64,000 bases of DNA, from NCBI GenBank assembly GCA_026397175.1, contig JAPLVK010000022.1:5689-69688 (forward strand), given 5' to 3'. The notes beneath the pieces are model-generated. The model was not told the origin of the DNA, searched no databases, and saw nothing but the letters and a program-made list of their open reading frames with translations. Source of the DNA: Candidatus Berkelbacteria bacterium. Its GTDB lineage: Bacteria; Patescibacteriota; UBA1384; DTJR01. The translations under genes were made by a program, and so were the position numbers. Below, piece by piece: positions 1-64,000 of the stretch. Numbering within the stretch: position 1 is the first letter of the stretch; every line of letters starts with the position of its first letter.

Positions 1-334
1 CGCTTTTGCGACCACAGTGAAGAACTCCGATTATATTTTCCTTCTTACTAAAAAACATTACCGGGGCACAATCGGCAGAGCGAATTGACAAAGTTATATT
101 TTTGTCCGTAAACATCCCGTCAATATTTTTATGAAATCCGGACTTGGAAATAAAAGCAACTTTGTCCTTATGTACCTGTTGGCAAAATGTTATGGGCTTG
201 GGGATATTGTTTTTCTCAAAAAAGTCATTTTGGTTTTTTTTATTTTTTTCGTTATTTAAAGACATCGAGCCGTCTTTAATTTCGCTTGAAATTATCTTAA
301 CCGACTGAAAATTTGATAAAAATTTATACTTCAT
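1..334 (-). CDS. pgeF: Purine nucleoside phosphorylase / polyphenol-oxidase-like YfiH/PgeF family protein (runs off the window edge)
   Basis: Manual translation from ATG at 334: MKYKFLSNF...CQQVHKDKV...IDGMFT...IRSADCAPVMF...GVLHCGRKS; QVH, ADC and HxG motifs of the YfiH family. Confidence 0.8.
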   Translation of the reverse strand, partial: MKYKFLSNFQSVKIISSEIKDGSMSLNNEKNKKNQNDFFEKNNIPKPITFCQQVHKDKVAFISKSGFHKNIDGMFTDKNITLSIRSADCAPVMFFSKKENIIGVLHCGRKS

Positions 335-1865
335 ATGGACTTTTATTTTGGGGACGATATTGGAGCGCTTCGGAAATGTGCGAGGGTTTAACCCTTGCAG
401 AGTCCTCTAGGTCGGCGATTGTTCGGGCAACTCTTTGGATTTTAAGAAATGATCTCATCGAAAGCCCTAATTTTTCGACCGCGTTTTCGAGCAGCAATTC
501 CGCTTCTTGCGAGAGTGGCATTATTTCGTTGATTTCTCTTTTTGATAAAGAGTTATTTAATTTTTTCTTTTTGAACTGACCAGATGATCTTGATTTTTGA
601 ATTTCACGGGCTCGAGTAACTCTTTTTCTAACTTCGGCGGATGACTCTTCTTTTTTGGCTGATTTGAGTTGTTTTAAAGGAATTTTCTCGACTGTTAAAC
701 AAAGATCAATTCGATCAAGAAGCGGGCCAGAAATTTTTTTGTTGTAAAGAATGATTTGGGATGATAAGCAAACACATTCATGATGATCGTCGCCGAGGTA
801 GCCGCAAGGACAGGGGTTTTTGGCCGCAACTAAAATAAAATCGGCGGGAAATTGAAGTGTTCCGTGAGCTCTTGAAATCGTAACGATTTTATCCTCGAGC
901 GGCTGACGCAACGACTCCAAAACAAAACGAGGAAATTCCGGAAATTCATCCAAAAATAAAACGCCTTTATGGGCAAGGGAAACCTCACCGGGCTTTGGAA
1001 AAGCGCCGCCGCCGATAATAGCGACCGCAGATGTGGTGTGATGGGGCGAGCGAAAAGGGCGCTCGGAAATAATCGGTTTTTCTTGAGATAAAAGACCGGC
1101 GACAGAATAAATTTTAGTCACCTCGAGCATTTCTTCCTCGTCTAAAAGCGGCAAAATCGAAACAATACTTTTTGAAAGAAGCGTCTTTCCTCCGCCTGGC
1201 GGGCCTTCGAGTAAAATATTGTGGCCGCCGGCGGCAGCGATTTCGAGCGCTCTCTTGGCTTGGGCAAGTCCTACGATATTTGAAAAATCGTAATCGTCAA
1301 AATCGTCGCGGGAGACAATTTTGACGCCTTTGGTTTTTTGATAGGGAATTGGATCGGAAATAATTTTTTGAACTAATTCGTGAAGATTTTTAACCGCCAA
1401 AATTTCGATACCCGACAATAAATTGGCCTCTCGTTGATTTGATTCGGGAATTACTAAAGCAAGCCCCTTTTCTTTAGCCAGAGTCGCCGCCTGAACAACC
1501 GCTCGAACCGGTTTTACCTCGCCACCAAGCGAGAGTTCGCCCATAAAAATAGCGTTTTTAATTTTTTTGGGATCAAACAAACCGGCGGCAACGAGAATTC
1601 CAATCGCGATTGGTAAATCGTAAACCGGGCCTTCTTTTTTAACATCAGCCGGGGCCAAATTTACAACGATCTTTTTTTGCGGAAAAGAAAACCCGGAATT
1701 TTTTAAGGCAAGGCGGACCCGTTCTTTTGATTCCTCGACCGCTTTGTCCGGCAAACCGACAATAGTTAAAGATGGGATTCCCGCACCAACATCAACCTCA
1801 ACTTCAACAATCTGTGCCTCGAGCCCTTGGGTTACAATCGAAAAAATTTTGGAGAGTTTTTCCAT
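324..1865 (-). CDS. comM: YifB/ComM family Mg-chelatase-like AAA+ ATPase
   Basis: IVGLPDKAVEESKERVR, NLAPAD, GPPGGGKT, PFRSPHH, GEVSLAHKGVLFLDE, NPCPCG, ARTIADL. Confidence 0.93.
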   Translation of the reverse strand: MEKLSKIFSIVTQGLEAQIVEVEVDVGAGIPSLTIVGLPDKAVEESKERVRLALKNSGFSFPQKKIVVNLAPADVKKEGPVYDLPIAIGILVAAGLFDPKKIKNAIFMGELSLGGEVKPVRAVVQAATLAKEKGLALVIPESNQREANLLSGIEILAVKNLHELVQKIISDPIPYQKTKGVKIVSRDDFDDYDFSNIVGLAQAKRALEIAAAGGHNILLEGPPGGGKTLLSKSIVSILPLLDEEEMLEVTKIYSVAGLLSQEKPIISERPFRSPHHTTSAVAIIGGGAFPKPGEVSLAHKGVLFLDEFPEFPRFVLESLRQPLEDKIVTISRAHGTLQFPADFILVAAKNPCPCGYLGDDHHECVCLSSQIILYNKKISGPLLDRIDLCLTVEKIPLKQLKSAKKEESSAEVRKRVTRAREIQKSRSSGQFKKKKLNNSLSKREINEIMPLSQEAELLLENAVEKLGLSMRSFLKIQRVARTIADLEDSARVKPSHISEALQYRPQNKSPYEV

Positions 1866-2001
1866 TTGTGTTCATTATAGTAAAGAAGCCCTCGAAAGCA
1901 AATGGGCTATCGTCATTAAACCAAATTATTGAAAAATAAAAGAAAATAGGATACTCTCTTCTTGAGAAAGCTAGCATTCTTGACATACAGGAGACGCTGC
2001 A

Positions 2002-3636
2002 ATGATTAGGACGATTGTTGATTCGTCACGGGCGACCCTTGACGGAATCGCGGAGGAGATGGCTATCCGGCAGACAGACGAGTTGTTTATTCTCGCTCCG
2101 ATGGGTAGTCAGTTTGACCACAAGATTCTGCAAGCTATGGGTCGAATCGGTGTTTTTTGTTTGCCGTTTGACCCAAACTCTATCAGCGCAGAAGATGTAC
2201 AGCGACTCAATCCCAAGGGCATCATCATTTCGGGAGGACCGGTCTCGGTGCACGACAGCACCCGGCCGAAGTTCGACGAGAGAATCTTCGACCTTGGGAT
2301 CCCCGTTTTAGGTATCTGCCTCGGTTTTCAAATGTGGGCCCAGCATGTCGGCTGTGTCGTTTCGCCTGGGGCCAAACGGGAACTCGGCCCCCACACATTG
2401 GACATCAGGGATACTAATTCCCCGCTGTTTCAGTTCGAACAACCGAGAGAGCAGATCACTGTGATCCAGAGCCACGGCGATGCTATTCAGCCGATTTCGA
2501 GTATGAAACATCTGCTGTGGTGCGAAAACGCCCTGGCCTCCAGCAATGTCGGACATCTCTGGGGCGTTCAGTTTCACCCGGAAGTCAGTCATACCGACTG
2601 CGGTGACGAGATCTTCCGCAACTTCGCTTTCCAGATTTGCGATGCTACCAAGGTCTTTCGGGCCGGGGATGTTGCGCAGCAAGTAGTTGATGAAACACGG
2701 GAAGCAATCGGAACCAAAAGCAAGATCCTGCTTGCGCTTTCGGGCGGTTCGGATTCATCAACGGTTGCCTACATCCTCGGCAAGGCAGTTGACTATCAGC
2801 CCGGTCGAATTCGCGCCGTCTATATCAAAGGTGTGGATCGCCCGGAGGACGAGGAGCATGTACGAAAGTACTTTGGGAGTATCCCTTGGCTTGAGCTCGT
2901 TTTCGTTGATGCAACTACGGAGTTCCTAAGGGAACTCGAAGGAAAGACCACATGGAAGGATAAGCGCCTGGGGGTTCGTGTTGCCTACAAAGGAACCCTC
3001 GAACAGCAAATCGAGTTACTCCGTTCGGAGTGCTCCCTCCAAGTTGCTATCTACATTGCGCAGGGTACGCTCTACACCGACATTGTCGAGAGTGGCGGAG
3101 GACTTGCCTCCGGCGCCGTCAAGGCACGGATCAAACTTCATCACAATGTCGATCTCGGCTTCAGTGTGCCCGAGATCATGCCGCTATCAAGTCAAGTTAA
3201 GGACACGGGACGCAACATCGGTCGGGCTCTCGGAGTTCCCGAGGAACTGTTGACCCGGCATCCTTTCCCTGGCCCTGGACTCGTTGTCAGGATCGAGCCC
3301 GAAATCACCGAGCAAACCCTGCGCGATGCTCGCGTTATTGACGGGATCTTTATGGAAGAGCTCCGAAACTTTGGTCTTTACGACACCGTCTGGCAGGCCG
3401 GAACAGTGATCCTCAATTCGATTTCTACCGCAACCAAGGGCGACGACGCTGCCATCGGTTACTGTGTCGCCATCTGGGGCAAGGAATCGGTTGACGGCTT
3501 CACGGCGAGATGGTCTGATTTTACGCGGGAGTTCAAGGAGAGAGTGAGTACCCGCATCACCAATGAGGTCAGAGGTGCTGCCAGAGTACTCCATGACATC
3601 ACGAATAAGCCCCCCGGCACTATTGAGTGGGGCTAG
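2002..3636 (+). CDS. guaA: GMP synthase (glutamine-hydrolysing)
   Basis: GATase GICLG and QFHPE; PP-loop SGGSDS; QGTLYTD, IKLHHNV, RHPFPGPGL, DITNKPPGTIEW; RBS AGGAG upstream. Confidence 0.93.
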   Translation: MIRTIVDSSRATLDGIAEEMAIRQTDELFILAPMGSQFDHKILQAMGRIGVFCLPFDPNSISAEDVQRLNPKGIIISGGPVSVHDSTRPKFDERIFDLGIPVLGICLGFQMWAQHVGCVVSPGAKRELGPHTLDIRDTNSPLFQFEQPREQITVIQSHGDAIQPISSMKHLLWCENALASSNVGHLWGVQFHPEVSHTDCGDEIFRNFAFQICDATKVFRAGDVAQQVVDETREAIGTKSKILLALSGGSDSSTVAYILGKAVDYQPGRIRAVYIKGVDRPEDEEHVRKYFGSIPWLELVFVDATTEFLRELEGKTTWKDKRLGVRVAYKGTLEQQIELLRSECSLQVAIYIAQGTLYTDIVESGGGLASGAVKARIKLHHNVDLGFSVPEIMPLSSQVKDTGRNIGRALGVPEELLTRHPFPGPGLVVRIEPEITEQTLRDARVIDGIFMEELRNFGLYDTVWQAGTVILNSISTATKGDDAAIGYCVAIWGKESVDGFTARWSDFTREFKERVSTRITNEVRGAARVLHDITNKPPGTIEWG

Positions 3637-3648
3637 TCCGTGCTTCTG

Positions 3649-3701
3649 GCCAGCCCCGAATTATCGCTTTTTGCGACAATTCGGGGCTGGCTTCTTTTTT
3701 T
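3649..3701 (+). terminator. Intrinsic terminator after guaA
   Basis: GCCAGCCCCGAATT...AATTCGGGGCTGGC followed by a T-rich tail. Confidence 0.8.
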
Positions 3702-3723
3702 AAGATGATTTTAGGAAGAAAAT

Positions 3724-4734
3724 ATGCTAAGATATTTTGAAATTATGGCAAGAAGAAAAATTATTTGTATCGTGGGGCCGACGGCGTCAGGGAAAACCGG
3801 ACTCGGGGTTTATTTGGCTAAAAAAGTCGGGGGAGAGATTGTTTCTGCCGACTCGCGACAGGTTTACAAAAAACTCGATATTGGATCTGGCAAGGACTTG
3901 GAAGAATATGGTGATATTAAATATCATTTAATTGATGTTGTGAAACCAGAAGAAAAATTTACGATGTTCGATTGGCTCGAGAAAGCAAGAATAATTATCG
4001 AGGATATTTTTGATAGGGGAAAAGTGCCGATTATAGTCGGAGGAACGGGGTTATATGTAAAAGCTCTAGTACAGGGCTTTTACATAACTCAAAAAGTAAA
4101 AATAAAAAAGTATAGCCACAATTCAAAACTTAAAAATTTTTCAAGGGAAGAATTAGACGAAAGATCATTGGGACAACTGCAAGAAATTGCGAAAAAATTG
4201 GGTTTAAATACAGAAAAATTGGACTTTCAAAACCCAAGACGGCTGATAAGGGCGATTGAGAGAAAACAAGAGGGGATAAAAATCACCAAGAAAAAGCCGG
4301 ATTTTGAGGCGTTGCAAATTGGGATTTCGACGCCGCGAGAAGATCTTTATGAAAAAATTGATAGGCGGGTGGAATCAAGGTTTAAAGATGGAATGTTGGA
4401 AGAAGTAAAAAGGTTAATTGATTCGGGGGTTAGCACAAAGTGGCTGCTTCAATTAGGTTTAGAATACAGAATAATAACGGAATATCTCCTCTGTCATCCC
4501 GCACTGGATGCGGGATCTAAAAGTATAGATTCCCGCTTTCGCGAGAATGACAACAAGAGTGGCAACAAGGATGGCGAGAATGACAAATTCGAAGAGATGA
4601 AACAAGAACTGAAGTGGAAAAGCCACGGTTATGCCAGAAGGCAGTTGACATGGTTGAGAAGATTTCCGGAGATTAAATGGGTTAAAGATAAGAAGGAAGC
4701 GGAAAAAATTGCTAAGGATTTTTTTAGAAAATAA
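3724..4734 (+). CDS. miaA: tRNA dimethylallyltransferase
   Basis: GPTASGKT, SADSRQVYK, VGGTGLY, RRLIRAIE, YARRQLTW; carries a repeat-derived insertion. Confidence 0.95.
   Translation: MLRYFEIMARRKIICIVGPTASGKTGLGVYLAKKVGGEIVSADSRQVYKKLDIGSGKDLEEYGDIKYHLIDVVKPEEKFTMFDWLEKARIIIEDIFDRGKVPIIVGGTGLYVKALVQGFYITQKVKIKKYSHNSKLKNFSREELDERSLGQLQEIAKKLGLNTEKLDFQNPRRLIRAIERKQEGIKITKKKPDFEALQIGISTPREDLYEKIDRRVESRFKDGMLEEVKRLIDSGVSTKWLLQLGLEYRIITEYLLCHPALDAGSKSIDSRFRENDNKSGNKDGENDKFEEMKQELKWKSHGYARRQLTWLRRFPEIKWVKDKKEAEKIAKDFFRK
4492..4552. repeat. GTCAT...ATGAC palindromic repeat inserted in frame in miaA
   Basis: TGTCATCCCGCACTGGATGCGGGATCT...AGATTCCCGCTTTCGCGAGAATGACA; GCGAGAATGACAA recurs at 4574. 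Confidence 0.7.
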
Positions 4735-4772
4735 AAGATTTTTTGTAGCCCTTCGGGCTACAGATACCGTTT

Positions 4773-4939
4773 GTTAAGGACAAGGGGGCCTACTTGCGAA
4801 GCGGCCCCCTATCCTTAACGATCCAACCCCTGCACGCTGTTTCAGGATCAAAAAATCAGCTTCTTCTTTCTGATAAACCTTCTCGACAAGTTTGCGAGTT
4901 TTCATCAGAAGCGAAAAAGCTGATTTTTCTTCCTGAAAC
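4773..4939. ncRNA. Two-hairpin structured element, copy A (unassigned)
   Basis: Hairpin 4773-4819, linker ending CCCTGCACGCT, long hairpin 4839-4939; same architecture at 35120-35293. Confidence 0.55.
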
Positions 4940-5018
4940 GGGAAATTCAAATTCAATTGTCTAACTGTTTAATTACTTTTCTTGCATTTTTATTTTAAAA
5001 AGTGCTAGAATTAAATTA

Positions 5019-5585
5019 ATGAATAAAATACTTGCTGCACTAATTATTATTTTATCTCTGACTGTCCCATTTTCGTCTGTTTTGGCAGATGGAAAATTAA
5101 CGAATTTCCCGGTTGGATCGTGCAAAACAATAAACGGGGGAATGTGGCAGCAACTCTCCGATGGAACTTGGGCTGACCCAAACGATAAAATCAACACCTG
5201 TAAATTAGGTGGAGCGGGTGGGATTGGTAACCAAAACTACAATGCGTGGACTCAAGCGGGTTACACTCAAAACCAGCTTGGGAATATGACTTATCAGCAA
5301 TGGTTTAACATGTGTGTTTTGACTCAAAGTTTAGTGGCTAGGCCAGAATGCCAAAATTATAACGGCAGTAATTATTACGGAAATGGCGGTTATGGCGGAT
5401 ATAACAATAACAGTGGGTACAATAATGCTTTGTGGTATCCGGAAATGGGACGAGCCACGAACTCTTTCTTCTATTCGGACGATAATCTCGCAATAAGCGC
5501 GCAAATTCCGGCGGAAAACACAACTGTGAGCTCAATTTTAGCCGGTGTAGCCATGGGCTGGATGTTTAATCAGTGGACTAAATAA
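5019..5585 (+). CDS. Secreted hypothetical protein (Asn/Gly/Tyr-rich)
   Basis: 188-aa ORF with N-terminal signal peptide. Confidence 0.65.
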   Translation: MNKILAALIIILSLTVPFSSVLADGKLTNFPVGSCKTINGGMWQQLSDGTWADPNDKINTCKLGGAGGIGNQNYNAWTQAGYTQNQLGNMTYQQWFNMCVLTQSLVARPECQNYNGSNYYGNGGYGGYNNNSGYNNALWYPEMGRATNSFFYSDDNLAISAQIPAENTTVSSILAGVAMGWMFNQWTK

Positions 5586-5586
5586 A

Positions 5587-6429
5587 CTAGATCTTACTTT
5601 TTAAAATCGAAATGAGAGCGGTCCATTGATATTTATTGAGTTCTTCGGGGCGTTGATCTAAATTAAATCCGCATTTCTTAGCAATCCCCTCTGCTTCCTT
5701 CGGTAAAATTTTTAAATTGTTAAAAAGAGAATTTTTGATTTTTTTCCGTTTTGAAGAAAACGCCGACTTGATGATTTTCAAGGCGACTTTTGCCGGTACA
5801 CTTAATTGATTAATGTTGGAAATAACAATCACGGCCGAATCAACATGGGGTGGGGGATAAAACAGATTACGCGAAACATTGTGGAGCAATTTAGTTTCAC
5901 CGAATTGTTCGATAAAAACCGTTAGAATCCCCCGATTTGAATCGTTCGGTTTTGCTAAAATCCGATCGGCCACTTCTTTTTGAAGCATTAGAACCATTGT
6001 TTGGGGCAAGGTCTTTGAGACACTCAAAAGAGAAATTATTGATGCCGCCCCAATATTATACGGAAGGTTTGCGACAACTTTAAAAGGGGACTCAACAATC
6101 AGACCAGGGATTAGAAGCAAAGCGTCTTGGCAAATAATTTTTGTATTTTTGTTCTCGAATCGATTTAATAAATATTGATGAAGATCGCGGTCTTTTTCGA
6201 CCAAAACAATTTCTTTGGTTTTTGATTTGATAAGTTCTTGTGTCAAAACGCCAAGTCCCGGCCCAATTTCTAGAACAGAATCACTGGGGGACAGCAGTGC
6301 CGCTTCAACCATTTTTTTTGCGACGGTATCGGAAATTAAAAAATGTTGGCCTAACGACTTTTTGGCACCACCGTATAAGGAAATAAATTTTTTGATTTGA
6401 GAGAGTTTGGACGGATCAAAATCTTCCAT
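5587..6429 (-). CDS. rsmA: 16S rRNA adenine dimethyltransferase KsgA
   Basis: KKSLGQHFL, LEIGPGLGVLT, VANLPYNI, MLQKEVADRI, PPPHVDSAV; start taken at ATG 6429. Confidence 0.95.
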   Translation of the reverse strand: MEDFDPSKLSQIKKFISLYGGAKKSLGQHFLISDTVAKKMVEAALLSPSDSVLEIGPGLGVLTQELIKSKTKEIVLVEKDRDLHQYLLNRFENKNTKIICQDALLLIPGLIVESPFKVVANLPYNIGAASIISLLSVSKTLPQTMVLMLQKEVADRILAKPNDSNRGILTVFIEQFGETKLLHNVSRNLFYPPPHVDSAVIVISNINQLSVPAKVALKIIKSAFSSKRKKIKNSLFNNLKILPKEAEGIAKKCGFNLDQRPEELNKYQWTALISILKSKI

Positions 6430-6431
6430 CT

Positions 6432-7388
6432 TTATTGTTTTAATTGCTCTACCAAAACCATCGCTCCCTTGCCAGTCCAATTATATCTTAGCTCATCCAA
6501 AACGCCATGGGATAAGTCCAGAACGACATCACCATCGTGATCGGCCGATCCCCAAGTACAGTCAACGGTTTTAATAATTTGCGCCCCATTTGCTTGATTC
6601 GTGATACGAAGGGTGGTTCCTTTTTTGTAGTTTGCGCTGATAACGGAACAATTTGAGGGATTATAAACCGTGGCGTAACCACGCTCCGAACTTAAAACAA
6701 TGACTTTGGTTCCGATCTTAATAATTTCGTCCTGCGGCTTATCAACAATTTCATTTTTTTGCAGCGTTTTTGAGACATCAATTCCGTCCTCGCGGCGAAC
6801 GAGGTAGAGGAGTCGTCTTTTTCCGGTTTTACCAATTTGCGAAGTTGTTTGTTTGCCTCGCTCTAGGGTCGGATCGTCAATTTTTTTTGTCTGATAGGGG
6901 AGTGTCTCAAAGTTCTCAATTTCAGCCAGAGAAACCCTTGTAATTTTAATTAAATTGTCTGCGGGCTCGGAGCCAAGCGCCGGAGAAACCATATCTTCTT
7001 TGGCTAATTGAATACTGGCTCCAGAGAGGATTTCCCCTACTCCCCTCTTAAAAGAATAAACGCCGTATGTTTTTTTGCCGTCTTGAATCGTATATTTTGG
7101 GGCTTTAAAAACCGCCTGGATGCCGCCGATGGCAAATTGTGGGTCCATAATAGTCACGATTTTTTGGGTTTGATCGAAAAAAATATTTTGCAAAATCCCC
7201 TCACCTGGCAGTTGATATTTGATTTCGGGCTCGACAATTTTTTCATCATTTTGAAAATTAGCCAGGGCGATTGCTCGGCCGATTATAAAATTTTTGTCCA
7301 TATTTTCACTTTGCGCATTACAAAAATTTGTGCCCCAAAATAGACCAAAGAAAACTAAAATTAATATTTTATAATTCAATGACTTCAA
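6432..7388 (-). CDS. Secreted G5-domain protein (YabE/Rpf-like, DPBB-type C-terminus)
   Basis: Signal peptide; G5-like DDPTLERGKQ...PQDEIIKIGTK; C-terminal ATVY...LRITN...LDLS; adjacent to ksgA. Confidence 0.7.
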   Translation of the reverse strand: MKSLNYKILILVFFGLFWGTNFCNAQSENMDKNFIIGRAIALANFQNDEKIVEPEIKYQLPGEGILQNIFFDQTQKIVTIMDPQFAIGGIQAVFKAPKYTIQDGKKTYGVYSFKRGVGEILSGASIQLAKEDMVSPALGSEPADNLIKITRVSLAEIENFETLPYQTKKIDDPTLERGKQTTSQIGKTGKRRLLYLVRREDGIDVSKTLQKNEIVDKPQDEIIKIGTKVIVLSSERGYATVYNPSNCSVISANYKKGTTLRITNQANGAQIIKTVDCTWGSADHDGDVVLDLSHGVLDELRYNWTGKGAMVLVEQLKQ

Positions 7389-9240
7389 TTTGGTTCTCCG
7401 GTAATTCTTGCAAAAATCTAGATGGAATACAGGGCTGCAACTCGCCGTATAAAAATCTGGTTTTGGCGTGGGAAATATACAAGCGGTCCATAGCTCTGGT
7501 CATCCCAACATAAAACAATCGCCGCTCTTCTTCAAGCTCAAATTGATCTTCCATGGATTGAGAATGCGGAAAAAGTCCTTCCTCTAGCCCCGAAATAAAA
7601 ACGACGGGAAATTCCAAGCCCTTGGCGGCATGCACAGTCATTAGGGTCAGCGATTTTTCTTTTTCTTGCAATTCGTCAATATCGGAAATCAAAGCAACCG
7701 AGTCCAAAAATGTTGGTAAATTATTGTAAGCGCTTGCGGCATTTTTGAGCTCTTTTAAGTTTTCGAGCCGTGACTCCGATTCGATTGATCCATCACTTAG
7801 ATATTCTTCGTAGCCAGTGAGTTTTAAGACCTTATCTATAATTAAATCAGGTCGTTGATTTGAACTGGCAAAATCCTTGATCTTATCTAGCATGTTAGAA
7901 AATTCCTTGTACTTGGGAATTTCTTCTTTGGCTTTGTCTAGATCAATTGAAATTTTAGCCAAGGTCTTTTCGCCAATCCCCCGCGAAGGTGAGTTGACCG
8001 CACGAGAAAGCGCAATAAAATCGTTTGGATTTTGCAGAAGCATTAAATAAGCCAAAACATCTTTAATTTCCTTGCGAGCGTAAAATTTTAGTCCACCGAT
8101 TATGCGATACGGAACGCCGCGCGAGATTAACGATTCCTCAAATGCACGGGACTGCGCATTGGTGCGATACAAAACGACAAAGTCACAAAGTTCTTTTTTT
8201 TCTCCTTGAACGAGCGATTCGATCTCATCTAAAATAAACTCGACTTCTTCTTTTTTGGTAGGAGAATTCAAGACGATCACCGGCGCTCCCGCAACTTTCT
8301 CGGCCGTTAAATTTTTGTCAGATCGCATTTCGTTGTTTAAAATAACCGATTGAGCCGCTTTGATAATTGGCGGAGTCGAGCGATAATTCTTTTCTAAATA
8401 AATTACTTTTGCGTCAGGATAATCCTTTTTAAAGTCCAAAATATTTTGAAATTTTGCTCCGCGAAAAGAGTAGATTGATTGCCAGTCGTCCCCTATCGCG
8501 AAAATATTGCGATTTTTTTGCGCTAACAATTTTAGAAAAATATATTGCGCGTGGTTTGTGTCTTGATATTCGTCAACCAAAATATATTTAAATATATTTT
8601 GATAATTTTCTAAAATTTCAGGGTGTTTTTGAAATATCTCGACTGTTTTCATAATCAGATCGTCAAAATCCAGCGCGTCAGCTTTTTTTAAAATTTCTTC
8701 GTAGCGCAAATAGACCTTGGAGACAATTTTCTGGAAATGATCAAAGGCAAATGACTGGTATGCCTTGGCAGAAACCAACTCACCTTTGGCACCAGAAATA
8801 AATGAACGAATTGCTTTTGGGTTATATTTTTTTTCTTCGATTTCGAGATCCTTCATCGCCCTTTTAACTGCGCGCAGAGAATCGTCTGAATCGTAAATTG
8901 TAAAATTTTGCGAGTAGCCAAAAAGTTTGATTTCTCGGCGTAAAATTTTGACGCAAATGGAATGGAAAGTTCCAAGCCAAGGCAAGCGGGAGGGAAGCTT
9001 CCAGCTGTCAGCCGTCAGCAATTTACCGATTCGATCTGACATCTCACCCGCAGCTTTGTTGGTGAAAGTGACGGCTAGAATATTTTGGGGCGAGACCATT
9101 TTGCCGTACATCAAATAGGCGATGCGATGAGTCAAGGCCCTGGTTTTGCCGCTTCCGGCACCAGCAAGAATTAAAACAGGACCTTCGGTTTTTAAGACCG
9201 CTTCCTTCTGACTTTCGTTAAGTGAGCGCAAAACATCCAT
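7369..9240 (-). CDS. pcrA: ATP-dependent DNA helicase PcrA/UvrD
   Basis: LAGAGSGKT, TFTNKAA, VDEYQD, QSIYSFRGA, NYRST, LMTVHAAKGLEF, EEERRLFYV. Confidence 0.95.
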   Translation of the reverse strand: MDVLRSLNESQKEAVLKTEGPVLILAGAGSGKTRALTHRIAYLMYGKMVSPQNILAVTFTNKAAGEMSDRIGKLLTADSWKLPSRLPWLGTFHSICVKILRREIKLFGYSQNFTIYDSDDSLRAVKRAMKDLEIEEKKYNPKAIRSFISGAKGELVSAKAYQSFAFDHFQKIVSKVYLRYEEILKKADALDFDDLIMKTVEIFQKHPEILENYQNIFKYILVDEYQDTNHAQYIFLKLLAQKNRNIFAIGDDWQSIYSFRGAKFQNILDFKKDYPDAKVIYLEKNYRSTPPIIKAAQSVILNNEMRSDKNLTAEKVAGAPVIVLNSPTKKEEVEFILDEIESLVQGEKKELCDFVVLYRTNAQSRAFEESLISRGVPYRIIGGLKFYARKEIKDVLAYLMLLQNPNDFIALSRAVNSPSRGIGEKTLAKISIDLDKAKEEIPKYKEFSNMLDKIKDFASSNQRPDLIIDKVLKLTGYEEYLSDGSIESESRLENLKELKNAASAYNNLPTFLDSVALISDIDELQEKEKSLTLMTVHAAKGLEFPVVFISGLEEGLFPHSQSMEDQFELEEERRLFYVGMTRAMDRLYISHAKTRFLYGELQPCIPSRFLQELPENQIEVIEL

Positions 9241-9339
9241 AAAAATAAGAGTAGCAAGTTTGGGGAGGGGATGCAATTTTAGAGGGACAAAAATTATTAT
9301 TTACAGAACTTACGCAACGAAGCCCAATTTTTTGTTGAT

Positions 9340-9419
9340 AACACACTAAAGTGTGGGCTACATTTCCCCTCGTAGGCCATGCTTTAGCATGATAATCAAC
9401 ACACTAAAGTGTGGACTAC
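9340..9419. repeat. Pair of REP-like direct repeats AACACACTAAAGTGTGGRCTAC
   Basis: Copies at ~9340-9361 and ~9398-9419, each with a CACAC/GTGTG hairpin. Confidence 0.6.
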
Positions 9420-9442
9420 GGCATTTTGCGTAAGCGCTGTTA

Positions 9443-9471
9443 TTGACTTTTTTGGGTGAAAGTGCTAATAT
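9443..9471 (+). promoter_or_regulatory. Sigma70-type promoter with extended -10
   Basis: TTGACT (9443-48), 17 nt spacer, TAATAT (9466-71) preceded by TG. Confidence 0.65.
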
Positions 9472-9476
9472 CTGGG

Positions 9477-9912
9477 CAATTCGAAGCGTGTTTTCGAAGG
9501 TGAGGCCGACTGGTTTGAGGTACGCTTTGGCTTGAGGATCGGTTAGGTCTGCTTTTTTTCGGCTTAACTTGAATCTCGCCTTGGCGAGTAGCCCAGTCGG
9601 GGTCAGCTTGGTTTGAAAGACCGTCTGCAGTCCCTGGTATCTAATGATCCAGCGGAGACGGTTTTGGTCGGCAGGAATAGCGGTCTGTTGAGGACTTCCT
9701 CCGGACCCCAAGTCCAACAAGCTGAAAAGTGACTGATTTTGAGTGGGCGCGCCAATCACCTTTTTGGTCATATAGACCTGGGTGGGCTCTGTCGCTTAAA
9801 GTCAGTGAGAACACGCAAGAAGCGATTCACATTTTTCTTGATTAGTTTCTTCAAAAGATGTGATCGCACCATGGGGGCGGCTCGGAAACGAGCCGCCCCT
9901 AAATCATTTTTC
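9477..9912 (+). ncRNA. Candidate large structured non-coding RNA (unassigned)
   Basis: Own promoter, many nested helices with G-U pairs on the + strand, terminal GAAA-capped hairpin 9874-9899, no convincing + strand ORF. Confidence 0.55.
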
Positions 9913-9921
9913 AGGTTACAA

Positions 9922-9959
9922 ATTTGCGCATTTTGTCCGATCGGACAAAATGCGCAAAT
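9922..9959. repeat. 38-bp perfect palindrome centred on CGATCG
   Basis: ATTTGCGCATTTTGTCCGATCGGACAAAATGCGCAAAT. Confidence 0.9.
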
Positions 9960-10115
9960 CATAATCTATCGACAAATATTAATCTCGCATTCGCGAAGGA
10001 TTCTTCCCCCGAACTAGATCCGAGATCAATGACTAAAATTGGAGTATGCAAAGATTAAACCCTTACAAAGAGAATCATTTTAATAATTAGATCAATATCA
10101 TAAATATTGATATAT

Positions 10116-10147
10116 TGCACTTTTAGTACGATCGTACTAAAAGTGCA
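10116..10147. repeat. 32-bp perfect palindrome centred on CGATCG
   Basis: TGCACTTTTAGTACGATCGTACTAAAAGTGCA. Confidence 0.9.
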
Positions 10148-10297
10148 TAAGATCTAGGAGAGGATACATTAAAAAATGTTAATTTACGGAAATTTTAAAA
10201 TTTGATTTGAAACAAAAATTCTGTAGCTTGAAGTTGAAATTAAGAAGAGTAAGATATTAGATAATTAAGCAATCAACAAAGTCCTTTAGGAGGGATC

Positions 10298-12034
10298 ATG
10301 GATTTGGATAAAAAACATCACGATGCGCCGAGAGTTGTGAATATTGGAATTTGGTCTATGGCCGTTGTAGGGGCACTCGCGTTTGCAATTTCGTTGGGCG
10401 GATGGTTTTATTCGTCTGTTGAATCGCCGATTTCGGCAAGTACCTCGGCCGGGTCGGGCACATGTCCGTCTGATAAACAAATTGCGATTAATAACTATCC
10501 CGGGACCAGCAAAGAATACCATGCCCTTTTGAGCAATTCGCGCGATCAAAATTGGCGATGCTCGCTTGTCTGTAATACTTCCGGAAAATCACCCGATGAG
10601 TTTATCAAAGGGTTAACAATTGGTGGAAAACCAGTAATTATTTATAGCACAGGCGATGAATTTAAAAGTAAGGGCAGTAACATCGGTAAGGATGATTTTG
10701 ACCGAGTCGTTGTTAGCGGCGCAACAAAAGGAAAATGTGAAGGCGCGAAAACCGGATCGACAAACGGCGCAAGCATTGACTATGTAGACATAAAATATAA
10801 CGACAAAGCAGTTGAACCACTTTCGAAGAATGAAACAATAAAGGAACTTTCGCAGGCAGCCAACGCCGACACAAGCAGCAATGAGCTACCAGCACCGATT
10901 GATAATCCAGGATCATCGCCAAGCGGGACAGACAGCACGACGACACCTGGACAAAAAGATGGTGTTCCAAAAATAAAGATTGTGAAACCAGGAACGCTAG
11001 ATCCCGATGCTCCGTCGTATACAATCCAAATTTCTGGAATTGAAAAATATTCCGACAGTACAAGAAAACCCGGAGATATTAGTATAACTGCAGCATTAAG
11101 CGACACTGACAGTAAGAGTGCAAAATTTCGTAATTCTCCAATTTGCGCTAGTGCTATGACACAAGGACCGGATGGTCATTATAATATGGAGTTTACGGTT
11201 GACGGAATATGGTATAGAGCAAATAGGAGTGCAAAGATATATTATTATGCTCTCGAAGAAACGGATGGGGCTATCCCTGAACAAAATAAAAGAAAACGAT
11301 CTTCATCGGATTCACTAAATAATCCAAGATATGTCCATTATGACGGCTCCACAATCCAAATAAAATATAACGAGGAATCCCTTTATGGTGTACAAGGTAG
11401 CGAAAATCCTGTTTTAACTTCAGCACAAGAATTGCAACAACAATGGGAATCTTTCGCAAGTGCGACAAAGTTAAATAGTTCACAGATGAATCAATGCGGG
11501 GGCTTGTCTTCGGGACCAACGCAAACAACGCAGGAAGTAGCGCAACAAACAATGCAGCAGATTACAAATCGAAATGGAACAGTTACATTTAAAATTTCCG
11601 GAAAAGTGTGGTGGAATTTTGCCGGAGGGTTAGAAAGTAAAAAAGCGGTTATTTGCGCAGCAATGTGGAATACTACTGACCCAGACGATCCTAAAAAAAG
11701 AAGTAAGATACCAAGCGAAGAATTCCAAAAGGTCAAGGCAAATACCAATGGAACATTTAGTATTGATTTGCCTGTAGCCATAAGGAATCTAAGGGGGCTA
11801 AGCATTGTTGCATTTGATCCCGGAGGAATTTATAGACCAAAATATTATTATTTCGGTCAAACTGCACTTGCTATGAAAAGCTATGTTATAAATGCAGTTG
11901 ACTTAACCACAAATAATTCTGCGTATGATGTCCCCTTCAACATAGGAAATCAGCTAGATCTTCAACAGGGTTATGGTGATTCAAAAAGGTGGCGAAACGA
12001 GTTCTATTATGCAACTGGTCACTACTGCGAATAG
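10298..12034 (+). CDS. Membrane-anchored/secreted hypothetical protein
   Basis: 578-aa ORF, N-terminal TM helix, paired Cys, Ser/Thr-rich linkers, RBS AGGAGG. Confidence 0.7.
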   Translation: MDLDKKHHDAPRVVNIGIWSMAVVGALAFAISLGGWFYSSVESPISASTSAGSGTCPSDKQIAINNYPGTSKEYHALLSNSRDQNWRCSLVCNTSGKSPDEFIKGLTIGGKPVIIYSTGDEFKSKGSNIGKDDFDRVVVSGATKGKCEGAKTGSTNGASIDYVDIKYNDKAVEPLSKNETIKELSQAANADTSSNELPAPIDNPGSSPSGTDSTTTPGQKDGVPKIKIVKPGTLDPDAPSYTIQISGIEKYSDSTRKPGDISITAALSDTDSKSAKFRNSPICASAMTQGPDGHYNMEFTVDGIWYRANRSAKIYYYALEETDGAIPEQNKRKRSSSDSLNNPRYVHYDGSTIQIKYNEESLYGVQGSENPVLTSAQELQQQWESFASATKLNSSQMNQCGGLSSGPTQTTQEVAQQTMQQITNRNGTVTFKISGKVWWNFAGGLESKKAVICAAMWNTTDPDDPKKRSKIPSEEFQKVKANTNGTFSIDLPVAIRNLRGLSIVAFDPGGIYRPKYYYFGQTALAMKSYVINAVDLTTNNSAYDVPFNIGNQLDLQQGYGDSKRWRNEFYYATGHYCE

Positions 12035-12048
12035 AACACTTCGACTTG

Positions 12049-13833
12049 TTAGATTATCTTCTCGAGTTCGTCGTGTTCGATGGTTTCTTTTTTGAGCAAG
12101 AGCTCGGCTAATTTTTTGAGTTTAGTTTTGTCGTGAGTCAAAATATTCTTGGCTTTCTTCTCTGATTCCAGAATAACTTTTTCGACTTCGCTATCAATCA
12201 AAGCCGCCATTTTCTCCGAATGAACTTTATGCTCGCCTAATTCGCGACCCAAAAACACGAGCTCGTCGCGCTGGGCCACAACAACCGGCCCGATGGCCTC
12301 GCTCATACCATAAACCTGAACCATATCTTTGGCAATTTTTGTGGCGCGTTCCAGATCGTTTGAAGCGCCGGTGGTCAATTTATTAAAAATCATTTTTTCG
12401 GCAACGCGTCCGGCCAAAAGTTGGGCAATATCGTTTTCGAAGTCCTCTTGCGATCTCATATAACGGTCTTCGTTTGGCATACTCCAAGTGTAGCCAAGCG
12501 CCATACCTCGGGAAATAATCGAGACCTTTTGCAGCGATTCATCGAGTTTTAAGGCCTTACCGACAATAGCGTGGCCGGACTCGTGGTAAGCGGCAATTTT
12601 CTTTTCTTCATTTGACATAACCTTACTTCTTCGCTCGGGGCCGAGAGTTACCTTCTCGACGGACTCCATAAAATTGAGCTCTGTGATGGTTTTTTGACCT
12701 TTTCTGGCCGCTAAAATAGCCGCTTCATTGACAACATTTTTTAAATCGGCGCCGCTCATACCCACAGTGTTTGAGGCAACTCGGGAAATATCAACTGATT
12801 TTTCGACCGGTTTGTTGCGCATGTGAATCTGCAAAATTTCTACCCGTTCTTTTTTGTCGGGCAGCGATAAAACCACTCGGCGGTCAAATCTACCCGGACG
12901 AAGCAGCGCCGGATCTAAAACATCCGGGCGGTTGGTGGCGGCAAGTATAATCACCCTTGTGTCGGTCTCAAAGCCATCCATCTCTACCAAAATCTGGTTT
13001 AGGGTCTGCTCGCGCTCGTCGTGGCTTCCGCCTAACCCCGCGCCTCTCTGGCGGCCAATAGCATCAAGTTCATCAATAAAAATAACGCACGGGGCGTTTC
13101 GTTTGGCTTTGTTGAACATGTCTCGGACTCTGCTTGCGCCCACACCGACAAACATTTCTACAAATTCAGAGGCGGAAATAGAAAAAAACGGGACTCCAGC
13201 TTCACCAGCCACTGCCCTAGCCAAAAGTGTTTTTCCAACACCCGGCGCTCCAACCAGCAAAACACCTTTTGGAATCTCGGCCCCAATTAATTTAAATTTG
13301 CCCGGGCTTTTTAAAAACTCGACGACTTCCATCAGTTCTTCTTTTGGCTCTTTTAATCCGGCAACATCGTTAAAAGTCGTTTTATTTTTTAATCCGGCAA
13401 GTCGTGCGGTTGATTTACCAAAACTCATGGCCTTAACATTTGCACCTTGGGCTTGGCGAAGCATAAAGTAGATAAATCCGCCGATTAGCAAAAACGGCAA
13501 AATAACAGATAAAAATGTCGGCCAGAAAGCCCCGCTATCAGGATTTTTGACATTAATATCAACTTTGTCCGGTGTGATACCATATTTTACCAGTGAGATC
13601 CCCTGCTCCTTATAGGCCTTTAATTTTGTGCCGTCTTTGAGGGTGGCAAGAATTTCGTCGTTATTGAGATTGATTTTATCAATTGTGCCATCTTGGTAGT
13701 CCTTGGCAATTTCGGAAATAGAAACATCTTTCGGGGGTTTAGAAAAAAGCGGTCCGAAAAAATTATAAAGCGCACTCGCCAGAAGCAAGGAGATAATAAT
13801 TGTAACAATTGTTCTAATTTGATTTGGTTTCAT
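12049..13833 (-). CDS. ftsH: ATP-dependent zinc metalloprotease FtsH
   Basis: Two TM helices, [33 protein letters not shown]. Confidence 0.97.
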
Positions 13834-13871
13834 AAATCTAAAACAGATCCTGCAATATGAATTTTAAAATT

Positions 13872-13948
<77 letters not shown>

Positions 13949-14079
13949 TCATATTTAGAAGAATAGCAAATTTCCTCGAATTAGTCAATTTACAGATTAA
14001 CAAATTTTGCGAAATAGTAAAGAGCTCTTTACATTTATGGTTTTTTTTATAAAATAGAAATGTGTTAAAAGTATAAAGT

Positions 14080-14156
14080 GACAGTGTAGCTCAGATGGTT
14101 AGAGCGAGGGAATCATAACCCCTAGGTCGCTGGTTCGATTCCAGCCACTGTCACCA
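14080..14156 (+). tRNA. tRNA with CAT anticodon, most likely elongator Met
   Basis: GACAGTG...ATCATAA...TTCGATT...CACTGTCACCA cloverleaf; Ile2 is less likely because an Ile-UAU tRNA is present. Confidence 0.85.
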
Positions 14157-14232
14157 CACTTCGCCCTTCGGGCTTCGCGTGGCACAGCCACCTTCTTATT
14201 TCTGGGCTACGGGTGGCAAGCAGCCATTTTTT

Positions 14233-14643
14233 TTATAAAGTGTCGAGGGCGTGGTTGACGAGAGAGTCCGCTTCTTTGTTATCCTCTCGTCTGATATGAG
14301 AAAAATTTATCGTCCCGCCGTGTTCGGATAACTTCTGCTTAATATCTAAATAAATAACTTTTAAATTTTGATCCTTCACCTTGTATTGGCCATTTAGCTG
14401 GCGGCAAACTAATTCGGAATCCAAAAGAAAATCAATATTGGCTTCTTTTTCGTTCTCCAAAACCCACTCGAGGGCTTTTTCTATGGCCGTGTATTCTGCA
14501 ACATTATTAGTTTCGACTCCGATACACTCGCTTATTTTGTGGATAATCTTACCCGATTCAAAATCAACAATTACAATCCCGATTGCGCAAGGACCGGGAT
14601 TTCCTCTTGATCCCCCGTCTGTAAAAATTTTTAACTTCTTCAT
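14233..14643 (-). CDS. rnhA: Ribonuclease HI family protein
   Basis: FTDGGSRGNPG, TNNVAEY, DSELV, HIRREDNKEADSL; ATGA overlap with the upstream pilin gene. Confidence 0.9.
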   Translation of the reverse strand: MKKLKIFTDGGSRGNPGPCAIGIVIVDFESGKIIHKISECIGVETNNVAEYTAIEKALEWVLENEKEANIDFLLDSELVCRQLNGQYKVKDQNLKVIYLDIKQKLSEHGGTINFSHIRREDNKEADSLVNHALDTL

Positions 14644-15677
14644 GGAGTTGCAGTTGGGTTAATGTTTGGCATCTGGCAATTTTTGCCGCAGAAAACGCCG
14701 AAATCCGCAAGCCCGACATACGCGCCGGTTGACGCATCAATTTTAGCCTGTAATTTTCTTCGCGCTTCGCCGGCCTTGCCGACTGACTCAATAATAATTG
14801 TCCCGGGTTTGTCCAAAGTCGGAGGAATTATATCAGTTACATGTTTTGCGCTGATCTTGAAAAAGATATATTTAGGATTATCACCACTAATACCACTGAC
14901 CCCGTTGGCGCTTAATCGGCCAGCAGCAGTATGGGCATCGGAAATAATTTGCGCCGCTTGTGGCTTGATTTTGAGATGACATTCCGAAAGTGCTGTACAC
15001 TTATCCAGACCATTGATAGTCATTGCGTGCGAGCTTATAATATTATTTGTTTTTTCGTCCAAAAGTTGTTCTTCTCCGGTTTTACTTAAATCAACCAGTT
15101 GATAGTTGACCGCTGAAAAGACGACATCGGAATCAAAAAATTTATGATACAAGCCGTCTGTAACCGTAAAATAAAATGGTTTTGAAAAATAAATTGTTAA
15201 ATTATCGAGCGGCGTGCTGGAATTATTAATTAAATAGGATAAATCAATATCCAAGGTGTCGTCGCAAAGCAGCCGCAAGGCCTTTTGTGTAATTGCTTGC
15301 TTGGGGGCCTCTTGCCAATTATTAAAATTCCCGTCTTCGAGGTTATTCCCGACCGATAACGCCTCCATCTTGACCGAAAGATCGTAAGAAACTTTAGGTG
15401 AATCAACTGTTTTATTCGCAATCACTTGACTCGGAAGTGTTCTAAAAACAAGCGATTCCTTGCCTTGCGATCGAGCATATTTGTAGCGCAGAAGACCGTC
15501 TTCGATGCCGCTTAAAGCCGCGCGATAAGCCATCTGGCCTTCTCTGTCTTGGCCTGATTGCTTGGTCTGCTGCGAAATCATCAAAACCGCACCGGTCAAT
15601 AAAGCCGATAAGATAATACCCATGGCAATCGCGATAAGCAACGCGGATGATTTAAATTTTAATTTTGTTTTTTTCAT
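14640..15677 (-). CDS. PilX/GspK-like minor pilin
   Basis: Basic leader, SSALLIA hydrophobic helix, AYRAALSGIE, C-terminal IIIESVGKAG. Confidence 0.75.
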   Translation of the reverse strand: MKKTKLKFKSSALLIAIAMGIILSALLTGAVLMISQQTKQSGQDREGQMAYRAALSGIEDGLLRYKYARSQGKESLVFRTLPSQVIANKTVDSPKVSYDLSVKMEALSVGNNLEDGNFNNWQEAPKQAITQKALRLLCDDTLDIDLSYLINNSSTPLDNLTIYFSKPFYFTVTDGLYHKFFDSDVVFSAVNYQLVDLSKTGEEQLLDEKTNNIISSHAMTINGLDKCTALSECHLKIKPQAAQIISDAHTAAGRLSANGVSGISGDNPKYIFFKISAKHVTDIIPPTLDKPGTIIIESVGKAGEARRKLQAKIDASTGAYVGLADFGVFCGKNCQMPNINPTATP

Positions 15678-16450
15678 CAGATCGGCCTCAAATTATTAAC
15701 GGCACTGACAAAAACCCTGGTCATCGCTTTGTTTTGATCTTGGGTCGCTAATGAATTATAGAAAAGGTCTTTAAGAGCAACGGAGTAAATTTGCGTTCCG
15801 ATTTGTCCCGATGGTCCGCCACCGTAAGAGCCGTTACCGCGAATGGTAAAAAATTTTGTAACATTTTTGTAGGCATCGCTTGGTGGGGTCTTGGCAGGAT
15901 CTATTGCAGCGCAATCGTTTGAATGAATTTTTTGGGGCGGATTGGCCGGATCGTTTATGGCGTCGGTTAAAATTGTTGCTGCTACTCCGCCAACCAAATA
16001 AGTATCGTCAATCGTACCTTCGATATCTTTTGCCAAATACATTTCCTTTCTTAAAGAAAAATAACCGTATTGTCCCGTAGCATCCTTTTTCTTAAAAACC
16101 ATATTGACCCAAACCATATATTTTCCATTGTCCAAAGTGGTATTGTCTGATTTTTCAAATGTTGCAAAACCAACGGACTGGCTGATATTTTTATCAATGT
16201 TGATAAACGAATATTTTGGATCCGCAAAATCAATCGCCACAATTCTGGAAGTGCCGAAATTGGCAGATCGAACCATCAAGTTGATATAATTCTCGGTTTG
16301 TTTGGCACACTCATTGGTTTTGGAAATGTCGGTGGTGAGTTCATTTGATTTTTTAATCATGGCAAAAGAAGCCGTCGCCATCACAATAACCATCATAAAA
16401 ATAAACGACGCAACCAGAATCTCAATAAGTGTAAAGGCCTTTGTTTTCAT
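15677..16450 (-). CDS. Type IV minor pilin (PilW-like)
   Basis: MKTKA|FTLIE prepilin motif. Confidence 0.8.
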   Translation of the reverse strand: MKTKAFTLIEILVASFIFMMVIVMATASFAMIKKSNELTTDISKTNECAKQTENYINLMVRSANFGTSRIVAIDFADPKYSFINIDKNISQSVGFATFEKSDNTTLDNGKYMVWVNMVFKKKDATGQYGYFSLRKEMYLAKDIEGTIDDTYLVGGVAATILTDAINDPANPPQKIHSNDCAAIDPAKTPPSDAYKNVTKFFTIRGNGSYGGGPSGQIGTQIYSVALKDLFYNSLATQDQNKAMTRVFVSAVNNLRPI

Positions 16451-17046
16451 CTTTCCCAATCCGTAAAAATTTGCACGAGTTTAAAGTGTCTGACACCGGT
16501 TGCTTCTTCCCATTTGACATCAATAGTTGCTTGGCGACATTTGGCTGGAGGAACTGTTTGAGTGTCGACTGAAATCGGGTTGGGACACACTTTTACAGCG
16601 ACATTAAAAGCAAAATAGCCGTCCGAAAATGACGGGTCGTCCAGTTCGTTTGATTTTATTGGGACATAATTATCGTCGGGGACTGTCGTTGCATCCAACC
16701 CCTTATAAATAAATCGGCTTAAAGGATATAGTGTAAAATCCGCTTTGTTGCAATCATTTGTTGTTTTGGTTTTATAAGTGTTTGTGTCGAAGCATCTGAT
16801 ATTGATAATGTTCGGGCTTGAGACCTTGTCGTCAAAGGAAACTCGGCCGGATGATTTTATTAAATTGATCGTTTCGAAAAGATTATTGGAAATGTGCTCG
16901 GCTTGGGTATAGGCGGAATCGGCCGAGGCGGTACGGCTGGTTGAGGAAGAAAGCGCAACCGCCGCCGTTAAAACCAAAATAACAATAATTGACGCAACAA
17001 TCGCTTCAGTTATGCCAAATGATTTTAACTTTTTACTGCGTAACAT
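16447..17046 (-). CDS. Type IV minor pilin (PilV-like)
   Basis: KKLKS|FGITE and hydrophobic helix; C-terminal ATIDVKW. Confidence 0.75.
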   Translation of the reverse strand: MLRSKKLKSFGITEAIVASIIVILVLTAAVALSSSTSRTASADSAYTQAEHISNNLFETINLIKSSGRVSFDDKVSSPNIINIRCFDTNTYKTKTTNDCNKADFTLYPLSRFIYKGLDATTVPDDNYVPIKSNELDDPSFSDGYFAFNVAVKVCPNPISVDTQTVPPAKCRQATIDVKWEEATGVRHFKLVQIFTDWER

Positions 17047-17530
17047 TTACACTCCCATTGGGTGAAATTGTAACGATATCTTTAATAGTGTTGTCCTTTT
17101 TGGATACGACTTGAAGAATAAGATTAGCAACATTTTGCGCCTTTCCGGACTGGGCGGAAAAAATAATTTTTGCCGCGCTCGGCGAAACGGTCGAAGAAGT
17201 TAAATTCAAGGAATCAATCGGATTGTTTTGGGGATCATCCATATTGTCGGAGCCACCAACATTTGTACTTTTAATGAGCCGTTTCAACTCCAAAACCCCG
17301 CTATCTCCCTTTGAAACATCAACTTTATATGCGGTTGCTTCGGGGCTGTCGGGATGATAGGCGTAATTTTGCGCCCTAACAATAAAAGACGAAACCAGCC
17401 CTGCTTCGCTGGCTACGGAATTTTTTTGGCTCGTGGCATGGCTAAATATTGGGATACTTACAACCAGAAGCAGCATCGCAATTGAAATTGCCACGATCAG
17501 CTCGATGAGGGTCATAGATTTTATCTTGAT
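17033..17530 (-). CDS. Type IV minor pilin (FimT-like); start uncertain (ATC 17530 or ATG 17515)
   Basis: KIKS|MTLIE motif; RBS AAGGAG lies 6 nt before an in-frame ATC. Confidence 0.75.
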   Translation of the reverse strand: MKIKSMTLIELIVAISIAMLLLVVSIPIFSHATSQKNSVASEAGLVSSFIVRAQNYAYHPDSPEATAYKVDVSKGDSGVLELKRLIKSTNVGGSDNMDDPQNNPIDSLNLTSSTVSPSAAKIIFSAQSGKAQNVANLILQVVSKKDNTIKDIVTISPNGSVNVTQ

Positions 17531-17557
17531 CGTTTTCTCCTTATTATTTGGCTATGC

Positions 17558-18034
17558 TTATTTGGCGACAAAATAACAGGCGGTGGGATTCTGGGTTTTG
17601 TAAAACTGAACGATTGGGGGCGAAGAAGCAGTAATATTACACGGGGCTGTCCCTTGCTCTGCTGTCTCCATTTTATCAACGATCACGGCTGCTTTTCTGC
17701 CATCACAACTAGAAACATAAGTGTAATGCACAGTGTTGTCTGCCGGATCCACAGGAAAAGGATTTAAATACTGGCTAAGTGCGGTGAGTATTTCTGTATC
17801 ATTAGCCACAACATAAGCTGTACAGGCACCTGCCCCAACGGGATAAGTGCGGGTATTGTTTAGATAATATTGATCGAGAGCGCTGGAGATAATGTTGGCG
17901 TCGCTGATGCGGCGATTGTCGCGGGAGCGTTTTCTGGCCGGACCAAGACCCAAGACAACCAGAGTCGCTAAAATTCCGATAATTACAATAACCACCATAA
18001 GTTCAACTAGAGTAAAAGCGCGAACTTTTTTCAT
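17558..18034 (-). CDS. Type IV pilin / GspG-like pseudopilin
   Basis: MKKVRA|FTLVE, SRDNRRISD, ALDQYY, PVDP. Confidence 0.85.
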   Translation of the reverse strand: MKKVRAFTLVELMVVIVIIGILATLVVLGLGPARKRSRDNRRISDANIISSALDQYYLNNTRTYPVGAGACTAYVVANDTEILTALSQYLNPFPVDPADNTVHYTYVSSCDGRKAAVIVDKMETAEQGTAPCNITASSPPIVQFYKTQNPTACYFVAK

Positions 18035-18062
18035 ATCCCTCCTTTTCCGCCTAAGGCGGAAT

Positions 18063-18836
18063 TTATAAACCAAATATTTTTAAATATAAATTAATAATTT
18101 TTTCGCCCCAAAACAGACCGATCATTCCTCCGATTGCCAAAAATGGACCGAATGCGATTTGCGATTTCGACCTCTTTTGTGAACTAATAGACATTTTTAT
18201 TATACCAAATATCGCGCCCAACATAAAAGCGGAAAAAACGGAAACAACGGCGGCCGGAAAGCCCGATAAAATTGCTATCCAAGCGGCAAAAAAACTATCT
18301 CCCAGTCCCATCCATTTCTCGCGACTGATAAGATAAAGCAAAAAAGGAATAACGACTGCAGCCGAAATAGCGTAAAGTAAGGAAATCAAATGAGTCAGAC
18401 CGGTTGAGCGTAAAAAATACCAAATTAATGCCAAAATGATACCAACAATTAAAACCGGCAGTTCAACTTCTTGATTTTCGGCGTCAAGCCAACACGCAAC
18501 TAATAGCGCGGATAGCGACAAAAACAAGACGAACGAGGAAAATGATAGACCAAATTTAAGATAAACCGCCAAAGCCAAAATGGCCGAGATGATTTCGAAA
18601 ATCGGATATTGCCAGCTGATTTTTTTTGCACAATACCGACAACGGCCGCGCAAAAACAAAAAACTAAAAAGCGGGATTAAAACCCAAAACCCAAGTTTGT
18701 GATGGCACTTTGGGCATTGACTTCGGCCGATAATAATTGATTTGGGATCTTCAAGACGATTTTTGTCAACAGATAAAAATGAACCGAAAATTAACCCGAA
18801 GATTATAATAAATAATATTATAAGATTAATTGGCAT
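18063..18836 (-). CDS. pilD: Prepilin peptidase
   Basis: GSFL, RSQCPKC, LIPLFSFLFLRGRCRYC, MGLGD, IAFGPFL. Confidence 0.92.
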   Translation of the reverse strand: MPINLIILFIIIFGLIFGSFLSVDKNRLEDPKSIIIGRSQCPKCHHKLGFWVLIPLFSFLFLRGRCRYCAKKISWQYPIFEIISAILALAVYLKFGLSFSSFVLFLSLSALLVACWLDAENQEVELPVLIVGIILALIWYFLRSTGLTHLISLLYAISAAVVIPFLLYLISREKWMGLGDSFFAAWIAILSGFPAAVVSVFSAFMLGAIFGIIKMSISSQKRSKSQIAFGPFLAIGGMIGLFWGEKIINLYLKIFGL

Positions 18837-18865
18837 GATTTTATACGACAGATACAGTAACTGGT

Positions 18866-19360
18866 TTATAGACAGGCTGCGTTTGGGTCTTTTAAATTCG
18901 AGTCGTCAGTGTCAGTAGTTCCATAACACCCCGCTATTGCTGATTTGCCGGTAATACTAAAGCCACTTGTTGTAAGTTGTATCTTTATCGGGTTTCCCAA
19001 ACCATCAACAGGAGCAGCACTAAACGGCCCAGCTATTCCTTCAATTGCGGTCTTGCAAACACCGTCTACTGGAATTTTTGAAGTTCCACATTTTACCGCT
19101 GGAGTAAGTGCCGATAGATCTGCAGCATCAGAGTTGGTCATAACCAGCTGAAGTGCTGTTTTGACTTGACTAATGGCAGTTTTTGTTTTTGCATCTTTGG
19201 AGGTTTTGATAGCTTTTTGAAGTCCCAAAACCACCAAAGTCGCTAGGATACCAATGATAACCACAACCACCAAAAGCTCTACCAATGTAAACGCTTTCAG
19301 TTTTTTTCCGCCAGAGGCGCCTGCCTGTCGGTCAGACAGGGATTTCGCTACGCTCAACAT
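18866..19360 (-). CDS. Type IV pilin (probable major pilin)
   Basis: KKLKA|FTLVE, RBS AGGAGG; leader extended by nested repeats. Confidence 0.85.
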   Translation of the reverse strand: MLSVAKSLSDRQAGASGGKKLKAFTLVELLVVVVIIGILATLVVLGLQKAIKTSKDAKTKTAISQVKTALQLVMTNSDAADLSALTPAVKCGTSKIPVDGVCKTAIEGIAGPFSAAPVDGLGNPIKIQLTTSGFSITGKSAIAGCYGTTDTDDSNLKDPNAACL

Positions 19361-19422
19361 AAACCCTCCTTATTTTTTATCTTTTAGTTAATTTTAAAGC
19401 AAAATTTATAACAATGCAAGAT

Positions 19423-20484
19423 CTATTTTATGGTACTTGAAATCTGGTACAACGGTACGATAATGGCAAAGACAATTGTCCCGACACCTCCTCCCACTAA
19501 AATTAATAAAATTGGTTCAAGCAAAGAAGTAATCATAGTAACATTGCGTGACGACTCTTCTTCGAAAAAATCAGAGAGTGAAGCCATAACTTCGTCTAGC
19601 TTACCGGTCTGCTCCCCTACTGCAATCATTTGCGAGACAATCGGCGGAAACTCCGTGGCCGCGGCCAAAGGCGCCGACATCGGCACACCGCGCTCGAGCT
19701 GATGGGAAACATTTTTTAAGATATTTTCGTAAACAATATTATCTAAAACCTCGCCCGAAAGCTGCACCGCCTGAATAATCGGCACGCCGGATTTGACCAA
19801 CATTCCAAATGTCTTGGTAAATCGCGCCATAAAAACATTGACATAAAACTCTTTGACGATCGGAGTGTGAATTACAAATTTCGAAGCCACCATTTTGCCG
19901 CTGTCGGTTTTTAAATAATATCTGACCCAAGCAATAATCCCGACAACAATAATAATTAACAAATACCAATAATTGATGACGAAGCCCGCCGTTCCCATCA
20001 AAATCCGAGTCGCCAAAGGCAAAGTTGTTCCGGACTCGGTAAAAACACTTTCGATTTTTGGCACAACCACCACCAAAAGAATAACCGCGGCAATCGCCAT
20101 CGCAAAAACGATAAAAAGAGGATAGGCGATTGCGCCTTTGATCGAGGACTCAAGCTTATATTCATTTTCTTGGCGATCCGACAATTCCTTTAAAACCTCA
20201 TCAAATTTACCCGAAATTTCGGCCGAAGAAATCGAAGCGATAAAAACCGCATCAAAGACATTTGGATAGTTCGACAGCGCGGATGAAAATTTTTCTCCTT
20301 CTTCGAGCCGTTTAATAATATCTTTTATGATTGAGGCAAAAAACTTGTTATCGGTTTGACGCATTAGAAGATCAAGGGCGCGAACTATCGGCAAACCTGC
20401 GGAAATAGTGGCGGAAAGCGCTCTGGTAAAAAGCACTTTTTCTTTGCCACGAACTCGATTTAGAAATTTTAAGTTTATATCCAT
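19423..20484 (-). CDS. pilC: Type IV pilus platform protein PilC/GspF
   Basis: AGLPI...AL, AIAYP, KSGVPI, MIAVGEQTGKL, LLEPIL. Confidence 0.92.
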   Translation of the reverse strand: MDINLKFLNRVRGKEKVLFTRALSATISAGLPIVRALDLLMRQTDNKFFASIIKDIIKRLEEGEKFSSALSNYPNVFDAVFIASISSAEISGKFDEVLKELSDRQENEYKLESSIKGAIAYPLFIVFAMAIAAVILLVVVVPKIESVFTESGTTLPLATRILMGTAGFVINYWYLLIIIVVGIIAWVRYYLKTDSGKMVASKFVIHTPIVKEFYVNVFMARFTKTFGMLVKSGVPIIQAVQLSGEVLDNIVYENILKNVSHQLERGVPMSAPLAAATEFPPIVSQMIAVGEQTGKLDEVMASLSDFFEEESSRNVTMITSLLEPILLILVGGGVGTIVFAIIVPLYQISSTIK

Positions 20485-20487
20485 AAC

Positions 20488-21549
20488 TTAAAATACCATC
20501 TGCTTAAATTGTTTTGGGTCGTCCGACCACTTTAAGGCCTCTTCGAGCGTAATCTCCCCACGGGAGACAAAATCGGCCAAGACCTTATCGAGCGTAATCA
20601 TACCTTCGGACGCGCTGGTTTGGATGGTTGACTGGATCTGATGAATTTTGTCTTCGCGAATTAGATTTCTGACTGCGGAGTTGGCTACCAAAATTTCACA
20701 GGCCAAAACCCTCCCCTTACCCGAGGCCTTCGGAATAAGTCGTTGCGAAATAACACCCGAAATAACATTTGAGAGCTGTTGGCGAACTTGGTCTTGTTGG
20801 GATTTAGGAAAAACATCAATAATTCTTTTCGGGGTCTGCGCCGCCGAATTTGTGTGAAGTGTAGTAAAAATCAAATGCCCCGTTTCGGCAATGGTCAAAA
20901 CCGCCTCAAATGTTTCGAGATCGCGCATTTCCCCGACAAAAACAACATCGGGATCTTCGCGAAGCGCACTTCGAAGCGCGCGGGTAAAACTTAGTGTATC
21001 GGTTCCGAATTCTCGCTGCGAGATAATGCTCTTTGAGTTTTTAAAAATATATTCAGTCGGATCTTCGATTGTAACAATATGCTTCATTTTGCTCTGATTA
21101 ATGTATTCGATCAGAGCGGCAATCGTGGTTGACTTACCGTGACCGGTCGGGCCGGTAATAATAAGAAGGCCCTGCTCTCGGTTTGCGAATTCCTGCATAA
21201 TTGGCGGCAAGCCCAGATCTTCAAATGACAAAATATCAGCCGGAATAAACCGATATGATCCGGCAACGGCGCCGCTTTCAAAATAAACATTCGCTCTAAC
21301 TCTTGCGCTTTCGAAGTTGAAAGAGAAATCAACTTCTTTTTCTACCTTTAACCGTTCAATATATTCCGGACGCAAAGTTAGCGAAATTAAGTCCTCTGAC
21401 TCTTTAGCGCTTAAAACCCCTCCGTCATGTTTACTCAATTTTCCGTCAATTCTAAAAACCGGTGCTTCATTCGCTAAAATATGGACATCGCTGGCCTTGA
21501 GCTCAACGGCCTTTTGAAAAATCTCTTTGAGTCGCGAAATATTTTCCAT
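20488..21549 (-). CDS. pilT: Pilus retraction ATPase PilT
   Basis: GPTGHGKST, TIEDP, SALREDPD, GEMRD, AETGHL, TLHTN. Confidence 0.93.
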   Translation of the reverse strand: MENISRLKEIFQKAVELKASDVHILANEAPVFRIDGKLSKHDGGVLSAKESEDLISLTLRPEYIERLKVEKEVDFSFNFESARVRANVYFESGAVAGSYRFIPADILSFEDLGLPPIMQEFANREQGLLIITGPTGHGKSTTIAALIEYINQSKMKHIVTIEDPTEYIFKNSKSIISQREFGTDTLSFTRALRSALREDPDVVFVGEMRDLETFEAVLTIAETGHLIFTTLHTNSAAQTPKRIIDVFPKSQQDQVRQQLSNVISGVISQRLIPKASGKGRVLACEILVANSAVRNLIREDKIHQIQSTIQTSASEGMITLDKVLADFVSRGEITLEEALKWSDDPKQFKQMVF

Positions 21550-23813
21550 TACCCTCCTTCACTTATTCCCTTTGAAACACCGCTAACCCTTAAAACCTCG
21601 TCAACGGTTGTTAAGCCCTTAATCGCTTTGATAAATCCATCTTGTCTCATAGTTATCATACCTTCTTTTGTCGCTTGTGAGAAGATTTCGTCTGACGATT
21701 TCTTGGCTAAGACAAGATTTTCGATAGCTGAAGACATTGTCAAAACCTCATAGATGCCAATTCTTCCCGAAAAACCATCCTTACAATCAGGACACCCCTT
21801 GCCCTTAAAAAATTTCATCGGGATATTAAGATTTAATTTTTCCAGTTCCTTTTTGACCGCAAATTGAACCGATTGAGGAACACTAATTTCCACTCTGCAT
21901 TTTTGACAAATTCTTCTGACTAGCCGCTGCCCCATAATGGCGTTGATGGCGGAAGTTAAAAGAAACGGCTCGACTCCCAAGTTGTAAAGTCGAGGCAAAG
22001 CGCCCGAAGCGTCGTTGGTGTGTAAAGTTGATAAAACCAAGTGTCCGGTTAGGGCGGCGTGAGTAACCAGCTCCGCCGTTTCGCTGTCTCTGATTTCGCC
22101 GACCATTATGATGTTCGGGTCTTGGCGCAAAACGCTGCGCAGTCCTTCGGCAAAACTAAAGCCGATTTGGGGTTTGACCTGAACTTGATTGATACCGGGA
22201 AGTTCGTACTCGACCGGATCCTCAAGCGTTATGATATTTACTTCGGGGCGGTTAAGCCGGCTCAAAATTGAATATAAAGTGGTCGTCTTGCCGGATCCGG
22301 TCGGACCCGTTGATAAAATCACACCGTATGGTTTGGCGATGGCCTCAATCACCCTGTCGTAGCCCAACCCGTCAATGCCCAGATCTTCCAGCTTATCCAT
22401 ATTATGCGTCTTTGATAAAAGCCGCATGACGATTTTTTCACCAAATACGGTTGGCAGCGTCGAGACCCTGATATCAACCACTTCCTTGCCAACTGAAACA
22501 TCAAATCGTCCGTCTTGCGGGACTCTTTGTTCGTCGAGTTTTAGCTTGGAAAGGATTTTGACGCGGGCGACAATACTGGAAATCAAATTGGCCGGAAGCA
22601 ATGAAACATCACTTAGTTCCCCGTCAATTCGATATCTGACTCTGACTGTTTTTTCGAACGGCTCGATATGAACATCGCTGGCGCGATCCCTTGTTGCCAG
22701 CATTAAAATTGCCGCCACAAGCTTGGGGATTTGATCTGAATTTGCGTATTGTTTTATGTCGTCTGTGTCAACTTTGTCTCTACCTAAAAAAGCAATTAGA
22801 TCAGGATTTTCGAGTTCTTTTTGCTGCTTTGTAGCTTCGGCTTGTTTTTTTTCTTCTTGCTTAGAGTCCTCGGATTGCGCTTCCTCGGGTTTTTCTTCCT
22901 CGCCAGCTAATGGGCTTTCTTTCTTAACTTCTTCGATATCTTCTTTTTGTTCGGTCTTGGGTTCTTCTTCTTTTTGGGTCTTATCCTCTTTTGTAGATAA
23001 CTCTACTTCTTTTTTCTTGTTGTGCAGATCTTCGTATTTTTTTAAGACCTGATTTATTTGCTCGCCAGAGACCTGGAATAAATTGAGTTTAATATTCCCT
23101 TTGCTTTGAACAAAATCAATAATTTCGGCAAGTTTGGGATCATTTGGGTTTTCCGAGGCAATATCGAATGTGCCGTCTTTATTTTGCTTAAAAATTATTG
23201 CCCTAAATTTTTCGGCTAAATCGTACGGCATTTTCCGCAAAATATCTTCGGGGATTTCAATTTTACTTAAATCAATAATTTCAATTTTGTTTTCCGGTTT
23301 GTCCGTTGGTTTATCTTCCGGTTTTTTTTCTTCTTCTTTTTTGCTCGGATTTAAAAGCTCATTAGCCAAGTCGCGAGAGGCCATAAACAGCTCTATTTGC
23401 AAGGAAAGTTTTTCCTCTAATTTTTCTATCGCCTGCTTGTTCAAATTTTTAAATTTCTCGGGCTCTAAAATTGCTACTTGAAGAACCCTGTTTTTTAAAT
23501 CGAGTGAAAACGGAACAAAACCAAATCTTAAGGACAGGGCTTTGTCAATTAGTTTTTGGGCCTCCGGATCAACTTCTTCAATTATAATATAAGGAATAGA
23601 CAAAAATTTGGCATAAATTTCCGTCAGTTTAATATTGGAATACATCTTCGAAGAATCAAGCGCTTCAAAGACCTCTTCGGGCGACTTATATTTTTCTTTG
23701 AGATGGGAAATATCACCTTGCAAAATTACGCCACTTTTAAAAAGAAGGTCGGCGAACTCGGCCACTTTATCGTTTGAGCTAACTTTGAATTGAGTTGCGC
23801 TTTGATCTTCCAC
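21549..23813 (-). CDS. pilB: Pilus assembly ATPase PilB/GspE with duplicated N-terminal domain and acidic linker
   Basis: ASDVHIEP, PQDGR, GPTGSGKT, LRQDP, CxxC...CxxC, GRIGIYE. Confidence 0.93.
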   Translation of the reverse strand: MEDQSATQFKVSSNDKVAEFADLLFKSGVILQGDISHLKEKYKSPEEVFEALDSSKMYSNIKLTEIYAKFLSIPYIIIEEVDPEAQKLIDKALSLRFGFVPFSLDLKNRVLQVAILEPEKFKNLNKQAIEKLEEKLSLQIELFMASRDLANELLNPSKKEEEKKPEDKPTDKPENKIEIIDLSKIEIPEDILRKMPYDLAEKFRAIIFKQNKDGTFDIASENPNDPKLAEIIDFVQSKGNIKLNLFQVSGEQINQVLKKYEDLHNKKKEVELSTKEDKTQKEEEPKTEQKEDIEEVKKESPLAGEEEKPEEAQSEDSKQEEKKQAEATKQQKELENPDLIAFLGRDKVDTDDIKQYANSDQIPKLVAAILMLATRDRASDVHIEPFEKTVRVRYRIDGELSDVSLLPANLISSIVARVKILSKLKLDEQRVPQDGRFDVSVGKEVVDIRVSTLPTVFGEKIVMRLLSKTHNMDKLEDLGIDGLGYDRVIEAIAKPYGVILSTGPTGSGKTTTLYSILSRLNRPEVNIITLEDPVEYELPGINQVQVKPQIGFSFAEGLRSVLRQDPNIIMVGEIRDSETAELVTHAALTGHLVLSTLHTNDASGALPRLYNLGVEPFLLTSAINAIMGQRLVRRICQKCRVEISVPQSVQFAVKKELEKLNLNIPMKFFKGKGCPDCKDGFSGRIGIYEVLTMSSAIENLVLAKKSSDEIFSQATKEGMITMRQDGFIKAIKGLTTVDEVLRVSGVSKGISEGG

Positions 23814-23825
23814 AGCTATTATCCG

Positions 23826-24074
23826 CTATTTGTATCCATCAAACGGATTGGTTCTTCCTATTTGATCTCCAGTAACAACCAAAGGCAAATTTCCAAAGTT
23901 CTCAAGACCGGTCGTTTGTTTGCTAACATCTTTGAGGTCTTCGGAAGAGAGTACTTTTTGCGCCGGAGGTGGGCTCGGTTTTGTCGGACTTCCTAAATAA
24001 AATATGATACCGAGCAAGACCCCAAAAACAATTACCAGTCCCGCCGCAAAAGAAATAATTTTGTTATTGTCCAT
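23826..24074 (-). CDS. Small membrane protein (PilP-like position)
   Basis: TM helix and C-terminal GRTNPF; follows pilO. Confidence 0.65.
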   Translation of the reverse strand: MDNNKIISFAAGLVIVFGVLLGIIFYLGSPTKPSPPPAQKVLSSEDLKDVSKQTTGLENFGNLPLVVTGDQIGRTNPFDGYK

Positions 24075-24681
24075 TGGTTGTCTCCGTTTGAGTTGCTGAT
24101 TGATCGGTTGCGGTCTGGGCCGCTGCTGCAGCTTTCGCCTTGGATTCATCAATAATATACGGGAGAGTCAGATTAAAGGTTGCGCTCAAATCACCGCTAT
24201 TTTCTGAATTTGAAATTGCATAGTCCTTAATTACAATCGGTCTTAGCCCTTTTTCCAAATTGTCAAAAAGAGCGAGGGTGCTGTCGAAATTTCCGAGTGT
24301 CGAAAAAGTAAGACCCAACGAAGAGCCCTTGGTAGAATCACTTTGCGCTATGGCGATAGAGGAGAGTTTAAGGCCCGCTTTGCCCGAAGCAGCTGAAATC
24401 TGAACCAGCGCATCCTCCGGATCGGGTTGATTGGGAATAGCCACTCCCAAAAGATCAAGGTCGCGTTTTGCCGCACTCATGGTTTGAATCGCTTTTTTGG
24501 TGGCAGCAACTTTGTTTTGGCCGGCTTCAAGCTCTTGTTTTTTGGCCTCAACATTGCTGGCGACGGTCTTAAGCTCTTGGACTTTTGGCACAATTACAAA
24601 AATCACGAGCAAGACACCAACCATAAGCGCAAAAACGCTCGAAAGAAGAATAATTTGTGATGGTTTTTTTTGTTGTTCCAT
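24064..24681 (-). CDS. pilO: PilO-like pilus alignment protein
   Basis: TM helix, coiled coil, AIP...ferredoxin-like domain (LEKGLRPI). Confidence 0.75.
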   Translation of the reverse strand: MEQQKKPSQIILLSSVFALMVGVLLVIFVIVPKVQELKTVASNVEAKKQELEAGQNKVAATKKAIQTMSAAKRDLDLLGVAIPNQPDPEDALVQISAASGKAGLKLSSIAIAQSDSTKGSSLGLTFSTLGNFDSTLALFDNLEKGLRPIVIKDYAISNSENSGDLSATFNLTLPYIIDESKAKAAAAAQTATDQSATQTETTNGQ

Positions 24682-25322
24682 TATATTTGCCCCGTTGAAG
24701 TTGTTACGCTAGCGGCAGGAGTTACGGAAGTTGTGGGACTCGCAGAGGCCTTGGGTAGGATGGTTTTGTACAAATCCATATTGAGAGTAACCTCGAGAGC
24801 GAACTCCACCTTTTGGGTCTCGGCATTGATATTGACCGAAATCAACTTTACATCCGTTACCGATTTGGTTTGCCTAATAGCCACAACTGATTTGCTGACA
24901 CCCTCGAAACTATCACTATTGCCGGAAATTGAAATTTTGCCGTTATTAAAACTAAATGATGTCCATTGGGAATTTTTATATTGATTATCACGCAAGTCCT
25001 TAATCGCTTGCGCGTATTTTACCTTTTTTGAAACAGCCAAAGTGAGCGCGTCAATCTGGGCCAAAACCTGATCTGATTGTTTGCTTTCTTTCTCCATGGT
25101 CTTAAGAGGAGCGGTAACATCCGATGCAATTTGCTGATCAAGTGAGGTTATTTTGGCTTTCTTGGAAGAAATATTTGCTAAAACAAAAACCGTTCCGGCG
25201 ACAACCGCAACCGCAAGTCCAATGATAAAAAATGCCGTCATCTCCTCGGATTTCTTTTGTGGCGAAGCAGTTATATCATCTTTAACACTATCGAGCAGAC
25301 GATTTTGTTCTTCCGAGCTCAC
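24681..25322 (-). CDS. pilN: PilN-like pilus alignment protein
   Basis: TM helix, coiled coil, ISISGNS...VKLISV; precedes pilO. Confidence 0.7.
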   Translation of the reverse strand: MSSEEQNRLLDSVKDDITASPQKKSEEMTAFFIIGLAVAVVAGTVFVLANISSKKAKITSLDQQIASDVTAPLKTMEKESKQSDQVLAQIDALTLAVSKKVKYAQAIKDLRDNQYKNSQWTSFSFNNGKISISGNSDSFEGVSKSVVAIRQTKSVTDVKLISVNINAETQKVEFALEVTLNMDLYKTILPKASASPTTSVTPAASVTTSTGQI

Positions 25323-25386
25323 TTCCCTCCTTTTTTTGCTCTAATTTAATTATACTTTTTAAAAAATCAAATGCAACAACAGCGCG

Positions 25387-28278
25387 TCAAGGATTGCCGA
25401 TTAATGTTTGCATCAATTGCTCGAAGCCCGGTAGGCGGGTGTTTAGGATTTTAGAATCGGTGTAAATTCTGACGGCATAGCCCTGCGTCCCTTTTATCCG
25501 AGAGTTGAATTCAACCTTGTCCGAAATAATTGAGCCATTAATTTCAATCGCTTTGCCGCCTTCTTCAAAAATGATCGTACCTCCGTCTGACTCTGTAGCG
25601 CTAACTGTCGCATCGGCTGTATTGGTTATGCCTTCCCTCGTAACGGTTACCATCGGATGATAGGTTCCTTTTGCATTGTATTGACAAGGATTGGCGGTGG
25701 TTGCGCTTTTGTAGTTAACGGATATCGTTTCTTGAGGCGTTGGGGGTGTTTGGTCGTCGCGGCAATTAAATACATAAGTGGCCGGACCTACTGCCGTGCT
25801 CTGTGTCATATCAATAGTTGCCGTTAATTTAACATTTCCCAACGGAGCACCACCGCTGCTTGGATTGGCCTTAAGCGAAACAACTAGGGTCGGCGGCTGG
25901 CTTGGCTGACTGACAACAGTAACACCGGTTTTGGCCTGCGACGGCGGTGACTTTGTGCTGGTAATAATGACTTTAGCCGTATAAGATCCGACGCTAGGAT
26001 ATTTGCAAAGTTTATCCGCAATCTTGGTGGACTCCGAAAGTTTTTCGAAACTCGCATCAGGATTTCCGATATTAGTGGAATCATCAGCACGATTACAGTA
26101 GAAATAATAACTAAAAACCTGTCCGGGAACGCTCTGCGTGGCCTTTGCGGTTAAGGAAACATCGTTTAGCGGCACGACGCCGGAATCTGGATCGGCTGAT
26201 AATGATATCGAACTTACAATGACAGATTTTTCGGCCTGTGCAGTTTTTCCACTCTGGCTACTTGCAATCACCTTTATCTTTCCTGTATTTAAAAATGTAC
26301 AGACATTATTTGCTTGATCGGTCTTTGTAGATATATTTTCGTGTTTTACACTTTGCTTATCATTACAATAATAAGTGTATGTGTACGGCCCGGTTTCCGT
26401 GCTAGAAACCGTCGCCTTAGCCCAAGGCGTCACCGGCCCATAGGCAATGTCATATTGAGCGGCAAGGGCGACAGACAGGGATGCTACTTGTGTATAATTG
26501 ACTTTTAGCGACTTAAGCTCGGGAGAAAGATATTGCGAGCCGTTTAGATTAATTTTGAGATATAGATCGCTGCTTTCGGGAACCTGACTGATGTCTGTTG
26601 TCCCTTGGTTCGCGTCAGCGATCGGCTGATTGGAGTAGTTGATAGTGACCGACGAGTCGGTGTTATATTTGGATTTGGTGATTGTGCTACCCTGCGATGA
26701 CCAGAAAACACTTGCATCCCTATATATGTCATTTGAAATGTCGCTTGATACGGCATTATATCCTCCGGGGAAAGCGGTCGGATTATCGATCGAACTGCCA
26801 CTGCTGTCCCACTTTATTATGCAGTTGTATGATGGCATCGTATCTATCCCGACCCACCTTCCAAGTCGCATTGATGTCCATATATTTCCATTATTATCAA
26901 AATCGGCAATCGAATTATTCAGTCCATAAGCAGCGTCAGAATCTTCATTTATAGTGTAGCAATTACGCAAATTTGAATGATCGTACGATCTTGATTCAAC
27001 CAGCTGAATCGATCCCAACACAGGGTTTTCAGTATCATTTGCTGTGAGTTGAGTCCAAAGTATAGCGCCTTGAGAGCCTGATGCAATCAATCTGTTCTGG
27101 TCATCAACAAGATATGTTCCATCTAAAATATTATGTGGATCGCTTAATGTGAAAAATTTTCTTTCGTGTGTTTTGTAGCTTATCCTAACAACATTGTTCT
27201 GTTTGTAGCTACTTGATCCGATCCATATATTATTGTATTTGTCTCGGACGATATCTGACGCGATGATTCCACTTAGCTGGTAGTTATCGATCGGATCATA
27301 ATCGACGGTATCAAGATTATTAATTTTTATCCTTGCGACATTAGTGTGAGAATCGGGACTGATTACTCCATTCACGATCGTGACATTATATCTCAAAATA
27401 TATAAATTATCACAGTCCATGTCGTCAAAAACCATCTTAGAATGTCCGAGAAAGCTATTGTTTTCGGTAGGCAAAGCGATTATTTTAATAACATTTAATG
27501 ATCCGGAGCCGTCAAAACTATCGCCCTCTATTATATAAAGCAAGTCGCTTTCGGTTATCCACAACCTATTCAGTTTATCGACTACTATTCTTGAACCGGC
27601 ATCGGTTTGTAATCCGGAGGGAAGGGGTTTGGTAACTACGCTGTCTGTGTCCGGCACGACATGTGAGATAGTATTGTCAAATGTTGTATGGCGAGGGTCA
27701 AATGACGGCCCACCGCCCGATTGATTTTGCGCTGCTGTCTCCGGATCCATATTTAAAACCCAATAATCATTTTTGATACCCTTTGCCCCATTCCACGCGA
27801 GATCCCCCACTTGCCATTTATTTTGTTTTGATCCGTCAAGATTAAACTCGAACAAACCCGTGTCTATAACCCTATAATTATTGTAATTGACAGTATTGGC
27901 CACGGACTCTTGCCCAAGACCCCATATTTTATCCTGTTCACTATGATCGGGTTCGAGTTTGTCAACATCAGCCGAGGTCCATTTGACTGTTTTGCCGGCA
28001 GAATATTTATAGTTTAATGAACCGGTTGAATTGTAATCGACACCATTATCGGTTTTGGTAAGCATCGTAGAATCGCGTGGGTCGTTAAAATCAACATTTT
28101 GCTTTGTCCAATTGGCATTGTCATCTAATCCCGAAGAAGAAATGAGTGTTTTGCTTTCGATCAGCGAATCCGCATTCACACTTTTAGGATTTGCAGAAAC
28201 CGCAAAACTCGAAACAAGCAATGCTATTAAGGCAAATTGTATGAATACCGGTTTATTTGATCTCATCATTTGCATCAA
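25387..28278 (-). CDS. Large secreted protein (beta-propeller-like plus PKD-like repeats); candidate pilus adhesin
   Basis: Signal peptide, NNIWIG-type repeats, three ~95-aa repeats (SADPDSGVVPL/ANPSSGGAPL, YxFxC, CxY). Confidence 0.65.
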   Translation of the reverse strand: MMQMMRSNKPVFIQFALIALLVSSFAVSANPKSVNADSLIESKTLISSSGLDDNANWTKQNVDFNDPRDSTMLTKTDNGVDYNSTGSLNYKYSAGKTVKWTSADVDKLEPDHSEQDKIWGLGQESVANTVNYNNYRVIDTGLFEFNLDGSKQNKWQVGDLAWNGAKGIKNDYWVLNMDPETAAQNQSGGGPSFDPRHTTFDNTISHVVPDTDSVVTKPLPSGLQTDAGSRIVVDKLNRLWITESDLLYIIEGDSFDGSGSLNVIKIIALPTENNSFLGHSKMVFDDMDCDNLYILRYNVTIVNGVISPDSHTNVARIKINNLDTVDYDPIDNYQLSGIIASDIVRDKYNNIWIGSSSYKQNNVVRISYKTHERKFFTLSDPHNILDGTYLVDDQNRLIASGSQGAILWTQLTANDTENPVLGSIQLVESRSYDHSNLRNCYTINEDSDAAYGLNNSIADFDNNGNIWTSMRLGRWVGIDTMPSYNCIIKWDSSGSSIDNPTAFPGGYNAVSSDISNDIYRDASVFWSSQGSTITKSKYNTDSSVTINYSNQPIADANQGTTDISQVPESSDLYLKINLNGSQYLSPELKSLKVNYTQVASLSVALAAQYDIAYGPVTPWAKATVSSTETGPYTYTYYCNDKQSVKHENISTKTDQANNVCTFLNTGKIKVIASSQSGKTAQAEKSVIVSSISLSADPDSGVVPLNDVSLTAKATQSVPGQVFSYYFYCNRADDSTNIGNPDASFEKLSESTKIADKLCKYPSVGSYTAKVIITSTKSPPSQAKTGVTVVSQPSQPPTLVVSLKANPSSGGAPLGNVKLTATIDMTQSTAVGPATYVFNCRDDQTPPTPQETISVNYKSATTANPCQYNAKGTYHPMVTVTREGITNTADATVSATESDGGTIIFEEGGKAIEINGSIISDKVEFNSRIKGTQGYAVRIYTDSKILNTRLPGFEQLMQTLIGNP

Positions 28279-29138
28279 ATTTTTTCCTTCGATAAATCTA
28301 TTATCATTTCCCCGTTATACGGGATAAAAATATGCAACAAATTGCACCTGCTGACATCAACATCTAGCATCGCTTTTTTGTTGTCTTCGGATTTCATTGA
28401 TTGAGTAATTGTGCCGCATTTGTCTCCCTTATCATTCAAGAAATAGCCAAAATATTTGAGGTTCTGTACTTTGCGATTCGAACTCACGGTAATTTCGTAA
28501 TAAGGAATCTTGTTCATGTCGGTCAGAGCGGGGCTGACGGGCGAAGGACTAACGGTAGGCGCTGGTGTTGCACTTCCGGCAGGAACTTTTATTTGAGTTG
28601 ACTGCGGTGTCAAATCGATCGTCTTTTTCTCGATTTTATCGACTTTGAATTCGCCTTTTTCGAATTTCGCATTTTCTCCTACTGTTGCGTTCTTTGTAGC
28701 AGGAACCGGCAAGATGTTCGAAAATGTCTCGCAGAAGCGCGGATCTATTTCTGCAATATTATTGATCTTATATTTTCCGCCTTCTTTCTTTAGTTCAAAA
28801 ACAGCGATGTCTTCAACGGTTTTCTCGCCTTTTTCGTCAAACTGCGGAACCTGCATTTCAACTTTATAATTTAAAATGCCTTTGGATAATAAGTTATAAT
28901 CAATTGTTTTTGATTTTGTATTTGATTGTTTTGCAACTTTTTTATAGTTTTCCGTAAAGTATGAATCAAAGTCCGGCGAAATTGACGAAGAATCAATTTT
29001 TTCCCTGAGCTGCAAGACATTTTCAACCAATAATTTTGTGCTTTTTAATTGATTTTTTTTTTTTTTTTAAAATTTTGCACCTGCAAAGATAATGGTTGCA
29101 GCAATTGCCAAAACAAAAATAAGTAATATCTTTTTCAT
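28275..29138 (-). pseudogene. Secreted hypothetical protein interrupted by an in-frame TAA at a poly-A tract (may be a sequence error)
   Basis: MKKILLIFVLAIAATIIFAGAKF* is in frame with the 251-aa ORF 28275-29030; TAA at 29067-69 precedes an A run. Confidence 0.6.
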
Positions 29139-30622
29139 TACTTTCCCGGGGCAAAGACGATGCCGTTAAACTTTGTGCAAGTTGGGGTAAATTTGACTTT
29201 TCCGCCATTGATGACAATTAAACCGAGATAATCGTTGTCAGTAAAACCCGTGTCCGTGGTTAAAATATTGACAATCCCGTTCGATTTTCCGTTAAAATCA
29301 ACAATTACCGTGCCCTTGCCGTAAATCGGACCATTAATATTGATTGTTTCATTATCTCCCGTAGCTTTATAATACCACACCCGTCCATTCGGCCAGAAGC
29401 TCGACTTTATGTTTTCGTGGATTTTACAATTTGCGTTATCTAAATATAAAGCACCCTTCAGCTGGCCGGTTGCAGTTATATTGCAGGTATTATCCGGCAA
29501 CACACCACTTGCATTTGGCATAAATCGTTGAATATTATCATACATAGTTTTGTTTTTGTCCTTGTTGCTATCATCCCAATAAATCACCGAATTTTTGTCG
29601 AACTGATAATTATAAAGCGCGGTAGCAGCATTGAGCTTATTGTTCGGGTCATACGCACCTTGTGTGGTGGCTTGGGACCTGGAGCCAAAATCAAGGGCAG
29701 TCGAAGATGTATTTCCCCCGCTAAATAAGTTGCCGAAAAGATAAAAAGCGGGAGAATACATAAGGTAAGAAGGATCGTAGGCCAAAACATCTGAACCGGA
29801 GCTTGTCGAAATTTTTACCGGAAGCGAAAGCATGGTTCCGCCTCGACTTTTTTGGCCTAGTCCTCGCTGAAAAAGATACGAAATGCCACGGCCTAAAGTG
29901 CTGTTATCTGTCGCGCTGGCGTTTACTTTGCCGGAAAATATGCCGTTTAGATTAAGCAATTTGTCGTCGTTTTGAAATTCTAGGGCTTTAGTAGTATCGA
30001 GCGCGCCATCCTTGGAATTAATCCACGGCACGCCCTTGACCATTAAATAACTATTAGCCGTTCCCAGGGCCTGATTTTCGTCGTTTGAGTCCAGAACTAT
30101 TGTTCTCGCGCTCACAAGTCGGTTTTGTTCGGAAAAATCATAAAGCAATTTAAACTTATAGCAATAGTATGTGTCACCTTGTGCAATTTCTTGGTTATTC
30201 CAATCAACATATCCATCCGCGTTTGGAGTTACAACTTGGTCAACAAGACGATCAGCATCCGAAAGTTTACAATCATCCTTACGCGAAGGGTTGGAGCCGA
30301 AGTTATCATAAACTGGCAAAAAATCCCTGATTTTGGCATTTACGCTTGCTGCATTGTTTGAAGTTACTTTGATCCGCGCGACTACCGTATCGCCTGTTTC
30401 AAAAGTTGAGGTCTCGTTGCCATTTAGGAAAAATTTCTTTTCAACCAAAACAGAAGTGGTACGATTGGAAAGTATTTTTTTGATTATAGATATTATCGGC
30501 CCCGCAGGAGGCATAGCAAAAGCCCGACTTGAAGTTACAAGTAACGCGCAAAAAATAAGCAAAATAAAAAAAACATTTTTTGTCTTAAACTTACTTAAAA
30601 AAAAATTCTTTACTTTCGCCAT
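29138..30622 (-). CDS. Secreted hypothetical protein (DUF11-like N-terminal Ig domain, beta-helix-like C-terminus)
   Basis: Signal peptide, VEKK...GDTVV...IRDFLP; C-terminal GTVIV...GLIV...GIVFAP. Confidence 0.6.
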   Translation of the reverse strand: MAKVKNFFLSKFKTKNVFFILLIFCALLVTSSRAFAMPPAGPIISIIKKILSNRTTSVLVEKKFFLNGNETSTFETGDTVVARIKVTSNNAASVNAKIRDFLPVYDNFGSNPSRKDDCKLSDADRLVDQVVTPNADGYVDWNNQEIAQGDTYYCYKFKLLYDFSEQNRLVSARTIVLDSNDENQALGTANSYLMVKGVPWINSKDGALDTTKALEFQNDDKLLNLNGIFSGKVNASATDNSTLGRGISYLFQRGLGQKSRGGTMLSLPVKISTSSGSDVLAYDPSYLMYSPAFYLFGNLFSGGNTSSTALDFGSRSQATTQGAYDPNNKLNAATALYNYQFDKNSVIYWDDSNKDKNKTMYDNIQRFMPNASGVLPDNTCNITATGQLKGALYLDNANCKIHENIKSSFWPNGRVWYYKATGDNETININGPIYGKGTVIVDFNGKSNGIVNILTTDTGFTDNDYLGLIVINGGKVKFTPTCTKFNGIVFAPGK

Positions 30623-30644
30623 CTTTTGTCTAATTTCCCTGTAT

Positions 30645-30923
30645 TCATTTTCCCGCTGCTGGATTGAAGCCGGTCTCAAAGTGATAATCGTTTTGCCCAT
30701 GCAGAATTGCCGAGGCCTGCGCGCGGGCGCGAACGGACTGGATGCTAGATGGAGGTAACTTGCCTGCAATTCGATAAAATGCTTTTGCTTTCTTATAACG
30801 CTCGACATAAACTGCGATCTTATTTTGAGGCAAAAACAATTTTACCGCGACCAAACCAACCACCACTCCCAGCACCAAACCCAATAACAATGTATAAATT
30901 TTTATTTTCTTCTTGTGTCTCAT
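30645..30923 (-). CDS. Small membrane hypothetical protein
   Basis: 92-aa ORF with basic N-terminus and TM helix, co-oriented in the cluster. Confidence 0.55.
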   Translation of the reverse strand: MRHKKKIKIYTLLLGLVLGVVVGLVAVKLFLPQNKIAVYVERYKKAKAFYRIAGKLPPSSIQSVRARAQASAILHGQNDYHFETGFNPAAGK

Positions 30924-30930
30924 GTCTCAT

Positions 30931-31377
30931 TTAATGCACAATGCCGTCTACATGCCATTTGGTAACAGTAGCATTTTCCGCTGGGTTTACCCGACAATTT
31001 TCTGGCAAACCGTTAACAAACACAACGCCATCCCTACCGTAGCTGGTTATATAATCAGTCGTTCCGCCATTCTGCTCTTCGATGTTTTGGGCTGAAGAAA
31101 TTCTACCAAAAGTACCTGCGACACGCGGACCGGTGAAGTCAATCCAACCGCCAGGTTGTGCACAACGAGATACACCTAAAACTTCCGTTGCCGTCCAATC
31201 CTCGGCAAAACATCCGGTACCTCCGGCCGCATCCGAACATGTACCAACATCTGTCGCTTTGGCTTCTTTTGCCCCTTTATTTCCTTTTGAGATGCCGACT
31301 CCGGTCCAGACCACGGCAGCTATTATTGCAAGAACTGCCCCAATACCGATTCCAACATAAAAACTTTTTTTCTTCAC
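30931..31377 (-). CDS. Membrane-anchored hypothetical protein
   Basis: RBS AGGAG, GTG start, TM helix, four Cys; AKA signal-peptidase-like site. Confidence 0.65.
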   Translation of the reverse strand: MKKKSFYVGIGIGAVLAIIAAVVWTGVGISKGNKGAKEAKATDVGTCSDAAGGTGCFAEDWTATEVLGVSRCAQPGGWIDFTGPRVAGTFGRISSAQNIEEQNGGTTDYITSYGRDGVVFVNGLPENCRVNPAENATVTKWHVDGIVH

Positions 31378-31443
31378 TCTCTCCTCCTTTTTTCCGCAAC
31401 CAGCGGAATTAATTTATAATTTATGCATACACATCTTAATGAT

Positions 31444-31923
31444 CTATGGCGTCAGATTAAAAGAATAAGTAAAGGTATTTTTGCCTTTCTTGAGCTCAAT
31501 ATTCGAACCCTCCTTATTACCAACTATAGTAATTTTACCATCGGGTACAGTAAAACCCGTAATCGGTCTTGGTTCTCCGTCAGCTGGTTTAAAAGTAATT
31601 AAACCACTATCATTCAGCGCAGTAGCGGGAACAATATCTTCAATTGTGTAATCCTTTCTGGAACTACTTGGTTCATAAACCGTCAACTCAACATTTACTC
31701 TCTCCCCCGCCTCAAAAGTGGCATTTTCCTGGGTGCCTTTTAAGATTCGTTTGGTAACCAAAAGTGATCCGCTCGAAGAAGCCCCCTCTGGCAATGCCCT
31801 GGCTCTTTTTATCGGCCCTTTGCTGTAGAAGTTAAAAAAGACGCTGGCGCCAATAAAAACAATCAGTAAATACACAAAGTACTGACCGAAAAATGCCGGA
31901 AAATACCTTAATCGTTCTTTCAT
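31444..31923 (-). CDS. Secreted hypothetical protein (single Ig/DUF11-like domain)
   Basis: TM helix, ARA motif, LVTKR...FEAGE...IEDIVP, paralogous to the N-terminus of 29138-30622. Confidence 0.6.
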   Translation of the reverse strand: MKERLRYFPAFFGQYFVYLLIVFIGASVFFNFYSKGPIKRARALPEGASSSGSLLVTKRILKGTQENATFEAGERVNVELTVYEPSSSRKDYTIEDIVPATALNDSGLITFKPADGEPRPITGFTVPDGKITIVGNKEGSNIELKKGKNTFTYSFNLTP

Positions 31924-31988
31924 TCCCCTCCGGAGATAAAGTTTATCTTATTTAACAATACCAAAAAATTTCAAAAATCAAAGTATTT

Positions 31989-32432
31989 TTATTCTTCCTG
32001 CTCGATTCCCCTAACAAAATCATACCATTTCTGCGGGTTTGATTTATGGATTTGAATTGAAGGATTTTGGTTGACCGGCGCAAAAACATCGGGAATCGTT
32101 TCTGCCGAGGGTTCTACTTTAACAGAAACAACCTTCTCGCCAGGCATTTTGAATCCAAGTTTTTTTCGCGCCTCAAGTTCCTGAAAAGCCCCGGTCTGAT
32201 AATACGCAATCAGTGTTTCTAGCCGCGCTTTATCCTGATTTACCTGTTTTAAATCATTTTTTAAAGAATGAATTTTCTGATTGGTTTGATAATTTATTGA
32301 AATCGCTTGGTAAAGAAGAAAAATTGCGTAGGCAATAACCAATAAAATTATAATGGATAGATAATTAAAGCCCGGTTTCCCCGCTGTGTCATTATTTGAT
32401 TCAGAATTAATTTGAGAATTATCCACGAACAA
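31989..32432 (-). CDS. Septum formation initiator (FtsB/DivIC family)
   Basis: TM helix, coiled coil, ELEARKKLGFKMPGEKV. Confidence 0.8.
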   Translation of the reverse strand: MFVDNSQINSESNNDTAGKPGFNYLSIIILLVIAYAIFLLYQAISINYQTNQKIHSLKNDLKQVNQDKARLETLIAYYQTGAFQELEARKKLGFKMPGEKVVSVKVEPSAETIPDVFAPVNQNPSIQIHKSNPQKWYDFVRGIEQEE

Positions 32433-32460
32433 ATTATACCAAAATTAGCGCAGGTTAAAT

Positions 32461-34221
32461 CTACCAACGGGTTTCGCGTTTTGGAGAGTCGTCTTTTTCA
32501 GCTATTTTTGACAATTCGTCATTTGTCTTAGGACTTTTATCTTTAATATTTTTTTCAAGAACAGAAAAGGAATTTTCTTTAGGCAGATCGTCCCCTAAAC
32601 GGCTACTTCCCTTAGTCGAGTTTGAAGCCACAACCCACTCATAGCCATAGTAGCCGGCAGCCGCTAGCGCGCTGGCAAGAGCAACCATAGCCAAAATCAA
32701 TATCCAAACACTCCAATTGACGCCCAAATCCCTTGTGTCAGAAGATGAAGAAATCTGCCCTACTTTGGCGACTTCCTCCGGTTTTGGCTGTGCTGGCTGC
32801 GTTGGAGATGCCTGGATGTCTCGATAAATAATTTGTGGCTTAACATCTTGCGTTTGTTCGACATCGCTTGACTGTTGTTCGGTAACTACCGCTATTTTCG
32901 GCAGTGATTTTTGAGAAATTTCAAATGATGAAAGTTGAATTTTACTTACATTCAAGGCCTTATCGGTTACGGTCAAATAAACTACATGGCTTCCAATCGG
33001 CAGATTGGTCGAATCAATCTCCAGCCGCCAACTCCCTGTCCCATCCGCCGTAGTATTAAAAACAAGCGGATCAGAGAAAATCTCCAATTTAACATTGGCG
33101 TACGGTTCGGTTTCTCCGCTAAAAACAAGGGTTGTCCCTTGCTCAATTTTCCCAGACGGACTTTGCGTTACGCCCGCTTGAGGAGCAGTTGTGTCAACAG
33201 AAAAATTGATAATTTCGGAGGTCTTATTTAGCGCCAGGTCTGTTGCCGATAGCGTGAGAATGTGATCGCCATCAGCCAAATTTATTAAGTTAACAACAGT
33301 TGGGTCAAGGTTTGTGCCGTCAAGATTTATAACGACCGGACTTAAATCGGCAACGCTGTATGTTAAGGGAATCGTACTTTGATTATAGGCAAAGTCGTTT
33401 TGGGGCGAGGTAACGCTCACTTGCGGAGAGTTAGCATCAATTTGAAAATCAATAGGAATTTCTTTTTGATTGTAAATTTGGCAGTTATCTGCAAAATCAC
33501 ATATATCTACATTTTCAACGGTAATTTTAGCCGCCGCATCCAAGTCGCCTTCTTGGATAATATAATTCGATTGATAAAATATGTTTTTACCTGATCCTAT
33601 CTTATAGAAAGTTAATGCACGATCGTACAAATTGGCATTGATGGACTTAATATCTGTCGAGATTACAGCGGGCATGAAAATAATATTGACACTATCTCCA
33701 ACACCAAGGACTATTTTATTCTTAAGGGCAAGTGGTTTCTCTGCGCTAAAAGTTCCGGTTGGAGTAGCAAAGTCGGCGATAAAACTTAACGGAGCGGCAA
33801 GAATATTTTGGTATTCAGCGTCCTTCGTGGCTCTCGCTTTAATGTAAATTTTGTGTGAAACATTGTTGTCGGATACACCGTAGTCGAGCAGCGATTTTAA
33901 ATCAGCTAAACTGCTTGTTTTGGAGGAAAAATAATAGTCGGTTGTATTATCATAAATCCTTTCGTCAAAAGGCAAAGCCGTATTATCCAAAAAAGCCGCG
34001 ATATCATAGGGCTTTAGTTCGTCTGCTAGATTTAGATAAACCCTGAATCCGGTGTTTGATAAGTTTAAATAACCTTCCGGCGTTAATGATTTATTGGGCA
34101 AGGAAACAAATTGAGCCGTAGTAACACCTTCCGCTGCTTTGGCTTCAGATGGTTTTATTAAAAAACTAAAGGAGGAAAATATAATCGAAACCACAAGGAT
34201 AAGATTGAGAAGTTTTTTCAT
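32461..34221 (-). CDS. Surface protein with Ig-like (Big) domains and C-terminal TM anchor
   Basis: Signal peptide, DGDHILTLSATDLALN, GETEPYA...ADGTGSW. Confidence 0.75.
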   Translation of the reverse strand: MKKLLNLILVVSIIFSSFSFLIKPSEAKAAEGVTTAQFVSLPNKSLTPEGYLNLSNTGFRVYLNLADELKPYDIAAFLDNTALPFDERIYDNTTDYYFSSKTSSLADLKSLLDYGVSDNNVSHKIYIKARATKDAEYQNILAAPLSFIADFATPTGTFSAEKPLALKNKIVLGVGDSVNIIFMPAVISTDIKSINANLYDRALTFYKIGSGKNIFYQSNYIIQEGDLDAAAKITVENVDICDFADNCQIYNQKEIPIDFQIDANSPQVSVTSPQNDFAYNQSTIPLTYSVADLSPVVINLDGTNLDPTVVNLINLADGDHILTLSATDLALNKTSEIINFSVDTTAPQAGVTQSPSGKIEQGTTLVFSGETEPYANVKLEIFSDPLVFNTTADGTGSWRLEIDSTNLPIGSHVVYLTVTDKALNVSKIQLSSFEISQKSLPKIAVVTEQQSSDVEQTQDVKPQIIYRDIQASPTQPAQPKPEEVAKVGQISSSSDTRDLGVNWSVWILILAMVALASALAAAGYYGYEWVVASNSTKGSSRLGDDLPKENSFSVLEKNIKDKSPKTNDELSKIAEKDDSPKRETRW

Positions 34222-34367
34222 AAAATTGTTCTTGTTATTTGGGTTGGGGGCCAAAAAAAGCCCCGCATAAAATCACCTTTTGATTTGCGAGGCCATAGCT
34301 TGTATGCCATAGCTTTATCTTTTCGACTGTAGCAAAGAAAAATAGGTTGTCAAGAGTTCTTGGGCGA

Positions 34368-34408
34368 TATAACAAAAGTCCCGGTCAATCACCGGGGCTT
34401 TTGTTATA
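34368..34408. terminator. Bidirectional intrinsic terminator
   Basis: TATAACAAAAGTCCCGGT...ACCGGGGCTTTTGTTATA. Confidence 0.65.
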
Positions 34409-34479
34409 AATTATCGGATATTTTTTGAGACCCTTCATCGAACCCTCCTTGTTATGTATTGATAAAATTTTGCTATATT

Positions 34480-34980
34480 TTATTCTTTACCAAACATTTG
34501 GACGAATACATTGGTACTCCTTCCTTCGAAATTACCTGTTAATTCGGCAAATCCAAAATCAGAGTAATTTTTTGAGGCAATGTTAGCTAAATGAGAAGGG
34601 CTGTTTAACCAAGCATCGAATGTTTGCTCTTGGGAATCAAAGTCAACACCCAAATTTTCTCCGGCAAATCTATAAGAGTAGTCCTCGGATAAAATAAAAT
34701 CCCAGGCCTTCTTGCCATCGGGCGAAGTATGATCAAAATATTGTTTATTTAAAATATCCTGCGCTTTATCGTCAGCGGCTTTAGCTAATTTATCGTTCCA
34801 CTTTAACTGGGATAAATGATTTTGAGTTCTATAATTATTGACTAAATTTAAAGAAATTTGATCGGAAGGGACAAGAGTGGAAGCAGAGGTCTTATCGGAG
34901 TTAATAATAATTAGACCGGATCCAAAAATTATAAAGGTGAAGACAGATGCGATGAGTACTGGTTTAAATATTTTTTTCAT
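34480..34980 (-). CDS. CAP/SCP domain protein
   Basis: VNNYR, YFDHTSPDG, AGENL, WLNSPSHLANI. Confidence 0.9.
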   Translation of the reverse strand: MKKIFKPVLIASVFTFIIFGSGLIIINSDKTSASTLVPSDQISLNLVNNYRTQNHLSQLKWNDKLAKAADDKAQDILNKQYFDHTSPDGKKAWDFILSEDYSYRFAGENLGVDFDSQEQTFDAWLNSPSHLANIASKNYSDFGFAELTGNFEGRSTNVFVQMFGKE

Positions 34981-35119
34981 TTTCCTCCTTGAGTCAACTC
35001 ACGATCGTATATTAACTATAAATAGTATAACATGTTATATAGGATATGTCAAGCTAGCACTGTATACCTTATTTTGTTCAATAAATTTTAGTAGCAAGCT
35101 TGCAGCTTGCAGGATTAAT

Positions 35120-35293
35120 ATTAAAACCAAAGGGGCTTCTTGCGAGGCAGCCCCTACGGTTTTAATGATTCCCTACCCTGCACGCTCAAAAGCATGATTT
35201 TCTTTCTGTGGAATATCCTTCCGGAATTCATCCTTGGGCAGGTTTGCCAAGGTATTCAGTTCCGGCTTTCCACGAAGCGAAAATCATCTTTTG
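35120..35293. ncRNA. Two-hairpin structured element, copy B (unassigned)
   Basis: Hairpin 35120-35166, linker ending CCCTGCACGCT, long hairpin 35187-35293. Confidence 0.55.
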
Positions 35294-35355
35294 TTAAAGG
35301 AAAGGAATATTTTTTAAAAAAATCGCGTTTCGGTTTGCGAAGCGAACACGATATA

Positions 35356-35375
35356 CCTGCCTACCGGCAGGCAGG
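35356..35375. repeat. Short palindromic repeat CCTGCCTACCGGCAGGCAGG
   Basis: Hairpin next to the tRNA 3' end; related copy at 19320-19340. Confidence 0.65.
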
Positions 35376-35380
35376 CGCGA

Positions 35381-35455
35381 TGGTCGGCCCGGCAGGGTTC
35401 GAACCTGCGACATTTCGCTTATAAGACGAATGCTCTACCCCTGAGCTACGGGCCG
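35381..35455 (-). tRNA. tRNA-Ile (UAU)
   Basis: CGGCCCGTAGCTCAGGGGTAGAGCA TTCGT CT TAT AA GCGAA ATGTC GCAGG TTCGAAC CCTGC CGGGCCG A CCA. Confidence 0.9.
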
Positions 35456-35563
35456 AAATAATGGGTTCGTAAAAGACGATTTTATTTTACCCCAATACCC
35501 CCTTGCTTTTCAAGTTTTTCGTTTGTATCATTAATATGTTGGAAAAAAAATTATCAAAATAAC

Positions 35564-36997
35564 TTGGTAACAAAAAAGGCCTTGGTTGACCATATTACCA
35601 GAAAAAGTTATGGATATTATTTCATAACTGTTTTTATGGTTTGTCTCATAATTTTAGCCCTGGCTTACGGATCATTTTTGTACTTTGGTCTAAACAAATC
35701 CCTGCCACGACTGCAACTATTTTCAGAAAATGTCGGATATAAAACAGAAGCGGAATTATCTAAAATAATTAATTCGATCAGTGAAAAACAACAGAACAAA
35801 ATTGTTCAAATTGAATTTGAGGGAGATCTTAAAGTCAAGAATTTTTCCGAACTCGGTATCTCTGTTGATAAAACCAAAACGGTTGACAAAGTCATGAAAT
35901 ATGGAAAAACAAAAAATATTTTTCCGAATTTTTCTTATTTTAAAAATACCCTGATTAACCCCGTTGATGTTAGTCCAAAAATATTATGGAAAATGGATGC
36001 CCAGAAGAATTTTTCTGATTTGTTTCAAGATAAAAAAACGGACTCAAAAAACCCTTCTTTAAATTTGGATGGAAATGAAATAAAGGTTGAGCCGGAACAA
36101 GAGGGATACGCTCCGGATTATGGCAAGATGATGAAAGAAGTGGAGAAATGTTTTATTTCTTCTTGTAAGGACAAGATTGTCGCCTCAAAGGTCTCAATAA
36201 AACCGAATGTTACCAAGGGCGATATCGAGCACTATATCCCCCAAATTTCCGACTTCATCGGCATTAAGTTCGTTTTTAAGACGGACTATAAAAATATCTA
36301 CCCGACAAAAGCCGATTTGCTTGGTTTGGTTGATATTGAGCGAACCGTTTTAAGCCAAAATGTTTCTTTTTCGGACCAGGCAATCTCCGACTATCTCGAT
36401 TCGGTTTCGTCAAAAATCAACACGAAGGGCTCTAAAAAAATAATTTCATCGGTTGATAATACGGTTATTTCTGAAGGAAAAGAAGCGCAAGAACTTGATA
36501 TTACAAAAAGCAAGGAAAGTGTAAAGAAGGCGCTTGAAAACCAAACAAGAACTATTGAATTGGCAGTCGTAACAAAGCCAATCGAGGAGGAAACATTTAC
36601 ACCCGGGAATAATCCCGGTAAATACCCCGGTAAATATATAGAAGTTAACCTTTCTGAACAGACCTTGTATCTGTTTGACGGTTCAACTCCTCAAGGAACT
36701 TTTAAGGTTTCAACCGGCAAATGGTCAATGCCTACCCCCGAAGGAGAATATTCGATTAACAACAAAGACCCGAGGGCCTATTCGCGAGAATACAATCTTT
36801 ATATGCCCTATTGGATGTCGTTCATCGGATCGCAATATGGCATCCACGAGCTCCCGGAATGGCCAGATGGGACAAAAGAGGGAGAGGGGCATCTAGGAAC
36901 ACCCGTTTCGCATGGTTGTATCCGTTTAGGTAGAGGTGCAGCCGAACAGGTTTATAATTGGGCTGATATTGGAACTACGGTTTTTATACACAGATAA
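35564..36997 (+). CDS. L,D-transpeptidase (YkuD family) with N-terminal anchor
   Basis: IEVNLSEQ, VSTG...TPEG, GIH, SHGCIRL. Confidence 0.9.
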   Translation: MVTKKALVDHITRKSYGYYFITVFMVCLIILALAYGSFLYFGLNKSLPRLQLFSENVGYKTEAELSKIINSISEKQQNKIVQIEFEGDLKVKNFSELGISVDKTKTVDKVMKYGKTKNIFPNFSYFKNTLINPVDVSPKILWKMDAQKNFSDLFQDKKTDSKNPSLNLDGNEIKVEPEQEGYAPDYGKMMKEVEKCFISSCKDKIVASKVSIKPNVTKGDIEHYIPQISDFIGIKFVFKTDYKNIYPTKADLLGLVDIERTVLSQNVSFSDQAISDYLDSVSSKINTKGSKKIISSVDNTVISEGKEAQELDITKSKESVKKALENQTRTIELAVVTKPIEEETFTPGNNPGKYPGKYIEVNLSEQTLYLFDGSTPQGTFKVSTGKWSMPTPEGEYSINNKDPRAYSREYNLYMPYWMSFIGSQYGIHELPEWPDGTKEGEGHLGTPVSHGCIRLGRGAAEQVYNWADIGTTVFIHR

Positions 36998-37062
36998 AAG
37001 CTAGTTTAAAGGTTAAAGTTAAAGAAAATTCTTTTGCAATCCTGAAACGGGGAAATACAAAT

Positions 37063-37803
37063 TTACTTTTTGGGGTCGGTTAGTTTAGTACTTGTTGGTT
37101 TGTGAGGTGTTGCTTTGATTGGGATTTTTTTGGACTTTTTTTCCTCTACCTTGGGCAATTTGATTTCAAGAATTCCATTTTCCATCTTGGCATCGGCACG
37201 ATCTGCATTCACATAATTTGGAAGTCCGATAATTCTTGAGAATGAACCAAAAGAACTCTCGAGATGGTAATAGTTCTCTTTTTTAATTTCCTCTTTGAGT
37301 TTTCTTTCCCCTCTTATAATTATCTTGTCGTTTTCAACCTCGAGCTCAATATCTTTTTCTTCGACACCGGGAAGATCGGCTTCGATAATGAGTTCTTTGT
37401 CTGTTTCGCGGATGCCAATCGTAGGATGAAAAACCACGGGATTTTTACTCATTAATGATGGTTCCTCGAAAAACCTATCCACTGTCTCCCTAAGAGACAT
37501 TATCTCCCTTAAAGGAGACCACGGAAGAAGATCTCTGTTCATAATATTCTCCTTTTTATTTTCTATTGAATTTTGTTCGTCGATATTTTCATCGTTGTTT
37601 TGTCTAAAAATAAATTCAACCGGCATACCAAATAATTCCGAAACCCTCAAGGCCAGAGCAACCGAAGGGACACATTTGCCCGATTCCAGTGAAATGATGG
37701 ATTGTCTTGAAATGCCAAGACGATCCGCCATTTCGCCTTGGGTGATTTCGGCAATTTCGCGGTATTTTTTAAGATGTGAGGCCAGTTCTTTTTTAACAAC
37801 CAT
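37063..37803 (-). CDS. XRE-family HTH fused to Hsp20 small heat-shock protein
   Basis: ITQGEMADRLGISRQSIISLESGKCVPS; ADLPGV, ESSFGSFSR, ENGILEIKLPK. Confidence 0.88.
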   Translation of the reverse strand: MVVKKELASHLKKYREIAEITQGEMADRLGISRQSIISLESGKCVPSVALALRVSELFGMPVEFIFRQNNDENIDEQNSIENKKENIMNRDLLPWSPLREIMSLRETVDRFFEEPSLMSKNPVVFHPTIGIRETDKELIIEADLPGVEEKDIELEVENDKIIIRGERKLKEEIKKENYYHLESSFGSFSRIIGLPNYVNADRADAKMENGILEIKLPKVEEKKSKKIPIKATPHKPTSTKLTDPKK

Positions 37804-37806
37804 AAG

Positions 37807-37838
37807 CAAATTGTAAAGTACACTTTACAATTTGTCAA
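37807..37838 (-). promoter_or_regulatory. Leaderless sigma70 promoter overlapped by a 12-bp inverted-repeat operator
   Basis: TTGACA (37838-33), 17 nt, TACAAT (37815-10), 6 nt, ATG; CAAATTGTAAAG-TACA-CTTTACAATTTG. Confidence 0.8.
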
Positions 37839-37851
37839 GAGAGATCTCGTG

Positions 37852-40149
37852 CTAAGATATAACCGATGAATTCGGTGTTAGAGGTCTGGGCGGTAAATTG
37901 TTAGGTATTGGAGTCGAAGCAACATGCTCATGACCAATTTGTCTCAACTGAAGCGTAACTTGTCCCAAATCAGAGACCTTGTTAATTGTAAAGAGAGCTG
38001 AACGAGTACCTTGGTATCCGGCCTTTGAAGCATCAAAACGATACTGCCCGGGGCTTAAATTGATAGTGAATCTCCCATCGTCTCCAGTTACTAAAGTTGA
38101 TTTAATTTTCCCCGTAGCATCAAGAACACGAATCATAACAAGACCAAGAGGATTATTTTTCTCATCACGAGCTAAACCGTATGTCCTCTTTTTAAAAAGA
38201 TATAAAATTTCAACTGTCCATAAAATGACATAAAGACCAGCGATTGCAAAATCATACCATTTACCATACGAATAAACCGCGTAGCCGGCCAAAAGAGTAC
38301 CCACTATCATAATAGGAAACCGAATATTGTCAAAGACCTTTTTAGTTATTCTCAAAGCAGTTACCATCGTAAGATCGAGGGCTGCGGCCCGGCTTTGATC
38401 GAGTGGGATATTAATATGAATTGGGGCTTTGTCTGTTTGAGCAGAGGTATTAATTTCGACAACACCTCCCTTGTAAATATCGGCATACCGACCATCGGTA
38501 CTCCCTATAACAATATGTGTCGGGAAGGAATAACCGAGTTTTGATGCGGTAATTGTATATCGGCCTGGCGGGATAAGGAAGCCAAAACTTCCCTCTTCGT
38601 TTGAAGTTTGCGTTTCGCGAAGTCGAGAATCAACTTCAGAGAATATCCTCAAAGTTGCTTTAGCAATCGGTTTTTTATTGATGGCGTCATAGATAATTCC
38701 CCAGGCCGGTTTTTCTTTGGGCCACGCCGGAGGAGCAAAAAGTGAAAATAGCCAGGCAAGAATTCGAATCAAAGCAGGAATTGCAGAGATTGCAGAGATA
38801 ATTGATGAGGCGGCAATTGCGAAAACAGAACCCAAAACCAAAAGAAGATTTGTTGTGTTGGTTTGTCCTTCGTCGCCTAAAAATCCACCTATACCACCAG
38901 AGCCCCTGATTTTAAATCTATCGGAGTCGCATCTTGAAACCGTCTTACCATCTTGCTCCATCCCGAGAACTCTGATTTTAGCTTTTGAGCTTGCTTTGCT
39001 GGGTGTAAAATCATTTACACCAGAGTTGTCAGCGCCCAGGATAATTGGCTCGGGATATGTATCGCCATTATCATAAGACAAAAATATGCTAACTGTCTTG
39101 ATTGGAGGGATTTGCGTAGAGTTCCTGTCAATCCAGAGAACCTGATAAAGGGTACCGATATCCCATGTGTCAGAGTCCTTGGGTGAAATGATATCCATGA
39201 AACAATCTAAAAGAGGAGTTTGGGTTGGACTGGGTGGTGGACAAATATTTGGCGCAGTGCACAAACAACTTGGATCGGTACAGTTACAATCCGGACCAGT
39301 ACAGCCACACTTACCACCCACACATTTACATTCTTCGCCCTCACAAGGACAACTATTATCCGTACAACACTGATTGCCGTTACAAGGAGTACCGGTTGGA
39401 ACGGCAGTTGGACTTGGGCAGTTGGAACCCGTACAGATTGGAGTAGTCGTTGGACTTGGGCAGTAAACTCCAATACAAGGAGTACCGGTTGGTGTAGCAG
39501 TCGGGGTTGGACAGTTAGGACCAGTACAGGAGGTTGGTTCGGTGGTGGGTTGTGAGGTTGGAGCTGATGTAGGAGCGGAGGTTGGGGCGGAAGTCGGGCC
39601 GGATGTTGCAGTTGTGGTGGCGGTGGCTGTATTGGTCGCAGTCGCCGTTGTTGTTGCGGTAGGCGTGGCCGTAGCAGTTGCAGTCCCGGTGGCAGTGGCC
39701 GTAGTGGTCGCAGTCGCGGTAGCAGTTACAGTCCCGGTATCAGTCGCCGTAGCTGTTGGTCCTCCGGTAGTATAAACGAAATTTGCTTCATCGGAATAAT
39801 CACTCCAGACCAAATGCTGGTCTTCATATCTTACTTTCCAGTAATATGTTATTCCTTCAGAAAAAGTTGCTGCGGGAATTGTGATTGTCGTTAAATTAAC
39901 GGCGTCTGTCCCAGAATCAAAAACAGTCGTGGTAGAATTGCGCACCACCCATTGAGAGGCCACATGAGTATCTTCTGCGTCAGAATCGGAAAAAGCCGAG
40001 CCGGTCAAAGTAACATCACCGACCGCGGCAATTGTCTTTTGTTGCATCACAAAAACAGAAAAAGCCAACAGTAAAAATAGGACAACACTAAAATATTTCC
40101 CGAAGACCGATCTAGTTCGTCCCCTTCTTTTACTCATCATTAATATCAT
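37852..40149 (-). CDS. Membrane surface protein with Thr/Ala/Pro repeats, Cys-rich repeats and carboxypeptidase-regulatory-like domains
   Basis: Signal peptide, YYWKVRY, (TA)n tract, CTGPNC repeats, GSFGFL...GRYTITASK. Confidence 0.75.
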   Translation of the reverse strand: MILMMSKRRGRTRSVFGKYFSVVLFLLLAFSVFVMQQKTIAAVGDVTLTGSAFSDSDAEDTHVASQWVVRNSTTTVFDSGTDAVNLTTITIPAATFSEGITYYWKVRYEDQHLVWSDYSDEANFVYTTGGPTATATDTGTVTATATATTTATATGTATATATPTATTTATATNTATATTTATSGPTSAPTSAPTSAPTSQPTTEPTSCTGPNCPTPTATPTGTPCIGVYCPSPTTTPICTGSNCPSPTAVPTGTPCNGNQCCTDNSCPCEGEECKCVGGKCGCTGPDCNCTDPSCLCTAPNICPPPSPTQTPLLDCFMDIISPKDSDTWDIGTLYQVLWIDRNSTQIPPIKTVSIFLSYDNGDTYPEPIILGADNSGVNDFTPSKASSKAKIRVLGMEQDGKTVSRCDSDRFKIRGSGGIGGFLGDEGQTNTTNLLLVLGSVFAIAASSIISAISAIPALIRILAWLFSLFAPPAWPKEKPAWGIIYDAINKKPIAKATLRIFSEVDSRLRETQTSNEEGSFGFLIPPGRYTITASKLGYSFPTHIVIGSTDGRYADIYKGGVVEINTSAQTDKAPIHINIPLDQSRAAALDLTMVTALRITKKVFDNIRFPIMIVGTLLAGYAVYSYGKWYDFAIAGLYVILWTVEILYLFKKRTYGLARDEKNNPLGLVMIRVLDATGKIKSTLVTGDDGRFTINLSPGQYRFDASKAGYQGTRSALFTINKVSDLGQVTLQLRQIGHEHVASTPIPNNLPPRPLTPNSSVIS

Positions 40150-40361
40150 ATCATTTATTTTTTAAATTCAATAGTTTGCTCTTGCAAATGACAATAAAAC
40201 CTCTAACATAAAATGTGTTCGCGTTAGATAAATAGTAAGTTTAACAAGCAAATAATGCCCCACACTATGTCTTACTGCAAAACGGATTACATCCTGTTAT
40301 TGCAGTGCGACAAGTGAGGGGCTTTCGGGTCAGCAGTAACTGACTCGAAGCGGAGGAAAAA

Positions 40362-41609
40362 ATGGCATATGAAGAGATAAGAAAGTTGATCGAGAAAACA
40401 GGAAAAGATCTTGGACTAAAAGAAAGTATTATTGAAGAAATTTCCGAGCCCAAGAGGGTTGTTGATGTTTATTTTCCGGTTCAAATGGACTCCAAAGATA
40501 TAAAGATCTTTCACGGCATAAGAGTTCAGCACAACAATGCGCGGGGCCCATTTAAAGGCGGTATCAGATATCATCATGAAGTGAATATGGAAGAGGTTAA
40601 GATTTTGGCAGCTCTTATGAGTTTGAAGACGGCTGTTATTGATATCCCGTTTGGCGGAGGAAAAGGCGGTGTTGCAGTTGATGTTAAAGACCTTTCAAAA
40701 AATGAATTGAAGCGACTAACGCAGGGTTTTGCAAAAGCAATTTATGATGTAATTGGGGAGCAGAAAGATGTCCCCGCTCCTGACATCAACACAAATCCTG
40801 AAATTATGAAATGGTTTCTGGAAGAATATGAAAAAATAATCGGTAAAAAAGAGCCCGGGGTTATTACGGGCAAAGCGCTTAAAGACGGCGGGATCAAAGT
40901 CAGAGATGAGGCAACGGGCTTAGGCGGCGCAGCGGTAGTCCAAGAAATTGCAAAAATTTTGAAGAAAAAGCCCGAGCAAATAACGGTGGCCATACAGGGC
41001 TTTGGAAATGTGGGATCTCATCTTGCCCATCATTTACAACATATGGGTTTTAAGGTGATTGCGATCGCCGATATTGACGGCGGTTTTATGCATGAGGATG
41101 GACTGGACTACCACAAGACATATAAGGCCATAAAAAGTGGGCGAAAAATTATTGATCAGTGTTTTTGTCAAGTTCATGGAAAATCAAATGATTGTTGCGT
41201 AATTTCAGCCAAAGATGTTTTGGAAAGAAAATGCGACATTTTGATTCCGGCGGCAATCGGGGAACAAATAACTACCAAGAACGCCAAAAATATCAAAGCC
41301 AAAATTATAGTTGAACTCGCCAATCATCCGATCAAAGACGAGGCGGAGCAAGTCCTGAAGAAAAACAATATCTTGATCGTGCCGGACATTCTAGCCAATG
41401 CCGGAGGTGTTTTGGCCAGTTATTTTGAATGGAGGGAAAATGTTGAGGGAGTCAAAATGAGCTACGACGAGGCCAAAGAAAAGCTGATTGATAAAATGCG
41501 TTTGGCTACCCGCAAAGTTCTTGCTTTATCAAAATTGAAAAAAATCTCAATGCGCGAAGCTGCGTATCAAATTGCCATATCTCGAATTGCCCTGAAGCTC
41601 AAAAAATAA
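40362..41609 (+). CDS. gdhA: Glutamate dehydrogenase (Glu/Leu/Phe/Val family)
   Basis: RGPFKGGIRY, PFGGGKGG, DVPAPD, ITGK, QGFGNVG, ANAGGV..SYFEW. Confidence 0.9.
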   Translation: MAYEEIRKLIEKTGKDLGLKESIIEEISEPKRVVDVYFPVQMDSKDIKIFHGIRVQHNNARGPFKGGIRYHHEVNMEEVKILAALMSLKTAVIDIPFGGGKGGVAVDVKDLSKNELKRLTQGFAKAIYDVIGEQKDVPAPDINTNPEIMKWFLEEYEKIIGKKEPGVITGKALKDGGIKVRDEATGLGGAAVVQEIAKILKKKPEQITVAIQGFGNVGSHLAHHLQHMGFKVIAIADIDGGFMHEDGLDYHKTYKAIKSGRKIIDQCFCQVHGKSNDCCVISAKDVLERKCDILIPAAIGEQITTKNAKNIKAKIIVELANHPIKDEAEQVLKKNNILIVPDILANAGGVLASYFEWRENVEGVKMSYDEAKEKLIDKMRLATRKVLALSKLKKISMREAAYQIAISRIALKLKK

Positions 41610-41637
41610 GCTATAATAAGAGTTAATAAGGAGGGTA

Positions 41638-42927
41638 GTGCGTTTTTTTCTGGCTAGGTTTAAAAATCTAGAAGGATTGAAGCCAAAATTAGCCAACCCG
41701 CATCTGTTTAATTTTGGGTTTCTTTTGATGATTATGGGGCCGGGAATTATAACGGGTGTTATTGACAGCGATAGCGGCTCTATCGCTACTTATTCATCCG
41801 TTGGCGCTTCATATGGTTATGCCTTACTTTGGGTTATCGTTCTGACAACAATTCCCCTTGCGATTATCCAAGAAATGACCACAAGAATGGGGGCAGTAAC
41901 CGGTCGCGGACTCGCTTCTTTAATTCGCGAAAACTTCGGGATTAGAATAACTTTTTATAGCTTAATTGCACTGGTTCTGGTAAATATTGCAAACATCGTT
42001 GCCGACTTTGCGGGAATCGCAGCCGGCGGAGAAATATTTGGAATTTCCAGATTCATTTTGCTTCCAACGGCAGTGATCGTAATTTTGTATTTGGTTTTGG
42101 CAAAAAATTATAGGAAAATTGAAAAAATATTGCTGATTTTTTGTCTTTTTTACATTGCTTATATTGTGGCCGGAATATTGGCACATCCCAATTGGACTCA
42201 AGCGCTTCATGGAGTCATTTTACCATCAATTAACCTTAAGGATTCAATTGTCATAACCGCAGTCCTTGCTTTAATTGGCACAACGATTGCGCCTTGGATG
42301 CCGTTTTATCAGCAGTCCGCGGTCGCAGAAAAAAAGATTGCACTTTCGAACTATAAATATGAGCGCATTGATACTTATACCGGATCAGTCATGACGCAGG
42401 CCATCGCCTTTTTTATCGTTTTAGCAACCGCCGCGACACTTTTTAAAAATGGTATTGTGGTAAATTCGGCTTCCGATGCGGCTAACGCCCTGGTTCCTTT
42501 AGTCGGAAAATTTGCTGGAGCTTTATTTGCGCTTGGAATTATAAATGCAGGGTTTACAGCTGCAATCGTTTTGCCGACATCAACCGCATATTCTTTAGCT
42601 GAAGGATTTGGCTGGAATTCAGGAATGAACAAAAAATTCAAAGAGGCACCACGATTTTATGCAATTTTAATCGGAACAGTGATCGTTAGCGCTATTACTG
42701 TTTTATTTCTAAAAGTTAATCTGATAAAAATAATGATTTTTTCCCAAGCCATCAACGGATTTTTGCTTCCGGTCATTTTGATTTTAATGTTAACGATTGC
42801 CAATAATAAAAAAATTATGGGAAAACATGTAAATACAAGAGTGCAAAATATCATTGGCATCTTAACGATATGCGCGCTCGTGCTGCTTACAATATCTTTA
42901 ATTTACTTTGCAATATTTGGAAAATAA
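41638..42927 (+). CDS. Nramp-family divalent metal transporter (Mg-type subgroup likely)
   Basis: GPGIITG, ATYS..GA.YGY.LLW, QEM..RMG.VTGRGL, GTTIAPW; lacks canonical DPGN. Confidence 0.85.
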   Translation: MRFFLARFKNLEGLKPKLANPHLFNFGFLLMIMGPGIITGVIDSDSGSIATYSSVGASYGYALLWVIVLTTIPLAIIQEMTTRMGAVTGRGLASLIRENFGIRITFYSLIALVLVNIANIVADFAGIAAGGEIFGISRFILLPTAVIVILYLVLAKNYRKIEKILLIFCLFYIAYIVAGILAHPNWTQALHGVILPSINLKDSIVITAVLALIGTTIAPWMPFYQQSAVAEKKIALSNYKYERIDTYTGSVMTQAIAFFIVLATAATLFKNGIVVNSASDAANALVPLVGKFAGALFALGIINAGFTAAIVLPTSTAYSLAEGFGWNSGMNKKFKEAPRFYAILIGTVIVSAITVLFLKVNLIKIMIFSQAINGFLLPVILILMLTIANNKKIMGKHVNTRVQNIIGILTICALVLLTISLIYFAIFGK

Positions 42928-42939
42928 AAAGGGGTTAAA

Positions 42940-43638
42940 ATGAGATTTACCGAAAACATCGTTGGGATGAAAGTCATGTCGAATAAGAAGGAATTGATCG
43001 GAACAATTTCTGATCTTGTGATCTCCATACAAAGTAAATATCCGATCGTGCATGCGGTTGCTATCAAATTTAAAGAAATTCAATATATCGACAAAACACT
43101 TCTTATTGAACCCGCAAAAAATATCAAGTTGATTGTTCCTTGGGAGGAAATTAACTTTAAGGATAAACGGCTGTATTTAAAATCGGATGAAGCAGACCTA
43201 CAGGCGCAATATCTGACCGATGACGAAATATTAGTCGGTAAAAATGTTATTGATAGCATTATTACAAACGCCAAGGGAAATTCAATCGGACGAGTTAACG
43301 ATGCGGTGATCTTTGAGAGAAACGGAAAATTTGAACTTTTTGGGCTTGGAGTTGGAATTATCGGGATTGTCGCAAAACTCGGCCTCGAGATTCCTCTTGA
43401 GGTTATTGATAAGGGTTTTGGCAGAAGTTTTGCCGAAACAGTTATTGATTGGAAATATGTCAAGAAATATCATCCAAACAAAAATGAAATTGTTCTTTCG
43501 GTTGGAGAAGAATTAAAAGCAGAAAAAACAATTAATTGGAGTGAATCCAAAAAAATTGACCAAAAACAAGAACCAAAAACCCCAATCATTTTAATCCCAT
43601 GGGTTCAAATAGAAAAAATATTTAAAAAGAGAAAGTAA
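42940..43638 (+). CDS. PRC-barrel protein (resembles the MgtE-associated N-terminal region)
   Basis: Two PRC-like repeats (IGTISDLVI...VPWEEI; IGRVNDAV...IDWKYV). Confidence 0.65.
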   Translation: MRFTENIVGMKVMSNKKELIGTISDLVISIQSKYPIVHAVAIKFKEIQYIDKTLLIEPAKNIKLIVPWEEINFKDKRLYLKSDEADLQAQYLTDDEILVGKNVIDSIITNAKGNSIGRVNDAVIFERNGKFELFGLGVGIIGIVAKLGLEIPLEVIDKGFGRSFAETVIDWKYVKKYHPNKNEIVLSVGEELKAEKTINWSESKKIDQKQEPKTPIILIPWVQIEKIFKKRK

Positions 43639-43649
43639 AACGACTAAAT

Positions 43650-43817
43650 TTATGAGTGCTTTTGTGAGTTTGATATTGCGAAAGAAATAACGCCAAGAAC
43701 AATTTCGGCAATCGCAATCCACTGCACTTCGTTTGCCCAAGTCCAGTTTGGAATCAAACCGGCAATTCCCCTAATTATAATAACTACTGCCAGAATACTT
43801 AAGGTCGTCTTAACCAT
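43650..43817 (-). CDS. Small two-TM membrane protein (55 aa)
   Basis: RBS GGAGG; MVKTTLSILAVVIIIRGIAGLIPNWTWANEVQWIAIAEIVLGVISFAISNSQKHS. Confidence 0.6.
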   Translation of the reverse strand: MVKTTLSILAVVIIIRGIAGLIPNWTWANEVQWIAIAEIVLGVISFAISNSQKHS

Positions 43818-43832
43818 TTTGCCTCCTATTTT

Positions 43833-44376
43833 TTATTTGAGTTTAAACGATTTTATAGTATCCGCCAACTCTTTGTCTGTAAAGCCCTGCAAATCGGATG
43901 GCGGTTCATTCCATGTTTTATAAGAAAAGACATAATCGCTATTGCTGGTGATTTTCACCGATTTTTCGTTATCGGAAAGCGCATTAAAAACCGATGATTT
44001 ATAGACAAAAATAGATATGGGTGTTGCGATTTTATTCTCGTATTTTGTGTCGGTAGTCGCCAGATTAAAATCAATCTTCACTTCGAACGATCCGTTCGTA
44101 AGGTTTTCGACTAATTTATAATTTTTCCAAATATCCGAAAATGATATCTCGAAACCGTATTTTGAATTTGTGTACTTTGGCCAGATAGCCGCGACTTGGG
44201 TGGCCGATGACACGCCACTTGATTCAATCGATGAAGAGTTGGAGACGGTCTGGGACGCTGTAGCTGGAGAATTGTTTGTATCTTTTTTAATTTTTTTGGC
44301 ATAGAACAGCGAGCCAACAGCAATAATAATGGCTAGAATAAGCAATATCAGTGCAATACGATTTTTTGTTTTCATT
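43833..44376 (-). CDS. Membrane-anchored hypothetical protein
   Basis: TM helix, Ser-rich linker, WPKYTNSKYGFEISF motif. Confidence 0.65.
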
Positions 44377-44456
44377 TTCCCCTTCTTTTTAACTATATTA
44401 CCACATATTTGTAAAATGGCCCCACCCAAAGCAGGACCACTCTACAAATTGAAGCT

Positions 44457-44819
44457 TTACATCCCCTTGTATTCCCATTTGATACTATCTGACGATTTTG
44501 TCTGATATTTATCGGCGGCAACACTAGGTTGAGCACCGTTAACCGAATACAACCAGAAGTCCTTATCGGTTGACTTCAGGTCGTCTATGCTATTTACCAT
44601 AACTCCAAGAGAACTATCTTGGGACTCAACCTGATGATTTGCTTTGAGAATATCGAAGGCCGTTTTCCCCTCTTCGCCTTGATACTCAATCGTTTTTTGC
44701 TCTATAGCAACAGCCGTTGGGTTTGTTGCGGCCTTTTTGTTGAAAGCGCAACCCGTTAATAACCCACCAAAAACAAGAACTGATACAAAGACAATTAATA
44801 CATTTTTCTTAAAATTCAT
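44457..44819 (-). CDS. DUF4430 / transcobalamin-C-like lipoprotein
   Basis: Lipobox LTGC; TAFDIL, GVMVNSI, FWLYSVNG...VAAD. Confidence 0.85.
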   Translation of the reverse strand: MNFKKNVLIVFVSVLVFGGLLTGCAFNKKAATNPTAVAIEQKTIEYQGEEGKTAFDILKANHQVESQDSSLGVMVNSIDDLKSTDKDFWLYSVNGAQPSVAADKYQTKSSDSIKWEYKGM

Positions 44820-44913
44820 GATACTCCTCTGCTAATTATATTTTACCGAGATCTTTTCCGACAAGACAAATTTAATTTTTATGAGTAAGGCATTTTTCCT
44901 CCTCGGGATAAAG

Positions 44914-44984
44914 AACATGTTGGTTTTCCGACTTTACGGTAGCGGGACTGTGACGGTATTAAACCGCGCTTGCCCAAACATGTT
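44914..44984 (-). promoter_or_regulatory. Minimal cobalamin riboswitch
   Basis: AACATGTT-TGGGCAAG...CGGTTTAATACCG...CAGTCCCGCTACCGT-AAAGTCGGAAAACC-AACATGTT fits the B12-element core; lies upstream of DUF4430. Confidence 0.75.
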
Positions 44985-45247
44985 GATTAGTTTGTATTTA
45001 CTACTTAAACAACAATAATCATAATTGTCAAACAGAGATCCTAACTCAAAGTTATACAGATTACAAAATGTTACATAACTTTTAATTAACTTACTTAACT
45101 TTGTTCGGGTACCTAATAAAACTTATATATTTTTGTTCTCTCACTCATCCACAGGGTAAATTCTGGCCTGTGGAAAAGATGTGGATATAATTGTAAATTA
45201 AAAAATATAAAGTTATATAGGACTTTGCTTTTTTATAAAATCCGCTC

Positions 45248-45289
45248 AAAATAAAATCTGCCCCGCTTACGCAAGGCAGATTTTATTTT
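45248..45289. terminator. Terminator after the RRM gene
   Basis: AAAATAAAATCTGCC...GGCAGATTTTATTTT. Confidence 0.7.
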
Positions 45290-45304
45290 TTTGTCTAGTT
45301 TGGC

Positions 45305-45613
45305 TTAGCGATACGATCTATCGAAGTTACCGCCGCGGTCAGACCTTTTTTCTTGAGGTCTAGCTACGCTGACCGTCAGGGGTCTACCTTCAATTTCCTT
45401 ACCATTCATCGCCTCAATGGCCTTGTTGGCCATTTCTTCGCTTTCAACAGTGACAAAACCAAATCCCTTTGATCTGCCTGTGTTGAATTTGTCGGTGATG
45501 ACTTTCGCCTCGACAACAGTTACGCCTTCAACCTCTTTGAAGAGGGCTTCGAGCGCAGCATCGTCGACCGTGTAAGGAAGATTGCCCACATAGAGCTTAT
45601 TTTTATCTTCCAT
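45305..45613 (-). CDS. RRM-domain RNA-binding protein
   Basis: RNP2 LYVGNL, RNP1 KGFGFV. Confidence 0.93.
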   Translation of the reverse strand: MEDKNKLYVGNLPYTVDDAALEALFKEVEGVTVVEAKVITDKFNTGRSKGFGFVTVESEEMANKAIEAMNGKEIEGRPLTVSVARPQEKRSDRGGNFDRSYR

Positions 45614-45755
45614 CTATCTAATTCCTTAAACACATTAACTTTCGACCTAATTTCAATTTTTTACAATCGAGTTCATAAATTCAAAACTTATCAACACGAT
45701 TAAATAATTGTACCCCAAATCACTAAAAATGTCAATATCAACAAAAAATCTGGGC

Positions 45756-46283
45756 CTAAATTACCTTTGCAAGTATAAATACATCATGCGTCTTGCCCTT
45801 CTTTATGACATCTTTTTTTAAAATTCCTTCACATAAAAAACCATTTTTCTCCAAGACATGGCGAGAAGTCGGGTTTTGGATAAAAACCTTGGCCTCAACT
45901 CTTTGTAATTTCAATTTTTTAAACCCAAAATCCACAACCAGCTGGATTACTTTACTCATTATGCCCTGATTCCAGAAATCACGGGATAACCAATAGCCCA
46001 CCTCTGCTTTATGACCAGGTACTACTTGGCTCAATCCGATTGAACCTATAACTTGGGACTCTTTATCAATTGCAAACGAGTAGACCTGTCTTTTAGGATC
46101 TTTTTCTTCCTTCGCCTTTGTGTCAATCCACTTTTTTGCATCGCTAATCGTATATGGATAAGGAACTCGTGACATATTCTTCGAAATTTCTGGGTTGTTT
46201 AGGTTTTTCGCCAAAGAAAGAACATCCTCTTTTCGAAAAGGTCTTAAGATAAAATGTTCTGATTTTATTACAGGTGTTTTCAT
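45756..46283 (-). CDS. GNAT acetyltransferase (RimJ/RimL family)
   Basis: LRPF, EVGYWL..FWNQGIM, NPTSRHVLEKNGF.EG. Confidence 0.88.
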   Translation of the reverse strand: MKTPVIKSEHFILRPFRKEDVLSLAKNLNNPEISKNMSRVPYPYTISDAKKWIDTKAKEEKDPKRQVYSFAIDKESQVIGSIGLSQVVPGHKAEVGYWLSRDFWNQGIMSKVIQLVVDFGFKKLKLQRVEAKVFIQNPTSRHVLEKNGFLCEGILKKDVIKKGKTHDVFILAKVI

Positions 46284-46288
46284 ATCCT

Positions 46289-47371
46289 CTATTCTTCCGA
46301 TAATTTAAATCTAAAAATTGAGATTGCTAGACAAACTAAAATCCATATCGAAACAATGACAATATTGACGGGATTGGCAAATGGCGAAGTACCATCGTTT
46401 GTAACCGCACGAAGCATTCTTAAAAGCGGGGCTAGGGGCAGATATTGTACAATCGAGTAAAGCCATTTCGGCAAAGTGTCAATCGGGAAGAAAACGCCAG
46501 CTAAAAACATCATTGGAATAGTAATGGCAGTTGCCATGCCTTGAGCCGCATCGGTGGTTTTTGAAAAACTTGAAACCACAAACCCCATAAGCTGAAAAAG
46601 CAAACCCCCGATTAAGGCGAGACCAAAAACTACAAAAATATTCCCGTAAATATGAACATCGAAAACATATTTCCCGATTATTACGATCGTTCCCACTTGA
46701 AACAAGTTAAGAATCAATCTAGACAATACCTCTGCCACGACGAAAATATAAGAAGGAAGCGGCGTGGTGGTGATTCTTTTTAAGATTTTGTCTTCTCGAT
46801 ATTTACTCATGCCGACAGCAATCCCTATAACCGAAGAGTTCATGAGCGCCAGCCCTAGAATTCCGGCGAAAACAAAGTCGAAATAAGTCAATGTTTTGTT
46901 TGATGTCTTTTCTTCAGAAATCTGAAAGATCGGCTTAGCGTTTTGAATCTGATAATTAGCTTGAGTCAAAAATTGGTTAACAAAACTGGAAATCACGGAG
47001 CTTGTTTGGGCATTAGCTTGGTCGGAAATAATGGTGATTGTTTTTGGTGCTTCTGGTGTGAGTAACCCAAAATTATTCGGTATGTAAACTATCGCAGCAA
47101 TTTTACTTTTTGCAATTTCGTCTTTAGCTACATTTACATCTTTTTCTTTTTGGATTTTAAAAATAGTGGCGTTTTGCAATGTACTGGAGAGATCTGTAGA
47201 AAGTTGAGTGTTTGAGTCATTAATTAACGCAACGGTCCCAACTGATGTGTTTTTGCCGAAGAATAACCCAAAAATAAAAGTAAATATAAGTGGAAACATA
47301 AAGGCCCAAAACAGCGCTTGCCTGTTTCTCGCCATCATCTTTAAATCAGCAATAAATAATTTTCTAAACAT
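46289..47371 (-). CDS. ABC-2 type transporter permease
   Basis: FWAFMFP, ILKRITTTPL, FLAGVFFP. Confidence 0.88.
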   Translation of the reverse strand: MFRKLFIADLKMMARNRQALFWAFMFPLIFTFIFGLFFGKNTSVGTVALINDSNTQLSTDLSSTLQNATIFKIQKEKDVNVAKDEIAKSKIAAIVYIPNNFGLLTPEAPKTITIISDQANAQTSSVISSFVNQFLTQANYQIQNAKPIFQISEEKTSNKTLTYFDFVFAGILGLALMNSSVIGIAVGMSKYREDKILKRITTTPLPSYIFVVAEVLSRLILNLFQVGTIVIIGKYVFDVHIYGNIFVVFGLALIGGLLFQLMGFVVSSFSKTTDAAQGMATAITIPMMFLAGVFFPIDTLPKWLYSIVQYLPLAPLLRMLRAVTNDGTSPFANPVNIVIVSIWILVCLAISIFRFKLSEE

Positions 47372-47372
47372 C

Positions 47373-48290
47373 TTACTCCGCAATTGTTTTTCCGGTTAAC
47401 TCTATAAATACATCCTCTAGCGTGGCTCGACCAACCGTTAATAGTTCCGGATTGAATTTTTGAACAAGATTCACGACCGTATTTAGATCTTTTTGATTTT
47501 TAAGGCGCAAGTCGAACTGATTTTCTTTGCCAAAAGTGTTCTGAACCCTGGCGCAACACTTAACAATTTTAGCAAATATTTTTTTATCAATCTTGCTGGC
47601 CACAAAATTAACCGAAAACGGTTCTTTTACATTCTCTATTAATTTATGCGTTTCTCCCATCGCCAAAATTTTTCCTTTGTCCATAATCGCAATTCGATCA
47701 CATAGTAACTCCGCCTCTTCCATATAATGCGTAGTCAGAACAACTGTTTTGCCTTTGCTTTTAATCTGCGATACAAGACCCCAAAGATTTCTTCGTGCAA
47801 TCGGGTCAAGTCCGGTTGTCGGTTCGTCCAAAAATACAATTTCGGGATCATTAACTAAACTCGCGACAATCGAAAACCTCTGCCGTTGACCCCCGGAAAG
47901 CTTGCCTACAAACTGTTTTTTCTTTTCGGAAAGATCGACCATATTTAACAAATCGTCGGGATTGACCGATTTTTTGTAAAAAGAGCAAAAAAGATTTAAT
48001 ATTTCACTTAATGTTAGAAAATGAAAATAGGCAGACGACTGGAGCTGTACGCCAATTTTTTCTTTAATCGCGTTTACACTTTTTTCAACATGATGACCCA
48101 AGACCACGATACTGCCAGATGTGCCCTTCCTTAAGCCCTCGATAATCTCAAGTGTTGTGGTTTTGCCCGCACCGTTTTCGCCTAAAAGCCCGAAAACCTC
48201 GCCCTTTTTTACTTCAAATGAAATATCATTGACAGCATTAAGTGTCCCGTATTTTTTGACTAAGTTTTTGACTTCAATGACATTTTTCAT
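47373..48290 (-). CDS. ABC transporter ATP-binding protein
   Basis: GENGAGKT, LSGGQ, FLDEPTTGLD, TTHYMEE. Confidence 0.92.
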   Translation of the reverse strand: MKNVIEVKNLVKKYGTLNAVNDISFEVKKGEVFGLLGENGAGKTTTLEIIEGLRKGTSGSIVVLGHHVEKSVNAIKEKIGVQLQSSAYFHFLTLSEILNLFCSFYKKSVNPDDLLNMVDLSEKKKQFVGKLSGGQRQRFSIVASLVNDPEIVFLDEPTTGLDPIARRNLWGLVSQIKSKGKTVVLTTHYMEEAELLCDRIAIMDKGKILAMGETHKLIENVKEPFSVNFVASKIDKKIFAKIVKCCARVQNTFGKENQFDLRLKNQKDLNTVVNLVQKFNPELLTVGRATLEDVFIELTGKTIAE

Positions 48291-48365
48291 AACTTAAATT
48301 AGTATACCAGATTTATTATTATTTTCAATGATTTACATAGTATAAAATAAGTTTATCATTATAAT

Positions 48366-49418
48366 ATGGGTGATTTTTCAACTTATTTATCATTATTTTT
48401 ATTCCTGTTTGCGGGATTGATTATTTGGATTGCCGGAATTGAACTCGCCAAGACAACAGACACGCTTGATTCCCGGTTTAAACTCGGGGACGCACTGGGT
48501 GGATTAATACTGTTGGGAATCGCGACGACTTTGCCAGAGATTGCAATTTTAATTGCGGCATCTTTATCGGGACAATACACAATTATATTGGGAAATTTAA
48601 TCGGCGGAATTTCTGTTCAGACCCTGGCCATTGTTATTTTTGATTTCACGCTCAAAGGGAAAAGACCGCTTTCGTATTTGGCCGGTTCTAAAATTCTTTG
48701 TTTTGAGGCGATTTTTGTCATCTTTATGACACTCGTGAGTATATTTGGAATGCGCTTGCCGAGAAATTTGAATTTTCACTATTTTAGTCCAATATCAGTA
48801 ATCTTAATTGTTGCCTGGGTTGGCGGACTTTACCTTCTGAACCGCGCCAGAAAACGCTCCGAGTTATATCAAGCGGAAAAAGATGCGCAGCCGGGAAGAA
48901 TGCACCACGAAAGACGCTCACAAGAAAATCATGTTTTTTATGCCAAGAAAAAAACGAGCTATGTAATTTGGATTTTTGCGCTTGCGTCGCTTGCGACACT
49001 GATTGCCGGTGTTATGTTAGAAAAAACCGGCTCATCGGTTGCGAATCATTTTGGAATCGGAGCGGGGTTATTTGCCGGAACCATCATGGCGCTCGTTACG
49101 GCTTTGCCGGAAATCAGCACGGGAATTGAATCAATTTTAATCAAAGATAACCAACTGGCGATTTCTGATATTTTCGGCGGAAACTCTTTAATGCCGGCTC
49201 TTTTTATAGTTGCCGATCTTATATCAAAAAAACCAATTTTGCCAATATCGCAAAAATCAGATATTGTTTTTGCAGTTCTTGGCGTAGCGCTAACTTTGGT
49301 TTATGCAATTTCTCTAGTCGTTAAACCCAAAAAACGATATTTCCGCCTCGGCGCCGACTCGATCGTCGTAATTATAATTTACGCCATAGGGCTATTTGTT
49401 TTGAGCAGGATCGGCTAA
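48366..49418 (+). CDS. Na+/Ca2+ (cation:Ca) antiporter family protein
   Basis: Alpha repeats ATTLPE...GN and VTALPE...FGGN. Confidence 0.85.
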   Translation: MGDFSTYLSLFLFLFAGLIIWIAGIELAKTTDTLDSRFKLGDALGGLILLGIATTLPEIAILIAASLSGQYTIILGNLIGGISVQTLAIVIFDFTLKGKRPLSYLAGSKILCFEAIFVIFMTLVSIFGMRLPRNLNFHYFSPISVILIVAWVGGLYLLNRARKRSELYQAEKDAQPGRMHHERRSQENHVFYAKKKTSYVIWIFALASLATLIAGVMLEKTGSSVANHFGIGAGLFAGTIMALVTALPEISTGIESILIKDNQLAISDIFGGNSLMPALFIVADLISKKPILPISQKSDIVFAVLGVALTLVYAISLVVKPKKRYFRLGADSIVVIIIYAIGLFVLSRIG

Positions 49419-49488
49419 AAGTTGATCACCACTATGACACCTCGTAGGTGTCATTTAAGAGGTCGGGTTTTTATTTGTGCCAATTTTA

Positions 49489-51435
49489 TCAAATGCCCAG
49501 ATCATATTCGTCATTTTCCCAGTACATTATTACGCCATAATTACCGCTCTCGGGATCATCTTCCATGTAATTTTCTTTTATTCGCGCAATTTTAAGTCCT
49601 CGTCCGGTGTAGAATCTGATGTCGGGATCGGCCAAATTATCCCCATCTTTTTGATTTACAAATTGCTCTATTGTCAGGCTCGGGTTATCATCTTTGGCTT
49701 TTTTGAAACCAGGTACCCTCGATCCGAGAAACAGATATTTCAAGTTCTTCTGTTTTACCAATTCTTTCTGTGCTTCGATTAAGGCTACCCCTATTCTGTT
49801 ACCTTTATATTGCGCTCTAACGCCTAGCGATACAACATAAAGTGAGTTGCCGTCTTTGTTATGTCCGCCCGTAATAGTTCCGTCCTCTGAATGTACAGGA
49901 CTAATGAACCCGTTATTCGTAATTTTCTCCCAGGATTCTACATCATCTGTTGGCTCAAAATTTGAAATTTCGGAAGTGCTGACTCCTGCAATAATTCCGA
50001 ACTCATAACCCAAAAAGAATCCTTCAGGAAAAACTTTCATTCGAGATTCAAATTTTTCTCTTGGCGCTCGAACTTCTTCGGGCCATGCCTCCTCCTCTGT
50101 TCGCATGACGCCTTCGAGTTGTTCGTTCGTTATAACCTCGTCTTTTGTGTTGATTGTTTCAATGCAAATTTGCTTCAGCTGCTGTAGCCAGTCTTTATAA
50201 CAATGACACTCCTTGTTTGTTGGGTCATTTTCCCAGCTTAAAAGCTCGTTATAGTCTCGCAAGAATGATTGCTGGTCCATATCGTGATTAAAGCTACTTA
50301 AAATTTCAATAACTTTTTCATTGCAATATTTACTGCCGGTGTCTGGATTCCCCCCTGTTACAATTGAGATTCCCTCTCCGCTCAAACCGACATGTAGACC
50401 CAAATAATCAAATACATTACTCTCGCCGTCTAAGATTCTGCCACAGAGTTGTTTGATCGTTTCTGCAATACTCCAGTACATCGGTGCTTTGTAGCTTCTG
50501 AACATATGAAGCAGTGAGTCTCTATATGTTCTCGTTGGTCCGAGAGAAACATGAGGTTTTAATTCGGGTTTCAAGTTAAGATCTTTTGATATTTGGGCTA
50601 CTTGTACCGCTGATTCAATAGCCGATTTTATCGCGAAGTTTTCGCTCATTAGTCCTGGCTTAAGCAGGATGTAGAAAAATGATCTGACATTTCTTTTGGC
50701 AAGATCATCTATTATTCCGCGCAGAGCCTCTTCGCTTATGCTTTTTCTTAATTGTTCTCCAATAATCTGGTCGGTGGTTTCAAGTCCGAAGGCAATCTCG
50801 AGTCGTCTTGTACCGCCATCGCTATTTAGCCACGCAAGAACTTCATCGACCTTATCTTGCGATTGAACAATGTCAGCAAATTTTGCTTCGACAGTCAGGA
50901 CAATATTTTTGGGTGAATTTTCTCTCACAACATCAATTATTCTTTTCCTTCCGTCAGCAGAAATCTCTTCGTCGCTAAAAAATGAGCCCGAGTTAAAAAT
51001 TTCGATAATATCAATATGCTCACTCTCGAATTGAAATGAGGGACGCACTGTATTCATAGCATCTACCATCTGCTGCTCATACTGTTCTGGTGTAACGGGG
51101 TTTCCTCCAGTTGAGTAATTTTCGCTAAATACGCAAAATGCACAATTTGGGTATTCGTTAGATTCTGCGTGTGAACGACGCTTGGAACAACCGGGTGATT
51201 TTAATAAAATCGATGCTCGTCTGGCGGGTTGTCCATCGAGTGTTGTTAGGCCCCCAGTGTCAACGAAAAATGGTTTCGACACCTCTCGGGCATACATTTC
51301 AGGATTTTCTCTCGCATCTCTGGCAAGTTTAGCCGCGTCGCCCTTGTGTTCATAAACCTGCGCTATCTTTTCAGGAGCCCGAAAATCGATCCCTACATCT
51401 CCATACTCATTTTGACTTTCGACATCTGAACCCAT
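49489..51435 (-). CDS. RaSEA-like radical SAM protein fused to a C-terminal GNAT domain
   Basis: CX14CX2C; IFNSGSF, FGLET, YILLKP, KAPMYWSI; GNAT SLYVVSLGV...GNRIG...DPESGNYG. Confidence 0.75.
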   Translation of the reverse strand: MGSDVESQNEYGDVGIDFRAPEKIAQVYEHKGDAAKLARDARENPEMYAREVSKPFFVDTGGLTTLDGQPARRASILLKSPGCSKRRSHAESNEYPNCAFCVFSENYSTGGNPVTPEQYEQQMVDAMNTVRPSFQFESEHIDIIEIFNSGSFFSDEEISADGRKRIIDVVRENSPKNIVLTVEAKFADIVQSQDKVDEVLAWLNSDGGTRRLEIAFGLETTDQIIGEQLRKSISEEALRGIIDDLAKRNVRSFFYILLKPGLMSENFAIKSAIESAVQVAQISKDLNLKPELKPHVSLGPTRTYRDSLLHMFRSYKAPMYWSIAETIKQLCGRILDGESNVFDYLGLHVGLSGEGISIVTGGNPDTGSKYCNEKVIEILSSFNHDMDQQSFLRDYNELLSWENDPTNKECHCYKDWLQQLKQICIETINTKDEVITNEQLEGVMRTEEEAWPEEVRAPREKFESRMKVFPEGFFLGYEFGIIAGVSTSEISNFEPTDDVESWEKITNNGFISPVHSEDGTITGGHNKDGNSLYVVSLGVRAQYKGNRIGVALIEAQKELVKQKNLKYLFLGSRVPGFKKAKDDNPSLTIEQFVNQKDGDNLADPDIRFYTGRGLKIARIKENYMEDDPESGNYGVIMYWENDEYDLGI

Positions 51436-51447
51436 TTTTCTGCTCCG

Positions 51448-52290
51448 TTATCTTTCCTTAATCATTTGTTTACCTCTAATCCTTGGCGAAAAGTTTTTGC
51501 CGGTAACTACGCTTTTCCCAGTTTTGTTTTCGAGGGCTTTTCTTGCGTCTTTCGCAATTTTACCACCTTTTTTGGCTGGAATCTTATTTTCTTCCAATCC
51601 TTTTGTTTTGTCTGTCTCGGCGATTCGTCTTGTTGAAAGTTCGGCAAGCGCGGTGAAGATCAATTCTTCTTCGCTCATATGATCTCGCAGATTTTGCGTT
51701 TTTAAGCCCTTCAAATTCTTGTGATCTTTGACGGATAAATCGCTCCATTCTTTGTGAATAATATTCGTCAATATTGCAAATTCTTCGCCCTCTTTTACTT
51801 CGTGATCAGCCCAATAATCAGTCAATTTGTTTCTGGTCTCATGCCCAGTCATCCGTTGCTGAATCCACTTTTGGCTTCGGCCCATTTTCTGCCAATAACT
51901 CCTTGATCTATCTAGTGCTTTTTCCGGATCTGCCATTTCTTGTATTCTCTCGTAACCAGTTTTCGCTAGCCACAATTTAAATGGCTCGGCTTTTTTACTC
52001 GGGACTGACTGAATGATTCTAAATATTTGTTCTGTACTGCCTGCCAAAGTTTTTCTTTTTTTCCCTGTCTCTGTGACCATTTCTACCTGGGGACAATTTG
52101 TCCCTATGTAATGCCCGACCTCGAAGTCCCTTTTGCGAAGCTTTTTGAGATAGTCGGTTGGATTTATACTATCGGTAAGTGCTGCGATAATATCAATTAC
52201 CGAAAAATACCATGTTTCGGTTTTTTCGTCATAATACCGACGAATTTTGAAGCTTTCGAAAATAGCTAATGAATTTTGTTTAATTTTCAT
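51448..52290 (-). CDS. Bro-N domain / phage antirepressor-like protein
   Basis: WYFSVIDII, RIIQSVPSKKAEPFKLWLA, NLRDHM. Confidence 0.8.
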   Translation of the reverse strand: MKIKQNSLAIFESFKIRRYYDEKTETWYFSVIDIIAALTDSINPTDYLKKLRKRDFEVGHYIGTNCPQVEMVTETGKKRKTLAGSTEQIFRIIQSVPSKKAEPFKLWLAKTGYERIQEMADPEKALDRSRSYWQKMGRSQKWIQQRMTGHETRNKLTDYWADHEVKEGEEFAILTNIIHKEWSDLSVKDHKNLKGLKTQNLRDHMSEEELIFTALAELSTRRIAETDKTKGLEENKIPAKKGGKIAKDARKALENKTGKSVVTGKNFSPRIRGKQMIKER

Positions 52291-52294
52291 ATTT

Positions 52295-53245
52295 TCAATT
52301 CTTCAATTTTTTTAAATTAAATTTTGTGATTTCTTTGCGCACGATTTTTTCCATTTCTTTGTGTGATATTTTACCTTTACTCGATAATATTTCCAATTTA
52401 TTTGCCTTAAGCATATTGTCAAGATAAGAATCCCAGTCCTTCATATACATAACATTTTGGCGCTCAATCTGAAATTCAGCATAAGAAAGAAATTGCTCAA
52501 CCAGTAAATAAAGTTGGCGAAGCTCTGTTTCAAGCATATAATTTTTGGCGATCTCTGCTTCTTGTCTCGTTACGGAAACTTTTTTGTAATTGGTCATACC
52601 AAGATTTTCTTTTCTGCTGTCAATCCGATTAACAACTAATTCGGCGGCAGTTTTGCCTGTTATGGCATGGTGAAATTTATTCTGCATAGCAGCATAAAAC
52701 TTTTTTGTATAATCGGCTTTAGTATCATAGTCCGCACTGGTTGAAAAAATATCTTTGACTTTTTCGTATAAATTTCTTTCCGAAGCGCGAATCTTTCGGA
52801 CGCGCTCCAGCATCTCACCAAAATATCCTCGTTTGTAGCCGCCGTTTGCTAGCCGCTCATCGTCCATAACAAATCCTTTGACAATATATTCTCGCAGGGT
52901 CTTTGTCGCCCAAATACGGAATTGCGTACCCCGAAAAGATTTTACCCGATAGCCAACGGAAATAATTACATCGAGATTATATTGCTCGATTTCACGAATT
53001 ATTTCCCTTGGTCCCTCTTTTTGAACTATCCGGAATTTCCGGACAGTTGGAACCCTACTTAGTTCTCCTTCACTAAAAATATTTTTAATGTGTTCGTTTA
53101 CAGTTTTAACATCTTTCTCGAATAGTTCAGCCATCTGTTTCTGGGATAACCAAACTGTCTCGCCGGTCATCCGAACTTCAATTTGAGTTGAACCGTCTTC
53201 AGTTTTATAAATAATGACTTGGTTTTTCTTGCTAGATTCTTTCAT
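52295..53245 (-). CDS. Virulence RhuM family protein
   Basis: TVWLSQKQMAELF, YNLDVIISVGYRVKS, QFRIWAT, IRASE, AKNY. Confidence 0.88.
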   Translation of the reverse strand: MKESSKKNQVIIYKTEDGSTQIEVRMTGETVWLSQKQMAELFEKDVKTVNEHIKNIFSEGELSRVPTVRKFRIVQKEGPREIIREIEQYNLDVIISVGYRVKSFRGTQFRIWATKTLREYIVKGFVMDDERLANGGYKRGYFGEMLERVRKIRASERNLYEKVKDIFSTSADYDTKADYTKKFYAAMQNKFHHAITGKTAAELVVNRIDSRKENLGMTNYKKVSVTRQEAEIAKNYMLETELRQLYLLVEQFLSYAEFQIERQNVMYMKDWDSYLDNMLKANKLEILSSKGKISHKEMEKIVRKEITKFNLKKLKN

Positions 53246-53404
53246 TTACACTCTCTCTGCGCGCCATCCGTGATTTTAATGTAAGATGGATGATTTTTAT
53301 TATAAAAATTCCTTATCGCCCGTCTGCAAAAGCTTTGCTTTAGCTAATGCGGGCAGGCTAATTATTAGGGTAAAAGCGTAGCATCCCCCTCCCAAAAACT
53401 GCCA

Positions 53405-53737
53405 TCAAGTTCCCTTTCTTGCTAAATAATTAAATGCATAAAAATAATTTTGCCATGATTTGTCGGTGGATTGATATTGGTTTTCGAAAAACCAATCGGC
53501 TAAAACCTCGCGCATTCGGCAGAGTTCACGCAATTGTTTTTTATTTTTCGGATCGAGCCGTGTTATGTCAATCAGCTCCAAAGCGCGCTCGAAAGCAAGC
53601 TGCGAATATTCTAAATCATTTTTATTTTTCCAGATAATCGTTCGCTCCACTTCACTGCCGATATTGGCCATTTGCTCGGCTAACGATTTAGAAAACCATT
53701 TTTTTTCTGTTAAGTCCTTATGATAAAAAAGATTCAT
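53405..53737 (-). CDS. Helical hypothetical protein, coupled to the DUF5674 gene
   Basis: EQMANIGSEVER, ERALEL, ELCRMRE; ATGA overlap. Confidence 0.7.
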   Translation of the reverse strand: MNLFYHKDLTEKKWFSKSLAEQMANIGSEVERTIIWKNKNDLEYSQLAFERALELIDITRLDPKNKKQLRELCRMREVLADWFFENQYQSTDKSWQNYFYAFNYLARKGT

Positions 53738-54075
53738 TTTTGAACTATTTTGTTAACAACTATAATTATCTTTTCGCGAATTTTTGGATCGTCAACCGAT
53801 CTTGTTCGATTGCCTTGTGAGGGGCGCAAGTTAACCATCGAATCAAATTCGATAAATTCCTCGCCGGTTTTTTCGGGATACAAATTTATTCCCCAAAGAT
53901 TTTGTTGTTTCGAACCATTTTGAAGCAGTAATTCTTCTTCGTCACTATGCATTCCCGCGTCAACAGCCATAACCTCTTTCTCAATATCAACAACCGCCTT
54001 AATCAAAGTGCCAAACATATCCTCGGCCATCTTTTTTAATTCGCTAAGTGATATATTATCTTCAATTATTTTCAT
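53734..54075 (-). CDS. DUF5674 family protein
   Basis: KAVVDI, HSDEE, GSKQQNLWGIN, FDSMVNLRP.QGN. Confidence 0.75.
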   Translation of the reverse strand: MKIIEDNISLSELKKMAEDMFGTLIKAVVDIEKEVMAVDAGMHSDEEELLLQNGSKQQNLWGINLYPEKTGEEFIEFDSMVNLRPSQGNRTRSVDDPKIREKIIIVVNKIVQK

Positions 54076-54189
54076 AAATTAATATTTACCTCACCTTAAG
54101 CTTCCCATAAATCAAGAAAAAAATAAAGTCCAAGCATCGGTTCTAATTTTGCAACTTTAAAAATTCACTCATTTTCCCTTTCTCCCCTG

Positions 54190-54217
54190 CACTTTTGAGA
54201 CGATCGTCTCAAAAGTG
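54190..54217. repeat. CGATCG-centred perfect palindrome downstream of the PaaX-like gene
   Basis: CACTTTTGAGACGATCGTCTCAAAAGTG. Confidence 0.9.
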
Positions 54218-54262
54218 TATGCCTCAAACCTGTATTTACTTGCTAGTTTTTATAATATGAGA

Positions 54263-54841
54263 TTAAAGATCGAATTTATTTTTAAGATATTCTTCACAAT
54301 CAATCTTGGAAAGTTCTCCGTAATTAACAAATTTTTCAACTTCAAAGACCGAACTAATAAAAGATATCTCATCCTCGCACTTATAGGGGCAAACCCAAAC
54401 ACTTTTTTGCAATTTGACAAAACCGATTTCTATCAATTTACTTCTCAAAATATTTCTAGCAAATCGGAGTTTTTCGGGAATATCAAAAAATACTATTCTC
54501 CATTTGCCATCCCATTTATGTTTATTAATCGAAATAGCATCAATGTCATAATCCACTAACCTTACCTTACCTTTTTGTGTAATTTTAATAATTGTTTTGC
54601 CTTTTCGATAGGTAATCTGAACAAATCGGTCCTTAATTATTTTCTCGAGTGATTTATCAACTGCTTCATCGCCGTGTTTCTTGCGCAGCTTGTTCAGTTT
54701 GGGAATAAATTTTGAAAGCCCATAAGGAGAAGTCAAGGCAACACCGATTACCAAACCAATCAGCACCACTTCCAATACCAATTTTGCTACCTCAACGAAA
54801 ACTTCTTTTTCATATTTGGTAAGCCGAACCTTTGAACTCAT
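54263..54841 (-). CDS. PaaX-like protein (wHTH plus Cas2-like central domain)
   Basis: ITQKG, WDGKWRIVFFDIPE, R..LR..L...GF..LQKSVW. Confidence 0.85.
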   Translation of the reverse strand: MSSKVRLTKYEKEVFVEVAKLVLEVVLIGLVIGVALTSPYGLSKFIPKLNKLRKKHGDEAVDKSLEKIIKDRFVQITYRKGKTIIKITQKGKVRLVDYDIDAISINKHKWDGKWRIVFFDIPEKLRFARNILRSKLIEIGFVKLQKSVWVCPYKCEDEISFISSVFEVEKFVNYGELSKIDCEEYLKNKFDL

Positions 54842-54871
54842 ATACTTAACATTATCACTAATTTGAATCCT

Positions 54872-54905
54872 CTGCACTTTTGAGACGATCGTCTCAAAAG
54901 TGCAG
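54872..54905. repeat. CGATCG-centred 34-bp perfect palindrome upstream of the PaaX-like gene
   Basis: CTGCACTTTTGAGACGATCGTCTCAAAAGTGCAG. Confidence 0.9.
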
Positions 54906-54969
54906 GCAGAGGGTGTATCTTTATTACGCTGAATCTCGGAAAAATAAATTTAGAGAACTGATTTTTGAT

Positions 54970-55215
54970 AACCCCGAGCCAAAGGATTCCCCTTGGGGAA
55001 GAGGACCCTTGGGGCATTTTTATGGTTCGCTCCGCCGGCTGGCGGATTTAGGATGAAAAAAAATTTATCCTATGATTCGTTGATAATATTTTTCGCCCAT
55101 TCGACTCGCTTCGCTCGTTCAGGATGAAAGTTGTCTTTATAATACCGATTTCTGGTAGCAACTTTCGCCCTTCGACAAGCTCCCTCCTTCGCTAAAGCTA
55201 CGGAAGGGCAAGCAG
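54970..55215. repeat. Cluster of short palindromic repeats
   Basis: TCCGCCGGCTGGCGGA, TTCGACTCGCTTCGCTCGTTCAGG, CCCTTCGACAAGCTC, CCTTCGCTAAAGCTACGGAAGG. Confidence 0.55.
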
Positions 55216-55232
55216 AGTGAATCTTGCTCGTG

Positions 55233-56954
55233 TTATATCACTTCTTTTTGGTAGCAAGATTCACAGTAAACTTTTTCCGGTCTTTCGGGTGCATAGGTGG
55301 TTTCGAATTCGTTGGGGCAGTGGCCAGAATGATCGTGGCCAGGCAGATCGCACATGCATTGGCGGTGATACAAAACCCGCGGATTGCGCAGTTTAAATAA
55401 TTCTTTGTATCTCACCTCGGAATGTTTAGTTGGCACGGGAATTCTCTGTCTTATATAAAACGCCAACTCTTGCGGCATGATTTTGAACGGTTTTCCCGAC
55501 TTTTCACATTTCAAAACTCCCGCCAGCAATTTTTTAACTTCTTCGTCTGAATTTATGTAATCATCAATTGAATCTTTTGGCTCGTAGGCTTCGCCTTTAT
55601 AATCAGGATTGTATTCTTTGTCCTGCCACTTGCCGCCAATTTTCTCGGCTTCTGCCTTGGTTTTGGGATGATAAATATTAGCCATTGTTTCGTTGTAACC
55701 AAACAAAGACATTTTCATCGGGCAAAACTCTCCCCACTCGCCGTCTTTTTGCATTCGCTCAATTATTTTTGGCACCAATTTATCATATTCTTCCTTGGTA
55801 TACTGTTTATTCAAAATACAATGCTGCTTGTGATTAATCCCGATACAGCCAAAACAATTTGAGCAGTAATCAATAAAGTTACAATACAAATTACTGTCTC
55901 CGTAGGCGGTCCAGACACTAAAACGGTTTTTGTAACCAGCGTTGCTTGTCCCGTCGTAACAGAGTTCCGCTTCGGTAATATAATCGAGGTCGCGGCAATC
56001 CTTGCTATCAGCATCAATATTGGTGATCCTGACACAATTTTGGCTTTTATAGGCGTTAAAACACTTTTTGCAGTCTTTACATTCAATTAAATAATCACCT
56101 GTGCAGTTTTCTGTTTTGACATTGTTGTTTTCTTTGTGAATCGCCTTGAGCATGCCTTCGCCGGATCTCTTTTTGTATTCTTCGACCACCGATCTTCTGC
56201 CAAAATCAATTTCCTTTAATTTCTTTTTGTATTCTTCTTCGGAGTACTCTTTGTTTTCAATGCAATATTGCTTATTGTGTAAACCCGCACAAAGCAAAAC
56301 ATTGTTGCACCCTCGGCAGTCGTAAGAAAAATAAGATTCGGAGCAATTCTCACAATGCTCTAAATACATTGAATTATGGCAATGATCGCAGTCAAAACAA
56401 TGGTAGCAATATTCACAATTTCTAATATCAAAACAATCAATGCAGTCCTTAGTATAAAAAGTTTCGGTGCAGTAATAGCATCTTTCCGCATAGCCAGCAT
56501 TAAAACAAAGATACGAATCCTTCGTCTGCCAAGTTTGATTGCAAAAATTACTGTTCTCAACGATGGTAGTATTGTTGGCCTGACGCGGAACGGCTAGTAA
56601 AAGTTCATTAAACTGCTCAAAAAATGACTGGTTGAAATCGAATTCACGGCCGAAGCTCATTGGATCCCAGTCGTCGGATCTCCAGACAGAATTTTTATAA
56701 ACCTTGTAGGGCTTGTCCGGAGAATAAACCGAGACAATTTCCTCGCCTGTTTTATCACATTTTCTTTTATAAAGTGAGCGCTCGTTTCTCCAGCAGAGTC
56801 GCCTGATTTGTCGGCAGGTGTAGCAAAGTTTTGGGGCATCAATTTTATAAACCCGCCCATTCAAAACCGGACTAATTTTTTCCAGAAACGCCAAATCATC
56901 ATCGCTAACGACAAATTCTTGTCCACATTGTTTGCAAGTTTTATTTTCTGCCAT
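55233..56954 (-). CDS. Cys-rich Zn-ribbon/repeat protein typical of CPR genomes
   Basis: CKQC, WRNERSLYKRKC, many CxxCxxC repeats, C-terminal VYCESCY. Confidence 0.8.
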   Translation of the reverse strand: MAENKTCKQCGQEFVVSDDDLAFLEKISPVLNGRVYKIDAPKLCYTCRQIRRLCWRNERSLYKRKCDKTGEEIVSVYSPDKPYKVYKNSVWRSDDWDPMSFGREFDFNQSFFEQFNELLLAVPRQANNTTIVENSNFCNQTWQTKDSYLCFNAGYAERCYYCTETFYTKDCIDCFDIRNCEYCYHCFDCDHCHNSMYLEHCENCSESYFSYDCRGCNNVLLCAGLHNKQYCIENKEYSEEEYKKKLKEIDFGRRSVVEEYKKRSGEGMLKAIHKENNNVKTENCTGDYLIECKDCKKCFNAYKSQNCVRITNIDADSKDCRDLDYITEAELCYDGTSNAGYKNRFSVWTAYGDSNLYCNFIDYCSNCFGCIGINHKQHCILNKQYTKEEYDKLVPKIIERMQKDGEWGEFCPMKMSLFGYNETMANIYHPKTKAEAEKIGGKWQDKEYNPDYKGEAYEPKDSIDDYINSDEEVKKLLAGVLKCEKSGKPFKIMPQELAFYIRQRIPVPTKHSEVRYKELFKLRNPRVLYHRQCMCDLPGHDHSGHCPNEFETTYAPERPEKVYCESCYQKEVI

Positions 56955-57508
56955 TATATTCTTTTATACTCTTTTTCTAATCCAAGTTTTTTTACCCATT
57001 CGTTTATATAATCGTTATCCACTTTCGAAATCTCTAAAATTGATTTAATATCATCCGCGTGTCGGCTGGAATTGTCTTTTTGCATCCACTGAAGTTTGGA
57101 AATTATTAAATCCTCCGGGGAAATAAATCTAACTTCGCGGCCAATATCTTTTTTAATTGATCTTCTTAGTCGCAGTTTATCATAATCTTTGTTATAGACA
57201 ATCCAAAAATCAATTTTCATTCCGATATTTGGTTCTATAATATTGAACTCACCATTATTTTTTAGAGCATCTCTCATTTGAAGAGGATCTATATACGCAT
57301 CTGGAAATTCACTTTTTAATTTGCCGGCGAGCTGATCGATATTTTTTTCTTCGAGATGAATAACTAAATCAATATCTGCTGTAAACCGAGGTTTTCCCCA
57401 AACAGATACTGCAAAACCTCCGCTAACAAAAAAATCGATTCTTAAATTATTTAAGATTTCTGCGATTTTATTTAAGAGGTCTGTTGGGGTTTTGGGTTGT
57501 TTTTGCAT
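56954..57508 (-). CDS. Nucleotidyltransferase-fold protein (putative toxin)
   Basis: SGGFAVSVWGKPRFTADID, SPEDLIISKL, RHADDI. Confidence 0.75.
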   Translation of the reverse strand: MQKQPKTPTDLLNKIAEILNNLRIDFFVSGGFAVSVWGKPRFTADIDLVIHLEEKNIDQLAGKLKSEFPDAYIDPLQMRDALKNNGEFNIIEPNIGMKIDFWIVYNKDYDKLRLRRSIKKDIGREVRFISPEDLIISKLQWMQKDNSSRHADDIKSILEISKVDNDYINEWVKKLGLEKEYKRI

Positions 57509-57645
57509 TTGAAAAATTTGGGGTTAACTTTTTTTGCGTACGCAAAAAAACCGTTTAGCATTTCGAGTTTTTCAGTAGCCGTTTTTCCCTTGATTACCGA
57601 CATATAAAATTTATCGGCTTTAGAGGTTGCGCTTTTTTTCTTCAT
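57472..57645 (-). CDS. Small basic protein (putative antitoxin partner)
   Basis: Overlaps the nucleotidyltransferase start; KTATEKLEM motif. Confidence 0.5.
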   Translation of the reverse strand: MKKKSATSKADKFYMSVIKGKTATEKLEMLNGFFAYAKKVNPKFFKCKNNPKPQQTS

Positions 57646-57691
57646 ATTGTTTAAAGTTTCCCACAAACCACTTGAAAAATAAAGCATAACC

Positions 57692-57716
57692 AAACTCCAC
57701 CCGCCGGGTGGAGTTT
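57692..57716. repeat. REP-like palindrome
   Basis: AAACTCCACCCG-C-CGGGTGGAGTTT. Confidence 0.6.
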
Positions 57717-57754
57717 TAAGGGTTTTGATTGATCTGTTTAAAATTTAAATTTAT

Positions 57755-58840
57755 TTATAGCACACTTTTAATAATCTCCAGGGCTTTTTTGAGCTTGATC
57801 TTATCTGATATCAAACTAATTCTGAAATAATCTTTTCGAGAAGAAAAAATACTTCCGGGCATCACAAGCACGCCTTTTTTCGCTAGTTCGGCAACGAATA
57901 TTTTCTCTTCTGATGGGCATTTTATAAAAAAATAAAAACCGCCGTCAGGAATCACAAATTTGAAATTACCACCTAGCTCTTTTATTACCATATCTCGATT
58001 TTTCTTATATATCTTTGAAGCTTTTTGGGAAATATCAAGGTTATCCACAAATAATTCTTGAATAAAATCCGCGACACAGACCTGCTCTAGAAACAAAAGT
58101 TTATTGGCGGCTTCGATCACTTCGACCGGCCCGCACAAGTAGCCGATTCTCAATCCGGTTGCGGCGTGGGATTTAGAAAAACTGTTGACAACAATGGTTT
58201 TATAGTAAAACTCTGCCGGGCTTAAGAATTTATTGTCATAATCGAAATCCTTATATACCTCGTCGGAGATTATAAACAAATCATGTTTCTTGGCTAGCTT
58301 GACGACCTCAAGCAAAAATTCTTTGGTATAAATCCGGCCGGTAGGGTTGCTTGGGGAATTGAGTAAGATTGCTTTGGTCTTTGTTGAGATTTTTTTGCTG
58401 ATTTGTGATAACTCGGGAATGAATGTTGGAAAGGTTGGGATGACCTTCGGTTTAGCCCCAACAATTTTGGCAAGCTCAATGTACGGAGGAAAATAGGGCT
58501 CAAAAATAATAATCTCGTCATCACGATCAAAAAGCGTTTGATAAGCAAGAAACAAAGAATACGAACTGCCAGTAGTGATTAGAATATTATCTTTGGTGTA
58601 TTGAGTTTTGTTCTGATTGTTGATGTGATCCGCGATTTGTTCTCGAAGTATAGTGTTTCCTTTGGAAGATGAGTATTTAAATCGAGAATTTGAACAGTTG
58701 AGAAGTTTTTGTTTAACCTTTTTGTGCACATCAAAATCGGGTTCCCCGATCGTAAGGTTAATCAAATCGTTTGATTGGGATTTGAAATAACCTTCGAGGT
58801 TAGGCAGGATGATCCTATTAATTGTTTTTGACAGTTTCAT
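57755..58840 (-). CDS. PLP-dependent aminotransferase class I/II
   Basis: LTIGEPDF, NSPSNPTG, SDEVY, SFSKSHAATGLRIG. Confidence 0.9.
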   Translation of the reverse strand: MKLSKTINRIILPNLEGYFKSQSNDLINLTIGEPDFDVHKKVKQKLLNCSNSRFKYSSSKGNTILREQIADHINNQNKTQYTKDNILITTGSSYSLFLAYQTLFDRDDEIIIFEPYFPPYIELAKIVGAKPKVIPTFPTFIPELSQISKKISTKTKAILLNSPSNPTGRIYTKEFLLEVVKLAKKHDLFIISDEVYKDFDYDNKFLSPAEFYYKTIVVNSFSKSHAATGLRIGYLCGPVEVIEAANKLLFLEQVCVADFIQELFVDNLDISQKASKIYKKNRDMVIKELGGNFKFVIPDGGFYFFIKCPSEEKIFVAELAKKGVLVMPGSIFSSRKDYFRISLISDKIKLKKALEIIKSVL

Positions 58841-59912
58841 TGGATTTGTTTTGCTTCGCTTTCTCAACTTTCTCTTTAGCAATTTGGTAAGCAATCATCA
58901 TCGGAGGAACATTTTTTTCTTTCGATAGCGCAAATACCTGCTTCAAAAGGCCCGGAATTAAGTCGGTTTTCTTGAGCGCATTATTGACATCTTCGCCTCT
59001 CACTTCGCACATACCATGGCAAACTCCTCCTGCATTGATTACAAAGTCAGGAGCATGAAGGATGCCCTTTGCGTACAAAATCCGGCTGTGTTTTACTTCG
59101 TCCTTTAGCTGATTATTCGCTCCACCAGCGATTATTTTGCAATTTAACTCATCAATCGAATCATCATTAATTATTTCTCCGATTGCATTGGGAGAGAAGA
59201 TATCACATTTTACTTTGTGAATTTCTTTTGGATCAACTATCTCAACACTATATTCTTTTTCGTATTTTTTGGTCAGCGCTTCATCAAGATCAGAACCGTA
59301 AATCTTAACATTATGCGAAGAAAGCAGCTCAACAAGCGTCCCACCAACATATCCGAGCCCTTGCACTGCTATAGTTAAGCCGTCAAGATTCTCGTTATTG
59401 AGAAATTCTTTTGCGCATTCCTTAATCCCTTTATAAACGCCGTGTCCGGTTGTTACGCCCGAGCATCCTTTGGAGTTAAAGATGTACTTCGTTTTTTCGC
59501 GAATGATTTTGGCGTCATCGAGGCTAAGTCCCATATCAACTCCGGTTAGAAATGCTCCGCCCAAGGATTCTATGAAATTGCCGATTGCATGCAAAAATTC
59601 TTTGCTTTTTGGTTTACTGGGATCACCGATCACTACCGCTTTTGATCCGCCAAAGGGCTCGTTTATAATTGCATTTTTATATGTCATAGCATAAGAAAGA
59701 CGCAGCGCTTCTTCGATCGCCTTGGCTTCCGAAACATCCACCATTCTGGTTCCGCCCGTGCTTGGCCCCAGTGTGGTATCATGAATCGCTACAACCATTT
59801 TTAATCCGGTCTCCTGGTTGTACCCGAAAATGATTTTCTCGTGCTCGTTGGTTTCCATAATGTCGAAGACATTTGTCTTGATGTCTGGTTCGATATAGGT
59901 GAGTTTTTTCAT
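58818..59912 (-). CDS. Leu/Phe/Val/Trp-type amino-acid dehydrogenase
   Basis: AIHDTTLGPSTGGTRM, MTYKNA, QGLGYVG, GGANNQL, PDFVINAGG; RBS GGAGG. Confidence 0.9.
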   Translation of the reverse strand: MKKLTYIEPDIKTNVFDIMETNEHEKIIFGYNQETGLKMVVAIHDTTLGPSTGGTRMVDVSEAKAIEEALRLSYAMTYKNAIINEPFGGSKAVVIGDPSKPKSKEFLHAIGNFIESLGGAFLTGVDMGLSLDDAKIIREKTKYIFNSKGCSGVTTGHGVYKGIKECAKEFLNNENLDGLTIAVQGLGYVGGTLVELLSSHNVKIYGSDLDEALTKKYEKEYSVEIVDPKEIHKVKCDIFSPNAIGEIINDDSIDELNCKIIAGGANNQLKDEVKHSRILYAKGILHAPDFVINAGGVCHGMCEVRGEDVNNALKKTDLIPGLLKQVFALSKEKNVPPMMIAYQIAKEKVEKAKQNKSNETVKNN

Positions 59913-59934
59913 GAATTCCTCCATAAGTTTATTT

Positions 59935-60129
59935 AATAAAAAAATCTTTCGCTTAAAAGGACGAAAGATTTCTTCCGTGGTGCCACCTTTTTTGCCTGCT
60001 GTTGCAGGCCCCTTAGACACTCCGGTATTACCCGACATGTCTTAGCTCGATTACGGGAGCTCCCGGCGTTGGCTACTATTAGTTCACCAAGCGTCTCGCA
60101 GGCCCATTCTCCTGGTCATCAACTTTCTT
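59935..60129 (-). promoter_or_regulatory. T-box riboswitch, Trp specifier, ultrashort stem I, transcriptional attenuator
   Basis: K-turn GAUGA/GA, apical AGAA-UGG-G, stem II GAA/AGUA, IIA/B CCGUAA, stem III, AAGG-UGGCACC-ACGG antiterminator, U-tailed terminator; promoter TTGACA-17-TATATT at 60164-60136. Confidence 0.85.
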
Positions 60130-60164
60130 AAATTTAATATACAACTAAATATTTATTTTGTCAA

Positions 60165-60204
60165 ATAAATAAACAAACATGGCGCCGTCAGAGACGGCGC
60201 CATG
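60165..60204 (-). terminator. Terminator of the trpS block
   Basis: CATGGCGCCGTC-TCT-GACGGCGCCATG followed by TTTGTTTATTT on the - strand. Confidence 0.7.
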
Positions 60205-60224
60205 GGACGATGCACAAGCAATCG

Positions 60225-61196
60225 CTAGATGATCGCGCGAATTGCTTCGAGCGTTGAGAGTTGCTCGTCGGGGATGACATTGCCGAACACATTGTTCAGC
60301 ACTGTTACCACCCCAGTCGGAGCAACTCCATTGCGGGAGATACAGTAGAGGAAACCCTTCGGGAAGGTCTTCACTTGGACGAAATATTCGGTCGGCGGGA
60401 AAACCATCCCAACCAAACGGTTCAGACCAACCTGGTCAAACCAGTTGGAGAGGAAAAAACCTCCTTGATCTTTACGAACACCGACGACCTGCAGACCAAT
60501 GATGTCTGGCCTCTGGACTAGTTGTCTTGCGGTGCAAGATATCAGTTCTAACTTGAACTCCTCCAGCGCGACCGAATCCAAGTCCGCGCTAAGTTCCATG
60601 CCGGTCTCGATTCGGGAGATCTCCTGGCCGTTGAAAGTCAGGTAGTCGAACCAGAAGTTGTCGCCAAGAATCTCGCGGTTGGCAATGTACTCGTCGAACC
60701 CAGCATTCGGGTAGCCGTGATCAGGGTTCGGGAGGAAGAAGGCCTTAACATCATACACACCCATAATCAGAGTGCGATTGGCGGGTGGAACACCGCCGGC
60801 GATATCGAGGATCGCTCCGGGATGGTAGCTGATATCAGCGCCACATTCCTGACACTTGGCCAGAGTATGGCTCTTGGCCGTTGCGAGCAGATTCGGCGAC
60901 AGGTCGTTGAAGAAAACATTGACCAATCCTCTGTTCGGCGGCTTGCAGGGATCACATCCGGAGCAGATGGCCTGCTTAAAGATCATCAGCGGATCTCGGC
61001 AACCAACCGCTCCACCAAATGTTACAACATTCGAGATACCAGGGATTCTCCTGCAAATCTCGATTACAGCGTCCATCTCACCTGCGTTGTCGACCGTCAT
61101 GTCGGCGGTCTCGTAGATATCAAACTGCCGATCCCAAAACTTGAGTTGGCCCGCCCTATCAAGGGCGGGCTTTCGCCAGGAACACGGGTTTGCCAT
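60225..61196 (-). CDS. Hypothetical protein, divergent class I SAM-methyltransferase-like
   Basis: RBS AGGAGG; FWD...Y, VVTFGGAVG (motif I-like), FFNDLSPNLL (motif II-like), CxxCxxC and CxxC. Confidence 0.55.
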   Translation of the reverse strand: MANPCSWRKPALDRAGQLKFWDRQFDIYETADMTVDNAGEMDAVIEICRRIPGISNVVTFGGAVGCRDPLMIFKQAICSGCDPCKPPNRGLVNVFFNDLSPNLLATAKSHTLAKCQECGADISYHPGAILDIAGGVPPANRTLIMGVYDVKAFFLPNPDHGYPNAGFDEYIANREILGDNFWFDYLTFNGQEISRIETGMELSADLDSVALEEFKLELISCTARQLVQRPDIIGLQVVGVRKDQGGFFLSNWFDQVGLNRLVGMVFPPTEYFVQVKTFPKGFLYCISRNGVAPTGVVTVLNNVFGNVIPDEQLSTLEAIRAII

Positions 61197-61227
61197 AGTG
61201 AACGCCTCCTTGGATTGGTGGAACATT

Positions 61228-61303
61228 TGGCACGCCGGCGGGGACTTGAACCCCGAACCTTCGGTTTTGGAGACCGCTACTCTGCCAATTGAGCTACCGG
61301 CGT
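61228..61303 (-). tRNA. tRNA-Trp (CCA), copy 2, A1-U72
   Basis: ACGCCGG TA GCTC...GCGGT CT CCA AA ACCGA...CCGGCGT G CCA. Confidence 0.93.
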
Positions 61304-61309
61304 GTTTTC

Positions 61310-61768
61310 CTACGCTGATAAGTCACTGATGATTGGGTCAGCGACAAGTAGCAGGTCAGAGAACTTAATCTTCAAGCTCGATGTCCTTTGTCCGAGGCCG
61401 CAGTAAACGGTTTCGGAATCTATCGAAGAGTCGAATGCGGTTACGAGTTGAAGCCCAAACGGCGGGATTGCTCCGATTTCCACATTCAGACGGTCTTGTA
61501 CCTCTTGGGTCGTGGCCAGATCAACCTGGGATCTCGATAGTCCGAAAGCTTTTGCTGCTTTGGATCGTGAGATTCGTTTGTCGCCTGGCAATACAGCTAA
61601 CAGCAAATTGCCGGATCGCTTGTCCTTGAGAATGATGGCCTTAACCATCTGGACATATTCTATGCCCAGCACTCGAAAAACATCATCCGTTGTTATGACC
61701 GCTTCGTGATCAATAACCTCAAACGGCAGGTTACGGTCAGTGAGGATTGCTATCAGTTTGTTTTTCAT
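61310..61768 (-). CDS. YbaK/ProXp-family aminoacyl-tRNA deacylase
   Basis: FEVIDH, MVKAIIL, LAVLPGD, IGAIPPFG, YCGLG. Confidence 0.85.
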   Translation of the reverse strand: MKNKLIAILTDRNLPFEVIDHEAVITTDDVFRVLGIEYVQMVKAIILKDKRSGNLLLAVLPGDKRISRSKAAKAFGLSRSQVDLATTQEVQDRLNVEIGAIPPFGLQLVTAFDSSIDSETVYCGLGQRTSSLKIKFSDLLLVADPIISDLSA

Positions 61769-61787
61769 GATGATCACAGGTTAAAAT

Positions 61788-61863
61788 TGGCACGCCGGCG
61801 GGGACTTGAACCCCGAACCTTCGGTTTTGGAGACCGCTACTCTGCCAATTGAGCTACCGGCGC
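61788..61863 (-). tRNA. tRNA-Trp (CCA), copy 1, G1-U72
   Basis: Identical to 61228-61303 except at position 1. Confidence 0.93.
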
Positions 61864-61873
61864 GCAATTCTAC

Positions 61874-62872
61874 CTAGAACCGTATCAGTCCGACTTTGGT
61901 CCGGACTTCCTCGAGTGTTTCTGTGGCACTTTCGCGCGCCGTGATTCCTCCTTGGTGCAGAACATCGCGCACGAGGTTCTTTTGTCGCGCGAGTACTTGT
62001 CGCCTTTCTTGCATCGGTGCCAGCATGCTAATGACCGCGCTAGCAAAGCAGTCCTTGCACTCAACACAGCCAATTTGGGCATTCTCACAAACCGGTATGA
62101 TGTCTTGGGCGGCTTTATCGGCTCCCAAGACATGCTCCTGTAGTACATAGAGATTACACTCCCAGGGATGTCCCGAGTCGGTGCGTCTCTCACGCTTGGG
62201 GTCTGTGAGGGCATTGCGGCACTTCTGTCTGATAATCTCCTCTGAATCAGTCAGGGCGATTGTCGCACCCGAGGACTTACTCATCTTGCCTTCGCCCCCT
62301 AAGCTCGGGACACGGATGTCCTTGCCGGAAAGCTTCTTGGGGATGGGAAAGGTCAAACCGAATTTGGCGTTGAAGCTCCGGGCCAGATCGCGAGCTATCT
62401 CGAGATGAGGCAGTTGATCTTCACCGACAGGAACGACATTGGCCTTCTGGATGAGAATATCGGCCGCCATAAGTATCGGGTAGGTCAGAAGACCCGTGTT
62501 GATGTTGTCCGGTTGAGACGCCGCTTTTTCCTTGTAGGTAGGGCAACGCTCGAGCACAGAAACCATCATGAGGTTGGACAAAATCCAACTCAATTCAGGG
62601 ATCTGCGGGACAGACGACTGGGCGAAGATGACCGCCTTTTCCGGATCAAGTCCAGCAGCAAGATAGTCCAGTACAAGTTCTCCAAGGTTGTCGCGTAGCT
62701 CGGCCGGGTTAGTTAGCGTCGTCAACGAATGCCAATCAGCCACAAAGAAGTGGCAGTTGTATTCGTCTTGCATCTGGACGAAGTTTCGGATTGCGCCCAG
62801 ATAGTTCCCGAGATGCACATTGCCGGTGGCGCGGATACCCGACACCACAATTGGTTTCAAACTGGTCTCCAT
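61874..62872 (-). CDS. trpS: Tryptophanyl-tRNA synthetase
   Basis: SGIRATG..HLGNYLG, ADWHSLT, YPILMAADI, VPVGEDQ.PHLE, KMSKS. Confidence 0.96.
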   Translation of the reverse strand: METSLKPIVVSGIRATGNVHLGNYLGAIRNFVQMQDEYNCHFFVADWHSLTTLTNPAELRDNLGELVLDYLAAGLDPEKAVIFAQSSVPQIPELSWILSNLMMVSVLERCPTYKEKAASQPDNINTGLLTYPILMAADILIQKANVVPVGEDQLPHLEIARDLARSFNAKFGLTFPIPKKLSGKDIRVPSLGGEGKMSKSSGATIALTDSEEIIRQKCRNALTDPKRERRTDSGHPWECNLYVLQEHVLGADKAAQDIIPVCENAQIGCVECKDCFASAVISMLAPMQERRQVLARQKNLVRDVLHQGGITARESATETLEEVRTKVGLIRF

Positions 62873-63069
62873 TTAGATTCTCCATTCTATCAAAAATGCA
62901 TCGCGTTAGACACGATCTTGTACTCTTTATAACAGATAAATTAATATTGTCAACACTCCTGTTAATTTAGTTTTAACTTAAACTATTCAGGATCTATTGC
63001 TCGAAAAAACCTGTTTATTCTCATCTGGCTAATGAGATAATAGTACTTCTTCACAAAAGTTACATGGCC

Positions 63070-64000
63070 CTACAAGATTGGTGCCGAGAAGTTTTCGTCT
63101 TTGAGTTTGTCGAGGACTTCCAGCTCTTTAGATTTTTCGCGTGAAATTTCCCGCTCGGCCTCGGCTTTATTGATACAATAATTCGCGCGCGAGTTTGCGA
63201 CAATTTGTTCTTTAAATGAAGTTGTAACTTCGGGAACGGTCAGTGTTTTGGCGGAGAAGGCCTCTTTGACCTCTTCGTCAATTGAAAGTTTGAGATAAAT
63301 TTCGCGAACACCCAAATTTGTAATATCAATGGCTTTAAATCGCGGCTCAAATTCTTGCTCCAAAAGCGCGGCATCCTCCGGCCCGATTCTAAAGGAGATG
63401 ATCGAGCCGACATTTCCAAAAACCGTTTTGCGAATAACTTCTGAAAGCTGCGAAACATATTGATGAGACATGGTCAGCGATAATTTATATTTCCTTGATT
63501 CTGACAAGATGTTTGAAAATGATTCGGTGGCAAAGTTTTGAAACTCATCAACATTAAGATAAAACGGCACGCGTTGATTTTCAGCAACATCGGCGCGAGC
63601 GAGCGCGGTTTGATAAATTCTGGTGATCAACATCGCGCCCAAAAGAGAAACATTTTCTTCGCCCAAAATCCCCTTCGGCAATTTAACCAGAAGGATCTTT
63701 TTGTTATCCATAATATCTTTGAGCACAACTTTATTTTCTTCTTGACCGACAATATTTCGAATCAGAGCGTTTGAAACAAACTGGCCGATTTTATTTAAAA
63801 TCGGCATAATCGCTTCGGAGTCAAACTTTTCCGACCAGCCGGCAAATTCGTTGGTCCAGAAATTTTTAACAACTTGATCTTCGATCGTTTTGATAATTTC
63901 TTGACGATATTCTCGGTCGGTTAAAATAAGCAAAATTGACATAACCGAGGCCTTGGGCGCGTCAAGCAAAGCCAAAAGCGTCATTCTTAAAACATGCTCG
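63070..64000 (-). CDS. VirB4/VirD4(TraD)-like ATPase, C-terminal part (5' end outside window)
   Basis: PILNKIG, FYLNVDEFQNF, LSESRKY, HQY..QL, VFGNVG. Confidence 0.85.
   Translation of the reverse strand, partial: EHVLRMTLLALLDAPKASVMSILLILTDREYRQEIIKTIEDQVVKNFWTNEFAGWSEKFDSEAIMPILNKIGQFVSNALIRNIVGQEENKVVLKDIMDNKKILLVKLPKGILGEENVSLLGAMLITRIYQTALARADVAENQRVPFYLNVDEFQNFATESFSNILSESRKYKLSLTMSHQYVSQLSEVIRKTVFGNVGSIISFRIGPEDAALLEQEFEPRFKAIDITNLGVREIYLKLSIDEEVKEAFSAKTLTVPEVTTSFKEQIVANSRANYCINKAEAEREISREKSKELEVLDKLKDENFSAPIL

Follow-up and report, generated by a model that had tools for sequence, protein, structure and literature searches.

Gene context of the locus

The window, by which we mean the whole stretch of 64,000 nucleotides analysed here, corresponds to positions 5689-69688 of contig C3 (JAPLVK010000022.1) in an assembly of 1.01 Mb with a GC content of 41.6% and a completeness of 93%. 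The locus under study, which is contained in freshwater DNA runs, encodes a candidate structured RNA, referred to below as the orphan RNA, and sits between a divergent pcrA-like gene and a gene for a 578-aa protein. The name of the first gene is our presumption from the helicase motifs of its product. The features surrounding the RNA are as follows, in window coordinates.

7369..9240, minus strand: divergent helicase gene, presumably pcrA/uvrD-like, ATG at 9240
9342..9361, no strand: GTAG-type REP-like repeat, copy 1, a genome-wide repeat outside the RNA
9358..9771, minus strand: antisense ORF of 137 aa, ATG at 9771
9400..9419, no strand: GTAG-type REP-like repeat, copy 2
9922..9959, no strand: palindrome with CGATCG at its centre, of which the genome has 28
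10116..10147, no strand: second CGATCG-centred palindrome
10298..12034, plus strand: gene for the 578-aa protein, with an N-terminal hydrophobic segment and no Pfam family

Homologues of the 578-aa protein adjoin pcrA in relatives, and an Atlas search with this protein returned scores of 0.80 or less throughout. One near-identical RNA contig was also seen at 11670-11835, within the 3' part of its gene. The preliminary description of this DNA had presented the RNA as flanked by REP-like repeats and CGATCG palindromes. Both are real, but they are not specific to the RNA, since they occur genome-wide (7 and 28 matches, respectively). The 28 perfect palindromes have arms of 11-25 bp with varied sequence, and REP-like repeats spaced 56-58 nt apart form similar tandem pairs upstream of both the RNase P gene (contig C12:20704-20780) and the orphan RNA (9342-9419).

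Several further observations were made in this genome. Five reverse transcriptases are encoded in 1 Mb (C20:101930, C3:88590, C20:17167, C26:36668 and C11:22739), most of them with an avd-like ORF alongside on inspection of the ORFs, and a template/variable repeat pair is present on contig C20. GC-rich promoter-to-terminator units without long ORFs also occur at C9:17190-17580, C24:8760-9180, C24:16700-17250 and C13:14090-14560; three of them were tested, and their folds were much weaker than that of the orphan RNA. By eye, a promoter context resembling that of the orphan RNA precedes a GC-rich orphan ORF at C26:40910-40950. The window also carries a tRNA-Ile with the anticodon UAU (35381-35455, minus strand), which is unusual in bacteria, two CAU tRNAs (13872-14156), two tRNA-Trp genes (61228-61863) and, in what is a CPR genome, a match to the AdoCbl-II cobalamin riboswitch that exceeds the gathering score (44914-44984, minus strand). 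The 16S rRNA gene (C20:118350-120760) seems to contain insertions.

Predicted transcript and its architecture

The elements of the predicted transcription unit, all on the plus strand, are listed below.

9443..9471, plus strand: sigma-70-type promoter, TTGACT-17-TAATAT with TG, predicted start near 9478
9478..9911, plus strand: predicted primary transcript of about 433 nt, with RNA contigs over 9495-9856
9483..9528, plus strand: alternative 5' hairpin, mutually exclusive with P1, predicted in the nascent RNA only
9486..9816, plus strand: core of the predicted mature RNA, closed through the pairing of 9486-9495 with 9807-9816 in helix P1
9496..9505, plus strand: J1/2, a purine-rich linker of 10 nt, unpaired in the P1+P3 model
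9506..9600, plus strand: arm P2, a long hairpin, irregular and U-rich in its apical loop, outer helix probability 0.91
9603..9725, plus strand: arm P3, branched, carrying two sub-hairpins; its closing helix has a probability of about 0.5 in the full RNA
9732..9806, plus strand: arm P4, a long hairpin with a 15-bp base, gapless next to P1, probability 0.95
9822..9867, plus strand: AU-rich 3' trailer hairpin, 36% GC, into which one RNA contig extends (to 9856)
9872..9911, plus strand: GAAA-capped hairpin of 13 bp followed by an imperfect U tail, resembling an intrinsic terminator

The promoter had been described as near-consensus, and its TTGACT (9443-48), 17-nt spacing, TAATAT (9466-71) and TG extension do exist; its score of 9/12, however, is not above chance taken alone, with 2 promoter-like sites of that quality observed in the region versus 2.4 in shuffles. 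At the other end, the final hairpin pairs 9874-84 with 9889-99 through 11 Watson-Crick pairs. The preceding helix 9822-35/9853-67 is part of the MFE fold but requires a bulge, and the trailer hairpin that it forms is likely removed by processing. No credible plus-strand ORF lies in between, in agreement with the preliminary description: the core holds short ORFs only, and a 92-aa frame starting at 9739 crosses the terminator. We ruled out a hok-like type I toxin mRNA, the plus strand having no hydrophobic ORF with a ribosome-binding site, and dismissed as chance a 15-codon frame (9488-9535) that ends in YALA, which we take to recall the end of the tmRNA tag.

Within the core, most of the helices proposed in the preliminary description were recovered when checked pair by pair: 9483-94/9517-28 (12 bp, five of them G-U), 9506-13/9593-9600 (8 Watson-Crick pairs), 9603-10/9718-25 (8 Watson-Crick pairs), 9619-26/9656-63 and 9732-46/9792-9806 (15 bp, 4 G-U). 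The pairs of 9692-97/9710-15 exist as well, but the MFE fold prefers 9682-87/9702-07 plus 9690-93/9698-9701. Absent from that earlier list was P1, a 10-bp helix joining the ends of the core (9486-95/9807-16) with a pair probability of 0.99. In the model, P1 is predicted to close a nested four-way junction with the arms P2, P3 and P4, and an additional 6-bp pairing between 9599-9604 and 9704-09 is possible. The linker J1/2 includes AGGUGA, a 6-nt complement of this genome's 16S 3' tail, with no good start codon behind it.

The pairing 9506-13/9593-9600 had been interpreted as a pseudoknot with the loop of the 5' hairpin. That hairpin has a probability of about 1.0 in nascent fragments of 55 and 100 nt but of 0.0 in the full RNA, because P1 occupies the same 5' strand, and forcing it costs about 15 kcal/mol, a figure that leaves out the pseudoknot helix, as ViennaRNA cannot score pseudoknots. 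The pseudoknot is disfavoured, since the hairpin it needs is lost to P1 in the full RNA; in the predicted architecture, P1 and the four-way junction would make it unnecessary.

Strength and strand preference of the fold

The fold of the orphan RNA is stronger than expected by chance, and the plus strand is preferred. For the core (9486-9816), none of 697 dinucleotide shuffles folded as well (z -4.7), with z values of -4.2 and -6.7 in smaller shuffle runs. Plus- and minus-strand fold energies were -137.5 and -99.7 kcal/mol, respectively. A 438-nt region gave z -6.8 on the plus strand and -4.6 on the minus strand, and arms P2, P3 and P4 gave z values of -3.6, -3.9 and -4.7 on the plus strand versus -2.8, -2.6 and -2.3 on the minus strand. 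These values place the orphan RNA on a par with the RNase P RNA (z -4.45) and tmRNA (z -3.71) of the same genome. Five windows from other GC-rich intergenic units ranged from z -0.7 to -2.9 (30 shuffles each), and one of 25 random GC-matched windows folded as low as the orphan RNA.

RNA fragments from lake metatranscriptomes

The locus was found in four metatranscriptome runs of one study, which had been selected for containing the stretch. Among the matches listed, the near-identical RNA pieces cover 9519-9669 and 9666-9816 in run X8, 9495-9645 and 9666-9816 in X9, 9647-9856 in X10 and 9563-9816 in X11. In three of the four runs, all from this one study, the coverage by the unstranded contigs among the matches listed stops at 9816, the last base of P1, whereas the DNA contig X2 runs continuously across 9000-9951, past this point. 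P1 had been predicted before the RNA data were inspected. A helix of at least 10 bp with at most one G-U pair and ending at the last base occurs in 0.0001 of 20,000 shuffles, with the ends chosen from the data, and any 10-bp helix between the ends occurs in 2.1% of shuffles.

The paired 151-nt pieces, which have near-equal depth, probably represent one amplified fragment per run. The shared end at 9816 hints at a discrete 3' end, with a weight below that of a coincidence between two studies, which would itself be a weak hint. RNA is thus present over 9495-9856, in line with the transcript proposed in the preliminary description; its plus-strand assignment is another matter, as the contigs give neither strand nor expression level. 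The abundance of the RNA is not rankable because the runs were chosen for holding the stretch, and missing RNA cover elsewhere in 5000-16000 was not counted as a sign of high expression. One further run, X12 (share 0.18), covers only 9386-9556 of the unit, with no differences, and so provides no natural variants.

Comparison with known RNA classes

We compared the locus with Rfam 15 and found no match at the gathering threshold or at a meaningful E value; the best match (E 0.036) fell on the downstream palindrome. The preliminary description had anticipated a possible strong hit to a known family, and none emerged; its statement that features of tmRNA, RNase P and SRP RNA are missing was borne out, with no matching models at the locus. 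RNase P RNA type A (RF00010) resembles the orphan RNA in its similar length, terminal helix and 3' trailer, but RF00010 with its P4 core gave no match at the locus. The sole RNase P match of the genome lies on C12 (180 bits) and shows no similarity to the orphan RNA. According to the accessible part of one report, RNase P RNA occurs in divergent forms in CPR (PMC8172020). For tmRNA, including two-piece forms, ARAGORN found none in the 64-kb window, and the tmRNA of the genome is on C15 (116 bits). The SRP RNA model (RF00169, helix 8) had no match, and in this 93% complete genome neither SRP54 over the cut-off nor a TROVE/Ro60 partner of a bacterial Y RNA was found.

RF00013 (6S RNA) gave no match at the orphan RNA either. 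The two are alike in having their ends paired in a terminal helix and a long irregular duplex, but the orphan RNA is almost twice as long and branched, whereas 6S RNA is an unbranched hairpin with a central bubble. RF00013 matched only one of 40 genomes. We noted an unannotated, divergent 6S RNA candidate in this genome at C22:9248-9391 (plus strand), behind a peptidase-like gene that we take to be a site-2 protease. It folds as a bubble-containing hairpin and matches its syntenic homologue in the relative G007 (L326:1501-1639, minus strand) at E 5e-7, and this homologue has a 30-bit RF00013 match, below the Rfam cut-off. 6S RNA may go unnoticed in many genomes of this class.

RNAs associated with mobile or retroelement systems were also considered. 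A DGR template search gave no real match and one terminator look-alike, while the control template on C20 recovered its variable repeat. No reverse transcriptase adjoins the orphan RNA as in a retron, and the five in the genome look avd-linked on ORF inspection; in contrast to a retron msd, the DNA-copy strand of P4 is weakened by G-U pairs. For an OMEGA RNA, there was no HEARO match at the locus and no TnpB/Cas12f domain was found. The IS110 element of the genome, on C15 and considered as a source of a bridge or seek RNA, shows no similarity to the orphan RNA. A sponge of the CsrB/RsmZ type would be rich in GGA, of which the orphan RNA has 5 versus 6.0 expected.

Within the same broad lineage, RNAs linked to cysS, rplK and ruvB share a terminal helix and branched arms with the orphan RNA. 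In this genome, the cysS-type C-rich leader RNA lies at C10:58882-58995 (minus strand), away from cysS, and the rplK-linked C-rich RNA at C10:139-329 (minus strand), continuing into C22:139-205; the split of the rplK-type RNA at the contig break suggests that C10 and C22 adjoin. All-against-all matches connect at least 10 of 27 rplK loci. The cysS-type and rplK-linked RNAs share the C-rich element CCCCUCCUU, which could pair with ribosome-binding sites. Profiles built from the order-wide copies of these two RNAs had no match on 9301-10250. The ruvB gene is not beside the orphan RNA, and a ruvB-type profile built from four poorly aligned sequences had no match in the genome.

Among RNAs described in other bacteria, the nearest in kind are Ms1, an RNA of about 300 nt in Actinobacteria that binds RNA polymerase and is narrowly conserved, as stated in the accessible part of its report (PMC9130861), and CoRP, a 516-nt RNA of Corynebacterium that binds RNA polymerase and is cut into discrete fragments, according to the portion of text available (PMC11077062). 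As far as these portions go, both resemble the orphan RNA in being intergenic, 300-500 nt long, structured and narrowly conserved, but they have a central bubble and two short end hairpins where the orphan RNA has a predicted four-way junction, and they have homologues across a genus, whereas the orphan RNA had none found and shows no sequence or Rfam match to them. The GC-IGR candidates are, in the excerpt seen of that study, likewise long, GC-rich, helix-dense intergenic units of an AT-richer genome, but their motifs have several representatives with covariation and the orphan RNA has one representative (PMC11109978). In the literature as far as accessible, no paper described such an RNA in CPR, and motif tables in the supplements of comparative ncRNA screens, one of them on CPR, could hold a relative.

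Distribution

The orphan RNA is single-copy in its genome. In all seven same-family genomes, the gap between pcrA and the 578-aa gene is about 89-336 bp, and in one same-order genome the gap to the homologue is about 199 bp, compared with 1,057 bp here. The search across CPR genomes suggested in the preliminary description yielded no homologue, nor did searches of viruses, plasmids and metagenomes. BLAST found none in 60 relatives or in 161 genomes of the class, a set without a genome of the same genus, and its matches of 22-31 nt in 11 of 400 phylum genomes all lay inside ORFs. With single-sequence models, R1 gave weak matches in 7 of 150 cases, all seven inside ORFs, R2 gave none in 39 and 150, and R3 none in 150. 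A pattern scan of 185,579 genomes returned 86 loci with nothing to support them beyond the pattern itself, and viral pattern scans returned 4, 0, 0, 101, 0 and 4 loci, none homologous (100 of the 101 inspected). Phages gave a single 30-nt match, outside the orphan RNA, and plasmids none. Metagenomes held no relative of the 578-aa protein; a metagenome scan with PcrA (2 of 64 parts, top identity 59%) gave 80 loci, and the 15 examined had no orphan RNA match.

As a control, the single cysS-type RNA sequence of this genome was used as the query in nhmmer and BLAST and recovered its homologues at 6 of the 10 loci from the order, among them all 5 from the same family. An RNA as conserved in the family as the cysS type should therefore have been detected, with the proviso that these genomes are 82-95% complete. 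The simpler reading is that the unit was gained in this lineage rather than lost elsewhere.

Alternative explanations

The main rival is that the RNA derives from a mobile element or phage, as cargo or relic. It would be of the scaffold or guide type, with its protein partner lost or located elsewhere, and would still be transcribed while being of little use to the host. The enlarged spacer relative to all seven same-family genomes is in keeping with this, as are the many GC-rich promoter-to-terminator units of the genome and its two Y1 transposase/RAYT-like genes, one IS110 element and five avd-linked-looking reverse transcriptases. We nevertheless regard it as unlikely, given a single copy with no match in phages, plasmids or viral pattern scans, no TnpB/Cas12f domain, no real DGR match in a search whose control worked, and a P4 whose DNA-copy strand is weakened by G-U pairs (z -2.3 versus -4.7), unlike a retron msd. 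Improbable, in our judgement, is a base-pairing regulator or translation-machinery decoy, with the linker acting on the 16S tail and a C-rich stretch on ribosome-binding sites. The AGGUGA match to the 16S 3' end, the C-rich element CCCCUCCUU of two conserved RNAs of the lineage and the C-rich stretch of the orphan RNA at 9696-9709 speak for such a role, but a 6-nt match is common by chance, 9696-9709 is paired in the MFE fold, the cysS and rplK profiles do not match the locus, and only four 14-mers of the orphan RNA recur exactly elsewhere in the genome.

Another reading is a leader or attenuator acting in cis, where switching from one of the two folds, 5' hairpin or P1, to the other would set the level of read-through into the 578-aa gene. 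It could draw on the two mutually exclusive helices, the imperfect U tail of the terminator and the gene being on the same strand. That gene, however, starts about 390 nt past the terminator and is carried by relatives without the orphan RNA, neither fold overlaps the terminator hairpin and no riboswitch matched, which makes this reading very improbable. We give slightly less credence still to the proposal that the antisense ORF is the real gene, with an mRNA whose 5' end would be 9816 and with an incidental fold. The RNA contigs are strandless, the ATG at 9771 has 9816 at a distance of 45 nt on its upstream side, an ORF as long as this arises in only 6.9% of block-wise shuffles, and its codon score is still within the range of true genes, among their lowest 5-9%. 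On the other side, the plus-strand fold is much stronger, the promoter scan of the region found no promoter-like site on the minus strand, and the ORF has no Pfam family, matched only itself among 5.8 billion proteins, and matched itself and one tandem-repeat artefact among 1.84 billion representatives. A conserved minus-strand protein, which the preliminary description had named as the competing possibility, is thus not indicated, the ORF having no credible homologue, and it is probably not a gene. The size, the multi-way junctions and the possible pairing 9599-9604/9704-09 would also suit a catalytic RNA of an undescribed type. This is the least probable of the readings: no Rfam ribozyme or intron matched up to E 10, the orphan RNA interrupts no gene, and by eye it shows neither the order of helices and the A-rich junctions that mark group I introns nor the domain V of group II introns.

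A probable lineage-limited structured RNA

The orphan RNA is probably a real, expressed and uncatalogued structured RNA of about 330-340 nt that belongs among the large orphan structured ncRNAs of bacteria and has no family. OLE, GOLLD, ROOL and HEARO are representatives of such large orphan structured ncRNAs. The preliminary description had proposed a large ncRNA of unknown class. Its view of a separately transcribed, structured and uncatalogued RNA stands, given the fold, the lack of an Rfam match, the housekeeping RNAs encoded elsewhere and the RNA fragments; its length of about 420 nt gives way to a likely mature form of roughly 330-340 nt with 9816 as its last base, and the word class is premature, no second member having been found. 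Our tentative preference, at somewhat less than even confidence, is for a lineage-limited, stand-alone ncRNA gene whose product would be trimmed at the 3' end, would fold around a four-way junction and, to judge from its anatomy, would act in trans by serving a protein as decoy or scaffold.

Judged by the promoter consensus, transcription would be initiated by sigma-70 near 9478. The transient 5' hairpin is predicted to sequester the 5' strand of P1 until its partner has been transcribed, whereupon P1 would close P2, P3 and P4. Termination would take place near 9905-9911, and the AU-rich trailer would then be trimmed by nucleases that may halt at the P1/P4 helix, at 9816, the end seen in three of four runs. 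Taken jointly, these steps of initiation, hairpin switch, P1 closure, termination and 3' trimming are rather probable. A nucleic-acid-binding protein could then find a decoy or scaffold in the long, irregular arm duplexes and the unpaired strands of the junction. By analogy with Ms1 and CoRP, RNA polymerase would be the first candidate for this protein, though with quite a low probability, and a second polymerase-binding RNA is not needed in a genome that already encodes a 6S-like RNA.

Having a single representative and no partner, the orphan RNA is a lead rather than a class. As an RNA probably expressed in the field, with what may be a discrete end, and from a reduced CPR genome, it is a concrete target for probing and cryo-EM and is easy to synthesise. 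Large structured RNAs are uncommon in bacteria, and a number of them have proved to be catalysts or polymerase regulators. It is conceivable, if somewhat unlikely, that the orphan RNA is the founder of a new class of processed, four-armed RNAs of about 330 nt in variable slots of CPR chromosomes. If true, such a class would give a symbiont with a genome of 1 Mb, which apparently has no SRP, one more RNA machine or polymerase-binding decoy in addition to RNase P, tmRNA and 6S RNA.
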